Below are positions 1-64,000 of a stretch of 64,000 bases of DNA, one piece after another. The position numbers were made by a program, and so were the translations under genes. Numbering within the stretch: position 1 is the first letter of the stretch; each line of letters begins with the position of its first letter. The stretch is from Escherichia phage Cyrano. The notes beneath the pieces were generated by a model, which was given only the letters and a program-made list of their open reading frames with translations, ran no database searches and had not been told where the DNA came from. The stretch lies in the sequence record OV696614; one strand, written 5' to 3'.

Positions 1-134
1 ATATATACGGAAGCAGGCTTAGTAAGACATGCCCAGACCTAATTAAACACCCCAGAAAACAAGTTGGTTAGAAGATGCAGTAAACAAGTTGTTTTAGAGC
101 GCATGGACGCGCTCTGTGTGTTTTAGAGGGATCT

Positions 135-767
135 ATGACGGTCGAAAAAGACGAGGTAAAAACTCGCCTGACACCAGCGGAGTGGGCCGAAGCTGAAGCC
201 AAATGGACGTCAGGCGAATATACACTCTCAAAGCTGGAGGAAGAGTACGGCATTCGTCGTGAAACACTCTCCAGACATTTCAAAAAGCGAGGATTAGAGA
301 AAGGCGCGGACTCTGTTGGGAAGATGGTTCGTGAGTCTCTTAAATCTGACGCAGAGCTTCGCGCTAAAGCCCGTGCGGAAAAGATAGAAGAACGTCGTAC
401 ACGTTATGACGGCTGGGCGTATGCGTTGGGGCAGATGGTGATGGTCGAAGTCACTACGGCCAAACGTGAGGGTAAGCCTTTAGGGGCGATTGAGGATTCT
501 CTCAAGAGCTTACAGAGAGCCAGTAATACCCTTGCAAAATGCTTTGAAGTTTCGTCCAAAGCATTGGGCATGGATCATGCGGAAAATGACGAGGAAGAAA
601 TTCCGAACCTGGTATTTGGTGAGCTTACGCCTTCCCAGGTGGCGAAATTACGTCAGGAAGACGACGAGCCTGAAATCATCGATGACGAATTGCTTGAGAC
701 GTTGGAAGAAGAAGCTCTAAGCGAATTTGATGCGACAGATGATGGAAGTGAAGGGGAGGACGAATAA
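135..767 (+). CDS. putative terminase small subunit
   Basis: 210 aa; HTH-like N-terminal region, acidic C-terminus; stop overlaps start of the large terminase gene (ATAATGG); position immediately upstream of terminase large subunit. Confidence 0.5.
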   Translation: MTVEKDEVKTRLTPAEWAEAEAKWTSGEYTLSKLEEEYGIRRETLSRHFKKRGLEKGADSVGKMVRESLKSDAELRAKARAEKIEERRTRYDGWAYALGQMVMVEVTTAKREGKPLGAIEDSLKSLQRASNTLAKCFEVSSKALGMDHAENDEEEIPNLVFGELTPSQVAKLRQEDDEPEIIDDELLETLEEEALSEFDATDDGSEGEDE

Positions 768-2023
768 TGGCAATCCCGTCCTCGCTCAGTCTTGTGCAAC
801 TGCATTCTGGACAGATGAAAGTCTTCCAGTCTCCGCATCGATTTAAAGTTGTTTGTGCTGGTCGACGCTGGGGAAAATCCCGGTTGTCGATCTCCACTAT
901 TATTCGTGCGGCGGCAAAGGAAAAAAAGCAAAGGGTCTGGTATGTCGCTCCTACTTACCAGATGGCTCGCCAGATTTTGTGGGACGATCTACAGGAAGTT
1001 CTGCCTCGTAAGTGGGTTAGGAAAAAGAACGACACCACGATGACAATCGTGTTGAAGAACGGTTCGGAGATCGCCCTCAAAGGTGCTGATAAGCCTGACA
1101 CTCTGCGCGGCGTAGCGTTGCATTTTGTAGTGCTTGATGAATTTCAAGATATGAAGGCTGACACCTGGTACAAGGTGTTACGACCTACTCTTTCATCGAC
1201 ACGCGGCGGTGCACTGATCATTGGTACGCCAAAAGGCTTCTCGGAATTTCACAAACTGTGGACTATAGGCCAGAACGTAGAGCTGCAAAGAAAGGGACAG
1301 TGGAAGAGCTGGCAGTTTGTAACTGCCGATTCTCCGTTTGTACCTACGGCGGAAATTGAAGCTGCTAAGAACGATATGGACCCGAAATCGTTCGCTCAGG
1401 AGTACCTGGCGAGCTTTGAGAACATGTCCGGGCGCGTTTACTACCCGTTCGATCGTAACGTGCATGTAAAACCGCTTCAGTTCAACCCTCGGTTGCCTAT
1501 ATGGGTAGGGCAGGACTTCAACATTGACCCGATGTCTTCAGTAATTTTGCAACCTCAGCCAAATGGTGAGCTATGGGCAATTGATGAATTGGTGCTCTTT
1601 TCCTCTAACACGGCAGAGGTTTGTGATGAGCTTGAGAGACGCTTCTGGCGCTGGAAATCACAGATAACGGTATTTCCAGATCCGGCAGGTGCTTATCGCC
1701 AACATGCTCGCGGGGAGTCTGACGTCGACATATTCAAAGAGAAGGGATTCTTACGTGTCGATTATTCGAAAAAGCACCCGCCAATTGCGGATCGTGTTAA
1801 TGCTGTTAACCGAATGCTGATGACCGCATCTGGAGATATCCGGCTGTATATCGATCCGAAGTGCAAGCATTTGATTGATTCACTGGAAAAAGTCATCTAC
1901 AAGCCTGGAACACGAGATATGGATAAGACAGGTGGCATTGAGCATAGTGCAGACGCATTGGGCTATCCAGTACATCGTAGGTATCCAGTCAAAAACCGTG
2001 TTATTCTTGGTGGTTCTCGATAG
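767..2023 (+). CDS. terminase large subunit
   Basis: 418 aa; Walker A-like VVCAGRRWGKS and Walker B-like VVLDEFQD; followed by portal gene. Confidence 0.75.
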   Translation: MAIPSSLSLVQLHSGQMKVFQSPHRFKVVCAGRRWGKSRLSISTIIRAAAKEKKQRVWYVAPTYQMARQILWDDLQEVLPRKWVRKKNDTTMTIVLKNGSEIALKGADKPDTLRGVALHFVVLDEFQDMKADTWYKVLRPTLSSTRGGALIIGTPKGFSEFHKLWTIGQNVELQRKGQWKSWQFVTADSPFVPTAEIEAAKNDMDPKSFAQEYLASFENMSGRVYYPFDRNVHVKPLQFNPRLPIWVGQDFNIDPMSSVILQPQPNGELWAIDELVLFSSNTAEVCDELERRFWRWKSQITVFPDPAGAYRQHARGESDVDIFKEKGFLRVDYSKKHPPIADRVNAVNRMLMTASGDIRLYIDPKCKHLIDSLEKVIYKPGTRDMDKTGGIEHSADALGYPVHRRYPVKNRVILGGSR

Positions 2024-2049
2024 GTAAGTAACTATCTAAGGTTATTCAA

Positions 2050-3624
2050 ATGGAATTGAACGACAAACAAATTAAGGATCTGGTGGCGCGACGCCACCCG
2101 GAATACGAAAAGAAAAAAGAACATTGGGACTTCCTCGCCAGCACTTACGCTGGCGGGCGTGGTTGGTTTACAGACAATATCTTTCGTTACTTTAAAGAGG
2201 GAGATCAGGAGTTTAAGGAGCGAGTTGAACGTGCTTATCGCTTCAACCACACTCGTGAGGTGGTAAACCTCATCAACAAATATCTCTTTAAAGAAGACAT
2301 TCATAGAAATATCGAAGAGGCACCAGAGCAGATCCGCAATTTCTGGAAACGTGCGACTCGCCAGAATGCCTCTATTGACTCATTTATGGCCGCTATTGAT
2401 TTGCAGTCGTCTATTTACGGTCGCATATGGGTTGTTGTCGATAGCACGATGAGTGGTGATGTTGAGTCAGTAGCTGACGAGAAAAAGAAAGATGCTCGCG
2501 CCTACGCCTACTGGATTTCACCTCAGCAAATGCTGGATGTGGCATGGGACGACGACGGGAATATGTTGTGGGCGTTAATTGTGGAAGTCGCTCGTGATGA
2601 CGCAGATCCTTTTACTTCTACAGGTCAGGAATACCAACGTTATCGTCTGTGGACACAAAACGAGTGGTATCTGTTCCGTGAGGAAGTGAAGAAGGGCGCT
2701 GGTGGAGCAGGTCGCCGTCAGGCAAAAGTTATTTTAGAGGATAGCGGTGAGCATAATCTCGGCGTAGTTCCTGTGTTTCCTGTTGATTGTATTGGAGAAA
2801 GTGAATCACCGTATTTCAGCCCATCGTTGATCGATGATATCGCTTATCTTGATCGTGCGGTTGCAAACTATCTGTCAAACCTTGATGCCATTATTCAGGA
2901 TCAGACATTTAGCCAGTTGGCTATACCGGTACAGTCGCTTTTACCTGGTGATGAAAACCACACTAAAGTGCTTGAAATGGGCACAAAGCGAGTCTTCACC
3001 TACGATTCTGAAGGTGGAAACCAGCCGTTTTATCTGTCACCAGACCCGAAACAAGCTCAGATGATCATCACTACGATTAAGACGGTGATTAACGAAATCT
3101 ACCATTCAGTTGGTGTAGCTGGTGAGCGAACGAAGCAGGACAACGCACAGGGAATCGATAATTCATCTGGTGCCGCAAAAATGTATGACTTCCAGCGTGT
3201 AAATAGCTTGCTTGTCACAAAAGCAGAGCGTCTGGAAAGGGCTGAACGCCAAATCATGCTACTGGTTGCGAAATGGATGGGGGTAGATCTGGACGAAGAC
3301 CACTCTTTAATTGCATATCCAGAAAGTTTCGATATTCGTGGCCTTACTGATGAATTTTCTGTTGCCGAGAAACTGTCATTACTTCAGGCACCGGACTCTG
3401 TACGTCGTCACCAGATGGAAATGCTTATTGAGAAGATTTTCCCGAACATTACTGAGGCGATGAAAAAGGAATTTGATAAAGATCTCTTGAATTTTCCTCC
3501 AAAAAATGATCTAAATACCCTTGAAAATAAGTCAGTACTTACTTATGATCGTGGTGCAGCCCAAGAAAGCGGGCAAGATCAACCCCGAGGGAATGGGGAC
3601 TCATCTACTCAAGAGAACGAGTGA
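2050..3624 (+). CDS. putative portal protein
   Basis: 524 aa, size and position between terminase and scaffold/capsid genes; RBS AAGG before ATG. Confidence 0.55.
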   Translation: MELNDKQIKDLVARRHPEYEKKKEHWDFLASTYAGGRGWFTDNIFRYFKEGDQEFKERVERAYRFNHTREVVNLINKYLFKEDIHRNIEEAPEQIRNFWKRATRQNASIDSFMAAIDLQSSIYGRIWVVVDSTMSGDVESVADEKKKDARAYAYWISPQQMLDVAWDDDGNMLWALIVEVARDDADPFTSTGQEYQRYRLWTQNEWYLFREEVKKGAGGAGRRQAKVILEDSGEHNLGVVPVFPVDCIGESESPYFSPSLIDDIAYLDRAVANYLSNLDAIIQDQTFSQLAIPVQSLLPGDENHTKVLEMGTKRVFTYDSEGGNQPFYLSPDPKQAQMIITTIKTVINEIYHSVGVAGERTKQDNAQGIDNSSGAAKMYDFQRVNSLLVTKAERLERAERQIMLLVAKWMGVDLDEDHSLIAYPESFDIRGLTDEFSVAEKLSLLQAPDSVRRHQMEMLIEKIFPNITEAMKKEFDKDLLNFPPKNDLNTLENKSVLTYDRGAAQESGQDQPRGNGDSSTQENE

Positions 3625-3645
3625 TAAGTAACAAAAGGAATTTTT

Positions 3646-4533
3646 ATGAATCTGTGGCAAATGCTTTTGGCCCGTCGTGGTCTGATGGATGTCGCTGAAG
3701 CGCATGAGCGTGGAGGCGCTGGCGGTGTAGCTGCTGATAATGAGCAGAGTACACAAGATCCTGACAAACAGGGTGAACAAAAAGAGCAGCCGAAGGGCGA
3801 TGACGAATACGCTGGCATGACTCAGGAAGAGTTACTGGCCGAACTTCGTAAAACCAAGAAAGCTGGTGCTGAACTGCTGAAGGAGAACATGAAGCGCAAA
3901 GAGAAAGAGCGCACATTGGCCGATCAGCTTGCTCAGTACGGTGATATCGATCCGGCTCGTGCTCGCCAGCTTTTAGAAGCTGAACAGGCCGCAGAAAACG
4001 CACGTCGTGAGGCGGAGCAAGCTGAACTGGAGCGTCGTGGTGAGTTCGATGCTGTTAAAAAACAGATGATCGAAGCACACCAGGCAGAGCTGGCACAGCG
4101 TGACGAACGTTATGCAGCACTGGAAAGTGAAAACGCATCACTGAAATCTCAATTAGTCGAGATGACCGTGGGCGCTTCCTTCAGTAACTCTCTCTTCCTA
4201 CGTGACAAAGTTCTGATGACCCCGGCAAAAGCCCGCGTGATCTACGGTTCTCATTTTGAAGTGGGTGAAGACGGTAGCGTAGTGGGTTATGACAAACCGG
4301 CAGGTCACAAAGAACGAGCTGTTCTGGTTGACGGTGAAGGTAAGCCGTTGCCGTTTGAATCCGCGATTGAACGCATTGTGCGGGCAGATCCGGAAGCTGA
4401 CGCATTGATGCGTAGCGAAGCCAAGCAGGGTGTAGGCTCACATTCCAAATCGACCTACACAATATCCCAACCGAAGAACAAGTCGACTATGGATAAGTTG
4501 GCCTCCGGTCTGGGGAAAATTGGACTTAAGTAA
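3646..4533 (+). CDS. putative scaffolding protein
   Basis: 295 aa, highly charged, long predicted coiled-coil (EQAAENARREAEQAELERR), located directly upstream of capsid gene. Confidence 0.5.
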   Translation: MNLWQMLLARRGLMDVAEAHERGGAGGVAADNEQSTQDPDKQGEQKEQPKGDDEYAGMTQEELLAELRKTKKAGAELLKENMKRKEKERTLADQLAQYGDIDPARARQLLEAEQAAENARREAEQAELERRGEFDAVKKQMIEAHQAELAQRDERYAALESENASLKSQLVEMTVGASFSNSLFLRDKVLMTPAKARVIYGSHFEVGEDGSVVGYDKPAGHKERAVLVDGEGKPLPFESAIERIVRADPEADALMRSEAKQGVGSHSKSTYTISQPKNKSTMDKLASGLGKIGLK

Positions 4534-4558
4534 CATCTAAATCAAAGGGAATTGATAG

Positions 4559-5434
4559 ATGCCATTACTGCGTGAAGAAGCTGAAAAGCTGTCTAACAAC
4601 GAACTTGAACAGGGTGTGATCGAAACTATCATCGATCGCGATGACCTGTTTGCCATCCTGCCTTTTATGAAAATTAATTCAAAGGCATATCTGTACAACC
4701 GTGAAAAAACGCTGAGTGAAGCTACCTTCATCGACGTTAACGACACCATCCCTGAAGGTGCAGCAACCTTCGAAGAATGCGTTGCGAAACTGCGTATTCT
4801 GGCTGGTGACGTAGACGTTGATAAATTCCTGGCGACCACTATGGCCGACACCAACAACCAGTTGGCTATTCAGGTTCGTCAGAAAGTTAAAGGTCTGGCT
4901 CGTGCGTTCCGTCGCAACCTGATTTTGGGTGACTCCAGCTCCAACAACAAGGCGTTTGACGGCATTCCACGCCTGATGCACGCAGATCAGAAGATCGATA
5001 TCGCCGGTGCATCTATGACTTTCTCTATGTTCGACGAACTGGTCGATGCGGTGAAAGATCTTGGTGCTGACTGCATCATGATGCGTTCAGAGCACCTGCG
5101 TGCTTACCGTGCGCTGCTGCGTACAGTAAACGTAGGTCCGTCTGAAATCATGATGGAGAACTTCGGTCGTCCGATGCTGTGTCATAACGGCGTTCCGTTC
5201 ATCATCAACGACTTCATCCCGACCGATTCTGGCAAAGCAAGCATCTACTGCCTGCATCTGTCAGAAGAGAACGGCGTTACTGGTCTGTATGGCGGCGACA
5301 ACGCAGGTATCGTTGTTGAAAACATTGGTACTGTACAGAACAAAGACGCAGTACGTACCCGTGTGAAGTGGTACTGCTCTCTGGCGAATAAGCACGATAA
5401 GGCTATCGCTGCACTGACCAATGTAAAAATTTAA
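4559..5434 (+). CDS. putative major capsid protein
   Basis: 291 aa; position after scaffold; followed by strong hairpin terminator; no signature I can name with certainty. Confidence 0.5.
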   Translation: MPLLREEAEKLSNNELEQGVIETIIDRDDLFAILPFMKINSKAYLYNREKTLSEATFIDVNDTIPEGAATFEECVAKLRILAGDVDVDKFLATTMADTNNQLAIQVRQKVKGLARAFRRNLILGDSSSNNKAFDGIPRLMHADQKIDIAGASMTFSMFDELVDAVKDLGADCIMMRSEHLRAYRALLRTVNVGPSEIMMENFGRPMLCHNGVPFIINDFIPTDSGKASIYCLHLSEENGVTGLYGGDNAGIVVENIGTVQNKDAVRTRVKWYCSLANKHDKAIAALTNVKI

Positions 5435-5468
5435 TCAGTGAAGTAGATAAGTAATTATCTATGTTAAA

Positions 5469-5496
5469 GGGTGGGCTATACGCCCACCCTTTTTGT
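5469..5496 (+). terminator. rho-independent terminator after capsid gene
   Basis: GGGTGGGC-tata-CGCCCACCC hairpin followed by TTTTTGT. Confidence 0.7.
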
Positions 5497-5507
5497 AGGA
5501 GCGAGAA

Positions 5508-6428
5508 ATGCCAGAACAAAAGATGAAGATTACGGAAGAGGCATTTTCGGATTTTACGGGGCATATGTGCCGTGCCGGATTTACCAATTCTATCTCCGAT
5601 GAACCTTTAACCGAGCGACAACAAAGTCAGCTATCTGCTTGTTTGCAGGCGGTTCCCTTCTCCCAATCCGTAAACATAACCCCGGCTTCACCGTCAGTTT
5701 TGGTTGGGAAAACTGTTCAACTTAGTGCAGGTATTACTATGGGTAAGAGTGCCAGTTCATTCACCTGGAAGTCAGCCAATGATCAAATTGCAACCGTCAA
5801 CGGCACTGGATTAGTAACTGGCGTAGCACCAGGCAAAGTGAAAATTACCGCAACTGATCAGGAAACCCAGCTTTCCGCGTCAGTGGAAGTCACCGTAAAT
5901 CCGGTAGCCGTTCAATCCGTAACGGTAACGCCAGACTCAACCTCTGTTGAGAAAGGGAAATCAGTCAGTCTGAAAGCGAATGTTCAGCCGTCAAATGCGA
6001 CGAATAAGGCAGTTACTTGGTCTTCCAAAAATGAAGACAAGGCAACGGTAGACCAGAGCGGGAACGTTACTGGTGTAGAAGTTGGCACTGCGACGATTGA
6101 GATCGTTTCCCAAGATGGCAGCAAAAAGGGAACTGCAACGGTGGAAGTAACTGCGCCTGTTGTGGCTGTTACCGGCGTCGAAATCGACCCAAATAGCACA
6201 ACCGTTGAGGCAAACAAAACTGTTCAGCTGACCGCAAATGTCGAGCCGGCAGGAGCAACAAATAAAACCGTTACTTGGGAATCCAAAAATACCGAGTTTG
6301 CAACGGTGGATAGCGAAACCGGTGTTGTAACTGGCGTTGCGGCTGGTACTGCCACAATCGAGGTTACTACCCAAGATGGTAGCCACAAAGCGACAGCGAC
6401 CGTAGAAGTCACTGCTGCACAGGAATAA
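5508..6428 (+). CDS. bacterial Ig-like (Big_2-type) repeat protein, possible capsid decoration protein
   Basis: 306 aa; repeated ~80 aa units (VKITATDQ.., TATIEIVSQDGSKKGTATVEVTA.., TATIEVTTQDGSHKATATVEVTA); same domain type recurs at C-terminus of major tail protein. Confidence 0.6.
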   Translation: MPEQKMKITEEAFSDFTGHMCRAGFTNSISDEPLTERQQSQLSACLQAVPFSQSVNITPASPSVLVGKTVQLSAGITMGKSASSFTWKSANDQIATVNGTGLVTGVAPGKVKITATDQETQLSASVEVTVNPVAVQSVTVTPDSTSVEKGKSVSLKANVQPSNATNKAVTWSSKNEDKATVDQSGNVTGVEVGTATIEIVSQDGSKKGTATVEVTAPVVAVTGVEIDPNSTTVEANKTVQLTANVEPAGATNKTVTWESKNTEFATVDSETGVVTGVAAGTATIEVTTQDGSHKATATVEVTAAQE

Positions 6429-6472
6429 TCAATATTGGGCGGCGAAAGCCGCCCATGTAGAGAGAATGCGTT

Positions 6473-6907
6473 ATGAAACCAGCAAAAATTGTTTTATTAG
6501 AACCGCAATTTTCCGGTTATTCGGGAATGTTGTGCGGCGTTCAGTTCGAGAACGGGGTGTCCGTAGCGGAGTTGCCTTTTATCGATCAGCAAAGGATTTG
6601 TGCCTCAATGCGAGCATCAACAGTCGAGGGCAAAAATGTTTCTCCGTCTGCCGCATACAGTGATCGTGGTGAATTGACAGCAGACCTGATTACCGAGCCA
6701 GCAGCGCCTGACATTGCGCCAATGAAACGTGGGACACCAGATGAACCGGCCAAACAGATCCAGACTTTCACACGAGAAGAACTGGAGTCAATTGCAGACA
6801 ACGAAGGTATTGCCGGTCTACGAGTTATTGGTAATCAGGTTGGTGTCAAAGCGAAAGGAATTGTCGAAATGATTGACGGCATCCTGAAAGCACAAGGTGG
6901 TGAGTAA
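6473..6907 (+). CDS. hypothetical virion-module protein
   Basis: 144 aa ORF in structural gene run, no recognisable motif. Confidence 0.4.
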   Translation: MKPAKIVLLEPQFSGYSGMLCGVQFENGVSVAELPFIDQQRICASMRASTVEGKNVSPSAAYSDRGELTADLITEPAAPDIAPMKRGTPDEPAKQIQTFTREELESIADNEGIAGLRVIGNQVGVKAKGIVEMIDGILKAQGGE

Positions 6908-7740
6908 TGGCGCAGATCGACTCGTATCGTAGCGGTGAAGCTGTTTCTCTTTCATTTGCCTTCAACGTGCTGGATATCGAATCTGCCACCTACACAGTAA
7001 AGGACAGCACCGGGGCTATTCTCGTTGATGGCGAGCCGCTAGAAATTACCAACGGTCAAATGTCGATTCCGGTTGTCGTGTCGGCTGAATATAACCAGCT
7101 CTCTGAGAAAGAGCGAGATCTGCGGTACGTCATTGTGAAGGCTGTTGCATCGGGTCTGACGCATGAAGAGCGGCAAATGTATGTTCTGCTGAATAGTTTT
7201 GAACTGTCGATACCAGAACAGTCGTTTGCAACTGTCGCTGATGCTCAAATGCAGGCGATCGATATGCTGAATGGGGACACTTTGCTGTCGGATGGTGAAG
7301 GCTTAATGCGCAAGCGTCTCATTGAGGCTACCAGACGAATTAAAACTTTACCGTTCTCAATCCGCAAAATTCTACGTATCGACTTTGACCGATACGATCG
7401 CCCTCAAAATATGCTGAATGTGTATGACATTCCGTGGGGAGCAGATGGAGCGTACCGGCATGATTTAGTCGATTGGGAAAAGATGACGCAGGAGAAGTTT
7501 GAAGAGTTCCCTGACTACTTCAAAGAAGCGTTGATGCTTGCCGTTGTCAACGAAGCGTGTGAGATCGCAAATGGCAATGATGTTGCCGCAGCACGAGAGG
7601 ATGGCATTTTGTCAGAGTCAATCGGTGAAACAACCAACATGTACCGTACCGGTAAAGCTGCAAACGTTCATGTGGCTCGCAGTACCTGGCGCTTGCTGGT
7701 CAGTTACATCAACAACCGTATGATTGTTCGCCGTGCGTAA
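6907..7740 (+). CDS. hypothetical virion-module protein
   Basis: 277 aa ORF, start overlaps previous stop (TAATGG). Confidence 0.4.
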   Translation: MAQIDSYRSGEAVSLSFAFNVLDIESATYTVKDSTGAILVDGEPLEITNGQMSIPVVVSAEYNQLSEKERDLRYVIVKAVASGLTHEERQMYVLLNSFELSIPEQSFATVADAQMQAIDMLNGDTLLSDGEGLMRKRLIEATRRIKTLPFSIRKILRIDFDRYDRPQNMLNVYDIPWGADGAYRHDLVDWEKMTQEKFEEFPDYFKEALMLAVVNEACEIANGNDVAAAREDGILSESIGETTNMYRTGKAANVHVARSTWRLLVSYINNRMIVRRA

Positions 7741-7819
7741 CGCCAGTCGCATTATTTACTTTTGGTCGAAAGGGTTTTTGGCCAGTAATGAGAGCGACCG
7801 ACAACAACAGAGAGAGAGC

Positions 7820-8164
7820 ATGAATATTTCGTGGCAAACAGAAATTGCGATCTACCGCTTTGGCGCAAAGAACGTTTACGGCGAGGCGCAATTACAATTC
7901 GTCAGGAAGACGAATGTCGGCGTGGTTAAGTTCGAACAGAGTAATGAGAAATCGTCAGTTCGTGCTGATAGCTCTGGTAGTCGTGGTAAGGCGAGTCTGG
8001 AGCTGTTTGATGCTGTGTTAGTTGTCCCTTTAGAAGCGGCTGTACAACTTGATGATGTGCTGATCCTTGAAGGTCAAAAATTAAAGGTGTCCAGTGTTCA
8101 TCGCCGCTGGGGGCTACGAGGAAGACCTGGGCATCTTGAAGTAGGGGCGAATATATGGGTCTGA
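7820..8164 (+). CDS. hypothetical head-tail joining protein
   Basis: ORF-track ORF 7724..8164 trimmed to internal ATG at 7820 to avoid overlap with upstream gene; position only. Confidence 0.3.
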   Translation: MNISWQTEIAIYRFGAKNVYGEAQLQFVRKTNVGVVKFEQSNEKSSVRADSSGSRGKASLELFDAVLVVPLEAAVQLDDVLILEGQKLKVSSVHRRWGLRGRPGHLEVGANIWV

Positions 8165-8628
8165 AATACGATGCGCATCAGTTCAAACGTGCGGGGAATC
8201 GACTCAACAACAGCCAGAAAGCATTTAAGCGATATCTTATCCGTGACATGGAAAAGCTGGCGCGTTTGGTTGAGCGTCTCAGCCGTGCAATGGCCCCGCT
8301 GGAAACCGGATCTCTGGAGACAGCCATCTTTGCCAGGGTGATTAAAGAAGGTTATTCAGGGCTGCGTATTGAGCTTTCTGTGTCTGGAGCAAAACCACGT
8401 CAGGGGCATCCGGGCGTAGAAGTAGGTGACTATGCTAAGTACATGGAGCTGGGTAAATACCGACTCGGTTATCTTTCTCGAATGAAGAGCGTGACAAACC
8501 CACCAATTGCCGGTGTTAAACCTCGTGTTGGGCCACACTTTCTGGAAAGAGCGGTGGAAATTAGCGAGAAGCAGTTCTCAGAAGCGATTCTTGAGGCTGC
8601 CAGAAAAGCCGGTTTTACGAGAGGTTAA
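8155..8628 (+). CDS. hypothetical head-tail/virion morphogenesis protein
   Basis: 157 aa, position between head and tail genes. Confidence 0.4.
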   Translation: MGLKYDAHQFKRAGNRLNNSQKAFKRYLIRDMEKLARLVERLSRAMAPLETGSLETAIFARVIKEGYSGLRIELSVSGAKPRQGHPGVEVGDYAKYMELGKYRLGYLSRMKSVTNPPIAGVKPRVGPHFLERAVEISEKQFSEAILEAARKAGFTRG

Positions 8629-8629
8629 T

Positions 8630-9013
8630 GTGTTTATTGAAGCGTTTGCAAGTTTGATGCAGAAGGCAAAGATTGGCACGGTCGGGACTGACATTTTCTG
8701 TCACTACTTGCCTGCCAATGTGAAATCTGGCGTCCTGCTTATTAACCCAAATACCGGTATCAGCATCGATCATGAGCTACAGGGCTTTTATCACGAATCA
8801 TTCACAATCATTGTGCGTGGTTCGTCAATTACTACGACGGTTGAGAAAGCCAATAAAATCATTGAGATGTTTCCAGTAGAGGAAACGGAATCTGGTGGTG
8901 TTTATTTTCGACTGGTACGACCGATGGCGATGCCAATCATTTATCCCAAAAATGATGGGGCATTAATAGAAGCAGGCATTCCTGTTGAATTTGCTGGCTA
9001 TTTATTGAATTAA
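8630..9013 (+). CDS. hypothetical tail completion protein
   Basis: ORF-track ORF 8507..9013 trimmed to GTG at 8630 preceded by GAGAGG; upstream part would overlap previous gene by >100 nt. Confidence 0.3.
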   Translation: MFIEAFASLMQKAKIGTVGTDIFCHYLPANVKSGVLLINPNTGISIDHELQGFYHESFTIIVRGSSITTTVEKANKIIEMFPVEETESGGVYFRLVRPMAMPIIYPKNDGALIEAGIPVEFAGYLLN

Positions 9014-9087
9014 GTTAATCGGTAAGTATATACTTACTATTAGCGCAATGAATGCGTAGAATTAACGGAAAAAGGAGTTTTCCATCA

Positions 9088-9834
9088 ATGTCTAATACCC
9101 ATGTAAAAAACATCAAACTTGGTGCCTGTAAGGTGTCGTTTGGTGGTGTGGATTTGGGTTACACCAAAGGTGGTGTTCAGGTTGAAGTAGCCACTGAAAC
9201 GCTGAAAGTCACCGTCGATCAGTTGGGGCAGACCGTAATTTCCGAATTAGTTCAGGGGCGCAACATTACCATCACCGCGCCTCTGGCTGAGTCTGTACTC
9301 CAAAACATGGTTGACCTGATGCCTGGTTCTACTCTGAGCGAAGATGACAACTCTGTCACGATCACATCTGCACAGGGCGTTAACCTGATTGATGTGGCGA
9401 AGGAGCTGGTTCTGACTCCGCAGGACACCACCGACTATGTGTTGACCATCCCGAAAGCGGCAACCGCGGGCAACTTCACTATGACCTACCAGTCTGATGA
9501 TGTTCGTGTGTTCTCTGTTCAGTTCAGCGCATACCCGGATGATGAAGGCGTTCTGGGCAAAATGAGCGGCCCTAAACCGGTAAAAACTGTGTCGATCTCA
9601 CCGGAATCTCCAACCGTAAAAGCTGGAGAAACTGTGCAACTGACAGCCGAAATCACTCCAGCTGATGCCGCAGACAAAACCGGTGTTTGGGAATCCGAAG
9701 ACCAGGAAAAGGCCACGGTAGATCAAACGGGTCTGGTACGTGGTGTGGCGCAGGGTTCTACAAATATCTCCTTCACCAGCAATAGCGGTGGTAAGAAGGC
9801 AACTAAGTCAGTAACGATTAATCCCGCAGATTAA
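9088..9834 (+). CDS. putative major tail protein with C-terminal Ig-like domain
   Basis: ATG at 9088 preceded by AAAGGAG; C-terminal ~85 aa is a Big_2-type Ig domain as in many siphovirus tail tube proteins; followed by hairpin terminator and G/T-like genes. Confidence 0.55.
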   Translation: MSNTHVKNIKLGACKVSFGGVDLGYTKGGVQVEVATETLKVTVDQLGQTVISELVQGRNITITAPLAESVLQNMVDLMPGSTLSEDDNSVTITSAQGVNLIDVAKELVLTPQDTTDYVLTIPKAATAGNFTMTYQSDDVRVFSVQFSAYPDDEGVLGKMSGPKPVKTVSISPESPTVKAGETVQLTAEITPADAADKTGVWESEDQEKATVDQTGLVRGVAQGSTNISFTSNSGGKKATKSVTINPAD

Positions 9835-9846
9835 TCAGTAATTAAG

Positions 9847-9875
9847 CAGAGGCTCAGGATGGGCCTCTCTTTTAA
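9847..9875 (+). terminator. putative terminator after major tail gene
   Basis: AGAGGC-tcaggatg-GCCTCT hairpin followed by CTTTTAAAA. Confidence 0.45.
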
Positions 9876-9889
9876 AAGGATTTTAACCA

Positions 9890-10207
9890 ATGACCAAATT
9901 ACTCGATCTCGATTCCATTCTGCCTCCGAAGAAAAGCATCAAATTTGGCGGTCAGGAATATCCCATCGTTGAAATGACGGTAGGTCTGTTCGTTTCCATC
10001 AAGCAGATGGAAGGTAAAGATCTCATGAACATGTCTCCTGTTGAGCAAGTGACAGCTTATGCAGATCTGGTTCGTAAGGTTATCCCTTCAGTACCTGACG
10101 AAGTTCTTGAAAAACTGACTGTTCCGCAACTCCAGCAGATCTTCACCTTCGCTATGGAAGTGATTGATGAAGAAAACGAAAAAGCGGCTGGCGAAGGGGC
10201 AAAGTAA
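9890..10207 (+). CDS. tail assembly chaperone (lambda G-like)
   Basis: 105 aa acidic protein immediately upstream of tape measure gene. Confidence 0.5.
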   Translation: MTKLLDLDSILPPKKSIKFGGQEYPIVEMTVGLFVSIKQMEGKDLMNMSPVEQVTAYADLVRKVIPSVPDEVLEKLTVPQLQQIFTFAMEVIDEENEKAAGEGAK

Positions 10208-10287
10208 TTTCCCGCGATGAATCCGGGACAAGGACCGTCTCAATAGATCTCGGATTCTATTTCAGTCGTGTAGTTGCTCACTACGCC

Positions 10288-10557
10288 GTGTCGCCATTAG
10301 AGCTACTGAACGTTCCTCTCACGATGTTCTGGATGCTCAGTCGCAATATAGACCGTCTGCGTGCGGAAGAGGATGTCCGCAACTTACAAGTCGCTCGTGC
10401 GTCCCAGGCGGATGGCGAGGCTGTGAAGGCGTTCATGGAGGGTTTGCAACTCAGGATTGGAAGACCAGTCGTAACAGATAAAGTCTACGATCCAAGCCAG
10501 GATAAGGCAGACCCTGACGCCAAAGAGCAACTGATGCAAATATTTGGCAGAGGATGA
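10288..10557 (+). CDS. probable T-like extension of the tail assembly chaperone, expressed by -1 frameshift from 9890..10207
   Basis: frame is open from 10171 (no in-frame ATG; track start is GTG 10288) and overlaps the last 37 nt of the G-like ORF in the -1 frame; ends just before tape measure start. Confidence 0.35.
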   Translation: MSPLELLNVPLTMFWMLSRNIDRLRAEEDVRNLQVARASQADGEAVKAFMEGLQLRIGRPVVTDKVYDPSQDKADPDAKEQLMQIFGRG

Positions 10558-10564
10558 CAAGGGA

Positions 10565-13500
10565 ATGTCACAAAACGTAGAGTTTATCCTGTCGCTGGAA
10601 GACAAACAGTTTACAGCGTCAATCGATCGTGCGGGGAAACTGCTTACTCGATTTGGTGAGCAGGTAACAAAGCCTGCTCAAAAAATCCAAACCTTTGAAC
10701 GCTCTTTGGGTTCGGTCGCCCGTATCATTGGCGTTCTGGAAAGCAAGCTCGATTCTACGGCAGATAAACTACAGGATGTAGCTGCCGGTTTTGAGCTTGC
10801 TTCAGATGCTACGCGTAAAATGCGTGGCAACATCACCAGCCTCAATTCTGGTCTTAAAGCCCTGATTGAGCGCGTCGATACGACAACTTCTTCAGTAGAT
10901 AAACTCACCGCGTCATTACGTAAAGTGCAATCAGAGCTAAATGATTTCTCTGATTGGGCGACCTATGCAAGCAAAAGCGCAAGCCGCTTTGGTACGGAGG
11001 TCAAAGAAGCCTCTGCGTCCGTGAGTGGCATGAATACGCGCCTTAATACCACGACGAAGCGACTCAGTAATTGGGGTGTCACAACGAGTCAGGCTGCCGA
11101 GGGACTGAAAAAGGTTCGTGAGCAGATGGACGAAGTTATCGGACGTCAGCAACTGATTAGCAAGCCGGTACGCGTTCGTACATCTGGAAGTGGCGATGGT
11201 GGTAGCGGGCGGCGTAGCGGCGCTTCTGGCCATAGCGGTAAAAGTAACGAAGGAGGTATGTTCTCTGGCCTTCGTGGCAACATTTTCCTGCTTGGCGAGA
11301 TCGGAGATGCAGCCAGAACGGTTACTGACATCATGTTTGGGTGGCAGAAGCCTATTGTTGAAGCTGCGGCCGAAATGGAACGTATGCGGGTGATGCTTCG
11401 AGGGTTGAATAAGGAGAAGTCCAACCCGGGCCAGGCTGCCGCTGATGATATGAAGTACATCGTAGACATGGCTCAAAATGCGCCGTTCGCGATGCAGGCG
11501 TTAACAGACTCCTTCGTGAAGTTTCGTTCTGCTGGCTTAGATCCAACCGATGGTTCTCTGAAGGCGCTGGTGGACTCCGTTGCTCGTTTTGGTGGTGATA
11601 GTGAGCTGTTGAAACGTGCGGCTGTGGCCGTTCAGCAGATGTCCGGTAAGGGCGTTGTGTCAATGGAAGAGCTACGTCAGCAATTAGGTGAAGCCGTTCC
11701 TAACGCGATGCAGGCAATGGCAGACGCCGCAGGCATCACTATGGGGGAACTGACTAAAGCCGTTGCCAGCGGTATGGTTGAGGCAAAACAGGCGTTGTCT
11801 CTGATGTTTGTTGGTCTGCGTGCGGAGAATGAGAACGCAGCGAAAGACATGATGCAAACCTACACAGGTGCGCTGGCGCAACTTCAGACGTCATTCTCGT
11901 TATTTGCTGATCGGGTTGGTCAGGCCGGATATCTAGATTCTCTATCGAAGGGGATGAAAGAACTGGCTTCAATCATGAATAGCGCCGAAGGGATTTCGTT
12001 TGCCAATTCTTTAGGTTCGGGGTTAACAACGGCAATCGATGGGTTGCGTCAGCTTGCTCAATGGTTAGCAAAGAACCAAGAGCTGGTGATTAATCTCGGT
12101 AAGGTCGTGGCCGCGATGGTTGCGTTCAAACTGATGCGAGCAGGGATCATGGGGGTAGTTGGCGCAGGCAGCCAGATGGTTAGCACCTTTGCCACGATGG
12201 CGACCGCCATACAGACTCCATTTAACCTCGGCGCTACAGCAGTAACTCGATTCAATCGTGCGGCACGTATGGGGCTGGCTCCGATCCCCTCTCTTATTTT
12301 CGCCATCCGTGGGGCGATTACGGGGCTTAAAGGCGCTTTTGCTGGCTTGACTGCGTTTATTGCGGCGAATCCGATAGGTTTTGTTTTCACTGCTGCAATG
12401 ACCGCTGTTGCTGGCTTAATCACGTATATGACCATGCTTCGTAGCGAAACTTCAAAGGTCGTTGACGAGATTAGGAAAATACCAGAAGCGATGACGGCGG
12501 CTAAACGTGCACAGATGGCCGAGTATAAAGCGCGTCTTGAGCAACAAATCACGCAAAAGGAACAAGAGTTAAAATCTGGCGAAAAGGTGGTTTATGGGCC
12601 GGGTATGGCCGGAACTACAGTAAAGATTAATCATGATGAACGTAAGCGAATAGAAAATGAGCTAAATGAACTTCGTAAGAAACGCGATGAAACCAATGAA
12701 ACTATTGCCAGAGGGGATTTGGCTGTAGCCAAACGTCTGGCAAAAGAGACGGCAGAATCCCAGATAGAGAAAATACTCGAAGAGAATAGAGACTTTGCGG
12801 CAACGTTCGTGAAAGCTCGTCAGGAGGCTCTGGAGAAAATCCAGAAAATCAAGGATGACGGTTCACTTTCGGATGACGAAAAGAACAAGCTATTGGCACC
12901 GTTACGTGAAACGGTAAACAAAAGCTATCTGGAGCCTGCGCAAAAACTGGTTGATTCACTTTCTTCTCGTAAGAATGCGACCGAGAAGCAAATCGCGACT
13001 CTTAATGATCAGCTTGAAAAAGCGAAAAAGGAAGGAAATACCGAGCAGATTCAGAAACTGCAAGGAAGTATTCGTGGCTATCAGGAGCATTTGGAAGTCG
13101 TTGCTCAGGAACTGACTCAGGCAGAGTTTAAGAGGGATAACGCGGCCAAAAGTGGTAATGGCTTAGTGTCAATCAATGGAGATGTTCTTGGGTTAGGTAC
13201 AACTGATAAAGCTGCTCAGAAGGCGCTGGCGCAATATATGCGCAACCAGATGGATTCTGCGACTTATCAACGTACTTTGCCTGACGGCACTCCGATGATG
13301 GACTTCGAAGGTAAGCCGATTATTGGGCCTAAACAACTCAAGACGCAGCTTAATTTGCAGAAAGCATCCAGCGCCAGCTCTCTGGAGAAAATGAGCGATG
13401 AAGAGCGTGCCGCAGCCATTGCTGCACTGACTAAAGCTCGTGAACAGGATGCAGCAGCTGCCGAGAAAGCAGCCCAACGATCAGCTAACGCCTCGCAGCG

Positions 13501-15142
13501 TGCGGCCAAGAAGGAACAGGCAGCGCAACAGAAACTGGCAGCCGGATACCAGAAGGCTCTGGACAAAGCCGATCAGCTTATGGGGCAAATGGGTGAAAGC
13601 TCTAAGGCTACGGTATCGTTTGATCAGTCTCTTCGCGATACAACGAAATCGCTGACAGATTTGGCTAATGCGGTTCCTAACGAGTTCATCACTCAAGAGA
13701 TGATCGACAAGGCGAAAAAACGTCTTGAAGACCTCAAAAATGCGACACCTGAATATCGCGAGATGTTTAATCGCCGCAATGTTGAGCAGATGATCTCCAC
13801 TTGGGCACCGAAGGCGGATTCCATTATTAGTGCTGGCTATACGCCGTCTCGCGAAGATAAAGTTGCTGATTTCGAAGACACCTACAACCGCAATCTCAAA
13901 GCGTTGATAGAACTTCGTGATAAGGCGTCTGATCCTAAAGTTGTGGCGCTTTATACAAAGAAAATCAATCAACTGATTGCTGCTGGCAATACCGCGCTTA
14001 TTAAAGAGACGGGGACTGCGACGCAGAAGTTGGCACTGGAATACGAAAACCTGGCAGAGCAGATCGAAAGCACCTGGACTGATTTGTTTAGTGGCTTAAC
14101 TGATGTCCTGACTGATTTCGTTATTAACGGGAAGATGAGCTTCTCCAGCCTGTCTCAGTCCATTTTGAAAGATATCACCAATATGGTCGTGAAGTCGCAG
14201 ATCACGCTGCCTCTAATGAACATGTTGGGGATGGGAGCCACCGCAGCTGGTAGTTCACAGAGTGGTAATTTGCTCACCGGGGTTGCTTCCGCAGTTGCCA
14301 ATCAAGGTGTGCGCATAAGCAACACTGTTAATGGCGACAAGTCGGTAGGAGAAGCCACGAAGGAGACGTCCAGTTCGGTAACTGGATTGGGGCAAACAAC
14401 ACAGCAGACCACCAGCGCAATTGGCACTGCAACAAATGCGATTGGTAGCTGGGTATCGGGGCTATTTGATAGCACCGAAGCCAAAGATGCTGAGACAAAA
14501 GCAGTGAAGGACTCCATCTTCTCGATGCAGAACCTCAGTTCTGTTACCGGCGCTCTGTCTGCCGCGTTTGCAATGCTTGGAGCTAATGCTTCCGGCTCTG
14601 GTAATAAGTGGTTGAATTTCGGCGCGACAGTTGCATCTGGTTTGGTTTCAGTATGGGCTGGTGGTGGATTCGATGGATTGATGTCCGGTTCTTCTGGCTC
14701 AACTTCCGGGTTCAACAATCTGACCAGTTCTGCTGCCGATGGCACGAATGGTATTCCTGCAATTCCGAAGTTTGCAAATGGTGGCATATTCGGAAAAGAC
14801 GGCGTGATCCCGCTCCGGGCATACCAGAAAGGCGGTATAGCCAACTCACCTCAATTGGCGTTGTTTGGGGAAGGCGATATGAATGAGGCGTATGTTCCAT
14901 TGCCTGATGGTCGAACAATCCCTGTAACGCTCAGTACCGATGGTATGAGTGGAGGAGGAAATGTTCTTTCTCCGGTATCAATTGAGATCAACGTCCATAG
15001 TGACGGTAGCACAACTGAATCCGGCGATACAGAAAGCATATGGAACAATGCCGCTCAACGGATGAAAGCAATCGCGCTTGAGACTATCGCTCAAGAGAAA
15101 CGCCCTGGCGGATCACTCAACCCAAACACTCAACGTAACTAA
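10565..15142 (+). CDS. tail tape measure protein
   Basis: about 1525 aa, long coiled-coil/helical regions, central hydrophobic Gly/Ala-rich segment, Gly/Ser-rich C-terminus; located between G/T-like genes and M-L-K-I-J genes; ATG 10565 chosen over TTG 10544. Confidence 0.85.
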   Translation: MSQNVEFILSLEDKQFTASIDRAGKLLTRFGEQVTKPAQKIQTFERSLGSVARIIGVLESKLDSTADKLQDVAAGFELASDATRKMRGNITSLNSGLKALIERVDTTTSSVDKLTASLRKVQSELNDFSDWATYASKSASRFGTEVKEASASVSGMNTRLNTTTKRLSNWGVTTSQAAEGLKKVREQMDEVIGRQQLISKPVRVRTSGSGDGGSGRRSGASGHSGKSNEGGMFSGLRGNIFLLGEIGDAARTVTDIMFGWQKPIVEAAAEMERMRVMLRGLNKEKSNPGQAAADDMKYIVDMAQNAPFAMQALTDSFVKFRSAGLDPTDGSLKALVDSVARFGGDSELLKRAAVAVQQMSGKGVVSMEELRQQLGEAVPNAMQAMADAAGITMGELTKAVASGMVEAKQALSLMFVGLRAENENAAKDMMQTYTGALAQLQTSFSLFADRVGQAGYLDSLSKGMKELASIMNSAEGISFANSLGSGLTTAIDGLRQLAQWLAKNQELVINLGKVVAAMVAFKLMRAGIMGVVGAGSQMVSTFATMATAIQTPFNLGATAVTRFNRAARMGLAPIPSLIFAIRGAITGLKGAFAGLTAFIAANPIGFVFTAAMTAVAGLITYMTMLRSETSKVVDEIRKIPEAMTAAKRAQMAEYKARLEQQITQKEQELKSGEKVVYGPGMAGTTVKINHDERKRIENELNELRKKRDETNETIARGDLAVAKRLAKETAESQIEKILEENRDFAATFVKARQEALEKIQKIKDDGSLSDDEKNKLLAPLRETVNKSYLEPAQKLVDSLSSRKNATEKQIATLNDQLEKAKKEGNTEQIQKLQGSIRGYQEHLEVVAQELTQAEFKRDNAAKSGNGLVSINGDVLGLGTTDKAAQKALAQYMRNQMDSATYQRTLPDGTPMMDFEGKPIIGPKQLKTQLNLQKASSASSLEKMSDEERAAAIAALTKAREQDAAAAEKAAQRSANASQRAAKKEQAAQQKLAAGYQKALDKADQLMGQMGESSKATVSFDQSLRDTTKSLTDLANAVPNEFITQEMIDKAKKRLEDLKNATPEYREMFNRRNVEQMISTWAPKADSIISAGYTPSREDKVADFEDTYNRNLKALIELRDKASDPKVVALYTKKINQLIAAGNTALIKETGTATQKLALEYENLAEQIESTWTDLFSGLTDVLTDFVINGKMSFSSLSQSILKDITNMVVKSQITLPLMNMLGMGATAAGSSQSGNLLTGVASAVANQGVRISNTVNGDKSVGEATKETSSSVTGLGQTTQQTTSAIGTATNAIGSWVSGLFDSTEAKDAETKAVKDSIFSMQNLSSVTGALSAAFAMLGANASGSGNKWLNFGATVASGLVSVWAGGGFDGLMSGSSGSTSGFNNLTSSAADGTNGIPAIPKFANGGIFGKDGVIPLRAYQKGGIANSPQLALFGEGDMNEAYVPLPDGRTIPVTLSTDGMSGGGNVLSPVSIEINVHSDGSTTESGDTESIWNNAAQRMKAIALETIAQEKRPGGSLNPNTQRN

Positions 15143-15184
15143 CTATCGACTGCCCCGACCGGGGCAGTCTCACAAGGATGTGAG

Positions 15185-15520
15185 ATGGAAAGACAAACGT
15201 TTAATTGGTATCCAGATTACGAATCTGAAAAAAGCGTAAAACCGAATGTAACGGTACTTAATTTTGGTGATGACTACGAGCAGCGACAGGCTCAAGGTCT
15301 TAATCGTATTAAAGAAGAATGGTCGTTAACCTTTACCAGATCATACAACGAAATTAATGCAATCGATGACTTCCTGACTGAGCGAGCAGGCGTTGAGTCG
15401 TTCTATTGGGTTAATCCAAGAGGAAAACGGATTGTAGTTGTATGTGACAGTCATACGGTCAAGCGATATCAGGGGTACTGTGTCTTAACAGCTACATTCA
15501 GACAAGTATTTGAGGCTTAA
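15185..15520 (+). CDS. minor tail protein, lambda gpM-like
   Basis: 111 aa; resembles lambda M by eye (LNFGDDYEQRQAQGLN vs lambda RFGDGYSQRAPAGLN; C-terminal ATFRQVFEA vs lambda AEFEQVVN). Confidence 0.7.
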   Translation: MERQTFNWYPDYESEKSVKPNVTVLNFGDDYEQRQAQGLNRIKEEWSLTFTRSYNEINAIDDFLTERAGVESFYWVNPRGKRIVVVCDSHTVKRYQGYCVLTATFRQVFEA

Positions 15521-15602
15521 GTATCTAGATAAGTAAGTACTAATTTACTATTATTGTGGCGCTGACAGGATGTTAGCGCCTACTTATTTCAAGGATGAAA
15601 CA

Positions 15603-16301
15603 ATGGGAATTAAAGCTGATATTCAGAGCTTATCTCCCTCTGCACTCATTGAGTTGTTCGTACTGGATATGTCGAACACAACTTCAGGGGGGAAGCTATT
15701 CTTCCACGCCGGAACAAACGAACTGATGCAACCGGTCGTCTGGCAAGGAGTGACATACGAGCCGTGGCCAATCAAAGCATCAGGCTTTGACAAAACTGGC
15801 CAGGGAACGTTGCCACGTCCAAAAATTCAGGTATCGAACTTTGCCGGAACTGTCTCTGCGGAAGTTCAGGCAAACGACGATCTTGTTGGCTGCCGCATTA
15901 TTCGCAAGATGACGCTGGCTCGCTTCCTCGATGCCGTTAATTTTAAAGACGGCAACCCAACAGCAGATCCAAACCAACATTTCCCGGATGAAATGTGGTT
16001 TATCGAACAGAAAACTCTCGAAACTCATCAGGTTGTCGAGTTTGAATTGTCCAGTGTGTTCGATTTGATGGGGGTGCAACTGCCGTATCGTCAGATCATT
16101 AAAAACACCTGCCCGTGGAAATACCGAGGGCCAGAATGCGGCTATACCGGTCCATATTTCGACAAAAATAACCAGCAGACGTCTATGTCTGGTGCGGATT
16201 ACTGCACAAAACGTTATGACGCCTGTAATGCGCGTCGGAATTATTTTGCCGACGGTGTGATCCATTTTGGCGGATTTATTGGAGCTACGCGGTATGGGTA
16301 A
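15603..16301 (+). CDS. minor tail protein, lambda gpL-like
   Basis: ATG 15603 with AAGGA RBS; clear similarity to lambda L (VVWQGVTYEPWPIKASGFD, ARFLDAVNF, NTCPWKYRGPECGYTGP, GNFGGF-type C-terminus). Confidence 0.85.
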   Translation: MGIKADIQSLSPSALIELFVLDMSNTTSGGKLFFHAGTNELMQPVVWQGVTYEPWPIKASGFDKTGQGTLPRPKIQVSNFAGTVSAEVQANDDLVGCRIIRKMTLARFLDAVNFKDGNPTADPNQHFPDEMWFIEQKTLETHQVVEFELSSVFDLMGVQLPYRQIIKNTCPWKYRGPECGYTGPYFDKNNQQTSMSGADYCTKRYDACNARRNYFADGVIHFGGFIGATRYG

Positions 16302-17091
16302 TAAAGCAATCCCTGAGCTTGGCTCTGACGTTATGCAGCAAATCTATCTCTGCGCCATAAATCGCTACCCTAATGAAGCGTGTGGCTTTCTGGTTAGAAC
16401 TAATGGCGACAAATATCGCTTTATGGAAGCGCGGAATGTTTCGGAGAACCCGCAGAACACTTTTGTAATGCACGTTGACGACATTATGGCGGCAGAGGAT
16501 GCGGGTGATGTTATCGCAATCTGGCATTCACATACTGATGAATCAGCAGAAGCATCTGATGCCGATCGTGCAGGCTGCGAAGCGACGGAAGTTCCGTGGA
16601 TGATTCTGGCTATTCGCAAGAATGTTGAGGGAGATGCCCCTTTCCATTTTAGCGAGATGAATGTGATCACACCTGATGGTTTCGAAATGCCATACCTGGG
16701 CAGACCGTATGTATTTGGCGTATTCGATTGCTGGATGTTGTGTCGGGACTATTTGAAGCGTGAGTTTAACGTCGAACTAAACCCGAACGCACACCTGCAT
16801 ATTCCATCGTGGTACACCGGCGATAACGACATTCTCGATCAGAACTACCGTAACGAGGGATTGGTGCGTCTTGCGCCCGGAACAGAGCCTCAACGTGGGG
16901 ACATCTTCTTTATCCAATACGGGAAAATGCCCGACCACTGCGCGGTTTATATCGGCGATGGAATGATTCTTCATCACCAGATCGACCGCCTTAGTTGTCG
17001 TGCTTATTACGGCGGAATGTATCAGAAACATACGACGCATCACTTGCGTCACAGAGACTTGCTCAAGGGAGATGAGACGTGTCTGAGTTAG
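16294..17091 (+). CDS. tail assembly protein, lambda gpK-like (JAB/MPN + NlpC/P60 domains)
   Basis: JAMM-type motif AIWHSHTDESAEASDAD and NlpC/P60-type Cys (GVFDCWML); gene order after L. Confidence 0.8.
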   Translation: MGNKAIPELGSDVMQQIYLCAINRYPNEACGFLVRTNGDKYRFMEARNVSENPQNTFVMHVDDIMAAEDAGDVIAIWHSHTDESAEASDADRAGCEATEVPWMILAIRKNVEGDAPFHFSEMNVITPDGFEMPYLGRPYVFGVFDCWMLCRDYLKREFNVELNPNAHLHIPSWYTGDNDILDQNYRNEGLVRLAPGTEPQRGDIFFIQYGKMPDHCAVYIGDGMILHHQIDRLSCRAYYGGMYQKHTTHHLRHRDLLKGDETCLS

Positions 17092-17672
17092 TTCATGTGC
17101 AGCTTGGCGGCCCTATGGCCAAACATTTTGGCCGCCACTGGCATCTAAAGGTGCGCAATACAAAACAGGCTCTGGATTTAATTGAGGCCAACAAGCCTGG
17201 GTTTAAAGCATGGATGAAGCGCAATATCAAAACCTATGACCGTTACCACATCCAGATCACCAATAAACAGGGCCACAAGTGGTCTGTTGACGAAAGTGAA
17301 TATCAGATGATGGGGCAGTCTGACAACATTGCCAAAATCCGCATTACACCTGTTCCGCGAGGAAGCGGTGGATCTGCTTTTGGGTGGTTTCAGACGGTAG
17401 TAGGGGCCGCTTTGTTGGTTGTATCGGCGGTAGTGATGCCTGCTTTAGCACCTCTCGGTTTGTCACTGATGATGGGCGGCATATCACAAATCATATCGCC
17501 GCAAGCCACTAACGAAAGTGTGAGACAGGCAGATAACTCGAACTCTTATTATTTCGACGGCCCTCAAAATACAGAAAACCAGGGCAACCCAGTACAACTT
17601 ATCTATGGCGAGGAAATTCTGGTTGGCTCACAGGTTGTGAGTTCTTCAATCACGATTGACCAGCTAATGTAA
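17079..17672 (+). CDS. tail assembly protein, lambda gpI-like
   Basis: 197 aa, GTG start with AAGGGAG RBS; N-terminal domain then hydrophobic segment, position between K-like and J-like genes. Confidence 0.65.
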   Translation: MSELVHVQLGGPMAKHFGRHWHLKVRNTKQALDLIEANKPGFKAWMKRNIKTYDRYHIQITNKQGHKWSVDESEYQMMGQSDNIAKIRITPVPRGSGGSAFGWFQTVVGAALLVVSAVVMPALAPLGLSLMMGGISQIISPQATNESVRQADNSNSYYFDGPQNTENQGNPVQLIYGEEILVGSQVVSSSITIDQLM

Positions 17673-17689
17673 ACAAGGATTTTTTGAAC

Positions 17690-20600
17690 ATGGAACAGTT
17701 CAAGAAGAAAAAGCTACCGCTGTTTATTGCCGGTGCGGGTGGTAAAAAAAGCAGCAAAAGCTCCAGCCGTACACCGGTTGAAGCCGACGATACCGTAAAT
17801 TCTCGTGCAATGGCCGCTATCCTCGATCTTCTTGGGGAAGGGGTAATTGGCGGCTTAGTAAATGGCGCAAGATCTATTTTTATCGACGATCTGCCGATTG
17901 TAAATGAAGACGGTTCCTCCAACTTCAGCGGAATCACATGGGATTTTCGCGACGGTTCGCAAGACCAAACTCCAATGTCTGGCTTTGATTTCGTTGAAAC
18001 GCCTAAATCCGTCAATATCCAGTTAAAAAAAACACATTATGTAACGGTTTCAATCGATAACGATGAAGCTGATCGGGTTCGTGTCATCATGAAGTTTCCT
18101 TCTTTGCGAAGCATAGATAAAAAAACTGGTGACACGAACGGTACGACTGTTGAGTACAAGTTCCAGATAGCAAATGGCGACTCAACATTTGTAGATGTGG
18201 TCGCGGAAGGTGAAAAAAGCGTTGGCATTAAGCTAACAGCAAAGAAGACCGGCGTTTATTACCGTAGCTACGAGCTGAAGCTGCCTAAGCCTGGACGCGC
18301 ATACAAGGTTCGTGTAGTCCGTATTACCGATGATAACAGTAGCCAGTATCTCTATAACGATACATGGGTGGATTCAATCGGGGAAATTGTCGATACACCG
18401 ATGAACTATCCAAACTCTGTTTTAGTTGGATTGAAGGTAAACTCTGAGCAATTCGGCAGCACCATGCCATCTCGCTCTTATCTGGTGCGTGGCCTAAAAA
18501 TTCGAGTACCTTCAAACTATAACGAGTCCAGTAACACTTACGCTGGGGTATGGGATGGCACTTTTAAGCTGTTGTCTTCTTCGAACCCCGCGTGGATTCT
18601 CTTTGATTTGCTGACCAATGCTCGATATGGCCTTGGTCAGTATGTGTCGGAATCTATGATTGACCTTGGCCAGTTGTACCAGATTGGTCGATATTGTGAC
18701 GAAGAGGTCGATGATGGCTTTGGTGGCAAAGAGAAACGCTTTGCAATCAATACGCAGATCACCAGTCGACAGGACGCATACCGACTAATTCAGGATATTG
18801 CTGGAGCATTCCGCGGCATGGTGTTTTGGGCTGGTGGGATGGTTAACATCATGCAGGATAGCCCATCAGATCCGGTAATGATGTTTACCAACTCTAACGT
18901 CAAAGATGGATTGTTTACCTATAAAGGTTCTGCGCGTAAAGATCGCCCATCCGTTGCGCTCGTAACCTACAACAACAAGGAGGACGGTTATAAGCAAAAC
19001 ATCGAGTACGTTGAAGATCAGGACGCAATGCGCCGTTATGGTGAGCGTAAGACAGAAGTCGTAGCATTTGGCTGTACAAGCCGAGGGCAGGCTCACCGAG
19101 TTGGTTTGTGGCTTTTATATACCGCCAGAATGGAGTCGGATGTAATTACATTTACTGCCGGCTTAGACGCGTCATTTCTGATGCCTGGTGAAACCGTTCT
19201 GATTCAGAACAAATATCGCGCAGGCAAACGTAACTCAGGTCGAATTGTGGCGTTTACCAAAAACAGCGTCACACTCGATGCGCCGGTGTCGTTAGCCAAA
19301 GGCGGCTGCTTTATTCGAATACTGAATCAGGAAGGCAAAATCGTTGAACGCGATGTTCTTGAAACTGGCGAAAATATAACAAAAGTTACGTTTTCAAAAT
19401 CCCTGTCTTCGGCTGAAACGCCTGTTTTGAACGGCGTCTGGACTATTACAGAACCAGACCTCGAACCTATGCGCGTTCGCATCGTTAACATCGCGCAGGG
19501 GGAAACGCCGGGTAGCTTTGACATCACCGCTGTTGAGAACAATCCGTCTAAATATGAGGCGATCGACAATGGTGCAACGCTTATCCCGCAAAATACGACG
19601 GTATTGGACCCGACTTACTCCAAGCCGTCTAATTTGCAAATCACCGAAGGGACTTATCTCTCAAGCCCTGGCAACCTGTCAGTAAAACTGACTGCAACAT
19701 GGGAAGGGAAATCTCCAGAGTATTGGATCAGTTGGCGACGTTCTGATGAAAACAATGTATCGAACTGGCAATCGGCGCGTGTAACCGAAGAGCAATACGA
19801 AATCGTTAATGTCGCGGAGAATGGACGCTACGACTTCCAACTGTATGCGGTTTCATTCAACGGTAAAAAAACAGAAATTATCAGTGCCGTTTATCAGGTG
19901 CTGGGCACAATGACACCGCCGGATGCACCAACGTCATTAACGGCCGTTGGAGACTATCGTAATGTGATACTGAATTGGGTTAATCCAGATTCGGTAGACC
20001 TTGATCACATTAATGTTTACGCATCCCAGACCAACAATCTGGATACGGCGAAACTGATCGCAGAGTCTGCAAGCACCACCTTTACACATGCTGGTCTTGG
20101 GGATAGCGAAACGTGGTATTACTGGGTTCGAGCATCGAACAAGCGAGGTATGTTAAGTCCTCCGAACTCAAACTTGGGTACAGAGGCGACAACTCGCGAT
20201 GTACTGTCGTTCCTGACTGGCAAAATTACATCTTCCGAGCTTGGTCAGGCTCTGCTTGAGGACATCAACAGCAAAGCCTCTCAAGAAGCAGTTGACGAGT
20301 TAAATGAGCATATCAACCAGAGCGTCGAATCTTTGGAGGGGTCGGTAAACGACGTTAAGGAAGATATAGCTGAATTAGATAAGCAGTTCAGCGATAACCT
20401 CGCGGATTTTGAAATAAAATTCAACGAGCGTAGCGATGCTTTGGAGAACGCACAAACCGAGCTTAAAGGTGAGGTTTCGGCAACGATCGACAAGGTCAAT
20501 GAAGCGTTTGAAAAAATTGATGCTACTGATGCTGCAATTGTTGAAATCGAAAACACCGTATCTGAACACGATAAAGCTCTCGCTAATACAGTCGAGGCAA

Positions 20601-22417
20601 TAAAGGCTGCAAGAGATGAAGCGGCGGCTCTTATTGCTAAGGAAAGCGAGGCTCGTGTTGAAGGCGATGCTGCAAACGCTAAACAACTGGAAGTGTTGCA
20701 GTCAACGGTAGAGGAAAGCTCCGCTGCCGTTGAAGAAATGAAAAAGACGGTTGCAGAGGTCGATCGTGCCAGTGCAGAACTGACTACGAACATTGAGGCG
20801 TTGGCCAAAACAAATATTGACCTGGCTCTTCGTCAAGATGAAGACCAGCACAAGCAGATGGTCAATAACGCGAAGATCGCAACAACACAGAAAACCTTTG
20901 CTGATGATATGTCTGCAATGGCCACGAAGGTTGAGGAAATTCGCGTAGAAATTGGCGAAGACATTAAGGCCAGTATTCTGGAAGAGTCCACCGCTCGTGC
21001 CGATGGCGATGAAGCGTTGGCAAAGCGTGTCACTCAGCTGCAATCTAAGTTTGAAGGAGATATCAGCGCGGCGATTAGTACAGAGCAGGAGGCTCGTACA
21101 TCTGCCGATGAAGCTCTGACGACACAGATCACTCAGCTTGAGTCGAAAGTAAGCAACGATATCGTCGCAGCTATTAAGGAAGAGCAAGAAGCCCGAGCAA
21201 CGGAAGATTCGGCTCTGGCAAGCCAGATCACACAACTTCAGGCAAAGGTTGATGATGATATTTCTGCTGCAATACGTAGTGAGCAGGAGGCCCGAGCAAG
21301 CGGGGACTCTGCGTTAGCCAAACAAATAAACCAGCTTCAGTCAAAGGTTGACGGTGATATATCCGCTGCCATCACTCAGGAGCAGGAGGCCAGGGCAAGT
21401 GCTGACCAGGCGCTCTCACGAGAAATTAACAGCCTGCGAGCACAAACCGGAACTGATATTGCCGCAGCGGTTGCTGTAGAGACAAAAGCAAGGACTGATG
21501 CCGATAGTGCATTGTCTACCCAGATTACGTCTCTTACAGCAAAAGCTAATGATCTCGAGGCGTCTCTTGCCAGAGAAACAACGGCTCGTGCAGATGGTGA
21601 TACCGCTTTAACAAAAGAGGTTTCAAGTTTAAAAGCACAGACAGCGAAAGATATTAGTGCGGCCGTTGCAGTTGAAACGCAGGCTCGAACTGATGCTGAC
21701 TCGGCGTTGTCGTCTCAGATCACCAAGCTGACCTCTCAATACAAAGAGGATATTAAAGCGGCTGTAGCAACCGAAACGAAAACGCGTACAGAGCAAGATG
21801 CTGCATTGGCGACTCAAATCACAAACTTAGAGTCTCAAACGGCAGCCAACATTTCCGCGGCGGTAACAACTGAAACGACAGCGAGAACGCAGGCAGATAA
21901 TGCTCTGAGTGGGCGAATCGATACTCTGAAAGCAGAGGTGGATGGAAATACCGCGACAATTCAACAGCAGGCAACAGCTATTGCTGATACCAACAAAAAA
22001 GTGTCAACCGCGTGGACGTTGAAAATGGAGACTTCAACGAGCGGAGGGCAGAAGTATGTTGCCGGTATTGCGCTTGGTATTGACACCACTGGGCTATCTC
22101 AGTTTTTGGTTCAGGCGGACAGGTTTGGTTTGGTCAACTCTGTTAACGGGAAGATCACAACGCCATTTGTTATCGAAAACAGTATCGCCTATATGAATGG
22201 AGCGTATATCAAGGATGGCACAATCACCAATGCAAAAGTAGGCGATCTGCAATCTACCAATTTTGTTAGCGGTAGATCTGGATGGCGGTTCGGCAAAAAT
22301 GGAACGCTTGAGATCAACGGTAATAGCGGCGGCAATGGGCGATTGGTTATAAATGGTCAGCGGATTGACGTTTATGACGATAACAACGTCTTACGAGTAA
22401 GAATTGGCCGTCTGTGA
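17690..22417 (+). CDS. central tail fibre / host specificity protein, lambda gpJ-like, with long internal tandem coiled-coil repeat insertion
   Basis: about 1575 aa; N-terminus resembles lambda J (GGKKSSKSS..); aa ~1100-1420 consist of ~10-12 tandem ~33 aa repeats (DISAAI..EQEARA..D.AL..QITQLQ.KV). Confidence 0.85.
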   Translation: MEQFKKKKLPLFIAGAGGKKSSKSSSRTPVEADDTVNSRAMAAILDLLGEGVIGGLVNGARSIFIDDLPIVNEDGSSNFSGITWDFRDGSQDQTPMSGFDFVETPKSVNIQLKKTHYVTVSIDNDEADRVRVIMKFPSLRSIDKKTGDTNGTTVEYKFQIANGDSTFVDVVAEGEKSVGIKLTAKKTGVYYRSYELKLPKPGRAYKVRVVRITDDNSSQYLYNDTWVDSIGEIVDTPMNYPNSVLVGLKVNSEQFGSTMPSRSYLVRGLKIRVPSNYNESSNTYAGVWDGTFKLLSSSNPAWILFDLLTNARYGLGQYVSESMIDLGQLYQIGRYCDEEVDDGFGGKEKRFAINTQITSRQDAYRLIQDIAGAFRGMVFWAGGMVNIMQDSPSDPVMMFTNSNVKDGLFTYKGSARKDRPSVALVTYNNKEDGYKQNIEYVEDQDAMRRYGERKTEVVAFGCTSRGQAHRVGLWLLYTARMESDVITFTAGLDASFLMPGETVLIQNKYRAGKRNSGRIVAFTKNSVTLDAPVSLAKGGCFIRILNQEGKIVERDVLETGENITKVTFSKSLSSAETPVLNGVWTITEPDLEPMRVRIVNIAQGETPGSFDITAVENNPSKYEAIDNGATLIPQNTTVLDPTYSKPSNLQITEGTYLSSPGNLSVKLTATWEGKSPEYWISWRRSDENNVSNWQSARVTEEQYEIVNVAENGRYDFQLYAVSFNGKKTEIISAVYQVLGTMTPPDAPTSLTAVGDYRNVILNWVNPDSVDLDHINVYASQTNNLDTAKLIAESASTTFTHAGLGDSETWYYWVRASNKRGMLSPPNSNLGTEATTRDVLSFLTGKITSSELGQALLEDINSKASQEAVDELNEHINQSVESLEGSVNDVKEDIAELDKQFSDNLADFEIKFNERSDALENAQTELKGEVSATIDKVNEAFEKIDATDAAIVEIENTVSEHDKALANTVEAIKAARDEAAALIAKESEARVEGDAANAKQLEVLQSTVEESSAAVEEMKKTVAEVDRASAELTTNIEALAKTNIDLALRQDEDQHKQMVNNAKIATTQKTFADDMSAMATKVEEIRVEIGEDIKASILEESTARADGDEALAKRVTQLQSKFEGDISAAISTEQEARTSADEALTTQITQLESKVSNDIVAAIKEEQEARATEDSALASQITQLQAKVDDDISAAIRSEQEARASGDSALAKQINQLQSKVDGDISAAITQEQEARASADQALSREINSLRAQTGTDIAAAVAVETKARTDADSALSTQITSLTAKANDLEASLARETTARADGDTALTKEVSSLKAQTAKDISAAVAVETQARTDADSALSSQITKLTSQYKEDIKAAVATETKTRTEQDAALATQITNLESQTAANISAAVTTETTARTQADNALSGRIDTLKAEVDGNTATIQQQATAIADTNKKVSTAWTLKMETSTSGGQKYVAGIALGIDTTGLSQFLVQADRFGLVNSVNGKITTPFVIENSIAYMNGAYIKDGTITNAKVGDLQSTNFVSGRSGWRFGKNGTLEINGNSGGNGRLVINGQRIDVYDDNNVLRVRIGRL

Positions 22418-22510
22418 TGGTGGAAAAAAAATTTTATATCGGTAAAAATAGGTAAGTATTTACTTAATGGCGGGCAAGGATAGCCCGCCAAATCAAGGAG
22501 CATATTCAAC

Positions 22511-25500
22511 ATGTGGTACAGGGAAGGTACTATCACATTTACACAGGGTAGCAATACTCTGGTTGGGGCAGGGACAGCCTGGAACGTAACAGCTAATGGT
22601 GTGTTGCCGGGGATGATCGTCATTGGCCCCGACAATAAGCTGTATGAGATCAAGCGCGTAACAAGCGATACGAATATTGTTCTCTCAGAACCTTATACCG
22701 GCGAAACTCAGTCTGAAGTTCCGTGCCGAATCATTACGACCTATGAAGGCGACTTAACACAGTTTAGCGCGCGCTTTACTGCGCTAATGTCGCGTATGTC
22801 GGCTGATTCCAAGTCCATGCGCAGTTGGTTGACTGCGCTGGATGAGGTGACAATCGAGCGTGAAGACGGTACAGAAGTGACCGTTAAGCCGCTAATGCAG
22901 ATCGTCAACGAGCACAACGAAAACGTTGAGTGGTATAAAAATAACACTGACGCGATTGATGCTGCTGGCGACAAAGCTCGTGAGGCGGCGGCCAGTGCTG
23001 CCGCAGCAGCAAAAAGCGCCAATGCCGCTGGAGAAAAAGCATCTCAAGCGTCTCAAAGTGCATCCGCTGCGGCATCCTCACAAAGTGCCGCAAGTGCGAG
23101 TGCAACTGCTGCGAAAAAATCTGAAACGAATGCTGCAGCGTCACAAAAATCTGCAGCCACTTCTGCATCCACCGCGACCACGAAGGCGTCAGAAGCTGCC
23201 ACCTCAGCCCGGGATGCGGCGGCCTCAAAAGAGGCAGCGAAATCATCAGAAACGAGCGCAGCCTCGAGCGCCAGTAATGCCGCTTCCTCGGCAACGGCGG
23301 CAGGAAATTCCGCGAAGGCGGCAAAAACGTCCGAGACGAACGCCAGGTCTTCTGAAACGGCAGCGGGACAGAGCGCCTCGGCTGCGGCAGGCTCAAAAAC
23401 AGCGGCTGCGTCGTCTGCCAGTGCCGCGTCAACAAGTGCCGGGCAGGCCTCAGCCAGTGCCACCGCCGCCGGAAAATCGGCAGAAAGTGCCGCATCGTCT
23501 GCTTCAACAGCCACAACGAAGGCTGGCGAAGCCACTGAACAGGCCAGCGCAGCAGCGAGGTCTGCTTCCGCAGCGAAGACATCCGAAACGAACGCGAAAG
23601 CGTCGGAAACCCGTGCAGAATCCTCAAAAACGGCAGCCGCATCGTCCGCCAGTTCGGCAGCGTCATCGGCATCATCTGCGTCTGCTTCAAAAGATGAGGC
23701 GACCAGACAGGCGTCAGCAGCGAAGGGCAGCGCCACGACGGCATCCACGAAAGCAACAGAGGCGGCAGGCAGTGCGACGGCAGCATCTCAGAGCAAAACT
23801 GCTGCTGAATCCGCTGCGACCCGTGCGGAAGCTGCTGCTGATCGTGCTGAAGAGATTGCCGGTGCAGTTGCGATGGAAGACGCAAGCCTTACAACTAAAG
23901 GTGTTGTGAAACTTAGCAGTGCTGTCGACAGCACCAGTGAATCGCTGGCCGCAACGCCAAAAGCAGTTAAAGTAGTCAATGACAATGCGAACAGCAGGGT
24001 GCCATCTAACCGAAAAATTAACGGGAAAGCACTGACTGCGGATATCACATTAACGCCGAAAGATATTGGTACTTTAAATTCAATAACGATGTCTTTCTCT
24101 GGCGGGGCCGGGTGGTTCAAACTGGCTACTGTTACAATGCCACAAGCGAGTTCCATCGTTTACATCGCATTGATTGGTGGCGCTGGTTACAACGTCGGCT
24201 CCCCACATCAGGCAGGCATTTCAGAACTGGTTCTACGAGCAGGCAATGGAAACCCCAAAGGGATTACAGGTGCTTTGTGGAAGCGTACAGCTGTCGGATT
24301 AACGAATTTCGCCTGGATCAACACATCCGGCGATACATATGATATTTACGTTGAGATTGGCAATTATGCGACTCGTGTAAATATCCATTGGGATTGTACT
24401 GCAAATGCGACAGTTTCTATTTATACATCGCCAACATATTCAGCTAGTAAGCCTTCCAGCGTTACCGATGGTGTTGTTTATACGATGTATAGCACACATC
24501 AGAAACCGACGCCGTTAGATATTGGAGCACTGCCAACAACCGGAGGAACAGTTTCAGGTCCGTTGTCTGTTACTGGTGGGATCACCGGAACATTAAATGG
24601 TAATGCAAGTACAGCAACGAAATTGCAGACGGCAAGATCTATCGGTGGAGTTGGTTTCGACGGTTCTGCAAATATCAACCTTCCAGGTGTAAATACTACG
24701 GGTAATCAGAACACCACTGGTAATGCTGCAACTGCTACAAAACTTCAGACGGCAAGAACTATCGGCGGCGTGAGCTTTGATGGTACTGCGAATATTAATT
24801 TGCCAGGTGTTAATACGACTGGTAATCAGAATACAACGGGCAACGCGGCTACTGCTACGAAGTTGCAGACTGCGCGTACTATCAATGGGGTGTCGTTTGA
24901 CGGCTCGGCAAATATTTCCTTGTCGCCAACAAATATAGGTTGCCCGGCATCTCCTACTGGTTGGTTAACTACAGGAAGTAATGGCGGAGCAATAACAACA
25001 GCACAGTTAGTGACGTTATTGCAAAATAATGGTGCTTTTAATGCAAAGGCATGGATAGCGCGTTGTGCTTGGGCGTATGCAAATAGTGCATCCATACCAG
25101 ACAGCGAAACAGGATGCGGCATTATTCCACTGGCTGGCGCAGTTATTGAGGTATTTAATAACGGTAGTAGCTCAAACAATTATACGATCCGCATAACAAC
25201 GGCCACAACGACAAGTGTTTCCGGTGCTCTCACTAATGCGGAGTTTATCTATGTATTTAACGGGACGAGCTATTCACCAGGATGGCGCAGAGCGTATAAC
25301 ACTAAAAACAAGCCTACTGCGGCTGATGTCGGAGCTTTACCACTATCTGGAGGAGCGTTAACTGGCGGATTAACGTCTTCTGGTGAGATCGTTTCAAAAT
25401 ATGCAAATGGTTTCCGCATTGCTTACGGTAGCTTTGGGTTCTTTATCCGTAATGATGGATCGAACACATATTTCATGCTAACAGCATCAGGAAACACATT

Positions 25501-26536
25501 AGGTTCATGGAACGGTTTGCGACCTATTACAATTAATAATACCAGCGGTGCTGTGTCCATTGGTAATGGACTAAATGTTACTGGTGGCGTAAATGGTAGT
25601 TTGAACGGTAATGCTTCAACAGCTACGAAGTTGCAAACTGCTAGAAAAATAAGCGGCGTGTCTTTTGATGGTTCTGCTGATATAACACTAACAGCTGCAA
25701 ATGTATCTGCTTTTGCTCGACGCGCTACTGGAACTTATGCCGATACTAGTGGTGCGGTCCCGTGGAATGCCGAATCAGGTGCGTATAATGTTACACGCTC
25801 CGGGGATTCTTATATCGTTGCAAATTTTTATATAGGCGTAGGTAGTTGTCGGACTCTCCAAATCCGAGCGCATTATAAAAATGGTGGATTGTATTACCGT
25901 TCATCACGTGATGGCTATGGGTTCGAAGAGGACTGGACTCAGATATATACTAAAAAAGACAGCATCCCAGGTGTGAATGCAGATGGGAACCAGAACACTA
26001 CTGGTAATGCTGCCACCGCCACAAAATTGCAGACAGCAAGGAAAATTGCTGGTGTGGCGTTTGATGGCTCTGCCGATATTACTTTGACTGCGGCTAACCT
26101 TAATGCTTATACGAAAACAGAGGTAACGAATCTTCTAAGTTCCTATGTGAAGAGCAGTGCTCTTCCAAGCATGACTGTGCGAACTTCCTCCATTTCAGGT
26201 GGGGATATGGGCATGAGTTTGTCCACATTCATTAGCCACCTTAAATCAAATGGGGCGTTTAGCAAAAGATATTGGATTGGCTTTGGCGATGCTATGGGAT
26301 TCAATGCTGGCAGTATCAACAATATAACGGGATTTGGTGCTGTAGAATTAGCAGAATCTATAATCGAAGTTTTTAATCTACCTAACGGTGATTATACAAT
26401 TCGTTTAACAACGTCACATAAAGCTGATTACGGTGGAGTGACAAACGCAATCCTCGTTTATCACTACCGCAGTAATAGAAGTCCGTCAGGTCAATGGCTG
26501 AAATTTGCCGGTACTGTTGGGGCAACAAGTAACTGA
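22511..26536 (+). CDS. stf: side tail fibre protein, lambda Stf-like N-terminal half plus phage fibre repeats
   Basis: 1341 aa; long Ala/Ser/Thr-rich segment nearly matching my memory of lambda Stf (KSETNAAASQ.SAATSASTA.TKASEAATSARDA..SKEAAKSSET.., LAATPKAVKVV); five copies of GNAATATKLQTAR.I.GV.FDG..NI.L repeat. Confidence 0.85.
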   Translation: MWYREGTITFTQGSNTLVGAGTAWNVTANGVLPGMIVIGPDNKLYEIKRVTSDTNIVLSEPYTGETQSEVPCRIITTYEGDLTQFSARFTALMSRMSADSKSMRSWLTALDEVTIEREDGTEVTVKPLMQIVNEHNENVEWYKNNTDAIDAAGDKAREAAASAAAAAKSANAAGEKASQASQSASAAASSQSAASASATAAKKSETNAAASQKSAATSASTATTKASEAATSARDAAASKEAAKSSETSAASSASNAASSATAAGNSAKAAKTSETNARSSETAAGQSASAAAGSKTAAASSASAASTSAGQASASATAAGKSAESAASSASTATTKAGEATEQASAAARSASAAKTSETNAKASETRAESSKTAAASSASSAASSASSASASKDEATRQASAAKGSATTASTKATEAAGSATAASQSKTAAESAATRAEAAADRAEEIAGAVAMEDASLTTKGVVKLSSAVDSTSESLAATPKAVKVVNDNANSRVPSNRKINGKALTADITLTPKDIGTLNSITMSFSGGAGWFKLATVTMPQASSIVYIALIGGAGYNVGSPHQAGISELVLRAGNGNPKGITGALWKRTAVGLTNFAWINTSGDTYDIYVEIGNYATRVNIHWDCTANATVSIYTSPTYSASKPSSVTDGVVYTMYSTHQKPTPLDIGALPTTGGTVSGPLSVTGGITGTLNGNASTATKLQTARSIGGVGFDGSANINLPGVNTTGNQNTTGNAATATKLQTARTIGGVSFDGTANINLPGVNTTGNQNTTGNAATATKLQTARTINGVSFDGSANISLSPTNIGCPASPTGWLTTGSNGGAITTAQLVTLLQNNGAFNAKAWIARCAWAYANSASIPDSETGCGIIPLAGAVIEVFNNGSSSNNYTIRITTATTTSVSGALTNAEFIYVFNGTSYSPGWRRAYNTKNKPTAADVGALPLSGGALTGGLTSSGEIVSKYANGFRIAYGSFGFFIRNDGSNTYFMLTASGNTLGSWNGLRPITINNTSGAVSIGNGLNVTGGVNGSLNGNASTATKLQTARKISGVSFDGSADITLTAANVSAFARRATGTYADTSGAVPWNAESGAYNVTRSGDSYIVANFYIGVGSCRTLQIRAHYKNGGLYYRSSRDGYGFEEDWTQIYTKKDSIPGVNADGNQNTTGNAATATKLQTARKIAGVAFDGSADITLTAANLNAYTKTEVTNLLSSYVKSSALPSMTVRTSSISGGDMGMSLSTFISHLKSNGAFSKRYWIGFGDAMGFNAGSINNITGFGAVELAESIIEVFNLPNGDYTIRLTTSHKADYGGVTNAILVYHYRSNRSPSGQWLKFAGTVGATSN

Positions 26537-26738
26537 TTTAGACATTATTTATATGGCTGTGAGGTTTAAAATGCGATCTCACAGCCGCAATCATAGGGAT
26601 ATATTAGTGAGTTACTAGATACGAATTTGAACAGCCGTTAAACGGTATATACATAGATAGGTAAGTACACACCTACAACAAAAGGGTGAAATGTGATATA
26701 AATCCGCCATCCCGATTTGACTTTTCATGGAGGAAAAC

Positions 26739-27062
26739 ATGTCGAACGAGATGGCGGGCGTTACAACAGAGCAAGTTGAGCGTATTGCCGCGATCGTTGC
26801 TCGGGAGGTTGTTGGTAAATTAGGTAAAGAGCTACGTGAAGAAATTGGCCAGGAGGTCAATGATCAGCTGAAAACCTACTTTGGTGATATGACCCCGGCG
26901 CAACATAGTATTCAACACTCCAATCTGGACAAACTCCTTAACCGGTTAGATTCCATCTCCAGTGGGTTCTTTGGCGGCATTGTTTCTAAAATAACGTCGT
27001 TCATTATTACTGCACTGCTTTTGGGGTTAGCCGCGTATGGCGTAAAAAATGGACTGCAATAA
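26739..27062 (+). CDS. putative lysis-associated membrane protein (holin candidate)
   Basis: ATG 26739 preceded by GGAGGAAAAC; ~107 aa with single C-terminal hydrophobic helix; sits directly upstream of hydrolase and spanin genes; assignment by position only. Confidence 0.3.
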   Translation: MSNEMAGVTTEQVERIAAIVAREVVGKLGKELREEIGQEVNDQLKTYFGDMTPAQHSIQHSNLDKLLNRLDSISSGFFGGIVSKITSFIITALLLGLAAYGVKNGLQ

Positions 27063-27075
27063 CAGGAGATCAAGG

Positions 27076-27768
27076 ATGAAGACTCCGAGAGGCATTCGTA
27101 ATAATAACCCCGGTAATCTTGATAAAGGATCACCGTGGCAAGGTCTGGTTGCGAATCCAGACGAACCGCGCTTTTGCACGTTTAAAGACCCTGTTTGGGG
27201 GATTCGTGCGCTGGCGGTGACTCTAATTACCTACCACGATAAACGTCGCGCAAAAGACGGCACAAGTATCGATACCATTCGTGAAGTTATTGAACGCTGG
27301 GCACCGCCGAATGAAAACAATACTGACGCCTACATTAATGAGGTGTCTAAAGCCGTTGGTGTAACCGCAGACATGATCATCGATCTGCATGATTACGACA
27401 TCCTTCGACCTTTGGTTGAGGCAATCATTCGCCACGAGAATGGCCGAGGCCCGCTAAAAACGCTGAACACCTGGTATGCGGCAGAAGTTATTGAGGAAGG
27501 TCTGCGTCGAGCTGGCGTTGTTAAGCCGGTGAAAACCGTGAAGGCTGTTCCTGTAACTAAAGAAACCGCAGGCGCAACTGTTACAGCAGGTATTGGTCTG
27601 GCGCAGCTGGCCGATGTTATGCCGCAGGTTTCCGCTGCTATGGATAAAGCACAAGGTCATATCTCTAGCGGGGATACAGTACGCATCATCTTCGGTATTG
27701 CCACTATTGTTGTGGCAGGATTCATTGCCTGGTCGCAGGTAAGAAAACACCAGAAAGGGATGGTCTAA
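27076..27768 (+). CDS. putative endolysin / cell wall hydrolase with C-terminal membrane anchor
   Basis: ATG 27076 with AGGAGATCAAGG RBS; conserved-looking N-terminal motif IRNNNPGNL; C-terminal hydrophobic helix IIFGIATIVVAGFIAW; directly upstream of Rz/Rz1-like pair. Confidence 0.4.
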   Translation: MKTPRGIRNNNPGNLDKGSPWQGLVANPDEPRFCTFKDPVWGIRALAVTLITYHDKRRAKDGTSIDTIREVIERWAPPNENNTDAYINEVSKAVGVTADMIIDLHDYDILRPLVEAIIRHENGRGPLKTLNTWYAAEVIEEGLRRAGVVKPVKTVKAVPVTKETAGATVTAGIGLAQLADVMPQVSAAMDKAQGHISSGDTVRIIFGIATIVVAGFIAWSQVRKHQKGMV

Positions 27769-27769
27769 T

Positions 27770-28021
27770 ATGCTAGGCAGCCTGATGACAAAGCTAAAAG
27801 TTGCTTTGATTACGCTGGCTGCCGTTCTTTTCGTTCTTGTCGGCGCTTACACGATGGGCGGGAATGCGGCGCGACGAGCAATGGAAGAGAAGGCAAAACA
27901 GGAAGACAGAAAACGACTTCAAAACACAGTGAAAGTGGTGAATGAGACGAGCAGTAAAATACGTCAGAAAGATGCTTCTGCCGTTCATCGTGAGTTGTAT
28001 GATAAGTGGGTGCGTCATTAA
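27770..28021 (+). CDS. i-spanin (Rz-like)
   Basis: 83 aa, N-terminal TM helix then charged coiled-coil periplasmic part; contains embedded lipoprotein gene in +1 frame. Confidence 0.55.
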   Translation: MLGSLMTKLKVALITLAAVLFVLVGAYTMGGNAARRAMEEKAKQEDRKRLQNTVKVVNETSSKIRQKDASAVHRELYDKWVRH

Positions 28022-28157
28022 ACCACAAACAGCCAGCGTGTTGTTCTGCGATGGGGCTGAGCCTATCTATATCAGCAATAATGATGTAATGACTGAAGAA
28101 ACCGAACGCCAAATCCTTTTTCACAATACGATGGGAGAGAGGGTTTGTGGTTGGTGA
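27942..28157 (+). CDS. o-spanin (Rz1-like outer membrane lipoprotein), embedded/overlapping
   Basis: signal peptide with lipobox (LLPFIVSCMISGC), starts inside the Rz-like gene in a different frame, classic Rz/Rz1 architecture. Confidence 0.55.
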   Translation: MRRAVKYVRKMLLPFIVSCMISGCVIKPQTASVLFCDGAEPIYISNNDVMTEETERQILFHNTMGERVCGW

Positions 28158-28189
28158 TGTCGAAGTTCCCCTCAAATGAGGGGAACACA

Positions 28190-28711
28190 TTATTCTTCGA
28201 ACAATTTTTCGATAGATTTTGTAGGATAGAACAAAGAACGCTCGTTGTTACCAACCAGCTGGATAAAGCCTAAACTTTTATAAAACGCCTTGGCTTTGTC
28301 ATTTAACGCCTCAACGAAAAGTCCATGAATGCCTACAGCAAGAGATGCATTGTACACAACGCGCATTGCATGTGTTACAAGCATTGAGCCAAATCCTTGA
28401 CCTTGAAGGGACTTGTCCAAAGCCAGCCTACCCAAAGTAACACTTGGAACATTCCGATAAGGAACCTTCTTTTGTTTGCTTCTTGAAGGTAAGGACTCCT
28501 TTTCAAAACAACTACCTGACAAAGTGTAATATCCTAACACTTTTGGCCTTTCTTCTTGAGTGCAAAGCACATAAGCACGAAGAATTTTTCCCTCATGCTG
28601 CCTTTTTAAGTGGTTGGCTAAAAAGGCGTTTAGTGACTCTTCGCCGCAATCAAAACCGTTTAGATCATAATCTTTCTCTCCAGAGAAAATCTCTATCGTT
28701 GTATTGCTCAC
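28190..28711 (-). CDS. GNAT-family acetyltransferase toxin (TacT/AtaT/KacT-like)
   Basis: 173 aa; GNAT acetyl-CoA binding region (LGRLALDKSLQGQGFGSMLV); GTG start 4 nt after stop of upstream RHH gene. Confidence 0.7.
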   Translation of the reverse strand: MSNTTIEIFSGEKDYDLNGFDCGEESLNAFLANHLKRQHEGKILRAYVLCTQEERPKVLGYYTLSGSCFEKESLPSRSKQKKVPYRNVPSVTLGRLALDKSLQGQGFGSMLVTHAMRVVYNASLAVGIHGLFVEALNDKAKAFYKSLGFIQLVGNNERSLFYPTKSIEKLFEE

Positions 28712-28718
28712 GAGTAAA

Positions 28719-28988
28719 CTACTCCATGCTTTTCAGACGATCAGCAGCTCGTTTCAGCTTGTCGTTCGGTGCCGGAGGATTGCTTATAGCGTCCATAACC
28801 AGATTCCAGGATTCTTCATTCAGAACTAGTCTACGGTGTTGCTCTATAACTTTCACGGCACGTTCAGATGCACTGCTAACCATAAACTGAGTAATGCTCT
28901 GGTTAGACATTGCGGCAGCTTCCTCGATGATGCTTTTATCGTCATCGGTTAATCTCAAATCGATGCGCTGCTTTTTTAGTGCTGACAT
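28719..28988 (-). CDS. RHH antitoxin (DUF1778/TacA-like)
   Basis: 89 aa from ATG 28988 with CAGGAGGAATAC RBS; small protein directly upstream of GNAT gene. Confidence 0.65.
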   Translation of the reverse strand: MSALKKQRIDLRLTDDDKSIIEEAAAMSNQSITQFMVSSASERAVKVIEQHRRLVLNEESWNLVMDAISNPPAPNDKLKRAADRLKSME

Positions 28989-29306
28989 GTATTCCTCCTG
29001 ATGGCCGTGATGTAGGAAGGCCATCAATCTCCTCTGTTCAAACTGAGTTTTCGACTCAAAAATTACTTTAAAAGGCTATAGCCCATTACGTGTGCATTAT
29101 CAAATTGTGTACGGCATATCACCGTACTTGTAATATAGAGGTCATTGTTACTTTTTTCAACAGACAAATACAAGCTATGATTGCCAATTGTTAATCACAA
29201 CCTACCATTTAACCTTTACACCGCAGCCGTAGGCATTTAGGCTATATCACATATAAGAAAACAAGTTGTTTCAGACGATAATTATATACGCAAAGGGAAC
29301 TCTCCA

Positions 29307-29975
29307 ATGACCAAGATCTTTGTGGTTGGCGGCACAAAGGGCGGGCCTGGCAAATCCACCGTTGCCCAGCAAATTGCCGTTTGCCTGAAAGTCAAAAAGA
29401 AGAAGAAGGTTTATATCACTGATATAGATATTCAGCGCACGACAACAAGCTGGTGTGAAGACCGTCGACAGAACGAAGACCTTGAGCTGATTCCTTTTGC
29501 ATACGTTCAGGATGACATCATTAAGCACCTAAAATCGCTTCAGGGTAGAGCTGAGTATGTAGTGGTAGATGCTGGTGGCTTCGACTCCGAAATTCAGCGA
29601 CAAGCGATGCTGATGGCCGACGTTATCATTATCCCGCTTCGTCCTAAGCGTCGTGATTTGAAATCTCTGCGTGACATTGATCCTATTATCGACAATGTTC
29701 GTAATGTAAACGATAAAGTGAAGGTCCGCGCGGTCATGAACCAGTGCCCGGCTTTGCCATCACAAGTGTCTCGCATTCTGGCGGCTAAAGAGATTGTTGA
29801 GACGTTTGGCATCGAGTCTGCGCCAGTCAATCTATATAACCGCAACGTCTATGATGATGCGGAAGAGTCTGGTCGTTCTATCTTTGAAATGACCGGTAGC
29901 GAGCGCGACAAAAAGGCGGAAGCCGAGTTTGAAGAATTTGTAGATTATCTGTTGAGTCTGGAGGAAGAAGAATAA
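29307..29975 (+). CDS. parA: ParA-family partition ATPase (small type Ib)
   Basis: deviant Walker A GGTKGGPGKST near N-terminus, 222 aa. Confidence 0.85.
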   Translation: MTKIFVVGGTKGGPGKSTVAQQIAVCLKVKKKKKVYITDIDIQRTTTSWCEDRRQNEDLELIPFAYVQDDIIKHLKSLQGRAEYVVVDAGGFDSEIQRQAMLMADVIIIPLRPKRRDLKSLRDIDPIIDNVRNVNDKVKVRAVMNQCPALPSQVSRILAAKEIVETFGIESAPVNLYNRNVYDDAEESGRSIFEMTGSERDKKAEAEFEEFVDYLLSLEEEE

Positions 29976-30334
29976 TGTCCATGAAAATGGGGGACCTAGC
30001 AAAGCGCAAAGAGCCTGATGCACCGGCTAAGAACACAACTCCTTTGCGCCAACCAGTCAGACCACAGGGACGCCCGACTCGTGGCAAAGAGAAAATTAAA
30101 AGCCGCACAATGTCACTGGAGGACGAATACTTCGAACTGCTGGAGATGATGAAGTTCATCCCTCGTTTCGAGAAATTCACCCGTTCAGACGTGATTCGCG
30201 CAGCCATTTTCCATCTGGCAGAGAAGTCACCGCAGGAAATCGAGGACATCGTGAAACTTAACGAGGCGATCACAGCTGCCGACGTAACGATGCGTACCGA
30301 TGAAATCAAACGCGAGTTGATGAAGAAAGGTTGA
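29975..30334 (+). CDS. putative centromere-binding partition partner (ParG-like)
   Basis: 119 aa, basic disordered N-terminus, translationally coupled to parA (ATAATG overlap). Confidence 0.45.
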   Translation: MSMKMGDLAKRKEPDAPAKNTTPLRQPVRPQGRPTRGKEKIKSRTMSLEDEYFELLEMMKFIPRFEKFTRSDVIRAAIFHLAEKSPQEIEDIVKLNEAITAADVTMRTDEIKRELMKKG

Positions 30335-30337
30335 TAA

Positions 30338-30363
30338 GAGAAGGCGTGATTAGACGCCTTCTC
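30338..30363 (+). terminator. hairpin after partition operon (terminator or attenuator)
   Basis: GAGAAGGCGT-gattag-ACGCCTTCTC inverted repeat; weak T tract. Confidence 0.3.
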
Positions 30364-30378
30364 TTAAAAGGTATATTT

Positions 30379-31134
30379 ATGCTTTACAAATATGTTGGAA
30401 GTAGCGTCCCGGAAGACACAATAAAGTATTTAAAGTATTACTTAGAAGATGGGAAAATTCGAGCAACTCGTCCGAATGATTTCAACGATCCTGCCGAGTT
30501 TAAAGTTAATTTTGATTATGATGCTGATATAGACGCCATTAAGAAAAGATTTTTTGAGCTTTGGCCTAATCATCACAATGATGAATTTGAACGCTGGTTA
30601 TTGAGTCAAACAGAACATAGTCGCAGTTTTGATAACTATATGATTAGAACAACTTTTCTGCAGTGTCGGGGAGTTATTTGTTTGACAAAAAGACCAGATA
30701 ATTATCTTATGTGGTCGCATTATGCGCATTCTCACTCTGGTTTTTGCATCGGATTTGATGATGGTTTTATAAATGCGTTTGATGATGGTTTTTTTGTTCG
30801 CGGTGAGGTCAAATATTCCTCTGATGTTCCGGTTGTAAATTTTTTTACCGACTCAGATAAAGAGATTGCAGCGGCTCTTTGCCTAAATAAAAGCGATGTC
30901 TGGGAATATGAAGAGGAGGTTAGAATCGTAACCGAGAATTGTGGCGTGAAATTATTTGATAAATCCTTAATTAAGGAAATAACAATAGGTTGTAAGGCTA
31001 GCAGTCAACTTCAAAATTATGTTCATCAACTATTTGATTCAGGTATCGAAATCTACAAAATGAAGTGCCCTCCAGGATCGTATAAGCTGGAAAAAATAAG
31101 ATTAGAGAAAGATACTGATTTTCTTGGATACTAG
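30379..31134 (+). CDS. DUF2971-like protein (function unknown)
   Basis: N-terminal LYKYVG..(28 aa)..FNDPAEF and central NYLMWSHYA.SHSGFCIGFD motifs match my recollection of the DUF2971 family; AT-rich relative to flanks; ATG 30379 chosen. Confidence 0.45.
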   Translation: MLYKYVGSSVPEDTIKYLKYYLEDGKIRATRPNDFNDPAEFKVNFDYDADIDAIKKRFFELWPNHHNDEFERWLLSQTEHSRSFDNYMIRTTFLQCRGVICLTKRPDNYLMWSHYAHSHSGFCIGFDDGFINAFDDGFFVRGEVKYSSDVPVVNFFTDSDKEIAAALCLNKSDVWEYEEEVRIVTENCGVKLFDKSLIKEITIGCKASSQLQNYVHQLFDSGIEIYKMKCPPGSYKLEKIRLEKDTDFLGY

Positions 31135-31157
31135 TATTGGTAGTGTCAACAATTATG

Positions 31158-31218
31158 ACCTGCTTCTGTATATAATAAGTAAATTAGTATTTATATATAT
31201 ACAGAAGCAGGTCTTTTA
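31158..31218 (+). terminator. long perfect inverted repeat / terminator
   Basis: 18 bp arms CCTGCTTCTGTATATATA ... TATATATACAGAAGCAGG, followed by TCTTTTAAA. Confidence 0.5.
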
Positions 31219-31327
31219 AAGACACCCACCAGAACAAGTCCCTTCCGTTTCCACTTCCAAAAACTGCCACCAGTCGCTATCATCCGCTCATTGTGATAAG
31301 TAAGTAACTACCTACCAGGTGAGCCAC

Positions 31328-32068
31328 ATGAGCCAAATCTTTTTCGATACCATCGACAACGACCAGTACGACTTCATGACAGAGTGGAATACCGCTGTTA
31401 TGGACAAGTGGGTTGCTGAAAACATTGGTTTGTCGCGCTGCAAAGACGAGGCTGAACTGTTTGAGACGAAGTGGTTTGATTACCGCGATATGCATCCTCT
31501 CATGGCCACCTGTCTGTTTACGGAGGCATACAAACGTCAGTACTCAAATATCATGCTGACGCACGGTCGTGAACACTTTGAAACAGCTCCGTTCACCACC
31601 GGGTTAAAACGCCTGCCTTATCAGGAGTTGTCGACTGCCAATAAAACGTCGCTATGGAAAGCACGCCAGTTTGCGGATCGCTATTGCTGCTCATACGACT
31701 ACTTTATCTCCACTGTTCTTTCCGCAGCTGCACGACGTCTGTGGGACAAGCTGCCTCGCCCACAGCATTTGTGGCAGCCAGAACTGATTGAGATATTTGA
31801 AGAGAAATTAGCCAGACGCGCAACAACCCGTCTGGATGACTCTGTGGTTAGCTTTAAGCATATGGGAGACATGCAGTTCAACCCGATTCAGGAAAGCTAT
31901 TTTGAGTGGATTCTGGAGCGTTTGCGCACCATCCCTCGCAGTAAGCGCATACGCGCAATTTTCTCCGCTATCTGGCTAATGGAAATCGTTCCAGAGCGCC
32001 TTATTTCCGCCCACTTTCCAGAAGAACTGGAAGAAGCACGGCGGTTTATTGATCCCCTATCTAATTAA
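31328..32068 (+). CDS. hypothetical protein
   Basis: about 246 aa ORF, ATG 31328 preceded by AGGTGA; no recognisable motif. Confidence 0.4.
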   Translation: MSQIFFDTIDNDQYDFMTEWNTAVMDKWVAENIGLSRCKDEAELFETKWFDYRDMHPLMATCLFTEAYKRQYSNIMLTHGREHFETAPFTTGLKRLPYQELSTANKTSLWKARQFADRYCCSYDYFISTVLSAAARRLWDKLPRPQHLWQPELIEIFEEKLARRATTRLDDSVVSFKHMGDMQFNPIQESYFEWILERLRTIPRSKRIRAIFSAIWLMEIVPERLISAHFPEELEEARRFIDPLSN

Positions 32069-32111
32069 CTAATACTAGAAAACAATTTGTTTAAAAAACA
32101 AAGGAAAGCAC

Positions 32112-33452
32112 ATGACCGAACTTTGCCATACAGGACGCGGGCTGTCCGAAGAGTTTGATGAAGATTTCCAGAACAGACTGACGGCATATTTTTGTCGTGA
32201 TCACGAGTTTCTTACTCGTGCGGGAGATCTGGTTGTGCCTAGCCAATTTGCCAATGCGGCCAATGCCATATTGGTTAATATGGTTTCGGGCTATTACCGT
32301 ATGTACAAGAGCGCGCCCTCTTCATCTGCAATTCTGGATATGCTTAAGCGTGCGAAACGCGATAAGACTATCCGTGAGGAACTATTCGCCGATGTTGTTG
32401 CTGCGTTTAAGCGCATTCTTGCAGAAAAATTGTCCGATACCTCGTACATGGTTGACCAGGTATCAACCTTCGCAAAAAGTGTAGCGTTTGATGATGCTCT
32501 GATTAAGGCTGCTGAACTGAAAGAGAAAGGCGACTTTCAGGGGGCGATGGCAATCATGGCCAAGGTTCAGCAGATTGGATCGAACGAAGCGACCGGAATC
32601 TATGACTACTACACCTCCGCAAGTGAGCGATTGAAAGCGCGTGAATATGAGGCTTCAGAGGAGTATGTGCCAAACAGCATTACAACTGGACTCCCTCTGC
32701 TCGATAGGTTGCTGTACCAAAAAGGCTGGGCAAAGCGCGAAATGGTGCTCTTCATGGGGTTCGCTAAATCCGGTAAATCGACCGCAATGGGTGAGTTTTC
32801 CATAAACGCAACGCTTGCTGGCTACAATGTTCTGTATCTCTCGCTGGAGGTTCACACCACCATTTTATCCGACCGTTTTGATGCAAGATTGTCGGAGACA
32901 GAAATGTCCAAGCTGGTGGAACGGCGCGATGAGGTTCATCGTAAGTTGGCAGAGTTGGGAGCCACGAAGGGGATTGGTAGTTTGTGGGTGGTTGAGCGTC
33001 CGTCAGGAAGTATGTCACCGGCAGATCTGGACCGTATGCTTAACAGCATGAAAGCCAACGGCATGGTACCTGACATGGTTGTTGTCGACTACGCAGATTT
33101 GATGCGTGCCAGTTATGACCTTCGTGATGATCGCGCCAACATTCGTAGTATCTACACCGATTTACGTGCTCTTTATGACAAGCATAACGTTGCTGGGATC
33201 ACGGCATCGCAGACAAACCGTGAAGGTGGCGCGTCAGAAGTTGCCACAATGATGCACGCTGCCGACAACATCGAAAAAGTACGTATTGCTGACCTGGTAA
33301 TAACGATCAACAAAACCGAAGAAGAAGAAGCGAAAGGAGAGGCTCGTCTCTACTTTGCTGGTTCACGTAACCAGCAGGGAGGGATCAGCATTCGCGTTAA
33401 ACAAAACCTCGAACAAATGCGCTTCATTGAGCGAATCTTAGACGTTACCTAA
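32112..33452 (+). CDS. dnaB: replicative DNA helicase, DnaB-like
   Basis: 446 aa; C-terminal RecA-fold with Walker A GFAKSGKST and Walker B VVVDYADL. Confidence 0.8.
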   Translation: MTELCHTGRGLSEEFDEDFQNRLTAYFCRDHEFLTRAGDLVVPSQFANAANAILVNMVSGYYRMYKSAPSSSAILDMLKRAKRDKTIREELFADVVAAFKRILAEKLSDTSYMVDQVSTFAKSVAFDDALIKAAELKEKGDFQGAMAIMAKVQQIGSNEATGIYDYYTSASERLKAREYEASEEYVPNSITTGLPLLDRLLYQKGWAKREMVLFMGFAKSGKSTAMGEFSINATLAGYNVLYLSLEVHTTILSDRFDARLSETEMSKLVERRDEVHRKLAELGATKGIGSLWVVERPSGSMSPADLDRMLNSMKANGMVPDMVVVDYADLMRASYDLRDDRANIRSIYTDLRALYDKHNVAGITASQTNREGGASEVATMMHAADNIEKVRIADLVITINKTEEEEAKGEARLYFAGSRNQQGGISIRVKQNLEQMRFIERILDVT

Positions 33453-33461
33453 AAAATAAGC

Positions 33462-34715
33462 GTGGAGAACACCTCCACGCTTGATTCATTGGTGAAACAA
33501 CTTTTCTTTTGCCAAACCACAAAAGAAAAACACATGAGCCTTTATGTTATATCAACATTTAGGTTGGTCACAATATTGCCTGTTAAAAGTGGAATTATCG
33601 TGAGCGAGCTGAAAGAGCTAATTACCGAATTAGATTTTGAACAATGGTTGGATACTGAAGGTATCGTTTATCGACGTGGAGGCGTGAGTACTCGCGGTCG
33701 TGAAGTGAATATCAAGGAGTGTCCGGTATGCGGCAGCTCCAACTGGAAGGTATATTTCAATCTGACCAGTGGCGTCGGTAAATGCTTCGCTGGTGATCAT
33801 CCCGAAGAGATTCAGTTCAATAAGCTGGTCTTCCTCAAGCACTACAGCGGCAAATCACGACGACAGTTCGAGGAATATGTGCAGAACGCCCTTCTTTCCC
33901 AGGGGTGGGCACCAAAGAAAGAAGAGCTAGTGCTTGCAAGCACAGTCGAGTTAGAGGGGCCAGTTGCACTCCCTCGTCATTACGAGCTTCCTATAGATGG
34001 CCGTCTTCCAGACTATCTGGTTGAACGAAACATATCGCCTGAAATGGCAAAATATTTTGACCTACGATACTGCGTCGAAGGCAAGCACGCCTATGTAGAT
34101 CCGTATACAGATCAGGTTAAAGGACAGATATTCGATATGCGAATACTGATACCGGTTTACGATCTGGATGGGGTAATGAAGACATTTCAGGGACGAGACA
34201 TTACCGGTACAGCAGAACGCCGCTACCTCTTTCCTATGCAGCTTCCAGCTTCAGGTAAGTTTCTCTACAACGGCCATAATGCAGTTGGCAAACAGACTGT
34301 AGTTGTCTGTGAGGGGGCGTTCGATGTTATGGGAGTTAAACGAGCTATTTTTGATGAAGAAACATTACGTGATTACGTGGAACCAATAGGAACGTTCGGG
34401 ATGCATCTATCTGGCAACACCACTCAGGATGCAGAAGATCAGTTGGGCGCGTTCCTGACGCTCAAGGCGCGTGGATTACGTAATGTGATCATGATGTGGG
34501 ATAGTGAAAAGCAAGCTATACGCAACACTATGGCCGCAGCCAAGCGACTGACCAGTATTGGTCTTAATGTCAAAGTAGCGTGTTTGGGCGAGGAAGGACT
34601 CGACCCAGGCGATGCAACGCCAGAACAAATTATCAAAGCCTATTATCGGGCAAAACCGTATACCAGACAGTTGGAGTTGCAAAGCAAGGTTTTAGGCATT
34701 AAGGCTCTATCGTAA
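33462..34715 (+). CDS. dnaG: DNA primase (zinc-ribbon + TOPRIM)
   Basis: CPVCGSS..(16)..CFAGDH zinc-binding motif; TOPRIM-like VVVCEGAFDVMG; true start may be ATG 33534, which carries the conserved leader. Confidence 0.75.
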   Translation: MENTSTLDSLVKQLFFCQTTKEKHMSLYVISTFRLVTILPVKSGIIVSELKELITELDFEQWLDTEGIVYRRGGVSTRGREVNIKECPVCGSSNWKVYFNLTSGVGKCFAGDHPEEIQFNKLVFLKHYSGKSRRQFEEYVQNALLSQGWAPKKEELVLASTVELEGPVALPRHYELPIDGRLPDYLVERNISPEMAKYFDLRYCVEGKHAYVDPYTDQVKGQIFDMRILIPVYDLDGVMKTFQGRDITGTAERRYLFPMQLPASGKFLYNGHNAVGKQTVVVCEGAFDVMGVKRAIFDEETLRDYVEPIGTFGMHLSGNTTQDAEDQLGAFLTLKARGLRNVIMMWDSEKQAIRNTMAAAKRLTSIGLNVKVACLGEEGLDPGDATPEQIIKAYYRAKPYTRQLELQSKVLGIKALS

Positions 34716-34790
34716 CAAGTGCCGATAAAATAAGTAGATGATTACTTATCTTTCTGTAAGAATACTTTCATCTGTTAGCTAGGAGTTTGT

Positions 34791-35573
34791 ATGAAAGACG
34801 AAATTCAGAAATTAGCCTGCGACATCATTGATAAAACTGGTTTAGAAATCAGCGAGAGCAATCGGCTAGACATCATTGAAAAAGCCGTAAAAACAGCAAT
34901 GGATCATATCGCCACTCGTTTGGTCGAGATCCCGCTACCGGGGCTACCTTATCTGAAGGTTAAGTTACACGTATGGGGTGAACCTTCTTGTGCACGGCGT
35001 TCTGCATTAGTTGTTTTTATTAGCAAAGAAAACCCGATCAGTCTTAAAGTGCAGGTTGGGGCATGGATGGATGGCAAAGCGATCTACACAAATACCGTTT
35101 TTTGTGCGTCAAATGACAGTATTATTGAAGAGGCTATTCAAGAATCACTTCTAACTATGCATAGCTTAGTTTTGCTGGAAGACAAGCAAAACTACGAAGA
35201 GTACTTACGGTCGATAAAAGGTGAGAGAACATTGTCACTTAAAGCCGATTTCGTTACCCCGACAAACCTGTTGGAAGTCTTGCTTAATAAAGGGGCTAAT
35301 GATGCTGTAAACCTAATCAGGGAGAGCGAATATTCGACTCTTTGGGACATGTGCAAAAGCCAGTTGGATCTTGTGCATATCATTGTTGATGCGGGTAAGG
35401 CGTGTGATGGCGTAATGGCGGAATTTGCTGGGAAGGTGGTCAGGATTGCTAACGAATTACCGATGATAGAGCAAGAGGCTAAATCATACGCCACCAATCA
35501 TGTCACAGAGCTTCTTGCCCCCTATCGCTTAGAAAGCAATCAGCGCAAGATGATTAGCTGGGGAAGTTGGTAA
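34791..35573 (+). CDS. hypothetical protein
   Basis: 260 aa ORF with AGGAG RBS; no recognisable motif. Confidence 0.4.
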   Translation: MKDEIQKLACDIIDKTGLEISESNRLDIIEKAVKTAMDHIATRLVEIPLPGLPYLKVKLHVWGEPSCARRSALVVFISKENPISLKVQVGAWMDGKAIYTNTVFCASNDSIIEEAIQESLLTMHSLVLLEDKQNYEEYLRSIKGERTLSLKADFVTPTNLLEVLLNKGANDAVNLIRESEYSTLWDMCKSQLDLVHIIVDAGKACDGVMAEFAGKVVRIANELPMIEQEAKSYATNHVTELLAPYRLESNQRKMISWGSW

Positions 35574-35628
35574 TCTCTCAGTGTGTCGTTTTTTACGCAA
35601 AGAATGATAGGTAAGTACAAGATTATTT

Positions 35629-36111
35629 GTGGCGGTGGTTGTGAAAGCTGATTTGTCAAAAATCCCCTCTATTTCAGGAAATAATGGTTATTCACTTCGT
35701 TGTGAGGAAGTAAAGATAAACGGTGAGTCGGCATATTGCAGCTACTCCGTTTGCCAGCACACCATTCTTGCCTTCAAAGAAAACCGTCTTCCTCGAACTT
35801 CATTCCAGTCGTGCGCAACCGCTATCAAAGCAGGCAAATGCAAGGCGTTAAAAATGATGGTTGAAGAGATTCGTAAAGGAGAATCTCTGTATTTCGAAGA
35901 TATGACCGCACTCATTAAGGAGGTTGAAGAACGGAATAAACAAGCCAGAACTATAAAACGAAAACGTGACAGTGTAACGATTAATAGCATGGTTAAGAAG
36001 AGCGCCACATCACAAACAGCGATCACTGACGTGTATGCGGCGTTGCTTGAAGAAACAACAAAAGAAACACATGAGCAAATCGATCAACATATGGAGGCAA
36101 AACAACAATGA
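35629..36111 (+). CDS. hypothetical protein (Cys-rich N-terminus)
   Basis: 160 aa, GTG start uncertain. Confidence 0.35.
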   Translation: MAVVVKADLSKIPSISGNNGYSLRCEEVKINGESAYCSYSVCQHTILAFKENRLPRTSFQSCATAIKAGKCKALKMMVEEIRKGESLYFEDMTALIKEVEERNKQARTIKRKRDSVTINSMVKKSATSQTAITDVYAALLEETTKETHEQIDQHMEAKQQ

Positions 36112-37430
36112 AAAAGTTGATCGCACTTAAGCATAAGCTGGACGAAATGAAAGCTATGGGAACCAATGCAAAAAAAGAGGCATTGGCCAACATGGATGAC
36201 TTTGAACAAAGCATGGTTTCATTGATGCTCAACCCTTTCATCCGTTTTGGGGTAAAGAAATACAAAGTGGCAGAGCCGCTTAGTGAGTCCGTCCCAAGTG
36301 ACGAAAAAGCCATTGATGTACTGAATAAGCTGGCCTCTCGCGAGCTGACGGGGAACGCAGCAATAGCAGCTGTTGAGTCTATCGTGGCGTCAATGTGCGC
36401 CGATGGGCAGGACGTGTTCCGTCGTTTCCTCTTAAAAGACCCGAAAGCAGGTGTTGGGATTAGCCTATGCAACAAGGTTTTTGAAAATCCCATTCCGAAA
36501 TTCGAGGTGCAGCTGGCGTCACCGTATAAAGAAAAAGGCGACAAATACCCCTTCAAGCCAAATCCTAAAGCAAAATGGCCGATGATTGGCAGTCTTAAGC
36601 TCGATGGTTTGCGAGTAATTTGCGAGGTTATTGTTGACGAGGAAGAGGTTAACTTCCTTTCTCGTACTGGTAATCCAATCACGTCTCTCGATCACCTAAA
36701 GCCAGCAATGCTCGAATTAGGCAAACTTTCAGGCCACAAACACATCTTCTTCGATGGTGAAGGAACAGCCGGTTCATTTAACCAGTCCGTATCTGCATTG
36801 CGCAAAAAGAACGTGCAGGCAATTGGCGCTATTTATCATGTTTTCGACTTCTTCCTACCGGAATGGCGGGCACAGGCTAAATCCAAAGAGTATGCAAAGA
36901 CAGGTATGAAGCTGAAAGAGCGCCTGGCTATTCTCGTGGCGTTGTTCAAAAACGATCGCAGTGAAGGCTACGCACAAGACATTCACCTGCATCCGTTCTA
37001 TATCATCCATAGCCACGAAGACTTCATCGAACGCTTCATGAAACGCCTGGACGATAACGAAGAAGGGGAGATGGGCAAAGATCCGAACTCTGTTTACGAG
37101 TTTAAACGTACCCGCAGCTGGTGGAAGTTAAAAGACGAAGATTCAGAAGATGGTGAAATTATCGATTTTGAGCCGGGCGATCCGGACTCTGGTTTTGCCA
37201 ACACGCTTGGAAAAATTGTTATTCGCCTTGAAAACGGTGTGATTGTTCGTGCGAGCGGCATTAAGCATAAATATCTGGACGAGATCTGGAACAACAAAGA
37301 GAAGTACCGTGGTCGTATTGTTGAGGTTCATTGTCACGAGAAAACACCGGATGGCAGCTTACGCCACCCCCGACTGAAATGGCCGCGTTGCTTACGCGAT
37401 ACAGAAGATCGAATCGGAGATAAAGAATGA
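36108..37430 (+). CDS. ATP-dependent DNA ligase
   Basis: 440 aa; nucleotidyltransferase motif I KLDGLRV (KxDGxR). Confidence 0.75.
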   Translation: MKKLIALKHKLDEMKAMGTNAKKEALANMDDFEQSMVSLMLNPFIRFGVKKYKVAEPLSESVPSDEKAIDVLNKLASRELTGNAAIAAVESIVASMCADGQDVFRRFLLKDPKAGVGISLCNKVFENPIPKFEVQLASPYKEKGDKYPFKPNPKAKWPMIGSLKLDGLRVICEVIVDEEEVNFLSRTGNPITSLDHLKPAMLELGKLSGHKHIFFDGEGTAGSFNQSVSALRKKNVQAIGAIYHVFDFFLPEWRAQAKSKEYAKTGMKLKERLAILVALFKNDRSEGYAQDIHLHPFYIIHSHEDFIERFMKRLDDNEEGEMGKDPNSVYEFKRTRSWWKLKDEDSEDGEIIDFEPGDPDSGFANTLGKIVIRLENGVIVRASGIKHKYLDEIWNNKEKYRGRIVEVHCHEKTPDGSLRHPRLKWPRCLRDTEDRIGDKE

Positions 37431-37606
37431 TGCTCGGCTGGATGATTGCATTTTTAGCAGTTGGTTTTTTCATAGGTATTGTGGTGATGTCCAGTTGCAT
37501 CAATGACTACATTAAAAGCGGTGTTATAGAAAGACGCGGTCGTATTTATCGCATTGTAGAAATAACCAACACCCTGAAGGAGATTAAGGATGATCGTATT
37601 AAGTAA
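37427..37606 (+). CDS. small single-pass membrane protein (59 aa), paralog of 37802..37954
   Basis: found by hand (below ORF-track cutoff); ATG overlaps ligase stop; TM helix then GRIYRIVEITN motif. Confidence 0.35.
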   Translation: MMLGWMIAFLAVGFFIGIVVMSSCINDYIKSGVIERRGRIYRIVEITNTLKEIKDDRIK

Positions 37607-37805
37607 ACGGGAGAAGGAAACGCTTCATGAAATCAGTAAGTGGCCGGAGTTCCCTGAGTACTGGAAGCCTAAAACGCGAGCTAAGTTAGAGCGTTTAGGG
37701 TTGGTTGCAAACGTTTCTGAAACGAAGTGTTCGGCCAACTACCAGTTAACTGATAAAGGGAAAGTATTGCTACAGCAATTAGTAGAATCAGGAGTGTTAA
37801 AATGA
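37590..37805 (+). CDS. hypothetical small protein
   Basis: 71 aa, overlaps neighbours at both ends. Confidence 0.35.
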   Translation: MIVLSKREKETLHEISKWPEFPEYWKPKTRAKLERLGLVANVSETKCSANYQLTDKGKVLLQQLVESGVLK

Positions 37806-37954
37806 TTCCATACATCTCATTAGCTTTTATGGGTGGCTTCCTTATCGGCTTCGGCATCTGTCGTGATTTAATTAAGCAGGAACTTAAAACCAAAACACTG
37901 TGCATCGGAAAGCGTGTGTATCGGGTAGTTCATGAAACAAAGGTTAGAAAATGA
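37802..37954 (+). CDS. small single-pass membrane protein (50 aa), paralog of 37427..37606
   Basis: found by hand; TM helix then KRVYRVVHETK motif; ATGA overlaps with flanking genes. Confidence 0.35.
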   Translation: MIPYISLAFMGGFLIGFGICRDLIKQELKTKTLCIGKRVYRVVHETKVRK

Positions 37955-38241
37955 GCAATTTAACTTCTTGGGACTGGTGGTTGGCCACCTATTTCTTAGC
38001 GGCCGGAGTCGCATTCGCCTTTTACGTAGGTCAGTTAGTCGTAAAACTGTTGCTGATTAAATTTGCTAGTCATAAACGTATCGATGATGGTCTGTGGCGT
38101 CTTGGCACCCTGGTGGAAACTCGCTACGGGCAACTTAAGGAGAACGAAACCATTACTATCCAGGCGAAACGATTCACTGCCACCATCACAAGAACACCTA
38201 GTCGTAGAGTGGCCTTGATCAAAAAAGTCACAACCGAATAA
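37951..38241 (+). CDS. small membrane protein
   Basis: 96 aa, N-terminal TM helix. Confidence 0.4.
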   Translation: MSNLTSWDWWLATYFLAAGVAFAFYVGQLVVKLLLIKFASHKRIDDGLWRLGTLVETRYGQLKENETITIQAKRFTATITRTPSRRVALIKKVTTE

Positions 38242-39020
38242 AAACATCATGATAAGTATTTACTTACTTATCTTTTATGTATAAGATGACTTTGTTTTCG
38301 TTGAGACGCGACTGTTTGAACTTAAATACAAGTGCAAACGAAGAAGTCTATCTGGCAGTAGCCTAATAAGCCAAACACCAGCGAGGTCAGTTTCCAGCCT
38401 CGTTACCGAAATGGGACACACTGAGCGAGTGTGATTGCAGAACGCAGGAGGGAACATTCATGTTCCCTCCGATGAAGTAACAGAATGGGCGGTTGGTATA
38501 TTTTCAACTCCATATGACTCCCGGATTCTTAGCCACTGACCGCCCATCCTGTTACGTCATTTTGTTCAATTATGTCGTTTATACTGGGTTAAAAAGCGGC
38601 GACGTAGCCCGGCTGGTATGGTTAGCCAGCACACAACGTTGAGGCCATTACATTTTTATCAATTCTAAGGTTCTATTCACAGAGATACCGGCGAGCGTTG
38701 ATATGTAACATGTTGGGCAAACATTCAATCGGAGTAGTGGCCTCAACGTTGTGAAGACGGGATTGTTGTGTAGGTTTAACCACTGTTGCCATTGGTGCCT
38801 GTTTTCACAACAAATGATTCCATACATCACATTGTATAAATTACAAAGTAGGTGCTGTCCTCAGAAACATCATCTACTTAAAGATTTTGCCTTCTACTAT
38901 TGAGCGAAGTCGAAAGCGTCTGGCACTAACGAAAAGTGCAAGTAGCGGTGCGTTTCCTGGCAGAAACTAAACCGTCGCGATTGGCACTGTTGAGTAAAAA
39001 AATACTGGCAGTGCCGAATT

Positions 39021-39095
39021 GATGGTGTAGCTCAGTGGTAGAGCAGTTGGCTGTTAACCAACTGGTCGGTGGTTCGAATCCACCCACCATCGCCA
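39021..39095 (+). tRNA. tRNA-Asn (anticodon GTT)
   Basis: manual fold: acceptor GATGGTG/CACCATC, D-arm GCTC..GAGC, anticodon loop CTGTTAA, T-arm GGTGG-TTCGAAT-CCACC, 3' GCCA. Confidence 0.85.
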
Positions 39096-39097
39096 AT

Positions 39098-39173
39098 GCC
39101 GGTTTAGCTCAGTTGGTAGAGCACCTGCCTTGTAAGCAGGATGTCAGCGGTTCGAATCCGTTAACCGGCACCA
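39098..39173 (+). tRNA. tRNA-Thr (anticodon TGT)
   Basis: manual fold: acceptor GCCGGTT/AACCGGC, anticodon stem CCTGC/GCAGG with loop CTTGTAA, T-loop TTCGAAT, 3' ACCA. Confidence 0.85.
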
Positions 39174-39181
39174 ACACAATT

Positions 39182-39268
39182 GGAGAGTAGAGAGCATGGT
39201 GCTCAAGCGGTCTTGAAAACCGTCCCATTGCGCAAGCGATGATGGTTCGATTCCATTACTCTCCGCCA
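39182..39268 (+). tRNA. tRNA-Ser (anticodon TGA), long variable arm
   Basis: 87 nt; acceptor GGAGAGT/ACTCTCC, anticodon loop CTTGAAA, long extra arm, T-loop TTCGATT, 3' GCCA. Confidence 0.8.
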
Positions 39269-39269
39269 G

Positions 39270-39349
39270 ACACAGCGTTGAGCGGTTTGGCCTTTTAATC
39301 AACTCGATTAAGACTCCGCTAACATAAACCAGACCGCTCAACGCTGTGA
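39270..39349 (+). repeat. long near-perfect inverted repeat immediately downstream of tRNA cluster
   Basis: CACAGCGTTGAGCGGTTTGG ... CCAGACCGCTCAACGCTGTG (19/20 complementary) separated by ~38 nt. Confidence 0.5.
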
Positions 39350-39424
39350 TAGACAATTACGGCAGACGTTCTTAACCATAGCTTGCTAACATCATAGCAA
39401 CACTTTTTTTTCAGCGCAAAATTC

Positions 39425-39447
39425 AAAGGGGCTTCGGCCCCTTTTTT
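39425..39447 (+). terminator. rho-independent terminator
   Basis: AAAGGGGC-ttcg-GCCCC followed by TTTTTT; a second T8 tract lies at 39403-39410. Confidence 0.6.
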
Positions 39448-39490
39448 GCAACTGAAAGAGTCAAGTCTACGAACTTTGTAGGAAGAAATA

Positions 39491-39841
39491 ATGACCAGCA
39501 AAGAGAACACACCACTAAAAGTCACCTCTGAACACATTGAACAACTCATTCAAAGTGAACATTATTTCACTGCATATGATGCCAGCCACGGGGATAACTT
39601 CATCTCTGTTTACAATTCAAAAACAGATATCGACAAAGGTCATGAGTCGTTAAAACTCTTAACGTTCTGCGTTATGGTTCTCAAAAATGGATATACCGTA
39701 ACGGGAAAATCTGCGTGCGTAAGACCAGAAATCTTCAACTTTGATGTTGGTCGCGAGTACGCTCGAAAAGATGCTGTCGATCAAATCTGGCCCCTGGAAG
39801 GCTATCTCCTGAAGCAAAAGTGGCATGAGGCAAAGCAATGA
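39491..39841 (+). CDS. hypothetical protein
   Basis: 116 aa, AGGAAG RBS. Confidence 0.4.
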   Translation: MTSKENTPLKVTSEHIEQLIQSEHYFTAYDASHGDNFISVYNSKTDIDKGHESLKLLTFCVMVLKNGYTVTGKSACVRPEIFNFDVGREYARKDAVDQIWPLEGYLLKQKWHEAKQ

Positions 39842-40083
39842 CGATCACTATCTACGGACGAGATAACTGCTCATACTGCAAACGTGCGGTCGAGCTGGCG
39901 AGGCAACTAAAGGGACATGGCTACGGTGATTATGAGTACATCGACATCACCACTGCCGGTATCGACAAGAAAAAACTAAGTGAAATTGTTGGTAAACCGG
40001 TAGAGACTATCCCCCAGGTGCTGATCGATGGCCAGCCGATTGGCGGATACACAGAGATGGCATCTTTCGTAAGTTTCTTATAA
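39838..40083 (+). CDS. glutaredoxin-like protein (NrdH/Grx family)
   Basis: 81 aa, CSYC redox motif near N-terminus. Confidence 0.7.
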   Translation: MTITIYGRDNCSYCKRAVELARQLKGHGYGDYEYIDITTAGIDKKKLSEIVGKPVETIPQVLIDGQPIGGYTEMASFVSFL

Positions 40084-40120
40084 GTAAAAGCCACATCTTT
40101 GTACATATAGTACATATAAC

Positions 40121-40145
40121 AAAAAAGGCCCATATGGGCCTTTTT
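40121..40145. terminator. bidirectional rho-independent terminator between convergent genes
   Basis: AAAAAA-GGCCCATATGGGCC-TTTTT. Confidence 0.75.
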
Positions 40146-40164
40146 CATAACTTCTAGCTAACCA

Positions 40165-40311
40165 CTACAGTGGCTTAAAGACCACTTCACCCTTGCGTTC
40201 AGCTTCAGCTTTAGCAGTCATGAATCGTTTGATCATTTCGACTTTGCTAGCATGGATAGTTTTAAAATCAATCTTCCCTTTGTTTTGGGTAGTGTTGTGT
40301 TCGTATCGCAT
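40165..40311 (-). CDS. possible small protein (48 aa)
   Basis: found by hand; GGAG RBS 6 nt upstream of ATG; overlaps 3' end of the 184 aa gene by 44 nt, so uncertain. Confidence 0.2.
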   Translation of the reverse strand: MRYEHNTTQNKGKIDFKTIHASKVEMIKRFMTAKAEAERKGEVVFKPL

Positions 40312-40822
40312 AGGAAGCTCCGTCATTTAAATAAGTTAGGCCACGCTCTTGTGTAAATCTCTTCACATATCTCTTGTATGTGGCCATCAGTTCTTCGCGT
40401 TCTGCCGCAAAGAATAAAATCTGTATGCCTTCATTGTCGGCAACTTTGAGCATTAAGTCAACTAAAGTACCGTAAAGGTATTGAAGTTCACCTAAAGTAA
40501 GATTAAAAGACCCTTCGGGTTTGGCAAATACGTTAATTGGCTCTTCCGCTCCAAGAGCGACATTCTGGAGCTGTTCTTGCTGCCTGTCAAGTTGAATCAT
40601 GTCCACAAAACTAACGACAGATACACACAACCCATAAACATCAGCACCTAACATATTATGCATAGTTTCTGCGGCAACAGGATCTAAAGAAGGAGGGCAA
40701 AAGACTAAACGGTATCTAGCCTTACGAGCTTCATTGCCAGAGAAAACAAAGTCTATATCTAAATATGACAGATCACCCGGCAATGAAGCCAAACCAGGTG
40801 TAACCAACTTATGCAAGTGCAT
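40268..40822 (-). CDS. hypothetical protein
   Basis: 184 aa, divergent from recombinase gene across an AT-rich region. Confidence 0.4.
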   Translation of the reverse strand: MHLHKLVTPGLASLPGDLSYLDIDFVFSGNEARKARYRLVFCPPSLDPVAAETMHNMLGADVYGLCVSVVSFVDMIQLDRQQEQLQNVALGAEEPINVFAKPEGSFNLTLGELQYLYGTLVDLMLKVADNEGIQILFFAAEREELMATYKRYVKRFTQERGLTYLNDGASYAIRTQHYPKQRED

Positions 40823-41089
40823 CTGTCTCGAATCCCTCTTTATTAGTATAAGTTGTCTTATTGTACCCTACCAAACGTTTATATGCATTGTTATGTATTA
40901 TTTTGATTTTCAATATTACCTCCTAGAACGAAGGGTAGATTTCAAAAAACGCATCCTCAATGATTCCATACCTACTATGTATGGAATCATTACTGAAAAT
41001 GAGTTACTTTTACTCTTGATCCTATAAGAATCTATGCCTAATATACTGTTTACTTATACAGTGCATCGGCGTAACTCGGTGATTGTCAT

Positions 41090-42193
41090 ATGAAAAATAG
41101 CTTTGACAGAGCACGCGCTGCGGAGAACACCTCAAAAGAGGCGATTGAGTATCTCGAAAGAGCATCTCAAATGCAGGCCGTTATGATCTCCCAGGTCAGC
41201 AATGACATGAGATTCTCGGACGCATTCATGTTATTCACTCGCTTATCTCTGCTGATAACAAGACGTCGGCCAGAGATCGCTGTTCATTGTATTTTGATAC
41301 ATGTTTTGCCGCACATTGCCGATGTAAAAGTAAGTGATATTAATAGGTTCATGGTGAACCAACTGGTCAACCCACTAATACTGGATGGCAAAATTGTTAT
41401 GGGTCGCCGCGTTTTCTCTCTGATGAAGCAGTTCCTCAGCTGGTGCGCCTTCCAGGGGATGATCGACGTGTCACCGTTAAACGATATGTCACTTAACAAA
41501 GTTGCCGGTGGCGCAAAGCCCACACCTCGCGAGCGGAAGCTAACCGACGCAGAGGTATGGGTGTTCTGGAATATATGGGACTACTTCAATGTGTGTGCTG
41601 GTACAAAATGGGCGGCCAGGCTATGTCTTGTATCCGCAAGACGACCTGACGAAGTACTGCGGGCTAAAAAAAGTGAGTTCAACCTCCAGCGTGGGGTTTG
41701 GAATCAAGGCAAGAGAAACAAATCAGCCCGTGAGCATTCTCTGCCTTTAAGCACATTAATGCGCACATGCATTGAAGAGTTATTCGAATATGGTAAAGGC
41801 AGCCAGTGGCTTGTGCCTTCGAATAAAAAAATCGGGAAAGATCTTCCGATGTCTAAAGTGGCAATAGCCCAGGCATTACGCCGTATCCTGGAACGACCAG
41901 AACTGATGGAGCTTGAGCCATTTACACCACGAGATTTGCGTCGTACTGCGCGTAGTTACTTCCCAGCATTAGGCATAAGCCAGGAGGTATCACGTAAAAT
42001 CATGAACCACAGTCTTGAGGGGATAGATCGGGTCTACGACCGGCACGATTATATGGACGAGATGCGAGACGCCTTAGAAAGTTTCTCGACGTACATCGCA
42101 TCAATCGTAGAGCAACCGGATTTAGACGAAATTGACCACAAATTTAAGGGAGATCGTCTATCAACAGAGCTTATTCGTGTAAATTTTTCATAG
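41090..42193 (+). CDS. tyrosine recombinase / integrase family protein
   Basis: 367 aa; C-terminal catalytic region with R..R and H....Y spacing (PRDLRRTARSY ... NHSLEGIDRVYDRH) typical of tyrosine recombinases. Confidence 0.65.
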   Translation: MKNSFDRARAAENTSKEAIEYLERASQMQAVMISQVSNDMRFSDAFMLFTRLSLLITRRRPEIAVHCILIHVLPHIADVKVSDINRFMVNQLVNPLILDGKIVMGRRVFSLMKQFLSWCAFQGMIDVSPLNDMSLNKVAGGAKPTPRERKLTDAEVWVFWNIWDYFNVCAGTKWAARLCLVSARRPDEVLRAKKSEFNLQRGVWNQGKRNKSAREHSLPLSTLMRTCIEELFEYGKGSQWLVPSNKKIGKDLPMSKVAIAQALRRILERPELMELEPFTPRDLRRTARSYFPALGISQEVSRKIMNHSLEGIDRVYDRHDYMDEMRDALESFSTYIASIVEQPDLDEIDHKFKGDRLSTELIRVNFS

Positions 42194-42574
42194 AGACTTT
42201 ATGGCCTCAACAACCTTTTGTGATGCGCCTTTCTCTTTACCGAATCGCTCGTTATATGCAGCAAGAACCTGTTTTTCGTCCTCGTTAAGAGGAGCAGTGC
42301 CTTCTTTGTATAAAAATGCTGCGAGTTCGGGTTGGCGTTCTTCCAGCACCATCATCATAAGACGACTTGGCTCAATGCCCAGTGCCAGCGCCAGCGGACG
42401 AACCTTATCGATAGGCAAAGGAATTTTGCCGCTTTTAATTAAAGAAAGGTTGTTGGCGTTTTTATACCCAATTGTTTTGGCTATCTGGGCCTGGCTCATA
42501 GGTGAGGATTCAATCAACCCTGCGATAAAAGCAGCGTAGCGACTTTCTATAAATTCAATCTTGTTATCAGACAT
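42188..42574 (-). CDS. HTH (XRE-type) transcriptional regulator, candidate prophage repressor
   Basis: 128 aa; HTH MSQAQIAKTIGYKNANNLSLIKSGK; divergent/convergent arrangement near recombinase; palindrome GGTAAGTGCTTACC 32 bp upstream of its start. Confidence 0.6.
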   Translation of the reverse strand: MSDNKIEFIESRYAAFIAGLIESSPMSQAQIAKTIGYKNANNLSLIKSGKIPLPIDKVRPLALALGIEPSRLMMMVLEERQPELAAFLYKEGTAPLNEDEKQVLAAYNERFGKEKGASQKVVEAIKSL

Positions 42575-42605
42575 GGTTACAACCTTTGCGCGTTCAATTC
42601 TCTCT

Positions 42606-42619
42606 GGTAAGTGCTTACC
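42606..42619. promoter_or_regulatory. candidate operator (perfect palindrome GGTAAGTGCTTACC)
   Basis: perfect 14 bp palindrome in the regulator promoter region; related to dispersed GTAAGTA/TACTTAC motifs elsewhere. Confidence 0.45.
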
Positions 42620-42825
42620 GATATTACATCAAAGGTTAGGGTTGTAAAGCTATTATCATTTTTTTCGATAGGCACTTAAAAGACCGGTTAAAGGCCATTG
42701 CACGGAGAAAAATTAGCCCAAAACAGGTAAGAAAATCAACTTGCATATGATATGAATGTATTCAGTATTGATATAAATTTTAGTAGTATTCCTTACCATA
42801 GTATAAGTTAGAATGGATTGATTGA

Positions 42826-43038
42826 ATGAACACCACTATTTCCAGCCTAATCGCTCTTGAGATCGGACACGTACAGAAATTAGTTGATGAGTGTGTAGCT
42901 GACATCCTCACCGATCTACCGAATGAGCAGATTCAGGTTGGTGTGAATGACACAACTGGATTTATATTCGAACTTAACAACAAACGCTTCACGCTTCTCA
43001 ATACCGGCTCCGGGTCTTTAGCCGTCAGAATCTGTTAA
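42826..43038 (+). CDS. hypothetical small protein
   Basis: 70 aa ORF followed by CTGCGCGAA..TTCGCGCAG hairpin. Confidence 0.3.
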   Translation: MNTTISSLIALEIGHVQKLVDECVADILTDLPNEQIQVGVNDTTGFIFELNNKRFTLLNTGSGSLAVRIC

Positions 43039-43136
43039 CCCCTCTTCTCCCTGCGCGAATGGCTTAGTTCCCTGTTCGCGCAGTGCTACATTAAACACAC
43101 TAGTAAATAATTTGTTTTCATAACAAAGGATTAGCC

Positions 43137-45245
43137 ATGTCTAAAAAACGTTCCATCAAAGAGGTTCAGGACTTCCGTGACAGTGTAAAACGAGTAGTCG
43201 CTCTCCTTTCAGGTAAAAACATCCCTGTTGCAGAACGAGGGGACGACGCTTATGTACGCTATAACGATGATGGAGAGCCAATTCTCGTAAACATCCCATC
43301 AATCCCGGATAACGCAACACCGGCATTGATGAATGCTGTGCGCGGATTTCTCGATCATGAGGTTGCTCACATTTTGTTTACCGATATTCGTGTGTCCAAC
43401 AAAATGAGAGAAAAAGGACGCGTTCCTTCCTGGTCGCTATGGAATGCCTTAGAAGACGTGTTCATCGAGCGAAAAATGGGTCAGGTCTTTAACGGAACAA
43501 GACGTAATCTGATGGCAACTCAGCGCCTTATTATCGAAAAAGTCTTTAAACCAAAGGCTTCAGAGGCTATTGCTTATTGTGGCAAAGATCAGCGCGCGCT
43601 TTTTCTAAACTTCTTTCTCTGTCCGGTTGTAAGAGCCTGGGATGGCCAAGCACCGTTCGTAGATTTCATGGATGAATATTGGCCTGTCATTGAGAAACCA
43701 ATTTCATTATTAAAAGAACATGGTATCGATGTGGCCGTGCGTAACATGTCTTGCACCGAGGATTGTGTAAAGGTGGCTGCGACCATAGCTAAGATCCTCA
43801 AAGACACTGAAAGTGAAAGCAACGGTAAGGAGTCAGCTCCGGGAAAAACTTCCGATCCTTCAGACGCTGACCAGACGGATGCCTCTGGAGAAAACAATGA
43901 AGATAACGAAGATCATGAGACACCCTCAGCGTTAGATAATCACAAATCTATCAAATCAGAATCACACAATAAGCACAAACATGATAATAATGACAGTGAT
44001 GATTTAGATAATTCTGAATCATCAGAAACAATATTCGATGATACAGAAAATGATAAAGAGGTATCAGATTCTGATGCTTCTGATAACGCGGCGTCAGAAT
44101 CATTAACCGCTGACCACGAAAAAAGAAAAACGACAGAAGACGGCTCTTCAGATATTCCAACTCCGTCAAAAATGAGTCTGGAAGAGGCTTTAGAGGAGCT
44201 GGATAGCATAGAAGATGAAGTCGGAGGCATGACAGAAGATGCTCTATCCGAAACGATTAAAAGCGAGTTAACAGAAAGCTCGAAAAGCGAATACAGGCCA
44301 TACAATCGCTCATACGACTTCATCGGCTCGATTGATCAGGCAGAAGCCCATATCAAACGGCTTATTAAAACATTCTCCGATATTGATTTAGGAGGATGTC
44401 CAATCAGCCGCTATCGCATCGTTCCTGAAGGCAACCAGCTCTTCGACAAATATATTGAAAAGCATCTTTCGTCAGGTGTTTCGTCGACGCTGGCAAAAGA
44501 CCTGGAGCGAGCAATAGCAAGCAGAAACAGAGTTCAGTTTATACCGGGCCAGCGTCGGGGGCGCATTCATGGTTCTAGTATCTACAGATTAGCAATGAAT
44601 GATGATCGCGTGTTTCGTAAAAAAGAAGAATCTAAAGCCGTTAACGCCTGTGTTCAACAAGTGATTGATTTATCAGGTTCAATGAGGGGTATAACGATAC
44701 AATTGGCTCTTGCAAGTGCATATACCATCGCCGATGCCCTTGATCGAATAAATGTTCCCAACATTATCACCGGCTTCACTACATTTGGTAGTCATATGGC
44801 GGCAGGAGAACTTAAGGCTGTCAAGTATGAGTTCTCTCGCTTTGAATCTTTAATGCTACCTATCATCAAAAATTGGAATGAAAAGGTAAATTCTCGCGAA
44901 GTTCGCTCACGTATGGGGTGCGTAGGCTACACATTCCCACTTCTTAATAACGTGGATGGTGAAAGCATAGCCAGCCTTGCATCGTTATTTTCCGGTCGCA
45001 TGGAGGACAGGAAGATCATGCTTGTTCTGAGCGATGGCGAGCCGTGGGCTGTTGGGAGAGGTTTTGACGCTCATTTGCGTTCGGTTGCGAAGCAAATTGA
45101 AACGCAGACTGACATTGATTTGATGGCAATTGGCATCATGACTGACGCACCGGAGAGATTTTACTCAAATCATGCCCTGGTAACGAGCGTTGATAGTCTT
45201 GGTTCATCTGTAGTTACTGAACTATCTCGTATCATTTTAAAGTGA
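43137..45245 (+). CDS. vWA-domain protein, CobT-like, with acidic low-complexity linker
   Basis: 702 aa; C-terminal von Willebrand A domain with MIDAS motif DLSGSM; central Asp/Glu/Ser-rich segment; paired with AAA+ gene downstream. Confidence 0.7.
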   Translation: MSKKRSIKEVQDFRDSVKRVVALLSGKNIPVAERGDDAYVRYNDDGEPILVNIPSIPDNATPALMNAVRGFLDHEVAHILFTDIRVSNKMREKGRVPSWSLWNALEDVFIERKMGQVFNGTRRNLMATQRLIIEKVFKPKASEAIAYCGKDQRALFLNFFLCPVVRAWDGQAPFVDFMDEYWPVIEKPISLLKEHGIDVAVRNMSCTEDCVKVAATIAKILKDTESESNGKESAPGKTSDPSDADQTDASGENNEDNEDHETPSALDNHKSIKSESHNKHKHDNNDSDDLDNSESSETIFDDTENDKEVSDSDASDNAASESLTADHEKRKTTEDGSSDIPTPSKMSLEEALEELDSIEDEVGGMTEDALSETIKSELTESSKSEYRPYNRSYDFIGSIDQAEAHIKRLIKTFSDIDLGGCPISRYRIVPEGNQLFDKYIEKHLSSGVSSTLAKDLERAIASRNRVQFIPGQRRGRIHGSSIYRLAMNDDRVFRKKEESKAVNACVQQVIDLSGSMRGITIQLALASAYTIADALDRINVPNIITGFTTFGSHMAAGELKAVKYEFSRFESLMLPIIKNWNEKVNSREVRSRMGCVGYTFPLLNNVDGESIASLASLFSGRMEDRKIMLVLSDGEPWAVGRGFDAHLRSVAKQIETQTDIDLMAIGIMTDAPERFYSNHALVTSVDSLGSSVVTELSRIILK

Positions 45246-45340
45246 ACAAAACAGCCTTAACGATAAGTAACCACTTACGATAGATAATGATATATTTATA
45301 TAAGAAGTTGAACGCTCATTAGAAAACAAAGGAAAAACGC

Positions 45341-46576
45341 ATGACTACTACTGCACTGCAAAATGAAAAAAATCCTTCTGATTACCTTGTTTGCAAGTGG
45401 TGCGGAAAATCATTTCACTATTTTAAGTCCCATGTAGCCAATGGTAATTGCGAGGGCATTCCTGAGTCAGTAAAAGATGCCGATCCTGACACCGTACTGA
45501 AAATGTACACAACACAGTTTCCAGATGAGCCAACGCTATCGAAAAAGGCACTTGATGCAATTCAAGCTAAACGTGCCGAGCAAAAAAGCGAAATGGCCAA
45601 ATCATCTGGCGTGACCAGTAGCCCAGGCTACACAGGCACAGTTGAGTACAAGACAGATCTGGTCGCAGCTCACGAACTGCTAAATGTAACGGTGAAAGAA
45701 CTCGGAACAAAACGTGGGACGCCGCTCATGGTTAGCGTCAACGTCAATACGCCGTTTCCAGAGTTCGTTCCAGAAGTGAAGAAGGGCTACGTATATGGCG
45801 ACTTCGAACTGATCAAAGACATTTTCATGATGCTTGAACTTGGCATACCTGGCTATTTGTGGGGTCATGCAGGAACAGGCAAATCGTCATTGCCTACACA
45901 ACTATGTGCTTTGCTCAATCGTCCGTTGATCCGTGCCCAACATACAGCATCAATGGAAGAGGCACATGTTACGGGGCAAATTCTGGCGCGTGATGGCTCT
46001 ACGTATTTCGAGCCTGGCTTGCTTGCGCTCGCAATGAAGCATGGCTGGGTTTACCTCGCGGATGAATACGACTTTGCGTTTCCACAGATTCTTGGCGTGT
46101 ATCAGCCAGTGCTGGAAGGTGAAGCGTTGGTCATCAAAGAGGCGACTCCAGAATGGCGTCGCATTACTCCGCATGAACGGTTTGCTTTCATTGGCACTGG
46201 CAACACGAACGGATCTGGTGATGAAACCGGCTTGTACCAGGGTACAAACATCCAGAACGCCGCGAACTTTTCGCGTTTTGGCATCGTTTCGAATGTGAAA
46301 TACATGAGCAAAGAGGCAGAGATCAACATGTTGATAAATGCCGGTATCGTGGATGAATACGCAGAAAAGATGGTTAAGTTTGCCGGTATCGTTCGCGATG
46401 GATACGAAGAACACCTTATCAGTCAGCCAATTGGCCCTCGTGAACTTTTGTTGTCGGCCAAGATTGGAATGATGCGAGGCGACTTTGTGACAGGTATTGA
46501 GCGTTCTTTCATTAACAAACTCCCTTCAGCTTCTGCACAAGCGGCTCGTGAAGTTGTTCAAAAAATATTTGGTTGA
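45341..46576 (+). CDS. AAA+ ATPase, MoxR/CobS-like
   Basis: 411 aa; Walker A GHAGTGKSS, Walker B VYLADEYD; immediately downstream of vWA gene. Confidence 0.7.
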   Translation: MTTTALQNEKNPSDYLVCKWCGKSFHYFKSHVANGNCEGIPESVKDADPDTVLKMYTTQFPDEPTLSKKALDAIQAKRAEQKSEMAKSSGVTSSPGYTGTVEYKTDLVAAHELLNVTVKELGTKRGTPLMVSVNVNTPFPEFVPEVKKGYVYGDFELIKDIFMMLELGIPGYLWGHAGTGKSSLPTQLCALLNRPLIRAQHTASMEEAHVTGQILARDGSTYFEPGLLALAMKHGWVYLADEYDFAFPQILGVYQPVLEGEALVIKEATPEWRRITPHERFAFIGTGNTNGSGDETGLYQGTNIQNAANFSRFGIVSNVKYMSKEAEINMLINAGIVDEYAEKMVKFAGIVRDGYEEHLISQPIGPRELLLSAKIGMMRGDFVTGIERSFINKLPSASAQAAREVVQKIFG

Positions 46577-46782
46577 TCGTGCGTAAAGGATGTTTCGGCT
46601 CTCTTATCGCTGCTTCTGAAACTGGTAAGGCTTGTCTGGTATGTCCAGACAAGCCCGATTGTCACCAATCAGCAAAAGAAGTTGCGATTTCGATGTATGG
46701 GAAGTTCGTAGGCTTCCCCAATGACAAAATCAAAAAAACCATAAAGGTAAAAACACATGAAAGCACTGATGGTTCGAACTGA
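46573..46782 (+). CDS. possible small Cys-rich protein
   Basis: 69 aa, CLVCPDKPDC motif, non-ATG start, overlaps dnaE start; weak. Confidence 0.2.
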   Translation: MIVRKGCFGSLIAASETGKACLVCPDKPDCHQSAKEVAISMYGKFVGFPNDKIKKTIKVKTHESTDGSN

Positions 46783-49700
46783 CTTCTCACTTGGGGAGTC
46801 GGCTCTAAAAGCAGAAAACGCGGTGAAGATTGCCAGAGAAGCTGGCTACACCGCTGTAATTTCAGCAGATAGCATGAATATTGCGAGTGTTATTCCACTA
46901 CAACGTGCCGCTGGTGACGACATGGCGGTTATTTGTGGTGTGAAACTAAATATCGTTGATGATCCCACATACGAGCACCGGGCTAAACTTGCTAAAGAAT
47001 CTATGAGATGTATGGAATCATTAGAGCGGGGACGTAACTACTCGTTTACCGCTCTAATTAAAAATGAGCAAGGATATCGCGACATCTGCGAACTAATGAC
47101 GGCGGCCAACACACGAGAACAGTTCTACTTTGTACCGCGTCTCTCGCTCGAACAGTTGGTTTCTACATATGCCAAAGGCAACATCATCCTGCTTACTTCC
47201 GACATCGGTAGCGTGTTCCAACGCAACGATTTTGCAAAAATCATAAGCACACTGATTACAGCGGGTGGAAAAGACAACTTCTATAGTGTGGTTTATCCGC
47301 ACCCTACCCCATTCTACGACCAGATTAACGTCCGGGCGATGAAAGTCGCCAGCGCATTGAAAATAGAGCCAGTGGCGTTCTATCCCGCTTATTACGAATC
47401 GATCGACGATGCAGACATTAAAGACATTGCGCACATGGTTACGAACAACATCAAAATCGACCAGCCGCATCGTCTGCGTATCCCCCACCAGCGAGATAAC
47501 GCCATCAATGGTCGTCGCCATCTCCTTGAGGCGCTTAAAGCCTTCTCCGTTCGCATGGATGTGCCGGTAACAGCTGCAATGGCCTCAACAACGCAGGACT
47601 CCATTATCGATGCCTGCACATGGCGCTGGCATGAATTGCCACCAGCACTGCCCAAGATGGCAGACGACGAACCTGCAACGCTGATGAAACTGGCTGTTGC
47701 AGGGCTGCGTAAACGTCTTACCACAAAAGAGTTTGGATACACACCACCTGCTTCTGAGAACAGGGTTTATGTTGAGCGGCTAAAGTACGAAATGGACACG
47801 CTGACTCGCCTGGGATTCTGTGGTTACTTCCTGATGGTACGCGATCTGATGAATCACAGCCGTGAAACTGGCATTCCTGTCGGGCCTGGTCGTGGTTCCT
47901 CTGCCGGTTCTCTGGTGGCGTGGTGCATAGGCATAACCAACGTCGACCCAATCCGTCACGGTCTTCTGTTTGAGCGTTTCATCAACCCTGAGCGTCTCGA
48001 CTTGCCGGATGCGGACTTGGACTTCAGCCAGGCACGTCGCCATGAGGTGATCGAGTATCTGAATGAACGCTACGGCGAAGATTACGTTGCAGGCATTCCG
48101 AACTTCACCTATCTGGGCGCGGCATCTGCACTACGTGACACCGCTCGTATTTATGGTGTGGAGTCCGCAGATATGGCGGTATCAAAAGAACTGAAGAACG
48201 TCGAGGATGATAGCCTTCCATTGGAAGAGCTGCGCGAACAACTGGCAAGTCTCGACAAATACGCAACAAAATATCCTGATGCATTCAATGCAGCCTGCAA
48301 GTTACAAAGCCTTATGCGTGGCTTTGGTAGACATGCGGCAGGGATGATCGTAGCAGGTGTTCCTCTGACAGAACGTACACCGGTTGAGCGCCGTGGTGAC
48401 GCGCGTTGTATCGCATTTGACAAGCGTTACTGCGAGGCTATGGGCCTAATTAAGCTGGACGTGCTTGGCCTGGCAACTCTCGATTTGCTCGATAGTGCAA
48501 AACGCTACATCAAAGAGAGTACCGGGGAAGACATCAATCTCGACGCTATCCCACTGGACGATCGCAAGGTTCTGGATGGGTTCGCTGCAGGGTACACGCA
48601 GGGCGTATTCCAGCTGGAGTCCGGCCCCATGCGTAAGTTGCTTAAAGATCTGGGCGGTGGCATCGAGCCAATGAGCTTCAAGACCGTTGTCGCCACGACC
48701 GCACTCTTCCGACCAGGCCCGATCCAATCCGGCATGTTGGACGACTATGTCTCCGTGGCCAAAGGCTTCATGGCTCCACATTCAATTCATCCGCGTCTTG
48801 AGGAAGTCACCCGGGAGACTAATGGTGTTTTGCTCTATCAGGAACAAATCATGCAAAGTTCCCGAGTACTTGCCGGGTTCTCTATGGCCGAAGCAGACGC
48901 TCTGCGTTCCGCTATCGGTAAAAAGAACATGGATAAGATGAAAGCGATCGGCAGCGATTTTGTAGAACGAGCACAAGCAGGCTGGGTGACACTGTCACTC
49001 AAAAATGGAGGTACTGTAGAGGTTCACAAACACGCAAAACTGGATTGCTCAGACGGTAAGCGTAGAAGCTACAGCGAGGCTATTAGTGACGGCATAGACT
49101 ACGTGGAGATCGTCTCTGAACAAGAAGGTCTCAGTAAGGAAAAAGCCCAAGAAATATGGGACGCCTTTGAGAAGTTCGGTGGATATGCCTTCAACAAATC
49201 ACACAGTGTTGCTTATTCTTTAATCAGTTATCAGTCTATGTGGCTAAAGACGCACTACCCTGCTGAGTTCTTCGCAGCTGCGCTCACCATTCTGGGCGAG
49301 GATAAGCATCAGGGGCTGGTGAAGGATGCGCTGACCTATGGCATTCGCGTATTGCCACCAGACGTTAATGTGTCATCTAACCGAATTGAGATCCGCACAC
49401 TCGAAGACGGCAGTCAGGCACTGTATGCGCCATTCTCTGCTGTGAAAGGCTGTTCTGAAAATGGTTGTCAGGCAATTATGCGTGCGCGTGAGAAAGTTGG
49501 TGGCAAATTCGAGTCAGTGGCACAATTCGATGAAGCGGTCGAGAAGCGTGCATGTAACAGTCGTGTACGCGAGTCGCTTCATAAAGTAGGGGCTTTTGCG
49601 TCAATTGAGCCAGGCAGTCTGCCAGCAACTGATCCTGAACGACTGCGCGACCAGGCTGAGCTGATGGGCAATCTCATCATTGACGCTGTTAAAGCATCAC

Positions 49701-50263
49701 GTCCGTTCGAAATGAATCCTAAGCGTTCTGCCGAAATCAACGTACTCATGACACGTATGGCGGCTGAAATGGGCTTGGGTGAGGAGTTGATACGCCCGAC
49801 TATTGGTATTAAACCCAAAATCATGATCATTCTGGACAATGCGAACGGCAATGACGCTCGTACCGGCTACTTCATGGAGAACGGATACGACGACTTTAAG
49901 GCAAAACTACTGACAGTTGGAGATCTGCGCATGGGCGATCTTTATGTCACGGGTGTTTGTAAGAAGGTTAAGGACAAAGAGAAAGACTATACCAAAGACG
50001 AGATAGGCCAGTTCACAGACTTTATGCGGGAAGAAATTAATCTTGTACGACCAACCTACATTTTGACGTGTGGTAGTCGTTCAACCGCACTATTTAACAA
50101 TAAGAGTAAACCATCAGATCTGATTGGTCGTAAGGAGTACTTCCCAGAGCTTGATGCAACCGTCTTCTACGGATTTAACCCGAATATCCTGTACTTCCGA
50201 CCGGAAGAAGGAGAGCGACTGGAGGCCATTCTGGCTGATATCGCGGAGACAATAAATAAGTAA
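46757..50263 (+). CDS. dnaE: DNA polymerase III alpha subunit (DnaE-type)
   Basis: 1168 aa; N-terminal PHP-like region, polymerase core (GRGSSAGSLVAWCIGIT, palm acidic motifs), typical length. Confidence 0.85.
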   Translation: MKALMVRTDFSLGESALKAENAVKIAREAGYTAVISADSMNIASVIPLQRAAGDDMAVICGVKLNIVDDPTYEHRAKLAKESMRCMESLERGRNYSFTALIKNEQGYRDICELMTAANTREQFYFVPRLSLEQLVSTYAKGNIILLTSDIGSVFQRNDFAKIISTLITAGGKDNFYSVVYPHPTPFYDQINVRAMKVASALKIEPVAFYPAYYESIDDADIKDIAHMVTNNIKIDQPHRLRIPHQRDNAINGRRHLLEALKAFSVRMDVPVTAAMASTTQDSIIDACTWRWHELPPALPKMADDEPATLMKLAVAGLRKRLTTKEFGYTPPASENRVYVERLKYEMDTLTRLGFCGYFLMVRDLMNHSRETGIPVGPGRGSSAGSLVAWCIGITNVDPIRHGLLFERFINPERLDLPDADLDFSQARRHEVIEYLNERYGEDYVAGIPNFTYLGAASALRDTARIYGVESADMAVSKELKNVEDDSLPLEELREQLASLDKYATKYPDAFNAACKLQSLMRGFGRHAAGMIVAGVPLTERTPVERRGDARCIAFDKRYCEAMGLIKLDVLGLATLDLLDSAKRYIKESTGEDINLDAIPLDDRKVLDGFAAGYTQGVFQLESGPMRKLLKDLGGGIEPMSFKTVVATTALFRPGPIQSGMLDDYVSVAKGFMAPHSIHPRLEEVTRETNGVLLYQEQIMQSSRVLAGFSMAEADALRSAIGKKNMDKMKAIGSDFVERAQAGWVTLSLKNGGTVEVHKHAKLDCSDGKRRSYSEAISDGIDYVEIVSEQEGLSKEKAQEIWDAFEKFGGYAFNKSHSVAYSLISYQSMWLKTHYPAEFFAAALTILGEDKHQGLVKDALTYGIRVLPPDVNVSSNRIEIRTLEDGSQALYAPFSAVKGCSENGCQAIMRAREKVGGKFESVAQFDEAVEKRACNSRVRESLHKVGAFASIEPGSLPATDPERLRDQAELMGNLIIDAVKASRPFEMNPKRSAEINVLMTRMAAEMGLGEELIRPTIGIKPKIMIILDNANGNDARTGYFMENGYDDFKAKLLTVGDLRMGDLYVTGVCKKVKDKEKDYTKDEIGQFTDFMREEINLVRPTYILTCGSRSTALFNNKSKPSDLIGRKEYFPELDATVFYGFNPNILYFRPEEGERLEAILADIAETINK

Positions 50264-50267
50264 TAAA

Positions 50268-50291
50268 GAAAACCCGCCTGTTGGCGGGTTT
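50268..50291 (+). terminator. rho-independent terminator after dnaE
   Basis: AAAACCCGCC-tgtt-GGCGGGTTT followed by ATAAAG. Confidence 0.65.
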
Positions 50292-50566
50292 ATAAAGAAT
50301 TATGGCGCTTGTTGAGGAAGTCACTCCTCTTACGCACTTTGTTTTGCCATGCCGGCAGTTAGCTTCTGCCTTTGACTATTCATGCGGCAACCCCGCATTT
50401 CGCCACAATGGGCAATTCACTTTTATGGAATAAACTGGCCGTTGTGTCGATTTAATTAGCATGGCCTTACCATGCTAATTTATTCAACTTGTACAATCCT
50501 ACAAATCTATCCACTCAGGCTTACACCGTCTTCGTTATTGTAGAAATGAGGATCATCAGCGTTGAA

Positions 50567-50782
50567 TCAGCTTAGAGCAACGACATTTGCTGCTGCTGGG
50601 CCTTTAGCACCATTCTCGATAGAGAATTCGACCTGCTGGCCTTCTTCCAAAGTGCGGAAATTATTACTCTGAATTGCCGAAAAATGTACAAAAACATCTT
50701 TACTGCCATCAGCAGGAGAAATAAAGCCAAAGCCTTTATCAGAGTTAAACCATTTTACTAAACCAGTCATTTTATTAGACAT
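50567..50782 (-). CDS. cspA: cold shock protein (CspA family)
   Basis: 71 aa from ATG 50782 with AAGAAGG RBS; RNP motifs KGFGFI and VFVHF. Confidence 0.9.
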
Positions 50783-51111
50783 AGATATTACCTTCTTAAT
50801 TTTGTGAGCCACATAGTGCGGCGAGAATTTGATCTGTATAGATTGGGACTTACTTAGGCACTTAAGGAGGAGACTCACGAAGAAGGGAAATCAGAAGATA
50901 ACACTGAACTGAGACTGCTTTACTAAAACTGCTTACATAAGGTCTGTCTTGCAAACCAACGATGCTATTAACGCATACCCCTTCTTTTCATGCAACCTTT
51001 ATTTTTCAAAGATAACTAATTTTTGTCACCATTGGTTTAGTAAACGTTAACGAACCAGACGATGCCAGACACCTTTACAGAGAACAGATGCCCGCCAATT
51101 GGCGGGCATCA

Positions 51112-51675
51112 TTATGCGCATTTCGCAATATCTTTGCGGCGTTTAATCAGTTTCTCCGCAATTTGCTCTATTTCGTTGAAATCTTTCGAGACGCTGTTTC
51201 GAAGCGCCAGATTCCATTTACTCAAAGTTCGGGCATTTTGGACAATTTGATCGCCCTCTTTAAGTCGTCCGTTATTCATGAGCCATTCAGCCACATCAGC
51301 CCAATCCCAGAGAGGAGACTGGCCTTTTATGCGTTGTACAGGGCAAGGGAAGTCGCCGCTTCCGCGCTTACCGTCTTTGAGCAACGCCACTGCCTGGCGA
51401 GACAGGTCTGTCAGTTCCGCGATATCGCTTAAGCCCACAAGAGCCGAGTCGACGGATTCAACAATTGCACCGATACCGGCTGATTCAATATTGTCGACCG
51501 CAGATGCGATAGCTGCATCAAGTGATTGTGCTTCGCGGTCAAATTCTACATAGACGGAGTTTCCATATGCGCAAATTAGCGCATCGTCACAGCCGTTTTG
51601 GTACAGCGCGTCTTCCAGTCCTTCCGTCTCATACGATACGCCTGAGAGCGTCAGAGTGAAGTTATAAAGCGCCAT
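51112..51675 (-). CDS. two-domain regulator: HicB-like N-domain (uncertain) plus AlpA/Xis-type HTH C-domain
   Basis: 188 aa from ATG 51675 (AAGGAA RBS); C-terminal DLSRQAVALLKDG..FPCP....SPLWDWADVAEWL resembles AlpA-type HTH. Confidence 0.4.
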   Translation of the reverse strand: MALYNFTLTLSGVSYETEGLEDALYQNGCDDALICAYGNSVYVEFDREAQSLDAAIASAVDNIESAGIGAIVESVDSALVGLSDIAELTDLSRQAVALLKDGKRGSGDFPCPVQRIKGQSPLWDWADVAEWLMNNGRLKEGDQIVQNARTLSKWNLALRNSVSKDFNEIEQIAEKLIKRRKDIAKCA

Positions 51676-51735
51676 AGTTTTCCTTTGAAGATAGTTGGAC
51701 AGTTTCTGCAAAAGGCGGCTAATGCCGCCTTGAAA

Positions 51736-51960
51736 TCATTTACAACGATCAACCATTCGTTTGATCTGTTTGGCATGGTTTTCGGGATTACCCGGAGTCG
51801 ACCATACGCTCATTTGGTGAGTTTTGTGTTCACCTTCTGGATTACCGCATCGCAGTCTGCAAAAACAATGTGCAGCACCACCAGCAGCTACCCAGATCCA
51901 GCCTTTACTTAATGCATAGTCAATGGCTGCTTGAATATGCTTATTCGGATGTTGCTTCAT
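51736..51960 (-). CDS. small protein, possible HicA-like toxin
   Basis: 74 aa; weak resemblance to YcfA/HicA pattern (KGW....GG.AH ... TPGNP.NHAKQIKR); immediately upstream of HTH gene. Confidence 0.3.
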   Translation of the reverse strand: MKQHPNKHIQAAIDYALSKGWIWVAAGGAAHCFCRLRCGNPEGEHKTHQMSVWSTPGNPENHAKQIKRMVDRCK

Positions 51961-51977
51961 TCGCCTCAGATAATAGT

Positions 51978-52007
51978 ATTCTATTCACAGTGTTGACATC
52001 TGTCAAC
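51978..52007 (-). promoter_or_regulatory. sigma70-like promoter with overlapping palindromic operator
   Basis: minus strand reads TTGACA-17 nt-TAGAAT then GAGG RBS and ATG at 51960; palindrome GTTGACA-tc-TGTCAAC (51992-52007) overlaps the -35. Confidence 0.5.
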
Positions 52008-52171
52008 GGCGACTGAATTTCATCCGTTCATGCCACACCCCATCCATCTCATGTATGTGACCTAAAGATGGTCAGCACAGCTTACCAAAATAAGACAACT
52101 AATTATCTTCGGTGATCTCAATATCTTCCCCTGAACAAAGTTGACATGACGCCATAAACCCGTTCTCTGTT

Positions 52172-52180
52172 TGATATAAT
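52172..52180 (+). promoter_or_regulatory. extended -10 promoter element (TGaTATAAT)
   Basis: TGATATAAT about 35 nt upstream of the 52214 start. Confidence 0.4.
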
Positions 52181-52213
52181 TGATACAGATTTTATAAGTA
52201 GGAACCTATTAGA

Positions 52214-52645
52214 GTGAACACTGATATTTTTTCTAAAATCATGGCCGATCTGGAGTTCGACCGCGACAACCTTGAGGAAGTATGGCGTAAACAGCCACGG
52301 CTTTTAATGGAGTATGGGTCAAAACTAGCGCAGGCAGATCGAGATGTCGCAGAGGCAAAACTTAACCTTGAAGCTGTTGAAGCAAAGCTATACGACACAG
52401 AGCGTAAGAACTTGAGTATGAACGGCATTAAGTTCAACGAGTCTGTACTGGACGCTAAGGTTAAAACAAACCCACAGTATCTGTCTAAACGGCAGAAGTT
52501 GGATGAAGCACGGCACATCGCAGACATATACAAACATGCTGTCGCCGCCTTTTCGCATCGCCGAGACATGATCGTTCAGGCGTCAAAGATGGCCATCGTT
52601 GAATTAGAGCGATTAGGCTCTGAACGCTTTATTACTCCCCGTTGA
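52214..52645 (+). CDS. hypothetical protein, possibly UvsY-like recombination mediator
   Basis: 143 aa helical protein directly upstream of gp32-like SSB; similarity to T4 UvsY is only a loose impression. Confidence 0.3.
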   Translation: MNTDIFSKIMADLEFDRDNLEEVWRKQPRLLMEYGSKLAQADRDVAEAKLNLEAVEAKLYDTERKNLSMNGIKFNESVLDAKVKTNPQYLSKRQKLDEARHIADIYKHAVAAFSHRRDMIVQASKMAIVELERLGSERFITPR

Positions 52646-52762
52646 TTTTTGATAGATAATAAGTAAGTACTGATCTATCATTTAACAGCTCGAAAGAGCC
52701 ACGAATGAACGAAAGCCCAACGCGCATAGCGCCATCGGCCAAATCACAACAAGGAGAAACAC

Positions 52763-53791
52763 ATGTCTAAGACATTACTTGATTTGCTTAACAAAACTCG
52801 TGAAGACATTGCCGCCAAACGTGGCAACAACGTTGATCTGACTCGCTTAAAAGACGGCGTCAACTATATCCGCATCTTCCCGAATAAAGACGACCCAAAC
52901 GGTAAGTTCTTCCAGACTTTCGGTATGCACTACGTTAAGTATCAGAACGAGGAAGGTAAAGAAGCAACCAACGCTTATATTTGTGAGCAACATACTCACG
53001 GTCGCGCTTGTCAGCTATGCGAAATGGTGATGGAAGGTCGCGCTCGTCACAAGGGTAACAAAGCAATGGAAGAACGCATCGGTCAAATGCGTGCCACTCC
53101 TCGCTACCTGGTCAACGGCATTCTTTCTGCTCGTGAGGATTTCGCAGATGCTGAGAAATGCCAGTTAATCGAGCTGCCGTCTACTGTATTCGATGATATC
53201 TGCAAAGCAATCACCGAAGACATCGCTGATGATATCGGCAATCCACTGAGCAAAGAGGAAGGCTACGCATTCCTGATTAAACGTACTGGCTCTGGTCGCG
53301 ATACCAAATATGACGTCTCGCCTAAGCGTAAAGTCTACAAAGGCGATATCGAAGATAAATTCTGGAACACCCAGCATGATCTGATCGCATACGCAAATCA
53401 GGCTGATGAAACTCGTCTTCTGTCGACAGTTCGCACTATGGGTCGTCTGATTGGCATCGCTGCACCAACTGCCGCAGCATCTGCACCAGCAATTTCCTCA
53501 ACCGCGAAAACATCGGCTGCGGCACTACCTGGATTTGGCTCTGTCACTGGTCATACAGAAGGAGCGACGGCTGTAGCAACCGCGCACACACCGGCTTCTG
53601 AACCAACCAGTCTGGTTGATGAAGAAATCCTCCGTGCCGTTGAAACTGAATTTAAACCAGAGGCAAGTTCCGCTGCCGTTGCCGTATCAGTCAAAGAGTC
53701 TGAAGCAGTCGCAGCGACATCTGTAGCAACCGCATCTGCGACGGAAGATGAAGGTCTGGATGACCTACTGAGAGAGCTGGACTCTCTGTAA
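52763..53791 (+). CDS. ssDNA-binding protein, T4 gp32-like
   Basis: 342 aa; zinc-binding-like motif HTHGRACQLCEM, Ala/Ser/Thr-rich linker and acidic C-terminal tail EDEGLDDLLRELDSL. Confidence 0.55.
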   Translation: MSKTLLDLLNKTREDIAAKRGNNVDLTRLKDGVNYIRIFPNKDDPNGKFFQTFGMHYVKYQNEEGKEATNAYICEQHTHGRACQLCEMVMEGRARHKGNKAMEERIGQMRATPRYLVNGILSAREDFADAEKCQLIELPSTVFDDICKAITEDIADDIGNPLSKEEGYAFLIKRTGSGRDTKYDVSPKRKVYKGDIEDKFWNTQHDLIAYANQADETRLLSTVRTMGRLIGIAAPTAAASAPAISSTAKTSAAALPGFGSVTGHTEGATAVATAHTPASEPTSLVDEEILRAVETEFKPEASSAAVAVSVKESEAVAATSVATASATEDEGLDDLLRELDSL

Positions 53792-53800
53792 TCCCATTAC

Positions 53801-54796
53801 GTGACCAGTAAGGCGTCTACGGACGCCTTACTTTTTGGAAGGAATGTACCGGTGAATTATCTCTTCGTAGATGGCAATAGCCTGGGTTATTACCACCAAC
53901 AATCTGACAAATTGCACAACGGCGAAATGGAAGTACAGGCTGCTTTCGGCTTTGTTAAGAACGTCCGTCGTTATGCCTCCATCCTCCATGCCCGACCTAT
54001 GATTCTTTGGGATGGATTTAGTGACAAGCGTCGCGACTTTTACCCGGACTACAAGGCAAATCGCGACGACGATCCTGATATGAAAAAGATGAAGGAAGGC
54101 TTTGCTATCCAGAAGCCATACATCCTCAAAATGATGACCGCGCTTGGAGTTACCCAACTCATTGCAAAAGATGCAGAAGCGGATGATCTGGCCGGGCTGC
54201 TGGTATCCCGCATGGCACCGCAGCCAACCGTTGAACACATCTATCTGTTAACAGGCGATAGCGACTGGCTTCAGTTAGTTCGTGAAAACGTAAGCTGGGT
54301 AAGCCTGCGTGAAGACGCCAAAAACAAGCAGGTTAATTTTGAGCAATTTGCGGAGCTGACAGGATTCGCTACTCCTCGCGCATTTTTGGAAGCAAAAGCA
54401 TTACAAGGCGATAAATCGGACAACATTAGCGGTGTTGGTGGCATTGGTGCTGGCGGTGCGAAAGAGCTGCTGCATGAATGGGGAAGTGTCGCAACGATGG
54501 TACGCGGCATCAACGACGGCTCAATCGTGGTTGACAAAGGACGCCATAAGACCGCCTTCAACAAACTAGCGAAGAATGCCTTCAACGAGAAAACAGGCTG
54601 TCGAATGCTCGAAGCGTTCAAGAGAAACATCACGCTAATGAACCTGATTGAGACGAAGTTTCCGCCTACCGAAATCGAAACAATCAAAGGCAATCGTGAC
54701 GTGAAAGCATTCGAGCAACTGTGCTACGAGCTGAATTTCCGTTCGTTCCTTGAAGACCTTGAAGTGTTTGTTCTTCCATTCGAAAGGTATTGCTAA
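53801..54796 (+). CDS. 5'-3' exonuclease / flap endonuclease (T4 RNase H / Pol I N-terminal family)
   Basis: N-terminal LFVDGNSLGYY and downstream acidic clusters typical of FEN family; true start probably GTG 53852 because 53801-53850 overlaps the terminator hairpin. Confidence 0.75.
   Translation: MTSKASTDALLFGRNVPVNYLFVDGNSLGYYHQQSDKLHNGEMEVQAAFGFVKNVRRYASILHARPMILWDGFSDKRRDFYPDYKANRDDDPDMKKMKEGFAIQKPYILKMMTALGVTQLIAKDAEADDLAGLLVSRMAPQPTVEHIYLLTGDSDWLQLVRENVSWVSLREDAKNKQVNFEQFAELTGFATPRAFLEAKALQGDKSDNISGVGGIGAGGAKELLHEWGSVATMVRGINDGSIVVDKGRHKTAFNKLAKNAFNEKTGCRMLEAFKRNITLMNLIETKFPPTEIETIKGNRDVKAFEQLCYELNFRSFLEDLEVFVLPFERYC
53808..53837 (+). terminator. hairpin terminator (GGCGTC family)
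   Basis: TAAGGCGTC-tacg-GACGCCTTA followed by CTTTTTGG. Confidence 0.6.
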
Positions 54797-55062
54797 TGCT
54801 TAAATCGATTATTAATGGCGCTACAACCACCCCCACCCAACTGGCAAAAGAGATTGTCTTTTATCACGGTGAGTACGCTGTCATCGCACTGCCGTCAATT
54901 CTAGGCGCTGCCGGAATGAAAGCGACAGATCGCGAGTTTGGATTAGTCAGCGAGCAGGTCGTAAAAATCCTCGCTCGTGTATCCAGACTCCTTAATCACG
55001 ATGCGATTGTATTCGACGAATCCGCCGCTTTAAAACGAATCAACGAAACAAAAGGAGCCTGA
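54796..55062 (+). CDS. hypothetical protein
   Basis: about 88 aa, ATG 54796 overlapping upstream stop (TAATG). Confidence 0.35.
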   Translation: MLKSIINGATTTPTQLAKEIVFYHGEYAVIALPSILGAAGMKATDREFGLVSEQVVKILARVSRLLNHDAIVFDESAALKRINETKGA

Positions 55063-55064
55063 TC

Positions 55065-57404
55065 ATGGCAAAAGGAAAATCCGCACTGGCACTTGCTCTG
55101 AAAAAGAAAATCGGTAGCAACGACGAAATTCAGAAAGTAACTCATTGGATTGACACAGGCTTTCCTCCGTTAAACAAAGCTATTTCCGGTCGTTACGATG
55201 GCGGTTTCCCATGTGGTCGTATCGTAGAAGTATTCGGGCCACCAAGCGCGGGGAAATGTGTTACCGCAGACACCATGCTGCTGACGGAGCGTGGAATGGT
55301 AACAGTGAAAGAACTGTTTGAGATTGAGGGGCACAAAGCAACATGCACTACTCGCGATGTAGAGCATAACGTTGGACTCATCAATGAAAATGGCGTGATA
55401 GAGAAGACCTCACACCTGACATGGAACAACCGTCGCAAATTCAAGCGTATTAAGCTGGCATCAGGCGGTTATATCGAGGCTACGTTCCGTCACCCAATCC
55501 GTGTGGTTGACGACTTAGGTAATGTCGTCTGGCGACATGCTGAAAAAATCAGTGTAGGCGACACGATTCCTTCAATGGTTGGCACACATCAATTCGGCGA
55601 TCAGCACCTGGATGCCAATATCGCAAAACTGATGGGCTATTTAATTGCTGACGGATACGTGGCCTCTGAAAATTCAGTGAATTTTTCTAACACAGATCCT
55701 TTCATCAAGGATGAGTACTACCGCCTCATTTCGCTGGTATCAGACAAGATGCCAGTTACGAGAAAACATAACGGCTCGGAAGACCATGTGCTGTTTAGCA
55801 AAGAGGTGCGTTCGCTGCTTTTTAAAGAGTATGGTCTGGAGTATGAGAAAGCTGCTGGCAAGCAGGTTCCGTTGAGTGTGCGTCGCGCCAATAGCGAGGC
55901 TCAAATTGCATTCCTTCGCGGCTACTTTGAGCTGGAATGCCACGTCAATGATGGTCGCTGCATTGAGGTTGTGAGCGCGAGTGGGCTGCTGCTACAGCAA
56001 ATTCGCCTCATGCTCCTGAATCTGGGGATTACGTCAACTATCTCTGAAAAACACGTCGCGGGTTATGAAAATACATATTACCGGCTGTCATTCAGTGGCT
56101 CTAATTACGACCTTTTTCTGTCAACGATTGGTTTCGAATCTCCGGCACGTTTATCAGTGGCAACCAAACGGGACATTGGTTTTGACCGCACTTACTCAGG
56201 CTATGTTCCGCACATCAGCGGCTTAGTGAAATCACTCTACGAGTCGCTCACCAAGACCACCCGTGAAGACTACGCTCTGGTAGACCACGTTATTGGCCGC
56301 GGCGATCGTGTCGGAATAGACAAACTGCGAGAAATCTATGTCTCCTTCATTGGCAGAAAGAATCGTTTTAACGAGCATCTGTTTGCACAACTGGCAGCGG
56401 TAATTGGCTCTAACTTGTTCTACGACGAAGTCGTGGCTATTGAGGAAGGTGAAGCACCAACGTTCGACGTAGCGATGCCGGAAACACACTCTTTCTGGTC
56501 TAACGGGATTATCAGCCACAACACATTCCTTGCAACAGCAGCGATGATCTCCGCTCAAAAACAAGATGGTCTGGCGGTATTCCTCGATCATGAAAACAGT
56601 TTTGACGTTGGCCTGGCTGTAGCCAATGGCCTGAACGCAGATGAGGATGACGGTCAGTGGGTATACAAGCAGCCAGATACCTTCGAAGACTCTGTAGAGT
56701 TGATCGGCACAATACTTAAATTGGTTCGTGATGAAGAGCTTATCCCCGAATCAGCACCTATCTGTATCGTGGCTGACTCTCTTGCGTCTATGGTTCCGAA
56801 CTCCAAAGCCGAGAAGTTCGAAAAGATGGCTGAAGGCACTGCCAAAGACAAAGATCAGCTAAACATGAACGACAATACGGCACTGGCTCGTGCGACGAGT
56901 GCGAACTTCCCTACTCTGGCTTTGTGGGCACGCAAATACAACGCCTGCATCATCTTCTTGAATCAGGTTCGCACAAAAATCGGTGTAATGTTTGGCGACC
57001 CTACTACGTCGCCAGGTGGAGATTCACCGAAGTTTTACGCTTCTGTGCGCATCCGTCTCGGTGCATCGGTGATGAAGGATGGGAAAGAGAAGATCGGCCA
57101 GGACGTAGGCGCAGAATGCATCAAAAACAAAGTTGCACCACCGTATGGCAAATGCACCTGGAAATTCTACTTCGATCCTACTCGTGGCCTCGACGTTATC
57201 GAGTCGCTCGTCGAGTACATGCTGGAAGAAGGATACCTGCCAAAGAACGCCAGCGGGCGAGTTGAAATTGGTGACAAGAAATACACCAAATCGCAGATCG
57301 TCGACATGTATCGGGAGAAGCCATTAGCAGAAATCATTGCTGCGTTACAGGCGATAGATGACCGACGAGAGAAGACATCACCAACAGAAGAACTAGAAGA
57401 TTAA
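55065..57404 (+). CDS. recA: RecA-family recombinase precursor interrupted by an intein
   Basis: exteins: GRIVEVFGPPSAGK / TFLATAAMISAQKQDGLAVFLDHENSFD ... KFYASVRIRLG match RecA/UvsX core; 422 aa insert between P-loop Lys and Thr. Confidence 0.85.
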   Translation: MAKGKSALALALKKKIGSNDEIQKVTHWIDTGFPPLNKAISGRYDGGFPCGRIVEVFGPPSAGKCVTADTMLLTERGMVTVKELFEIEGHKATCTTRDVEHNVGLINENGVIEKTSHLTWNNRRKFKRIKLASGGYIEATFRHPIRVVDDLGNVVWRHAEKISVGDTIPSMVGTHQFGDQHLDANIAKLMGYLIADGYVASENSVNFSNTDPFIKDEYYRLISLVSDKMPVTRKHNGSEDHVLFSKEVRSLLFKEYGLEYEKAAGKQVPLSVRRANSEAQIAFLRGYFELECHVNDGRCIEVVSASGLLLQQIRLMLLNLGITSTISEKHVAGYENTYYRLSFSGSNYDLFLSTIGFESPARLSVATKRDIGFDRTYSGYVPHISGLVKSLYESLTKTTREDYALVDHVIGRGDRVGIDKLREIYVSFIGRKNRFNEHLFAQLAAVIGSNLFYDEVVAIEEGEAPTFDVAMPETHSFWSNGIISHNTFLATAAMISAQKQDGLAVFLDHENSFDVGLAVANGLNADEDDGQWVYKQPDTFEDSVELIGTILKLVRDEELIPESAPICIVADSLASMVPNSKAEKFEKMAEGTAKDKDQLNMNDNTALARATSANFPTLALWARKYNACIIFLNQVRTKIGVMFGDPTTSPGGDSPKFYASVRIRLGASVMKDGKEKIGQDVGAECIKNKVAPPYGKCTWKFYFDPTRGLDVIESLVEYMLEEGYLPKNASGRVEIGDKKYTKSQIVDMYREKPLAEIIAALQAIDDRREKTSPTEELED
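55257..56522 (+). mobile_element. intein with LAGLIDADG homing endonuclease domain inside recA P-loop
   Basis: begins with Cys (GK|CVTADT), ends His-Asn followed by Thr (ISHN|TF); internal LMGYLIADGYV and FLRGYFELECHV blocks. Confidence 0.75.
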
Positions 57405-57408
57405 TTAT

Positions 57409-57433
57409 CAGGCGTCCAAACGGACGCCTTTAT
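57409..57433 (+). terminator. hairpin terminator (GGCGTC family)
   Basis: AGGCGTCC-aaac-GGACGCCT followed by TTATTG. Confidence 0.55.
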
Positions 57434-57497
57434 TGTATGTTGAAAATGTATAAGCACTTACTTATCATTAGCACACAATAACCACATAGGAAAACAC

Positions 57498-57698
57498 ATG
57501 TTCAAACTCTATCTTATGGCAGTAGTTACAGGTCTATCTGTAGTTTTCATCTACTGTTTGCTGGTTCCGTCGCTGATCTCTGCTAAAAGCGACATTGCCG
57601 TAATGCTTGGAATCATCGTTGCTTTTGGTGCTCCTGTGATCGGGTTTATTGCAGGTCGTAAGTTTCTAAAGTCACTCATCAATTCGAAGGAGAAGTAA
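57498..57698 (+). CDS. small two-helix membrane protein (NfeD/YqiJ-like partner of SPFH protein?)
   Basis: 66 aa, two hydrophobic helices; immediately upstream of SPFH gene. Confidence 0.4.
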   Translation: MFKLYLMAVVTGLSVVFIYCLLVPSLISAKSDIAVMLGIIVAFGAPVIGFIAGRKFLKSLINSKEK

Positions 57699-57701
57699 GT
57701 A

Positions 57702-58532
57702 ATGAAGAAAGGTTTACTTGCAGTTGCTCTGGCGGCTATTTGCACAATGGGTCTTACTGGCTGCGATCGCGTGGAGCCTGGATACGTTGGCATCAAAGTA
57801 AACAAATTAGGTGAAGACAAAGGGATTGGTGAAGTGGTTGGCGTTGGTCGCCAATGGACAGGTCTTAACACCGAACTTTACGTATTCCCGACCTTCAAAC
57901 AAATGAAGACCTACGACGAGCCGTTCACATTCCAGATGAGTGACGGTACTGCTATTGGTCACAAAATTGGCGTTGCGTATCTGGTTAATCGTGACAAGGT
58001 AACGACGGTGTTCCAGACCTATCGCAAAGGCGTAGACGATATCACCGAATCAGATCTGCGTCAGAAAATTGCCGACTCTCTAAACCGTTTGGCCAGCCGT
58101 ATGACCACTGACTCATTTATCGACGGTGGTAAGGCACAATTGCTGGACAACGCACTGAAAGATATTCAGAAAGAGATGTCTCCGGTTGGTATTGAGGTAC
58201 TGAGCCTGTCATGGGTTGGAAAGCCTGATTACCCAAAAACTGTCATTGAATCTATTAACGCCAAAGTAACGGCTAACCAGCGTACTCTGCAACGTCAGCA
58301 GGAAGTTGAACAACGTAAAGCTGAGGCGAATATGCTACGTGAACAGGCTAATGGTGAAGCTGATGCTATCCGTGCTCGTGCGCAAGCAGAAGCAGACGCC
58401 ATTCGTCTGCGCGGTGAAGCTCTGCGTCAAAACCCGAACGTTATGGAACTGGAAGCCATCAATAAATGGAATGGCCAGTTACCGCAGTACATGACTCAAG
58501 GGGCTAACACTCCTTTCATTACAGTGAAATAA
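57702..58532 (+). CDS. SPFH/band-7 (prohibitin/HflK-like) lipoprotein
   Basis: 276 aa; lipobox LTGC; SPFH-like core and C-terminal Ala/Glu/Arg-rich coiled coil (EADAIRARAQAEADAIRLRGEAL). Confidence 0.65.
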   Translation: MKKGLLAVALAAICTMGLTGCDRVEPGYVGIKVNKLGEDKGIGEVVGVGRQWTGLNTELYVFPTFKQMKTYDEPFTFQMSDGTAIGHKIGVAYLVNRDKVTTVFQTYRKGVDDITESDLRQKIADSLNRLASRMTTDSFIDGGKAQLLDNALKDIQKEMSPVGIEVLSLSWVGKPDYPKTVIESINAKVTANQRTLQRQQEVEQRKAEANMLREQANGEADAIRARAQAEADAIRLRGEALRQNPNVMELEAINKWNGQLPQYMTQGANTPFITVK

Positions 58533-58547
58533 CTCCCCTTAAAAGTT

Positions 58548-58574
58548 CAGGCGTCCAGTTGGACGCCTTTTTTA
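58548..58574 (+). terminator. hairpin terminator (GGCGTC family)
   Basis: AGGCGTCC-agtt-GGACGCC followed by TTTTTTA. Confidence 0.7.
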
Positions 58575-58746
58575 TCGCAATTATCTTATTAAGAAAACAA
58601 TTTGTTTAAAGGGTTAAGAAAATATAACAGCTATTAAGAAACTCTACGATGCCGCAAACGCGGCTCTGGATGTTATTGATGATGAAGTATCAAAAGGCTT
58701 TCCTGAACCTGATTGGGCGCATCAGCTACGAAACGCTATCGCCGAA

Positions 58747-59049
58747 ATGAATCCACCAGATCCGACCACCGAGGAGACAGACTGGCAGCGATTCATCCGT
58801 ATGTACGCTCAGGAAATAGGTCCAACGCCAACGGCAGAGCAGGCAATGCTGCTGAAATACTTCAAAGAGGCGGGAGAGGATTTACCAATTGATGACTCAG
58901 CATATTGGTTCCACTGCGCATGGCGTAAGTATGACGTGATATTCACACAAGGCATGGGAAGCAAAGATATGGTTGTGTGGCATCTACTCCATATAGACAC
59001 AGCCGTTGACAGAGTTATTGAACAGTTTTTCCCTAAACAAGAAGATTGA
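58747..59049 (+). CDS. hypothetical protein
   Basis: 100 aa; reading frame is open further upstream without a canonical start. Confidence 0.35.
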   Translation: MNPPDPTTEETDWQRFIRMYAQEIGPTPTAEQAMLLKYFKEAGEDLPIDDSAYWFHCAWRKYDVIFTQGMGSKDMVVWHLLHIDTAVDRVIEQFFPKQED

Positions 59050-59104
59050 TCGCCTATTCATAACTAACAAAATAAGTAAACACTAACCACAAAAGGAAAA
59101 ACAC

Positions 59105-59380
59105 ATGAGAGTTTTAGTTCGAATCGTTACCAGCACTGTCTATGACGTGTTTCCGGTTTTTATGGTCAAAGCCGATGGCCTTAACGACGAAGAAACTGAC
59201 GCGCTGATCCAGCGTATTCTCGTTGAATATACAGGTCATGACGCTGATTCAGTGATGGTTGATGATGATGGTGTTTGTTGGCATAACGGCAACTGTTGGT
59301 ACGTAGAAGAGACTCAACAAATCAGTGATGAAGATGCCGAACATCTTGAGCGTATTTTAAGCATCAGCACTTTTGAGTGA
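59105..59380 (+). CDS. small acidic hypothetical protein
   Basis: 91 aa, Asp/Glu-rich; conserved leader AAAAGGAAAAACACATG. Confidence 0.35.
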   Translation: MRVLVRIVTSTVYDVFPVFMVKADGLNDEETDALIQRILVEYTGHDADSVMVDDDGVCWHNGNCWYVEETQQISDEDAEHLERILSISTFE

Positions 59381-59595
59381 GTTTACAGTAAAATTTATAT
59401 AAGTTAGTATCTACCTATCATGAAGATTTTTATTGAATACTTGTTACTCATCGTTTCAATAGCTTTTGTCATCGACTGCATTTTCACTGGTGTCATTCGT
59501 AAAGTCTTTTCCCCGGTGCACGACGTAGTCATAAACGCTTTGGCTATCGTGCTCGTATTTAATTCAGCATTTGATGTAATCAAAGAGGTGGCAGC

Positions 59596-59931
59596 ATGAA
59601 GGCCATCCCATTCGCGCTGTTGTTCCTTTCTTCGATCGTTGTGGCCGACACCACTGTTTATCAGTGTGAAATGTCTGTAGCCGACGTTAAGAATGGCGCT
59701 CTTACCGACGTCATAAAAGCACCATATGGAGCGATGGTCGTAGACAGCGGCGACCAGTTCTATGTTGTGCGTGACGATCGAGTGTTGTCATCCCCATATC
59801 TCACAAATCGTAATGGCAAATTAACCGGCGTCGGAGAAGACCACTTCGTATACAACAAATACAAGGGCTTCTATGGCGTTCACGCTTCTCAGCAAAGCTA
59901 CCTTTTCGATGACTGCAAGGAGGTTGGATAA
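59596..59931 (+). CDS. small secreted protein (signal peptide)
   Basis: 111 aa, N-terminal signal peptide MKAIPFALLFLSSIVVA. Confidence 0.4.
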   Translation: MKAIPFALLFLSSIVVADTTVYQCEMSVADVKNGALTDVIKAPYGAMVVDSGDQFYVVRDDRVLSSPYLTNRNGKLTGVGEDHFVYNKYKGFYGVHASQQSYLFDDCKEVG

Positions 59932-60143
59932 TGGCATTAACACTGGCAGGTCTGGAAATCGAGAAAACAAGCGGCTACTGGCGTGCCAAGGGTTTCAAGC
60001 AACCTGGCATTCTTGAGCGTCTGGAACGTGAAGATGGGTATATCGTCCACCAGCGGCGTGAATGGCGTATGTACAATCCAGAAACAGGAAAACTGACTAC
60101 AAAAGCCGGAACACTTTGGGGTCTGTTGAAGAAAATACACTAA
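59931..60143 (+). CDS. hypothetical small protein
   Basis: 70 aa, start overlaps previous stop. Confidence 0.3.
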   Translation: MALTLAGLEIEKTSGYWRAKGFKQPGILERLEREDGYIVHQRREWRMYNPETGKLTTKAGTLWGLLKKIH

Positions 60144-60152
60144 TAGCACCAA

Positions 60153-60631
60153 CCACTGCGGTGAGTAGTCTGCTCACCGCATTCGTATCCAGCTCATTAT
60201 CCACTGTAGTCAGTAACAAAACCTTCCTACATATCTGCTAACCACTGTAGCGAGTAGACAGCCTTTCATTCGCATCAAACAACCACTATGGTGAGTATTG
60301 GAGTGAGATGTCCAGCGGGTATCCACTATGGTGAGTAAGCCTTTGCTGTTTTCAGTGGATATCCACTCGCCACAGTGGATACGCTCAAAGATGAGGGCGA
60401 CAACAACCACTATAGACAGTAAATTTTCCAAGATACCCAGTGACCACTAACCTCGCAGCCCTTGTTTCATCAGTGTTAGTGATCACTAACATTTAATTCA
60501 GTATTTGCATTCTACTGCCTACAGTGGTTATCAACAGATAACGATACTCACTATAGTGGATAGCGAATTACAGATATAAGTAAGGCTCACTACAGTGGAT
60601 AGTGAGCCTTACTACTAACTACAGTGGTTGG
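60153..60631. repeat. iteron array downstream of repA (P1 incA-like)
   Basis: at least 6 copies of CCACT(G/A)T(A/G)G..AGTA at ~40 bp spacing (60153, 60201, 60242, 60283, 60323, 60407) plus inverted ACAGTGG copies at 60519-60631. Confidence 0.7.
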
Positions 60632-60632
60632 G

Positions 60633-61688
60633 CTATTTGCGAGTCTTTGCCTTGCGCAACTCTTCGAGAAGCGCCAGTTCTTCTTTACTCAACATGACCA
60701 TTTTGCCTTCTTTTTCGTCAGGCACAACGTCGATAATGTCATCTTGATTCTCATCTGGGAGGCTATATTCCGTCTCATCATTATCGATTTTTGTTGATAT
60801 TTGTGCCTGGCGTAACTTTGGCCGCCTATAGTGGATGACGAAGTAGACCGAGTTTCCGCGCTTAACTTCCGTGTAATCGAGATATCCTATCTCTCGCAGC
60901 TGTTCCATAGCCTTTCTTACCGTCGCATTCTGAGTAATAGTGCGACTTGTCAGATTAAGTCTGGCGCGTAAACGGGCTAGTGATATTGGTGCCGGATCAG
61001 GCGGCAAACTTTCAATAAAAGTATAAAGCGCCTGAGCGGATTCTTTTCTTGAGAGTTCGTTTATAGCCCGGAGTTGCAGAAGAACCTTTTTGTCGAACTG
61101 GTAGAGTTCGAAAATCTTGGGATCTGCTTTCAGTTCGACCGTATCGTGCTTGACACTATATTTTGCCGTTTGCACAAGATGCGTTACGTAAAACTCATCA
61201 GAGCCTTTGCTACGGAACGAGATGGTATTTGTGGCAATACGGCTTAGCGAACTGTCCAGGCGTTTGCGTAACTTCGCTGATGACCTGGCGGTCGGAATGC
61301 CACACAGCCTTACAAACTCAACGAACGGCAACGTGACAGTATCGCCAACGACCTTGTGTTTGGCAAACGCGTGGATTATTCCCACCCACGTTTTAAAGTC
61401 GTTATCCATATCAAGCCGAAGGCCAGAGATCCTTATGTCTTCGTACCCTTCGGCTTTTGCCAGAGACAGCTGTTTGAGTTCAGCAGAGGCATCCATAGAG
61501 ACCATTTGCCCCTTTCTTCCTCTGGATGTCGATTTCAGCGTCGGAACGAAGAGGCCCAGACGCATCAAAGCAACAGGCTGAACAGTGTTATTAGTGTTAG
61601 GAACCAACGTAACAACTTCGCCTGTCTTTTTATCTGTTTCTGAAAATGCTTCAACGATCGCTATGTTTTTATTGCCGTTTTCGCTCAT
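60633..61688 (-). CDS. repA: replication initiator RepA (P1 / RepFIB family)
   Basis: 351 aa; strong resemblance to P1 RepA as I recall it ([60 protein letters not shown]); flanked by iterons. Confidence 0.9.
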
Positions 61689-61734
61689 TCCAAATGTCTC
61701 TTGTTATTCGACGGCTTTGGTGGCCTTTGCTGAT

Positions 61735-61852
61735 TACAGTGGATAGTAGCACTCATCACAGCGGTTATCCTACCGTCTATAGTGGTTTTTCTCCTCTCTA
61801 TAGTGGTTGCTTTGCTCCCTATAGTGGATTATTCGCTCTCTATAGTGGATAT
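61735..61852. repeat. iteron array upstream of repA (origin iterons)
   Basis: six copies of C(T/C)CTATAGTGG(A/T)T-type repeats at ~21 bp spacing. Confidence 0.7.
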
Positions 61853-61895
61853 CGATCATGTCTGAAGGCAGATGGCACAACGGTTTGAGGTGGGC

Positions 61896-62113
61896 GGGGA
61901 TCTTATTGGGTCTTTATGGGTCTCTTTGGTTCTCTTTGTGATCTGAATTACTGGATCGGGCCTGTGGATAAAAATCAGAGGATTTCAAGAACAGGTAACT
62001 CTACTCTTCTGTGGATATTTAAGGACATAAGAATCATGACTAAGAGTAGAGTTTAAAATATATCTATGTATATCAGTATGTTAATGAAGAATTAAGTCAT
62101 TAAGTTATCCATA
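61896..62113. promoter_or_regulatory. origin-like region: GATC-containing 10-11 bp repeats, DnaA boxes and AT-rich stretch
   Basis: TGTGGATAA (61963-61971, perfect DnaA box), TGTGGATAT (62010-62018), TTATCCATA (62105-62113); AT-rich 62040-62105; GGGTCT/GATCT repeats 61896-61957. Confidence 0.5.
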
Positions 62114-62132
62114 AAAGACAATGTGCTCTACT

Positions 62133-62233
62133 CTCTACAGTGGATATATACAGCTCTCCAGAGTGGTTGTTTTACTCTTCATAGCGGTTATTCAGCTCTC
62201 TACAGAGGTTTCTTTGCTCTCCATAGTGGATGG
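62133..62233. repeat. second iteron array (five copies, ~21 bp spacing)
   Basis: CTCTACAGTGGATAT, CCAGAGTGGTTG, CATAGCGGTTA, CTACAGAGGTT, CCATAGTGGATGG. Confidence 0.65.
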
Positions 62234-62272
62234 CAACACCCTTTCAGACCAGTAACCGCAACGGCTAGAGGC

Positions 62273-62330
62273 GATCGGGGATCTCTTTGGATCTTCTATT
62301 TGATCTTACTTGGGATCTCTTATTTGGATC
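62273..62330. repeat. GATC cluster (six GATC in 58 bp) in ~14 bp repeats
   Basis: GCGATCGGGGATCTCTTTGGATCTTCTATTTGATCTTACTTGGGATCTCTTATTTGGATC. Confidence 0.55.
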
Positions 62331-62431
62331 TATCCAGTGGATAACTGGGATAAGTAAAACAGGCAAATGCAGATTAAGGTATGCCTAATGAGTTATCGTA
62401 GCATCGGCCAATAACTACTGAAAAAACGATT

Positions 62432-63076
62432 ATGGATCTAAAACGCACGCGCTGGGTTCGTCGTCTTGAGGACGGCTCCTACACTATCGAATCAAATTCC
62501 AACCTGAATAAGCAGAAGTTACTTTGTGATATCTGCGGTATAGCGGCGAAGTGCCCGATCTACGAAACCAGAATTAAACTTGATAAGGCTGGTGTGAACT
62601 TTCATTTGAATAGTTGTATCAGGTACGTTCCATTGCTCGCATTTCGTAAACCGATCATCGGATTGGATGCGCCCTACTTCAACACACTCCGTTCAGGAGT
62701 AACGTGGCGAGATCGTTTAACACCAGACAAACTGATTTGCCTTGTATCCGCAGATACAGGAAAAATCATTCGTTTTGGGAAAGTAGACAAGGTTTACTCA
62801 GGCCCAGTTGACGAGATGTTGCGGAAACACAGCCGGTTTAATCACCTCTGCATGGGTGGTGAGAAAATCGAGAAGGTTGAAGAAGTGATCCGCAAATCCT
62901 ACGGACACTTCCTGACCAAAGATAGCCTGCTCACTGCAATCTACATCAGACATGTAAAACGTGAGTTCGACCTTGAATACCATAGCGAAGAAGAACTGAA
63001 CCTTGTCGATCCACGTCCTAAAGCTGGCGTCATAAGCATAAATGCAGCGCGTAAAAAGCCCACTGACGCGCTGTAA
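62432..63076 (+). CDS. hypothetical protein
   Basis: 214 aa, AT-rich, several Cys; no recognisable motif. Confidence 0.35.
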   Translation: MDLKRTRWVRRLEDGSYTIESNSNLNKQKLLCDICGIAAKCPIYETRIKLDKAGVNFHLNSCIRYVPLLAFRKPIIGLDAPYFNTLRSGVTWRDRLTPDKLICLVSADTGKIIRFGKVDKVYSGPVDEMLRKHSRFNHLCMGGEKIEKVEEVIRKSYGHFLTKDSLLTAIYIRHVKREFDLEYHSEEELNLVDPRPKAGVISINAARKKPTDAL

Positions 63077-63330
63077 CCCTCCAGATCGTATATTGGCGTA
63101 GATAGAATCTACGCCCCCTCAAAATAGCTCTCATAGCGTTCTACAGTGATCCAGTCTTATTTTTAGTCATACAGACAAGCAAAGTTGCGCCACGATAAAT
63201 AGGTATATACTTACTTATAAATTTTGTATATTAAGGCGCTCGTTTCATTCCTAACATACCGTTATGCATAGTTGTTTACCTCCTCATTGCTCTTAGAATT
63301 TGTATCAAAATAACCACAAAGGAAAAACAC

Positions 63331-64000
63331 ATGACTTTGCCATACGGCGTCATTTCTGACTGCCACTACCACAAATGGGATGCGTTCTCCACGACGAACG
63401 CTGAGGGGCTTAACTCCAGACTTGAAATACAGTTGGAAGCAACGAAAGAAGCAGCCATCGCCATGAAGAAGGCCGGTTGTAAGTACATGTTGGTTGCCGG
63501 TGATACATTTCACGTCCGAGGAACTGTGTCCCCTTCTGTTTTGCATTACGTAACTGAAACGTACAAGTGGATTATCAACGAGCTTGATCTGACAGTAGTA
63601 ATGCTGGCCGGTAATCACGATCTTGAAACCAACGATTCAGTATATAGCGCCAACGCAGCAGCATCGCTGAGTTCTATCGGCGTGGTAATCGTATGTGGCA
63701 AGCGCCCACACTCAATAAAAATTGGTGATGTGACTGTCCACCTGATTAGCTGGCGTAACAATCATGCGGAGCTTATCAGCGATCTGAAAGCATTACGTAA
63801 GAGCGTAGAAGGTGATAATCATGACGTTGTTATCCATACATCCATTAACAAAGCCATTCCAACAATGCCTGACGTCGGTATCGATGCGCAGGAGTTAAAG
63901 GATATCGGCTTTCGTCTCGTGCTTAGTGGGCATTACCACAACCACAAAGAGGTCATTCCTGGAGTTATCAGTGTCGGTGCACTGACTCATCAAAATTGGG
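63331..64000 (+). CDS. calcineurin-like metallophosphoesterase, SbcD/Mre11-like nuclease (3' partial, runs off window)
   Basis: found by hand (truncated at window end so absent from ORF track); motifs D.H (ISDCHYH), GD..H (AGDTFH), GNHD (AGNHD), GH.H (SGHYHNH); leader AAAGGAAAAACACATG. Confidence 0.6.
   Translation, partial: MTLPYGVISDCHYHKWDAFSTTNAEGLNSRLEIQLEATKEAAIAMKKAGCKYMLVAGDTFHVRGTVSPSVLHYVTETYKWIINELDLTVVMLAGNHDLETNDSVYSANAAASLSSIGVVIVCGKRPHSIKIGDVTVHLISWRNNHAELISDLKALRKSVEGDNHDVVIHTSINKAIPTMPDVGIDAQELKDIGFRLVLSGHYHNHKEVIPGVISVGALTHQNW

What the first reader, a model, noticed from the sequence alone, without database searches (positions are those of the whole stretch)
38245..39020. 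About 750 bp gene-free region with multiple conserved hairpins upstream of the tRNA cluster: candidate structured ncRNA or cis-acting site
Between the last small membrane protein gene and tRNA-Asn there is no credible ORF (only 60 aa shadow ORFs), but there are several strong local structures: perfect 11 bp stem GGAGGGAACAT-tc-ATGTTCCCTCC (38447-38470), ATGGGCGGT..ACCGCCCAT pairing (38486-38546), and CACAACGTTGAGGCC..GGCCTCAACGTTGTG (38629-38754). A region of this size with stable stems and no coding capacity could be a regulatory RNA (for example an immunity antisense RNA), a tRNA operon leader, or a packaging/replication site.
Basis: seen in the sequence. Interest (0 to 1): 0.45.

Follow-up and report, generated by a model that had tools for sequence, protein, structure and literature searches.

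The report
Phage RNA mimicking and targeting tmRNA
The "empty" 750 bp upstream of the phage tRNA genes encodes a large folded RNA whose front end carries a tmRNA-like peptide-tag template plus a stretch complementary to the host's own tmRNA, so it may let phages tamper with the bacterial ribosome-rescue system.

Summary
The window is phage-plasmid Cyrano (pLF82, SSU5-like). Region 38242-39020 has no conserved ORF. It folds far better than shuffles on the + strand, and its length and architecture are kept in about 70 relatives. Of 124 consensus pairs, 22 show compensatory changes, and G·U outnumbers A·C 196 to 6, so it is a + strand RNA. A conserved weak promoter, three tRNAs and a terminator make one transcription unit.

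The new result concerns the first 146 nt (38291-38436). They belong to an unannotated RNA module that BLAST matches in 404 phage records and 258 of 5426 complete E. coli genomes. The phages include Felix O1-like, Kuttervirus, HK620 and Klebsiella siphophages. The module holds a 10-codon frame, AN..[YF]LAVA plus stop, with no start codon. It resembles the tmRNA tag template, and its variation falls on third codon positions. No tRNA-like domain is present. The 5' leader is antisense to host ssrA around its resume codon; this signal is strong in other lineages and weak here.

My best reading, which is inferred, is an RNA that pairs with host tmRNA to replace or block its tag template. The SSU5-specific 3' 580 nt remain unexplained.

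The parts
38259..38287 (+). Conserved weak sigma-70-like promoter: TTTACT (38259-38264), 17 nt, TAAGAT (38282-38287). The inferred start is about 38293-38295.
   Evidence: Both hexamers are invariant or nearly so in 14 representatives. The consensus scan did not call it, because it matches only 8 of 12 positions. In other lineages a TTGACA-17-TATAGT or TAGATT promoter sits at the same distance from GTTTTCG.
38291..38436 (+). Core module shared with many phages: leader, tag frame, three hairpins.
   Evidence: Covariance model R1 matches here only in the window (166.5 bits). It finds one full-length copy per related locus, including the untrained FO1a and Cba120. BLAST finds 404 phage records and 258 of 5426 E. 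coli genomes.
38294..38318 (+). 5' leader with two boxes complementary to host tmRNA. GTTTTCGTT (38294-38302) pairs with ssrA ACGAAAAC. GCGACTGTTTG (38308-38318) pairs with ssrA AAAAUAGUCGC.
   Evidence: The duplex with E. coli ssrA nt 81-105 is -26.3 kcal/mol, p=0.035 against shuffled leaders. The duplex with the element's own tag region is -14.0. The boxes are invariant at 8/9 and 9/11 positions and the spacer at 0/5. The same ssrA site is targeted in all 11-12 lineages tested.
38334..38369 (+). tmRNA-like tag reading frame: GCA AAC GAA GAA GTC TAT CTG GCA GTA GCC TAA TAA = ANEEVYLAVA**. There is no start codon.
   Evidence: Rfam aligns it to the tag region of beta_tmRNA and tmRNA_permuted. 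Among 18 variants the variable sites fall on codon position 1/2/3 as 2/2/9 of 10, p=4e-4. The E. coli ssrA template was verified.
38353..38373 (+). Small hairpin (TGGC/GCCA) with the end of the tag frame and the stop codons in its loop.
   Evidence: Consensus fold; G-C to G-U changes only.
38381..38403 (+). Hairpin GCGAGGT / GCCTCGT with a conserved UUCC loop motif.
   Evidence: It is invariant in SSU5-like elements. Across lineages it reads GCGAGG/CCUCGU, GUGAGG/CCUCAU, GCAAGG/CCUUGU and GCAGGG/CCCUGU.
38417..38433 (+). Hairpin CACACT / AGTGTG. In other lineages it is stem 1 of an H-type pseudoknot.
   Evidence: 100% of cells are paired, with 2 compensatory pairs across lineages. The pseudoknot stem 2 was read from the sequences.
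38438..38922 (+). Long-range helix CAGAACG (38438-38444) / CGTCTG (38917-38922) that closes the SSU5-specific 3' domain.
   Evidence: Six pairs are 100% kept. One G-C to A-U double change occurs in the Klebsiella clade.
38447..38470 (+).
   Evidence: 6 of 9 pairs show compensatory changes, and the loop length varies.
38471..38561 (+). Helix of about 25 bp with a variable apical loop.
   Evidence: 25 pairs, 99.1% of cells paired, 3 compensatory.
38570..38630 (+). Two conserved hairpins: 38570-38579/38598-38607 and 38612-38617/38625-38630.
   Evidence: 99-100% of cells are paired. Several G·U pairs are invariant on the + strand, and one pair is compensatory.
38632..38753 (+). Long hairpin of the CACAAC...GTTGTG type, with a variable interior.
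   Evidence: 4 compensatory pairs. The same basal motif recurs at 39271-39348 and between tRNAs in relatives.
38748..38811 (+). Hairpin GTTGTGAAGACGGG / CCTGTTTTCACAAC. Its 5' arm overlaps the 3' arm of the previous hairpin.
   Evidence: 5 compensatory pairs.
38813..38828 (+). AATGATTCCATACATC, an invariant copy of a dispersed motif that is probably a DNA-level protein-binding site.
   Evidence: 5 copies in the window against 0.5 expected. One pair forms a palindrome between CYRAN_43 and the integrase gene. The motif is invariant in relatives.
38917..39015 (+). 3' end of the RNA: conserved hairpins 38923-38939 and 38945-38978, and a clade-specific terminal hairpin 38983-39015.
   Evidence: The terminal hairpin is replaced by an unrelated module in the Klebsiella clade and is absent in SSU5.
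39021..39268 (+). tRNA-Asn(GTT), tRNA-Thr(TGT) and tRNA-Ser(TGA), co-oriented. RNase P cleavage at 39021 would release the RNA's 3' end (inferred).
   Evidence: ARAGORN and Rfam.
39271..39348 (+). Hairpin CACAGCGTTGAG.../...CTCAACGCTGTG, the same family as 38632-38753.
   Evidence: It is conserved in relatives.
39418..39437 (+). Intrinsic terminator GGGGC-TTCG-GCCCC-TTTTTT that ends the unit.
   Evidence: Read from the sequence. The scan's tail rule missed it.

Best explanation
The region is the gene for a structured non-coding RNA of about 0.73 kb.

Transcription unit. The RNA is transcribed on the + strand from a conserved weak promoter at 38259-38287. It forms the 5' part of a unit RNA - tRNA-Asn - tRNA-Thr - tRNA-Ser - hairpin - terminator. 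RNase P processing of tRNA-Asn probably releases it.

What is shown. The first 146 nt are a member of a widespread, undescribed phage RNA module with three parts.
- A 5' leader that is complementary to the host tmRNA (ssrA) across its resume-codon region.
- A 10-codon reading frame without a start codon that resembles the tmRNA tag template (ANEEVYLAVA against host ANDENYALAA). Its variation follows a codon pattern, so the peptide appears to be made.
- Conserved hairpins.
The RNA has no tRNA-like domain of its own.

Inferred mechanism. The leader pairs with host tmRNA. This masks the host resume codon and tethers the phage template to the host's alanyl-tRNA-like domain and SmpB, giving a hybrid 'two-piece tmRNA'. 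Stalled ribosomes then add the phage tag instead of the host degradation tag, or at the least host tagging is blocked.

The 3' 580 nt are specific to SSU5-like elements. They are a covariation-supported scaffold of unknown role.
For: RNA on the + strand.
- Fold z = -12.5 on the + strand against -6.3 on the - strand.
- The 124-pair consensus has 98.7% of cells paired. 22 pairs are compensatory against 10.3 +/- 2.1 in shuffles (0 of 500) and 1-5 in slid controls.
- G·U cells number 196 and A·C cells 6.

Transcription unit.
- The promoter is conserved.
- tRNAs follow on the same strand and a terminator lies at 39418-39437.
- The ORF annotated over the tRNA-Ser/hairpin part (CYRAN_40) is expressed 15-fold above the prophage background in LF82 lysogens (PMC9928086 supplement).

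Module family.
- Model R1 finds one full-length copy per locus, including loci it was not trained on.
- BLAST finds 404 phage records and 258 of 5426 E. coli genomes, none annotated.
- In other phages the module also lies in non-coding DNA. It sits next to tRNAs, or between pR'/qut and the late terminator in HK620.

Tag frame.
- Rfam aligns it to tmRNA tag regions.
- ARAGORN reads ANDNVFLAVA as a tmRNA tag in Mijalis.
- Variable sites fall on codon positions 1/2/3 as 2/2/9 of 10, p=4e-4.
- Six codons vary only synonymously.
- Upstream indels break any longer frame.

Antisense leader.
- The best duplex always maps to the same ssrA site, at -23 to -38 kcal/mol. p<=0.01 in 7 lineages and 0.035 here.
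- These duplexes are 10-20 kcal/mol better than with the element's own tag region.
- The leaders are collinear with the reverse complement of ssrA 53-107, z=4.4-7.9 in nine lineages.
- The boxes are invariant while the spacer varies.
Against: - No direct transcript data exist for 38242-39020. The published table has no feature there.
- In the window's own SSU5-like clade the antisense signal is weak. A Watson-Crick-only alignment gives z=1.2-1.5, and duplex p is 0.035-0.12.
- Lineages are related, so agreement of the target site is not independent evidence.
- Nucleotide similarity of the tag frame to E. coli ssrA is not significant on its own: score 21 against 19.5 +/- 2.0. Rfam scores are far below gathering: 14-17 bits against 47-84.
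- Translation of a template tethered in trans to tmRNA has no precedent. The antiparallel geometry puts the phage template on the opposite end of the helix from the host's.
- Nothing here explains the 580-nt 3' domain.
- Only E. coli ssrA was tested as a target.
Confidence: 0.45

Rival explanations
1. It is a large structured RNA that serves the tRNA operon as a leader or processing scaffold. Alternatively it is a GOLLD/ROOL-like phage RNA of unknown function. On this reading the tmRNA-like frame and the ssrA complementarity are relics of an old capture of an ssrA fragment and have no present role in trans-translation.
For: - It lies directly 5' of the tRNAs on the same strand.
- It is large and ornate, with long-range helices.
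- GOLLD and ROOL are also phage RNAs found next to tRNA islands (PMC12286853, PMC5737381).
- Related hairpin modules fill the spacers between tRNAs in relatives.
- The antisense signal is weak in this clade.
Against: - Third-position variation with synonymous changes inside the SSU5-like clade itself implies ongoing selection on the peptide.
- The leader boxes are invariant while the spacer is free.
- The module occurs without tRNAs in HK620.
- No Rfam match to GOLLD or ROOL at E<=10.
Confidence: 0.2
2. It is purely an antisense inhibitor. The leader pairs with host tmRNA and blocks or destabilises it, and the tag-like frame is never translated.
For: - The leader is complementary to the resume region in all lineages.
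- The complementary boxes sit at the extreme 5' end of the transcript, as in many seed-bearing sRNAs.
- Partial tmRNA mimics are thought to inhibit tmRNA, for example the TLD-only RNA of phage DS6A (PMC4131195).
Against: It does not explain the codon periodicity, the fixed 10-codon length, the conserved AN..[YF]LAVA peptide or the in-frame stops TAA, TAG and TGA.
Confidence: 0.15
3. It is a self-sufficient phage tmRNA, one-piece or two-piece, whose tRNA-like domain is too divergent to recognise.
For: - The tag frame is under peptide selection.
- ARAGORN calls a permuted tmRNA in Felix O1-like phages, and genome notes report it as ssrA (PMC4319497).
- Some lineages have T-arm-like hairpins or mini tRNA-like elements next to the module.
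- Mycobacteriophages encode real tmRNAs.
Against: - ARAGORN finds nothing in the window even at an 80% threshold. There is no T-loop motif and no CCA-ending acceptor in 38242-39020.
- No partner exists for the invariant GUUUUCG as an acceptor strand.
- The Mijalis call uses a fragment inside tRNA-Lys and an acceptor without G3·U70. It has no homologue here.
- The curated tmRNA survey lists no enterobacterial phage ssrA.
Confidence: 0.12
4. It is a DNA-level cis-acting site, such as an origin, a pac site or an operator cluster, rather than an RNA.
For: - An invariant copy of the dispersed motif AATGATTCCATACATC lies inside it.
- There are many inverted repeats.
Against: - G·U to A·C is 196:6, and invariant G·U pairs would be C·A on the other strand.
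- The fold is far stronger on the + strand.
- A promoter and a terminator frame the unit.
- The core recurs in phages with unrelated replication and packaging systems.
Confidence: 0.04
5. It holds one or more small protein genes, or a decayed gene.
For: - ORFs of 50-60 aa exist.
- An antisense ORF of 52-83 aa recurs at about the same place in relatives.
Against: - No Pfam match.
- The variable sites of the tag region fall on codon position 2 of the antisense ORF and of the +1 frame (reasoned).
- Indels are not multiples of three.
- Stems show compensatory changes.
Confidence: 0.02

Closest known systems
tmRNA (ssrA), e.g. E. coli ssrA; Rfam tmRNA clan
   Same: - A short reading frame without a start codon. 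It begins GCA AAC GA. and is preceded by an A/U-rich stretch.
- It has 10 codons and ends in hydrophobic residues and stop codons placed in a small hairpin.
- The peptide AN(D/E)..(Y/F)LAVA resembles ANDENYALAA.
- One H-type pseudoknot follows the frame in several phage lineages.
   Different: - There is no tRNA-like domain: no acceptor stem, T-arm or CCA.
- No PK1-PK4 set was identified here.
- Rfam scores are far below gathering.
- The tag ends in AVA, not LAA.
- The region 5' of the frame is antisense to tmRNA rather than homologous to it.
- A 580-nt extra domain is attached.
Two-piece (permuted) tmRNA of alpha-proteobacteria and others
   Same: The concept of a coding piece and an acceptor piece held together only by base pairing. 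The hybrid model proposed here would be an inter-species version of it.
   Different: In known cases both pieces come from one gene of the same organism, and the coding piece supplies the acceptor 5' strand. Here the acceptor part would be the host's intact tmRNA, and pairing would be at its resume region.
Phage-encoded tmRNAs and tmRNA fragments (mycobacteriophage Bxz1 group, Bacillus phage G, DS6A TLD-only RNA)
   Same: A phage-borne RNA related to tmRNA, often near tRNA clusters. DS6A shows that a partial tmRNA can be kept by a phage, possibly as an inhibitor.
   Different: Those carry a tRNA-like domain. This one carries only the template part plus an antisense leader. The curated survey lists no enterobacterial phage case (PMC4131195).
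GOLLD and ROOL large phage RNAs
   Same: Large (0.6-0.8 kb), ornate RNAs, phage-borne, adjacent to tRNA genes and probably co-transcribed with them, with no known function.
   Different: There is no sequence or structure match (Rfam, E<=10). The distribution is narrow (Enterobacterales). Here a recognisable functional module sits at the 5' end.
Trans-acting base-pairing sRNAs and phage antisense RNAs (P1/P7 c4, P4 CI)
   Same: A conserved complementary segment at the 5' end of the transcript. c4 and CI are also matured by RNase P (established knowledge).
   Different: The target would be a host non-coding RNA (tmRNA), not a phage mRNA. The size is about ten times larger. There is no Rfam C4 match.
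Phage T4 tRNA-cluster stable RNAs (species 1 and 2; established knowledge)
   Same: Non-tRNA stable RNAs encoded within, and processed from, a phage tRNA operon.
   Different: The T4 RNAs are about 120-140 nt, and no tmRNA-like frame is known for them. No homology was tested here.

Membership tests
tmRNA (ssrA) | Tag reading frame entered at a resume codon without a start codon, ending in a short hydrophobic C-terminus and a stop. | tested here: met
   38334-38369 = ANEEVYLAVA**. It aligns to the tag region of two Rfam tmRNA models. The codon-position pattern of variation gives p=4e-4. There is no in-frame start, and upstream indels shift the frame.
tmRNA (ssrA) | tRNA-like domain: acceptor stem with G3·U70, T-arm and 3' CCA. 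| tested here: not met
   ARAGORN finds no tmRNA at default or at 80% thresholds. There is no T-loop motif in 38242-39020. No acceptor partner was found.
tmRNA (ssrA) | Match to a curated covariance model at the gathering score. | tested here: not met
   Best scores are 14.4-17.3 bits against 84 (beta_tmRNA), and 14-22.7 against 47 (tmRNA_permuted).
tmRNA (ssrA) | Pseudoknots flanking the tag frame. | tested here: inconclusive
   Sequences of HK620, VLCpiS13b, Mijalis and P46FS4 suggest one H-type pseudoknot after the frame, with a covarying stem 2 (read). In the window only stem 1 (38417-38433) is seen.
tmRNA (ssrA) | Alanylation, SmpB binding, tagging activity. | not testable with these tools
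   Needs biochemistry or proteomics.
GOLLD / ROOL large phage RNAs | Match to the Rfam models. | tested here: not met
   No hit at E<=10 in 37000-40500 or in 38230-39030.
GOLLD / ROOL large phage RNAs | Large ornate phage RNA next to tRNA genes. | tested here: met
   About 730 nt with 124 consensus pairs and long-range helices, directly 5' of three tRNAs in a phage-plasmid. This is a resemblance, not homology.
GOLLD / ROOL large phage RNAs | Homo-oligomeric cage assembly. | not testable with these tools
   Needs cryo-EM or biophysics.
Trans-acting antisense RNA against host tmRNA (proposed) | Conserved complementarity to one defined target site that exceeds chance. | tested here: inconclusive
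   For the family the feature is met: the same ssrA site, p<=0.01 in 7 lineages, z 4.4-7.9. For the window's clade it is weak: -26.3 kcal/mol, p=0.035, z=1.4. Only E. coli ssrA was tested.
P1 c4 / P4 CI-type immunity antisense RNA | Rfam C4 model match; complementarity to a phage immunity transcript. | tested here: not met
   No Rfam match. The element is 2-3 kb from the repressor/integrase region, and no such complementarity was seen.
tRNA operon leader | Same strand as the tRNAs, a promoter upstream, and no terminator before the tRNAs. | tested here: met
   The promoter is conserved. There is no terminator-like site between 38287 and 39021. The terminator lies after tRNA-Ser. Co-transcription itself was not tested.

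The most novel reading that the evidence does not exclude
A family of phage RNAs, found in SSU5-like phage-plasmids, Felix O1-like phages, Kuttervirus, HK620 and Klebsiella siphophages, reprograms bacterial ribosome rescue. Their 5' leader anneals to the host tmRNA at its resume codon. Their own template is then decoded in its place. Proteins from stalled ribosomes therefore receive a phage-specified ...YLAVA tag rather than the host degradation tag. This would be a trans-assembled host-phage 'two-piece tmRNA'.
Probability: 0.3. Interest if true: 0.95.

Novelty: new variant of a known kind. Interest (0 to 1): 0.8.

Why it matters
SSU5-like phage-plasmids are common in clinical Enterobacterales. 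The core was found in 4.8% of complete E. coli genomes and the full region in 772 PLSDB plasmids. A truncated copy sits beside the F1 capsule operon of Yersinia pestis pMT1. The core module also occurs in widely used therapeutic and typing phages (Felix O1 group, Kuttervirus), yet it is unannotated and absent from Rfam.

If the RNA acts on tmRNA, it would be the first phage factor shown to target trans-translation through RNA pairing. That pathway is needed by several phages and is linked to toxin and anticodon-nuclease defences. It would also explain why ARAGORN reports odd 'tmRNA' genes in these phages, and it would provide a natural example of template swapping on tmRNA.

Even on the conservative reading, this is a new large structured phage RNA next to tRNAs, with a testable 5' module. 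That could help with the open question of what GOLLD/ROOL-type RNAs do.

Tried and rejected
1. Transcript evidence.
- The Y. pestis sRNA-seq candidates on pMT1 (sR082, sR083) map elsewhere.
- The LF82 expression table has no feature in the region.
- One literature query on pHCM2 was uninformative.

2. Search for a tRNA-like domain.
- ARAGORN at lowered thresholds and a T-loop regex found nothing.
- A search for an acceptor partner of GUUUUCG with NCCA found nothing.
- A 7-bp match at 38909-38915 is not conserved in SSU5 (read).
- The permuted tRNA-like piece that ARAGORN used in Mijalis has no homologue here.

3. Direct similarity to E. coli ssrA. The best local alignment picks the tag region, but its score is not above shuffles. 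The tmRNA link therefore rests on the Rfam alignments, the peptide, the frame architecture and the codon periodicity.

4. Is the leader homologous to the tmRNA 5' region in the sense orientation? Rejected, z<=2.9.

5. Does the leader pair with its own tag region? This is much weaker than with the host, and it does not covary with the variable codons.

6. Alignment problems.
- The MAFFT and CM alignments mis-register the hairpin 38381-38403 across lineages. The cross-lineage count therefore understates it. I checked it sequence by sequence instead.

7. Scan misses.
- The consensus promoter scan found no site. The promoter call rests on conservation.
- The terminator scan missed 39418-39437.

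8. Scans that found only close relatives.
- The genome-contig scan with the ligase found only Kluyvera relatives.
- An exact-pattern viral scan found only SSU5-like contigs.

9. An integron attC-like reading of the CACAAC/GTTGTG hairpins was considered and dropped. The core sites do not fit RYYYAAC/GTTRRRY.
Full report
**What the window is.** BLAST places the region in SSU5-like phage-plasmids. The gene coordinates in the published annotation table of phage-plasmid Cyrano coincide exactly with the ORFs of this window. Cyrano is pLF82 of adherent-invasive E. coli LF82. Examples are CYRAN_39 at 37951-38241, CYRAN_41 at 39491-39841, the integrase at 41090-42193 and the repressor at 42574-42188 (PMC9928086 supplement; ORFs). 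The finding lies between the 96-aa gene CYRAN_39 and tRNA-Asn. Nothing is annotated there.

**Observation check.**
- 38447-38457/38460-38470 is a perfect 11-bp stem.
- 38472-38493/38539-38560 has 22-nt arms at 91% complementarity.
- 38632-38651/38734-38753 has 20-nt arms at 95%.

The 776 nt fold with z = -12.5 on the + strand and -6.3 on the - strand. The ORFs are at most 60 aa, have no Pfam match above threshold, and differ in place and length among relatives.

**It is an RNA read from the + strand.** I collected about 160 related loci. The intergenic length stays at 666-790 nt, mostly 717-790, while the neighbouring 96-aa protein falls to 60% identity.

An alignment of 14 representatives at under 97% identity shows blocks of invariant sequence alternating with stems that change on both sides. 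Counts for the RNAalifold consensus:
- 124 pairs, with 98.7% of cells paired.
- 22 pairs with compensatory changes, against 10.3 +/- 2.1 in column shuffles (0 of 500 reach it).
- 1-5 such pairs when partners are slid by 1-3 columns.

G·U or U·G cells number 196 and A·C or C·A cells 6. Six pairs are G·U in at least 90% of sequences. These would be mismatches on the other strand. This argues against a DNA-level site and against a - strand transcript.

**Transcription unit.** TTTACT-17 nt-TAAGAT at 38259-38287 is invariant or nearly so. It matches the consensus at only 8 of 12 positions, which is too weak for the scan. No terminator-like site precedes the tRNAs. tRNA-Asn, tRNA-Thr and tRNA-Ser follow on the same strand. 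A conserved hairpin follows at 39271-39348, then GGGGC-TTCG-GCCCC-T6 at 39418-39437.

In LF82 lysogens the spurious ORF laid over the tRNA-Ser/hairpin part (CYRAN_40, 39144-39356) is expressed 15-fold above the prophage background. So the unit is probably active in lysogeny. Co-transcription of the RNA itself is inferred, not shown.

**The 5' core is a widespread module.** With the tRNAs left out, BLAST of the region hits 316 phage records. The 153-nt core alone hits 404. Most hits cover only window positions about 38282-38436. The phages hit include:
- Felix O1-like myoviruses (Felixounavirus, Mooglevirus).
- Kuttervirus (Cba120) and Agtrevirus.
- HK620 and HK633.
- 46-57 kb Klebsiella siphophages.
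- Aeromonas phage pIS4-A and E. coli phage swi2.

In every case examined the match lies in non-coding DNA.
- In Mijalis it is inside the 24-tRNA array.
- In VLCpiS13b, pIS4-A, swi2 and Carvaje it is upstream of tRNAs.
- In HK620 it lies between the late promoter pR'/qut and the late terminator.

A covariance model built from 23 sequences finds exactly one full-length copy per locus. This includes FO1a (115 bits) and Cba120 (97 bits), which were not in the training set. In the window it matches only 38291-38436.

The core is present in 258 of 5426 complete E. coli genomes. 256 places are on plasmids and 14 on chromosomes, and none is annotated.

**A tmRNA-like tag frame.** The only Rfam signals in the region are weak partial matches to beta_tmRNA and tmRNA_permuted. 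Their alignments cover the tag-template part of those models:
- Window: ...AAAUACAAGU | GCA AAC GAA GAA GUC UAU CUG GCA GUA GCC UAA UAA = ANEEVYLAVA**.
- E. coli ssrA: GCA AAC GAC GAA AAC UAC GCU UUA GCA GCU UAA UAA = ANDENYALAA**.

I verified the E. coli template in 5412 of 5426 genomes, where it is annotated as ssrA. ARAGORN reads the homologous frame of Mijalis as a tmRNA tag, ANDNVFLAVA.

Across the loci there are 18 distinct 33-nt versions. All have 10 codons and encode AN[DE][END][VTQMA][YF]LAVA. FO1a has the same 10-codon frame ending in TGA, read by eye, so TAA, TAG and TGA all occur as stops. Variable sites fall on codon positions 1, 2 and 3 in 2, 2 and 9 of 10 codons. The hypergeometric p is 4e-4, or 1.2e-3 allowing any phase. 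Six codons vary only synonymously, and some of these changes occur within the SSU5-like clade.

There is no in-frame start codon or Shine-Dalgarno sequence. One- and two-base indels just upstream shift any longer frame. In the +1 frame and in the recurrent antisense ORF, the variable sites fall on codon position 2. The peptide therefore appears to be under selection, which implies decoding that begins without initiation, as in trans-translation.

On nucleotide similarity alone, the match to E. coli ssrA is not above shuffles.

**Conserved hairpins of the core.** The hairpin at 38381-38403 is invariant in SSU5-like elements. Across lineages it reads GCGAGG/CCUCGU, GUGAGG/CCUCAU, GCAAGG/CCUUGU and GCAGGG/CCCUGU. 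The hairpin at 38417-38433 keeps 100% pairing, with two compensatory positions. The automatic alignments mis-register the first hairpin between lineages, so understates it.

**No tRNA-like domain.** ARAGORN finds no tmRNA in the window, even at an 80% threshold. No T-loop motif lies in the region. A search for an acceptor partner of the invariant GUUUUCG failed. The 'permuted tmRNA' that ARAGORN builds in Mijalis borrows a fragment inside tRNA-Lys and a tRNA-like piece without G3·U70. That piece has no homologue here.

Genome notes on Felix O1-like phages repeat the ARAGORN call as 'ssrA' (PMC4319497). The curated tmRNA survey lists phage ssrA only for mycobacteriophages and Bacillus phage G (PMC4131195).

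**The leader is antisense to host tmRNA.** In lineages with their own promoter, the transcript starts a few bases before the invariant GUUUUCG. The leader, from that point to the tag frame, forms its best duplex with E. coli ssrA at the same place in all 11 lineages tested. That place is nt about 67-107: the 3' strand of PK1, the A-rich linker with UAGUC, the resume codon and codons 1-5.
- Duplex energies are -23 to -38 kcal/mol. Against shuffled leaders p<=0.01 in seven lineages, 0.035 for the window and 0.12 for SSU5.
- The duplex with host ssrA is 10-20 kcal/mol better than with the element's own tag region.
- A Watson-Crick-only local alignment of the leader to the reverse complement of the whole ssrA gives z = 4.4-7.9 in nine non-SSU5 lineages, always at ssrA 53-107. 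It gives z = 1.2-1.5 for SSU5-like leaders at 82-104.
- Alignment in the sense orientation is not significant.

In the window two boxes carry the pairing. GTTTTCGTT (38294-38302) pairs with ACGAAAAC. GCGACTGTTTG (38308-38318) pairs with AAAAUAGUCGC. They are invariant at 8/9 and 9/11 positions in the SSU5-like set, while the 5-nt spacer is invariant at 0/5.

**Mechanism.** These points are shown:
- A conserved, structured + strand RNA.
- A core module shared across phage families.
- A tag-like frame with coding-type variation.
- No tRNA-like domain.
- Leader complementarity to host ssrA.

What follows is inferred. The RNA pairs with host tmRNA. It either blocks the host template or presents its own, with the host tmRNA and SmpB supplying entry into stalled ribosomes. 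This reading accounts for a translated frame without a start codon or a tRNA-like domain.

The tag keeps the N-terminal AANDxxY-like part and ends in AVA instead of LAA. From published work on ssrA tag variants used to destabilise GFP (my recollection, not checked here), endings such as LVA still act as degradation signals. So the consequence for protein fate is open.

Weak points are the modest signal in the window's own clade, the lack of precedent, the helix geometry, and the absence of expression or proteomic data.

**The 3' domain.** Positions 38437-39020 are specific to SSU5-like elements. They are enclosed by a long-range helix, 38438-38444/38917-38922, with one compensatory change. They hold five covariation-supported hairpins. 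Two of these, 38632-38753 and 38748-38811, are of the CACAAC...GTTGTG type. The same type occurs at 39271-39348, and in several copies between tRNA-Thr and tRNA-Ser in relatives and after the core in HK620, Carvaje and VLCpiS13b.

The function of this domain is unknown. By position and size it recalls GOLLD and ROOL, but no Rfam model matches it.

In Y. pestis pMT1 only the first 500 nt or so remain, and caf1R follows.

**Novelty.** No Rfam family covers the element. PGAP does not annotate it. No paper in the library mentions the ...LAVA tags or a phage RNA directed at tmRNA. I file it as a new variant of a known kind: tmRNA-related, but failing the defining tRNA-like domain. The hybrid-tmRNA reading is a separate, more novel case.

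Noticed in passing
window 37801-37816(+), 38813-38828(+), 40959-40974(+)/40976-40991(-), 47007-47022(-): The 16-mer AATGATTCCATACATC occurs 5 times against 0.5 expected. One pair forms a 13-bp palindrome between the highly expressed CYRAN_43 and the integrase/repressor genes. Single copies overlap the start of the 50-aa gene and lie inside the RNA gene, where the nucleotides are invariant. A palindromic copy is also present in relative L038. It looks like a dispersed asymmetric operator, as with P1 C1 sites. The binding protein is unknown.
   Followed up: partly
window 38632-38753 and 39271-39348; L003 7160-7480; L013 7160-7828; L183 2610-2830: A family of long hairpins has the conserved base CACA(A/G)C...G(T/C)TGTG. 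In relatives they often read CACAAC-AGGTAAGAGCA...TGCTCTTNCC-GTTGTG. They fill the spacers of phage tRNA clusters, and some contain T-arm-like hairpins. No Rfam match.
   Followed up: partly
loci L003-L036 against window 39095-39182: Close relatives carry tRNA-Tyr between tRNA-Asn and tRNA-Thr. They also carry 200-670 nt of hairpin modules between tRNA-Thr and tRNA-Ser. In the window those two tRNAs are 8 nt apart, so the tRNA cluster is a hot spot of module gain and loss.
   Followed up: partly
window 40268-40822 (-): CYRAN_43, a 184-aa protein with no Pfam match, is reported as the most highly expressed Cyrano gene in lysogens, 723-fold above the prophage background (PMC9928086). It sits next to the operator-like palindrome.
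   Followed up: no
L178 (Y. pestis plasmid pG8786, a pMT1 relative) 2505-3007: The plague plasmid keeps the promoter, the core module and the first 500 nt or so of the RNA. The F1 capsule regulator caf1R follows directly, so the caf1 locus replaced the 3' part and the tRNAs.
   Followed up: partly
L183 (HK620) 2457-2830: In HK620 the module lies between pR'/qut and the late terminator tQ. It would therefore be part of the short constitutive late-leader transcript, the counterpart of lambda 6S RNA.
   Followed up: no
L187 (Cba120) 1336-1410 and 1411-1535; L182 (Mijalis) about 2478-2545: There are unannotated tRNA-like elements near the module. Cba120 has a mini tRNA-like RNA, AUGGGAG...GAAGGUUCGAGUCCUUC-CUCCAAU-C-CCA, with a G3·A70 mismatch, and a second larger one. 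Mijalis has a permuted arrangement: T-arm, acceptor 3' strand and CCA, then 4 nt later the acceptor 5' strand and a D-arm.
   Followed up: partly
window 38394-38417 against 39222-39245: A conserved single-stranded stretch of the core (CGAAAUGGGAC) is complementary in 10 of 11 positions to the variable-arm region of the phage tRNA-Ser. SSU5 lacks that tRNA, so this is probably chance.
   Followed up: no
window 37802-37954 and relatives: The 50-aa membrane-protein gene starts with ATGATTCCATACATC in all relatives, with no synonymous change, although the rest of the protein diverges. This implies a nucleotide-level constraint on its first five codons, which are part of the motif above.
   Followed up: partly

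Follow-up and report, generated by a model that had tools for sequence, protein, structure and literature searches.

Here, we describe two adjacent genes, one CobT-like and one CobS-like, in a 64-kb window (the whole stretch of DNA that was analysed) of Escherichia phage Cyrano, an SSU5-type phage-plasmid of E. coli. A complete plasmid 99.5% identical to this element is 111.7 kb long and carries 137 annotated features, and the recorded host of a related phage is E. coli K-12 MG1655. The pair lies in a run of plus-strand genes with the following features:

42826..43038, plus strand: 70-aa ORF at the start of the gene run (phrog_2627, E 2e-40)
43137..45245, plus strand: CobT-like protein, 702 aa (Pfam CobT 6e-27, CobT_C 3e-82; phrog_1576 4e-300)
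43137..43841, plus strand: N-domain of the CobT-like protein with zincin-like topology, residues 1-235
43356..43370, plus strand: HEVAH motif (H74, E75, H78), a conserved HExxH and putative zinc-binding catalytic site
43443..43478, plus strand: NALEDVFIERKM motif in which E106 and E111 are, by conservation, candidates for the third metal ligand of a gluzincin-type site
43842..44156, plus strand: acidic, Ser/Asp/Glu-rich disordered linker, residues 236-340 (composition, pLDDT)
44667..45044, plus strand: MIDAS metal site, D511-x-S513-x-S515, T548/T549, D633 (conservation among 127 sequences; aligned to the solved CobT vWA domain)
45341..46576, plus strand: CobS-like MoxR-clade AAA+ ATPase, 411 aa (Pfam AAA_5, PF07728, 2e-15; phrog_249 2e-106)
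45341..45760, plus strand: N-terminal extension of the ATPase (from alignment with three cellular CobS, which have no such extension)
45392-45433, plus strand: C-x2-C-x4-H-x4-H knuckle in the extension
45506-45541, plus strand: Y-x3-[YF]-P-x-x-P-x-L-S motif in the extension
45863..46450, plus strand: catalytic AAA+ motifs of the ATPase, these and the next five aligned with genuine CobS
45863-45889, plus strand: Walker A, GHAGTGKSS
46049-46072, plus strand: Walker B, VYLADEYD
46193-46213, plus strand: sensor 1
46265-46282, plus strand: Arg finger
46433-46450, plus strand: sensor 2
46573..46782, plus strand: four-cysteine ORF, 69 aa, GCFG...C-x12-C-x2-C-x5-C (phrog_6337 2e-44)
46757..50263, plus strand: phage DnaE (Pol III alpha), 1168 aa (Pfam PHP, DNA_pol3_alpha, finger, HHH_6)

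A preliminary description of this DNA had reported a 702-aa vWA/MIDAS protein (DLSGSM) with an acidic linker, followed by a 411-aa AAA+ ATPase. Both ORFs were found at exactly the coordinates and lengths given beforehand, with the motifs confirmed, and their assignment to a CobT/CobS-like arrangement (MoxR-clade AAA+ plus vWA/MIDAS) is borne out by Pfam, PDB sequence matches, and motif alignment. The pair had also been placed immediately upstream of dnaE; it does lie in a DNA-metabolism block beside dnaE, but the four-cysteine ORF, which overlaps both the ATPase stop codon and the dnaE start, lies between them. The polymerase gene is probably co-transcribed with the pair: no terminator-like site was found on the plus strand in the interval from the cobT-like gene to dnaE, and a hairpin follows dnaE at 50270-50291. 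At the other end of the run, the 70-aa ORF is labelled a hypothetical protein in the near-identical plasmid, and the genes preceding the pair in nickie, RHph, and JSF27 include no homologue of it, which makes it specific to the SSU5 group. Three points go beyond the preliminary description: the pair is widespread in viruses, its CobT-like N-domain has an intact HExxH, and its ATPase carries an extra N-terminal Cys/His domain.

The CobT-like protein consists, in order, of the zincin-like N-domain, an acidic disordered linker, a middle domain, and a C-terminal vWA/MIDAS domain, with the Pfam CobT N-domain spanning residues 9-294 and the CobT_C vWA domain residues 492-701. Its AlphaFold2 model has a mean pLDDT of 85, falling below 50 at residues 250-330, where the linker (31% Asp/Glu and 25% Ser/Thr over residues 236-340) is predicted to be disordered. 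Within the MIDAS motif DLSGSM (residues 511-516), D511, S513, and S515 are invariant across 127 sequences of about 30% mean identity, in at least 90% of which T548, T549, and D633 are also conserved. In structure comparison the vWA domain comes closest to NorD of the NorQD complex, its top match, and to the MIDAS domain of Midasin. The linker differs in length between relatives (whole proteins of 649-790 aa), and its non-synonymous divergence from the pMT1 orthologue is 0.51 as against 0.18 for the flanking domains; purifying selection thus acts on the folded domains, while the linker can vary freely. Of the 219 E. coli copies, 215 are full length. For the catalytic region of the ATPase the same comparison gives just 0.06. 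In this protein, GHAGTGKSS occupies residues 175-183 and VYLADEYD residues 237-244, and the nearest solved proteins are CobS (2e-25), then Midasin (1e-11), CbbQ, and NorQ. The N-terminal extension of the ATPase has no family match in a Pfam search and is conserved in 21 distant homologues (from dnaE-linked loci), with Asp in place of the second Cys of the knuckle in the alphaproteobacterial ones.

The N-domain distinguishes the viral CobT-like proteins from the genuine CobT examined. The HExxH is kept in 129/130 full-length diverse representatives and is also present in RHph, JSF27, and P-SSM4; in the set of 127 sequences D73 and H74 never vary, and at least 90% keep E75 and H78. Genuine CobT (n=3 examined) has D-[SA]-x-A-L at the same place. 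The second motif has E106 and E111 invariant and N103, D107, and M114 conserved in at least 90%, and it aligns to DAVEQARVEA in solved and genuine CobT. H74, E75, and H78 are carried by the helix of residues 62-81, and E106 and E111 by the helix of residues 98-117, so that an HExxH on the active-site helix is paired with a Glu on the next, as in the gluzincin motif, and the HExxH region is covered by a partial match to phrog_459, a "peptidase". On these sequence and topology grounds the N-domain is a putative metallopeptidase of gluzincin type, which we liken to M48/M56-type gluzincins (Ste24/ZMPSTE24, BlaR1) and to the ArdC protease domain. Two observations temper this: phage nickie and 1/130 representatives have lost the HExxH, so proteolysis is not indispensable everywhere, and because genuine CobT also keeps the two Glu, a non-proteolytic role of the N-domain is possible.

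The pair is not new, being a member of the long-known viral "cobT/cobS" family (PHROG 249 and PHROG 1576/459), which is core in T4-like cyanomyoviruses, ICP2, pelagiphages, and haloarchaeal tailed viruses. Published work (PMC8651126, PMC3037004, PMC9983427) and a tblastn search with the ATPase, which matched 493 phage genomes, place it in the cyanomyovirus core, in ICP2, and in pHCM2/pMT1/SSU5-type elements, and Iyer et al. (2021, PMC7824862) had already reported a MoxR plus metallopeptidase-vWA architecture for T4-like jumbo phages. The cyanophage and ICP2 versions have just ~25-30% identity to the SSU5-type. The viral family shares a two-gene cluster set among early and replication genes, with the cobT-like gene first (in SSU5-type elements, nickie, RHph, ICP2-type phages, P-SSM4, and genome loci), an HExxH N-domain, acidic linker, and vWA/MIDAS in one protein, and an AAA_5 ATPase as the other. 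The SSU5/nickie/RHph lineage differs in the longer N-terminal extension of its ATPase with the Cys/His knuckle, and in being fixed beside the Cys4 protein and DnaE.

In that lineage, nickie, RHph, and ~20 genome loci (Alpha-, Beta-, and Gammaproteobacteria and one cyanobacterial contig) share one gene order, namely primase, ligase, cobT-like, cobS-like, Cys4 protein, dnaE, and exonuclease, which persists down to ~30% identity. Elsewhere the neighbours change: in ICP2-type phage a helicase and PolA are encoded downstream of the pair, and in P-SSM4 the pair lies between gp46/47 and gp45/44/62. In all four phage lineages examined it sits among replication/early genes, outside the structural modules, and it is a conserved core of the replication module and not variable cargo, although a gene order kept within a single large phage lineage may stem from common descent and similar timing instead of a functional link to replication. 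The N-terminus of the four-cysteine protein has homologues at the same position in nickie (E 4e-5), RHph (E 7e-5), and many genome loci, but the cobS neighbourhoods of ICP2-type phages and cyanophages are without this ORF, which therefore tracks dnaE and not the pair; it may or may not be part of the cobT-like/cobS-like system.

We propose, with somewhat less than even confidence, that the pair is an early AAA+/MIDAS/zincin protein remodeller or protease tied to replication or host takeover. A general MoxR-vWA mechanism has been described (Kaur et al. 2020, PMC7159879), and an AAA_5-clade ATPase gene adjoining a vWA/MIDAS gene, as in MoxR-clade AAA+/vWA co-chaperones, is what we find here. Modelling the mechanism on CobST, NorQD, CbbQO, and Midasin, we infer by analogy that the CobS-like ATPase would form a ring, onto which the CobT-like protein would dock; the MIDAS site would then grip an acidic residue of a client, ATP hydrolysis would pull or remodel this client, and the HExxH domain, on its flexible acidic tether, would probably cut it. 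The pair would be made early in this element, alongside the phage's own replication genes (the dnaE operon), and with such timing the client would most likely be a protein of host takeover or of the establishment of lytic DNA replication. Of the systems on which we draw, Midasin/Rea1 of eukaryotic ribosome assembly also combines an AAA_5-type ring with a long Asp/Glu-rich linker and a MIDAS that grips a client for the motor to pull off, but it is a single giant polypeptide in which six AAA modules are fused, and it has no peptidase domain, whereas the phage system is split over two proteins, with a presumed homo-oligomeric ring and a zincin-like head. NorQ/NorD and CbbQ/CbbO are likewise a separate MoxR-clade ATPase and a vWA/MIDAS adaptor that remodel a client enzyme. 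Their adaptors lack an HExxH domain, however, and nearby genes encode the clients (nitric oxide reductase, Rubisco); no client enzyme of this type is evident near the phage pair.

The likeness to NorQD and CbbQO raises a different option, namely that the pair is a maturation chaperone for a metal centre, opening a client enzyme for insertion of a metal cofactor as NorQ/NorD, CoxD/CoxE, and the chelatases do. Here, the HExxH would hold or deliver the metal ion instead of cutting protein, and candidate clients would be the PHP domain of DnaE, the adjacent Cys4 protein, and the phage NrdB. The matches of the vWA domain to NorD and of the ATPase to NorQ and CbbQ are in keeping with this, as is the metal insertion performed by genuine CobST, and in the dnaE-linked lineage the pair always has two neighbours of this sort, a metal-binding-like Cys4 protein and a polymerase with a PHP domain. 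Yet the pair also occurs without DnaE and Cys4, beside PolA (ICP2-type) or T4-type replication genes (cyanophage), no specific metalloenzyme is linked to it across all lineages, and HExxH plus Glu is the classical signature of a catalytic peptidase. We consider this option unlikely, if still the strongest of the alternatives.

A role in the virion is a little less likely again. On this account, the pair would assemble virion proteins and process them proteolytically, and the element's head module, which has a separate scaffold protein and no recognisable prohead protease, makes a protease encoded elsewhere conceivable. The T4-type prohead protease gp21 is also present in T4-like cyanophages, however, which counts against this account, as do the location of the pair among replication/early genes in every lineage examined and the uninterrupted interval between it and dnaE. 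In addition, the marker used for early genes of cyanophage P-SSM2 is cobS (PMC6628666). The proposal of a virion role was made for T4-like jumbo phages by analogy with p618 (MoxR) and p892 (vWA) of Acidianus two-tailed virus (Iyer et al. 2021, PMC7824862). These are also a virus-encoded MoxR/vWA pair, compared here by description only, but according to Iyer et al. (PMC7824862) they lack a peptidase domain and function in the extracellular development of the tails.

Might the pair instead be what its name says? "Porphyrin/cobalamin biosynthesis" is the standard annotation of the viral pair, while PGAP names the two proteins "CobT-related protein" and "AAA family ATPase". As an auxiliary cobaltochelatase, viral CobS and CobT would recruit a host CobN-type subunit and boost cobalamin for phage nucleotide metabolism. 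Among the hosts of related phages, some (Rhizobium and Pseudomonas, for example) do have the aerobic cobalamin pathway, which favours such a role. It has been put forward in print (PMC8651126, PMC3037004, PMC2984593), and homology to CobS and CobT speaks for it as well. The pair does have chelatase-type AAA+ motifs, an acidic linker, and a C-terminal vWA/MIDAS domain, and it shares with CobNST (EC 6.6.1.2; PDB 9ujv, 9uka) the AAA+ module, the fold family of the CobT N-domain (PF06213), the linker, and the middle domain.

The HMM search for CobT, CobS, and vWA types nevertheless separates the two: Pfam CobT, CobT_C, and AAA_5 are matched, but the CobT-like protein scores 67.7 bits on TIGR01651 (CobT; equivalog cutoff 759 bits) and the CobS-like protein 84.8 bits on TIGR01650 (CobS; cutoff 558.6 bits), a shortfall of ~7- to 11-fold. 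Genuine controls run with the same tool pass (CobT 1166 and 839 bits, CobS 651 bits), and other viral versions score 67-109 bits on the chelatase equivalog models. The viral clade retains an HExxH that a chelatase does not need and the three genuine CobT examined lack, its gene order is the reverse of the cellular cobS then cobT, and its ATPase has an N-terminal domain that cellular CobS does not. The partner subunit is also missing from the Cyrano-type element: the 64-kb window, for which the preliminary description had already noted its absence, has no CobN-sized or CobN-family ORF, all of its ORFs of at least 450 aa being tail proteins, RecA, DnaE, or the CobT-like protein, and there are no cob/cbi genes among the 137 features of the near-identical plasmid. 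The element's ribonucleotide reductase is class Ia and B12-independent. For the hosts, the literature describes E. coli as salvaging cobinamide without making the corrin ring itself, and the Salmonella chelatase as the ATP-independent CbiK (PMC8123684), and cobS was reported not found in cyanobacterial hosts (PMC2984593). In cyanomyoviruses, cobS belongs to the single-copy core genes and shows no variation with depth (PMC9983427), which argues against an environment-dependent metabolic gene. A chelatase role for the viral family is thus very improbable, and the pair in this element almost certainly makes no vitamin B12 and is no cobalt chelatase.

Least probable is the conflict-system role raised in the preliminary description, in which a vWA-MoxR system would shield the lysogen from other phages or mobile elements: such systems with peptidase effectors are known in conflict contexts (PMC7159879) and defence cargo does occur on phage-plasmids, but PADLOC gave just a noise-level DrmE match (E 0.0026) in the low-complexity linker and none for the ATPase, no third component such as VMAP was seen, and the locus is no variable hotspot, having conserved replication genes as neighbours and a pair that is core to the replication module in strictly lytic phages too (ICP2, cyanomyoviruses).

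Our findings bear on how the family is named. A "cobalamin/porphyrin biosynthesis" label stands on thousands of phage, plasmid, and metagenome records of the pair, and ocean virome studies count it as an auxiliary metabolic gene. The failed chelatase tests, the kept peptidase motif, and the behaviour of the pair, which is early, single-copy, core, and linked to replication modules, suggest that this label misstates the function, at least in phages whose hosts have no CobN.

Returning to the early remodeller or protease that we propose, a narrower version, which we regard as improbable, is that the pair is a replisome-associated remodeller and protease, a two-chain Midasin-like motor with a zincin head that is needed to start phage replication. 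It might, for example, strip or cut a host replisome or nucleoid protein, or activate the phage polymerase complex. If this were true, cellular CobS/CobT would be a derived offshoot of a protease-chaperone family that lost its HExxH, and cyanophage cobS, among the most abundant "auxiliary metabolic genes" of the ocean, would be a mis-named core replication/takeover factor. The first cyanophage genomes date from 2005, and these phages do not lend themselves easily to manipulation. The version in the E. coli phage-plasmid, found in ~4% of complete E. coli genomes and with K-12 MG1655 as the recorded host of a related phage, offers a genetically tractable system in which the function of the family can be addressed.

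We propose that the CobT-like and CobS-like proteins encoded upstream of dnaE in Escherichia phage Cyrano would, in the best-supported reading of our analysis, form an early-expressed AAA+/MIDAS/zincin machine that remodels a protein client as lytic replication is set up or the host is taken over, with the putative zincin domain probably cleaving the same client. The two ORFs have exactly the positions and lengths given in the preliminary description, and its general assignment of them as CobT/CobS-like, or MoxR-vWA, proteins is right. It had placed dnaE next after the pair; dnaE does lie downstream, with a 69-aa ORF (the Cys4 protein) in between. The features concerned are:

43137-45245, + strand, CobT-like protein, 702 aa; Pfam CobT over residues 9-294 (E 6e-27) and CobT_C (vWA) over 492-701 (E 3e-82)
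45341-46576, + strand, CobS-like ATPase, 411 aa; Pfam AAA_5 (E 2e-15)
46573-46782, + strand, 69-aa ORF with GCFG...C-x12-C-x2-C-x5-C, overlapping the ATPase stop and the dnaE start
46757-50263, dnaE, downstream of the pair

The CobT-like protein has DLSGSM at residues 511-516, and the ATPase has GHAGTGKSS at 175-183 and VYLADEYD at 237-244. Asp/Glu make up 31% and Ser/Thr 25% of the CobT-like linker (236-340), in which residues 250-330 are predicted to be disordered (pLDDT <50 in the structure model). Measured against the orthologues on Yersinia plasmid pMT1, non-synonymous divergence reaches 0.51 in the linker and stays at 0.06-0.25 in the folded domains; synonymous sites are saturated, which precludes a dN/dS ratio.

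A cobS/cobT-like pair is in itself known from earlier work and very common, the viral cobST cluster being widespread and assumed to hijack the host CobN (PMC8651126; PMC3037004; PMC2984593). Our literature searches turned up no experiments on a viral CobS or CobT. Phage MoxR AAA+ ATPases with a vWA protein “fused to a N-terminal metallopeptidase domain” have been described in T4-like jumbo phages (Iyer et al. 2021; PMC7824862), and among the papers found in our searches none connects HExxH with a phage CobT. In the Cyrano protein, residues 74-78 of the N-domain read HEVAH and residues 103-114 read NALEDVFIERKM. Searched exhaustively, this domain by itself gave 1,146 clusters at 50% identity, and HExxH is kept in 129 of the 130 full-length proteins among the best 150 of these clusters. 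(The best 120 matches of a word-indexed search with the full-length protein were all near-identical SSU5-type sequences; the N-domain representative search supplied the diversity.) Across an alignment of 127 sequences, with a mean identity to the window protein of about 30%, D73, H74, E106, and E111 never vary, at least 90% of the sequences keep E75 and H78, and there is conservation of the MIDAS residues D511, S513, S515, T548/T549, and D633 as well. The motif reads HEVGH in Rhizobium phage RHph, HECYH in the ICP2-type phage JSF27, and HEVGH in cyanophage P-SSM4, where the protein is annotated as a “peptidase”. In contrast, the three genuine CobT proteins examined have RG-x-x-D-[SA]-x-A-L at this position while keeping both Glu residues (DAVEQARVEA); genuine cobT genes of chromids were used here because the solved CobT aligns to the profile from position 89 onwards only. 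This sharp difference at the HExxH site, as read from the alignments, is added by the present analysis. The CobT-like protein of Pseudomonas phage nickie (L001:6841-8925) has DSEISK and has thus lost HExxH, while its MIDAS site and the Glu residues that follow the motif are kept.

AlphaFold2 models of the CobT-like protein are confident (pLDDT 85 at full length, 91 for the N-domain) and predict an N-domain in which an initial helix and a three-stranded sheet lead into the HExxH helix, with a Glu-bearing helix next, a fold for which Foldseek returned no significant match in the PDB. The best structural matches of the vWA domain are NorD of the NorQD complex and the Midasin MIDAS domain, and the solved proteins nearest to the ATPase are CobS, followed by Midasin, CbbQ, and NorQ. 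Maturation of a metal centre, as with NorQD, is a main rival to the remodelling of a protein client. For MoxR-vWA pairs, a mechanism has been described in which a substrate peptide is captured by the vWA domain and a change of conformation is passed on by the ATPase (Kaur et al. 2020). All the catalytic motifs of the ATPase align with genuine CobS, from whose cellular forms it differs by about 100 additional N-terminal residues containing a C-x2-C-x4-H-x4-H knuckle and a Y-x3-[YF]-P-x-x-P-x-L-S motif. The extension is kept in 21 distant homologues, with alphaproteobacterial members having Asp for the second Cys, and this additional domain is one contribution of the present analysis. Neither it nor the 69-aa ORF has a Pfam family, even in a relaxed scan.

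The depth of the pair's linkage to replication modules is another contribution. By tblastn, the ATPase has matches in 493 of 50,697 phage genomes, the majority being cyanomyoviruses and the others including ICP2-type vibriophages, Rhizobium RHph phages, phage nickie, and the SSU5 group. Nickie and RHph share the order of the window: ligase, cobT-like, cobS-like, small ORF(s), dnaE, exonuclease, recA. A scan of 185,579 species (one genome per species), from which the neighbourhood statistics were taken, found 31 loci; those with enough sequence have, in this order, primase, ligase, cobT-like, cobS-like, Cys4 protein, dnaE, and exonuclease, down to about 30% identity. (A scan of viral contigs with the N-domain alignment gave 80 loci, all SSU5-type, and was left out of these statistics.) Helicase and PolA follow the pair in the ICP2-type phage, and in P-SSM4 it has gp46/47 on one side and gp45/44/62 on the other; hence replicative polymerases of three kinds are found alongside the pair. 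The small ORFs that flank it in different phages are not conserved, the Cys4 protein excepted. On the + strand of the window there is no terminator-like site between the cobT-like gene and dnaE, and a hairpin lies downstream of dnaE (50270-50291). In cyanophage P-SSM2, cobS is an early-gene marker (PMC6628666), and there is about one copy per cyanomyovirus genome, invariant with depth (PMC9983427), unlike what is expected of an environment-dependent metabolic gene. The second main rival, a role in virion assembly and processing, takes up the proposal of virion assembly made for the MoxR-vWA pair of T4-like jumbo phages (Iyer et al. 2021; PMC7824862). Consistent with it, the head module (window 1-5434; TerS-like, TerL, portal, separate scaffold protein, and major head protein, in order) has a scaffold protein and no recognisable prohead protease.

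Might the pair instead be a genuine B12 chelatase? A CobN homologue, named beforehand in the preliminary description as the finding that would count against its proposal, is absent among the window ORFs of at least 450 aa (portal protein, tape measure, tail tip protein, tail fibre, intein-containing RecA, DnaE, and the CobT-like protein), and there are no cob/cbi genes among the 137 annotated features of the near-identical complete plasmid, so that the absence it reported stands. The ribonucleotide reductase of that plasmid belongs to class Ia (B12-independent). E. coli is a cobinamide “salvager” and Salmonella uses the ATP-independent CbiK (PMC8123684), so one would not expect the host to provide the CobN partner or its substrate. 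On the NCBI equivalog models the CobT-like protein scores 67.7 bits (cutoff 759) and the ATPase 84.8 bits (CobS cutoff 559), with genuine CobT reaching 1166 (Sinorhizobium) and 839 bits (Sphingomonas) and genuine CobS 651 bits. The versions in nickie, RHph_N1_15, JSF27, and P-SSM4 score 67-109 bits on these models, the P-SSM4 “peptidase” having no match whatever to that of CobT. In keeping with these scores, PGAP goes no further than “CobT-related protein” and “AAA family ATPase” in naming the pair. Cellular loci have cobS then cobT, whereas viral loci have the cobT-like gene first, three very distant loci being exceptions. Calibrated with genuine controls, the demonstration that a “cobalamin biosynthesis” label does not fit the element is a further contribution of the present analysis. 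The last main rival, a defence system, which the preliminary description had raised as a possible conflict system, is unsupported, PADLOC giving no credible defence match.

PGAP leaves the 69-aa ORF unannotated in the near-identical plasmid. Proteins of ~180 aa at the same position in nickie (L001:10312-10854) and RHph_N1_15 (L002:10841-11371), and others at many genome loci, are homologous to its N-terminus. Since the RHph homologue sits after an ECF-type sigma factor gene, the Cys4 protein could be anti-sigma-like or a metal/Fe-S binding protein. Residues 1049-1164 of DnaE (window 49901-50248) weakly match family-4 uracil-DNA glycosylases (TIGR00758, E 5e-7; Pfam UDG, E 0.014), and the C-terminus is the counterpart of separate PHROG families (phrog_13175, phrog_4335), similarities which suggest a UDG-like domain fused to the phage DnaE. 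In plasmid NZ_AP027904.1 (L122:4058-8430), an otherwise intact 114-kb IncFIB phage-plasmid, IS100 truncates dnaE after about 834 codons. Thus, the phage polymerase is dispensable for plasmid maintenance; as the insertion is in dnaE, it is uninformative on whether the pair is.

With E. coli plasmid pEC7518-111k the block shares 99.5% identity, with Salmonella phage SSU5 about 81%, and it occurs in 783 PLSDB plasmids (Klebsiella, Escherichia, Enterobacter, Yersinia, Salmonella, and others). The allele of the window is present in 219 of 5,426 complete E. coli genomes, plasmid-borne in all and full length in 215 of the 219. The window therefore belongs to an SSU5-type phage-plasmid. Another E. coli element of this type, PhiR41_1, is recorded with K-12 MG1655 as host. 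Between its tail and replication regions is a tRNA cluster (39021-39268, + strand; Asn-GTT, Thr-TGT, Ser-TGA), with a Gp49-family gene and a glutaredoxin gene downstream. Its RecA homologue (55065-57404, + strand, 779 aa; Pfam RecA, Intein_splicing, LAGLIDADG_3) contains an intein with a LAGLIDADG homing-endonuclease domain, PGAP naming the equivalent gene as a homing endonuclease only. Many of the 31 loci are on 96-118 kb contigs (L092-L118) from Alpha-, Beta-, and Gammaproteobacteria that have the SSU5/nickie/RHph replication module in common (Yersinia (pMT1), Xenorhabdus, Morganella, Massilia, Roseospira, Paracoccus, Ancylobacter, Faunimonas, Phyllobacterium, and Magnetospirillum); a small number of copies sit on chromosomes (Halomonas, Desulfosarcina, Photobacterium). 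Phage-plasmid-like elements of some 110 kb may thus form a very broad lineage that extends far outside Enterobacteriaceae.

The nickie variant is a natural case from which one could learn if the pair can do without the peptidase site, and the role of this abundant viral pair could be tested in E. coli.

Follow-up and report, generated by a model that had tools for sequence, protein, structure and literature searches.

In almost all type II toxin-antitoxin systems, the DNA-binding domain is found on the antitoxin. In MqsRA, the toxin gene comes first and the antitoxin comprises an N-terminal toxin-binding domain and a C-terminal helix-turn-helix (HTH) that represses at a palindrome in the promoter, with a structural zinc in one of the two partners; MqsR is RelE-like, the zinc site is found in the antitoxin and the HTH is of the Xre type. 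HicAB systems are also encoded toxin first. HicA has the topology alpha-beta-beta-beta-alpha, with an invariant, catalytic His at the start of beta-2 (G-x-H motif); the second protein binds its partner by an N-terminal domain, to which a C-terminal DNA-binding domain may be added, and the promoter contains a palindromic operator. Class 1 HicAB lacks the DNA-binding domain and classes 3/4 possess it, the domains described for HicB being of the HTH or RHH type (Gerdes, PMC10865869). PDC-M06 is one of 145 phage defence candidates predicted by "guilt-by-embedding" in loci for BREX, DISARM or type I RM, and is given as cassette CAS_00046 with a listed count of 497 (Payne et al., bioRxiv 10.1101/2024.01.29.577857). 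The searched main text and supplementary files of that paper contain no fold, mechanism, operator or experiment for PDC-M06, the DefensePredictor study left out the PDC systems as unvalidated, and no characterization turned up in literature searches on PDC-M06 or on the accessions (RefSeq) and identifiers (PHROG) given below.

The locus investigated here is a two-gene cassette, A followed by B, in a 64,000-nt stretch of Escherichia phage Cyrano (OV696614; hereafter the window), and is a member of the computational PDC-M06 family of PADLOC. Compared to MqsRA, the predicted zinc site of the cassette is found in the putative toxin A, and both folds differ. To HicAB it is similar in gene order, in the two-domain organization of B (partner binding being predicted for its N-terminal domain) and in the palindrome at the promoter; the predicted topology of A is marginally HicA-like, and its H31 may correspond to the catalytic His of HicA. 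B occurs in forms with and without a DNA-binding domain, paralleling HicAB classes 3/4 and 1, respectively, but its winged helix belongs to a different class than the HTH or RHH of HicB (PMC10865869). The pair previously labelled "HicA/HicB" is better described as a HicAB-like architecture, with a marginally HicA-like topology in A and a non-HicB partner. Residues 80–135 of B, with a predicted helix-turn-helix, a wing and the motif ...FP.P.....G.S.LW.W..V..W..., resemble AlpA/excisionase proteins (MerR superfamily; Phage_AlpA, PF05930), but all matches to Phage_AlpA fall below the Pfam threshold, and in B the domain forms one protein with a conserved N-terminal domain, is always paired with A and is not associated with an integrase.

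Organization of the locus

Both open reading frames were found as described in an earlier note on this DNA, with the minus-strand gene for a 74-aa protein first and B second (Table 1). That note had given 188 aa for the second protein and 25 nt between the genes. As every homologue begins with MALYNF, B is 187 aa long and starts at the ATG at 51675, matching the 564 nt of the RefSeq annotation, and the gap between A and B is therefore 60 nt. The 25-nt gap originates from a TTG at 51711 (199-aa ORF), which was rejected as the start of B because of these homologues and because it is located in the tail of the intergenic hairpin. The near-consensus promoter reported previously was recovered by the promoter scan, matching 11 of 12 consensus positions and ranking first among five promoter-like sites in 2.4 kb, and its -35 hexamer was indeed seen within the left arm of the operator, the enclosing palindrome being GTTGACAgaTGTCAAC. 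The anatomy of the earlier reading is thus correct with small corrections, also regarding the cspA neighbour and the divergent recombination operon, both of which were found. On the 3' side of A-B lies a cspA-type gene on the minus strand, together with an Rfam cspA thermoregulator (50542-50960). Upstream is a divergent plus-strand operon, whose products are a 143-aa protein, a gp32-like protein, a 5'-3' exonuclease and an intein-containing RecA-like protein.

Table 1 Coordinates of the features of the A-B cassette in the window.
Feature	Position	Strand	Description
Gene A	51736-51960	minus	74 aa; putative toxin/effector
Shine-Dalgarno of gene A	51967-51964	minus	GAGG
Gene B	51112-51675	minus	187 aa; putative antitoxin/autorepressor
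Shine-Dalgarno of gene B	51685-51681	minus	AAGGA
Sigma-70-type promoter	51978-52006	minus	TTGACA (52006-52001), 17 nt, TAGAAT (51983-51978); promoter scan
Palindromic operator	52007-51992	minus	GTTGACA-ga-TGTCAAC; half-sites GTTGAC, centres 10 bp apart; sequence
Intergenic GC-rich hairpin	51712-51731	minus	AAGGCGGC-atta-GCCGCCTT, then TTG; terminator- or attenuator-like; sequence
Intrinsic terminator 3' of B	51110-51087	minus	strong; 10-bp stem, 8 G-C pairs; terminator scan
B N-terminal domain, aa 1-76	51448-51675	minus	ferredoxin-like; motifs GCDD, FDRE
B winged helix-turn-helix, aa 80-135	51271-51438	minus	AlpA/excisionase/MerR-like; predicted operator-binding domain
B C-terminal long-helix pair, aa 143-186	51118-51249	minus	AF2 secondary structure

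The region is 99.7–99.8% identical to non-mobilisable E. coli plasmids of ~100–115 kb and was found in 110 of 5,426 complete genomes, exclusively on plasmids. The carrier plasmids resemble phage-plasmids of the SSU5/pHCM2 type, e.g. Escherichia phages CMS-2020a and PhiR41_1. In the related SSU5-like phage PhiR41_1, the ~2 kb corresponding to 50230-52214 (the dnaE terminator region, the cspA-type gene and its 5'UTR, both cassette genes and the promoter) are missing and the 143-aa gene follows ~125 nt after dnaE; the slot is therefore variable, and the cold-shock gene and the A-B cassette form an accessory insertion in it. This slot, flanked by dnaE and the gp32-like operon, holds the cassette in Enterobacter SSU5-like plasmids too, and a Yersinia pestis contig of ~108 kb, which belongs to the same size class, carries it as well.

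Family assignment

Profile scans yielded no meaningful match in Pfam or NCBIfam for either protein. When compared to PADLOC, A matched six PDC-M06A models (best 1.2e-19) and B matched PDC-M06B (1.3e-32, residues 4–162), with the two genes adjacent, co-oriented and in the same order as PDC-M06A and PDC-M06B. In PHROGs, A belongs to phrog_5923 (unknown function) and B to phrog_2620 ("excisionase and transcriptional regulator"), and the RefSeq entries are WP_001351985 ("hypothetical protein") and WP_001240351 ("AlpA family / helix-turn-helix transcriptional regulator"), respectively. A profile search gave 716 clusters at 50% identity for the A family, and sequence searches of the PDB with the family profiles of A and B returned chance-level matches only. 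Among B-family members, 17 of 45 matched CagE_TrbE_VirB and 10 of 45 Phage_AlpA in Pfam, all weakly and below threshold. Sub-threshold matches to RuBisCO_small were seen in 12 of 60 members of the A family (best E 1e-4); these are probably spurious and are probably also the reason for the stray name "ribulose bisphosphate carboxylase small subunit" of a Shewanella homologue.

The A family is widespread, being found in several phyla, in prophages and in phage-plasmids of E. coli, Enterobacter and Yersinia that are common in the clinic, and has no Pfam family, no characterized member and only the catalogue label PDC-M06.

Pairing and distribution

A B homologue directly follows A in 79 of 80 species-representative loci, ranging from Gammaproteobacteria (including Enterobacterales) to Planctomycetota, and the one remaining locus (L072) is a decayed remnant. 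The pairing is likewise present in 62 IMG/VR viral contigs, and an ATGA overlap of the two genes is frequent outside Enterobacterales. The A-B pair, as judged from these sequences, is an ancient and tightly linked unit. The size of B varies: ~185 aa in Enterobacterales, ~148 aa in Pasteurellaceae, Neisseria, Acinetobacter and Moraxellaceae, and 84–98 aa, comprising the N-terminal domain only, in Planctomycetota, Latescibacterota, Cardiobacteriaceae and others. The N-terminal domain is the only part of B conserved across all phyla, and the conserved core of the cassette therefore consists of A and this domain, with the DNA-binding part as an add-on. The forms with and without a DNA-binding domain provide a natural comparison. 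In a Pirellulales MAG, the pair of A and a short B is found in two tandem copies on one contig (L065, 1235–2403).

In Providencia, Pantoea, Morganella and a Salmonella-labelled genome, the pair stands alone between housekeeping genes, and in Histophilus it is located inside a P2-like prophage, beside a Phd/YoeB pair. The neighbours at 18 chromosomal loci were mostly metabolic or regulatory, with scattered defence matches (mad3, mad8, Tin and PDC-M42C), and a defence-island association is therefore not evident in this sample. The layout is that of a generic type II toxin-antitoxin system, i.e. two small, co-oriented and linked genes with a patchy occurrence on mobile elements and chromosomes, and the genomic behaviour is that of a selfish, mobile, self-contained two-gene cassette.

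Protein A

The AF2 model of A (pLDDT 89.9) has a helix at residues 7–18, strands at 22–25 and 32–37, a short loop helix at 43–47, a strand at 49–53 and a helix at 59–72, making A a small alpha-beta-beta-(knuckle)-beta-alpha protein. Among 196 representatives of the family, H4, K7, W21, H31, C38, C/H48, T55, P56, H62, A63 and C73 are near-invariant; H31, directly before strand 32–37, is found in 190 of them. The Cys/His residues alternate between two sets, C38/C48/C73/H75 and C38/H45/H48/C73 (+ C34), the protein of the window having the second. As positions switching together in this way are a signature of a tetrahedral zinc site, here tying the beta2-beta3 loop to the C-terminus, a zinc site comprising C38, H45/H48 and C73 is predicted for A. 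No equivalent of this site is seen in the E. coli HicA sequence and its alignment. A role of the invariant His/Lys/His residues as catalytic residues of an RNase is plausible.

The earlier note had described A as having weak HicA/YcfA-like features, with which the AF2 model agrees marginally in its topology. A did not match the Pfam HicA_toxin family (PF07927) at E ≤ 1, and neither did any of 60 family members at E ≤ 10; NCBIfam gave no HicA match for A, the family-wide Pfam scans gave neither HicA nor HicB, and a Foldseek search of A against the PDB returned nothing at E < 1 and no HicA. An hhalign comparison of the A family to an E. coli-type HicA alignment gave a 20-column match with 83% probability (the alignment being narrow, at ≥66% identity), pairing the N-terminal HPNKxI..A of A with the C-terminal PRHPxxEI of HicA; this match was rejected as an indication of homology since it is non-colinear. 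The HicA alignment consists of close relatives only, obtained by a word-indexed search, and since the other solved HicA structures escape the E. coli HicA profile too, the negative sequence results should not be given much weight. Judged from the model, A is marginally HicA-like in topology, is not a demonstrable member of the HicA family, and is possibly a very distant relative.

Protein B

B was modelled by AF2 with a pLDDT of 91.6. Residues 1–76 form a ferredoxin-like beta-alpha-beta-beta-alpha-beta domain, residues 80–135 a helix-turn-helix with a wing, and residues 143–186 two long helices. A relation to HicB, with an RNase H-like fold, had been anticipated for B, but the partial RNase H fold of HicB (beta-beta-beta-alpha-beta) was not found in the N-terminal domain, which is ferredoxin-like instead and is the predicted A-binding and neutralizing domain. 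The assignment of an AlpA-type HTH to the C-terminal half was right in kind, considering the winged helix of the model and the weak Phage_AlpA matches, and this winged helix is similar to the DNA-binding domains found in the excisionase/terminase class. A C-terminal DNA-binding domain acting at a promoter palindrome, as in HicB, is present in B as an analogous feature, the binding being predicted. The helix pair at the C-terminus is specific to the ~185-aa Enterobacterales form and missing in the ~148-aa forms of Pasteurellaceae, Neisseria and Acinetobacter; we infer that it serves dimerization.

Operator and proposed autorepression

Besides the operator itself, no match to GTTGAC-N4-GTCAAC (≤1 mismatch) was found in the window. 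As 0.22 matches are expected by chance in 64 kb, and 19 of 100 shuffles contained at least one, the operator is not significant within the window alone, and its significance is instead due to conservation across genomes. Of the 52 loci whose B bears the HTH, 45 have the palindrome GTT[G/T]AC-N4-GT[C/A]AAC 43–69 nt upstream of the start codon of A, as opposed to none of the 25 loci whose B lacks the HTH (Fisher p = 3e-14, with loci treated as independent and kinship ignored). Degenerate, near-palindromic copies are visible in six of the seven exceptions, and all 45 strict palindromes in 866 kb of loci are found at this very spot upstream of A. In an alignment anchored on the palindrome, only the two half-sites and, 17 nt downstream, a TA...T -10 element stand out by a high information content, with unrelated flanks, and the 62 viral contigs show the same pattern. 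A role of the palindrome in serving the divergent operon was rejected, since its distance to A is fixed in unrelated genomic contexts.

The co-variation with the DNA-binding domain strongly supports that the winged helix of B recognizes the palindrome and that B represses its own operon there. Repression would occur by promoter occlusion, since the left half-site coincides with the -35 hexamer. The autoregulation proposed in the earlier note is thereby backed by comparative sequence data, the palindrome accompanying the HTH and conservation being confined to it and the -10 element. In the Yersinia pestis locus (L011) and in L128–L132, A is 83 aa long, B is intact and the right half-site of the operator is degenerate (GTTGACacgcGCTCAC in L011); autoregulation may be weakened in this lineage.

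Putative toxin assignment and the intergenic hairpin

A is inactivated by nonsense or frameshift mutations with B intact in six loci (L016, L041, L053, L057, L078 and L140), and the reverse was seen once, in a metagenomic contig (L115) with an 80-bp deletion of the RBS and first 15 codons of B and an intact A. Six of seven inactivations thus affect A, even though B offers more sequence for mutations to hit; the binomial probability is ~0.004 if A makes up ~30% of the target, assuming independence and no sequencing or assembly errors. This asymmetric decay, seen in a small number of loci, is suggestive of A being the toxin. The opposite assignment, with B as toxin and A as antitoxin, was rejected because the DNA-binding domain sits on B and the inactivated gene is A.

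The hairpin between A and B has a folding energy of -16 to -18 kcal/mol, with a z-score of only -1.6 for the 76-nt stretch, and is followed by a short U/T run. An Rfam scan of 50400-52400 identified the cspA thermoregulator only, leaving the hairpin without an RNA family match. Hairpins occur at the same position in most Enterobacterales loci, with different stem sequences between genera (spacers of L002–L046), and are missing in clades with the ATGA overlap. A terminator-like structure at this position would favour the toxin mRNA over the antitoxin mRNA and therefore fits poorly to a simple toxin-antitoxin model; the hairpin may be an attenuator, a 3' stabilizer or a processing site.

Proposed function and alternatives

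The cassette is probably an autoregulated, toxin-first, type II toxin-antitoxin-like system of an uncharacterized family (PDC-M06), carried as accessory cargo on an SSU5/pHCM2-like E. coli phage-plasmid. The matches of both proteins to the paired PADLOC models, the strict co-occurrence of the pair, its mobility, the co-variation of the operator with the DNA-binding domain of B, the asymmetric decay and the parallel to the HicAB classes are counted for this reading, whereas the A-B hairpin, the contig in which A is kept and the start of B lost, and the lack of an evident defence-island signal at the 18 chromosomal loci are counted against it. The arrangement of the genes suggests that RNA polymerase, starting from TTGACA-17-TAGAAT, would transcribe A and then B on a common mRNA. 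The ferredoxin-like domain of B would bind and neutralize A, as suggested by their strict co-occurrence, and its AlpA-type winged helix, as a dimer, would bind GTTGAC-N4-GTCAAC, occlude the promoter and repress the operon. A would be the effector, a small zinc-stabilized alpha/beta protein of HicA-like (dsRBD-like) topology with invariant His4, Lys7, His31 and His62. In the least certain step, A would most likely be a metal-independent RNase causing growth arrest once B is lost, for example upon plasmid loss or phage infection. On a phage-plasmid, the cassette would serve for addiction (stability), for abortive infection or for both.

Regarding the alternatives, a bona fide HicAB system, i.e. 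a HicA mRNA interferase with a HicB antitoxin comprising a partial RNase H fold and a DNA-binding domain, is very unlikely. The pair could also be non-toxic and regulatory, with B acting for the phage-plasmid either as a transcription factor or as a recombination directionality factor of the excisionase type, and A as a small zinc-binding co-regulator or anti-repressor. Both database labels of B, from phrog_2620 and RefSeq, and the likeness of its winged helix to excisionase/terminase-class domains are in line with such a role, as is the loss of A with B kept in some loci, which would also fit A simply being dispensable. However, with the operator occurring once in 64 kb and solely at its own promoter in 866 kb, no regulon is visible; furthermore, A-B can stand on its own, flanked by housekeeping genes and with neither an integrase nor a phage in the vicinity, B remains paired with A in several phyla where it has no DNA-binding domain, and the host replicon is a plasmid, for which excision is not needed. 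We consider a purely regulatory pair unlikely.

The main role could instead be anti-phage defence by abortive infection or superinfection exclusion, with A as an effector released or activated on infection, a view that overlaps with the toxin-antitoxin reading. The embedding in loci for BREX, DISARM or type I RM from which PDC-M06 was proposed, the frequent carriage by temperate phages and phage-plasmids (62 IMG/VR contigs), the Histophilus P2-like prophage with its additional toxin-antitoxin pair, and the few defence genes beside chromosomal copies (mad3, mad8, Tin, PDC-M42C) all point in this direction. On the other hand, most neighbours at the 18 chromosomal loci are metabolic or regulatory and no sensor domain is evident, and defence as the main role is regarded as possible but somewhat doubtful. 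Returning to the toxin-antitoxin-like system favoured here, a more far-reaching version can tentatively be proposed, in which A would represent a new RNase-toxin family (zinc-clamped, with a His-Lys-His active site, and only convergently or very distantly HicA-like), the ferredoxin-like GCDD/FDRE domain of B would represent a novel fold among antitoxins, the pair would serve its phage-plasmids and prophages for abortive infection or superinfection exclusion, and the Enterobacterales hairpin would set the toxin:antitoxin ratio.

The architecture follows the well-known logic of toxin-antitoxin systems and is no surprise in kind. What is now available is a concrete model with a likely toxin gene, candidate residues (H4, K7, H31, H62 and the Cys/His zinc ligands) and an exact operator over the -35 hexamer. 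If true, it would represent a new type of toxin-antitoxin pair, which could help account for the stability of SSU5-like phage-plasmids or for phage exclusion.

Elements in the neighbouring genes

The cspA thermoregulator (RF01766) just downstream of B is a full-length match (187.6 bits, E 2e-51) spanning the 5'UTR and the cold-shock gene, i.e. this plasmid- or phage-borne cspA-like gene retains an RNA thermosensor. In the Enterobacter relatives, other genes are found where the csp gene stands in the window. The RecA-like gene of the divergent operon (~55066-57405, plus strand; L001 10167–12506) is annotated as a LAGLIDADG homing endonuclease, and its counterparts in relatives match RecA_N, Intein_splicing and LAGLIDADG_3, indicating an intein-containing RecA. 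The dnaE gene of the window is a single ORF of 1168 aa; in Enterobacter relatives (SSU5-like plasmid L082, 10053–14305), an HNH/NUMOD4 homing-endonuclease gene splits the dnaE homologue into two ORFs.
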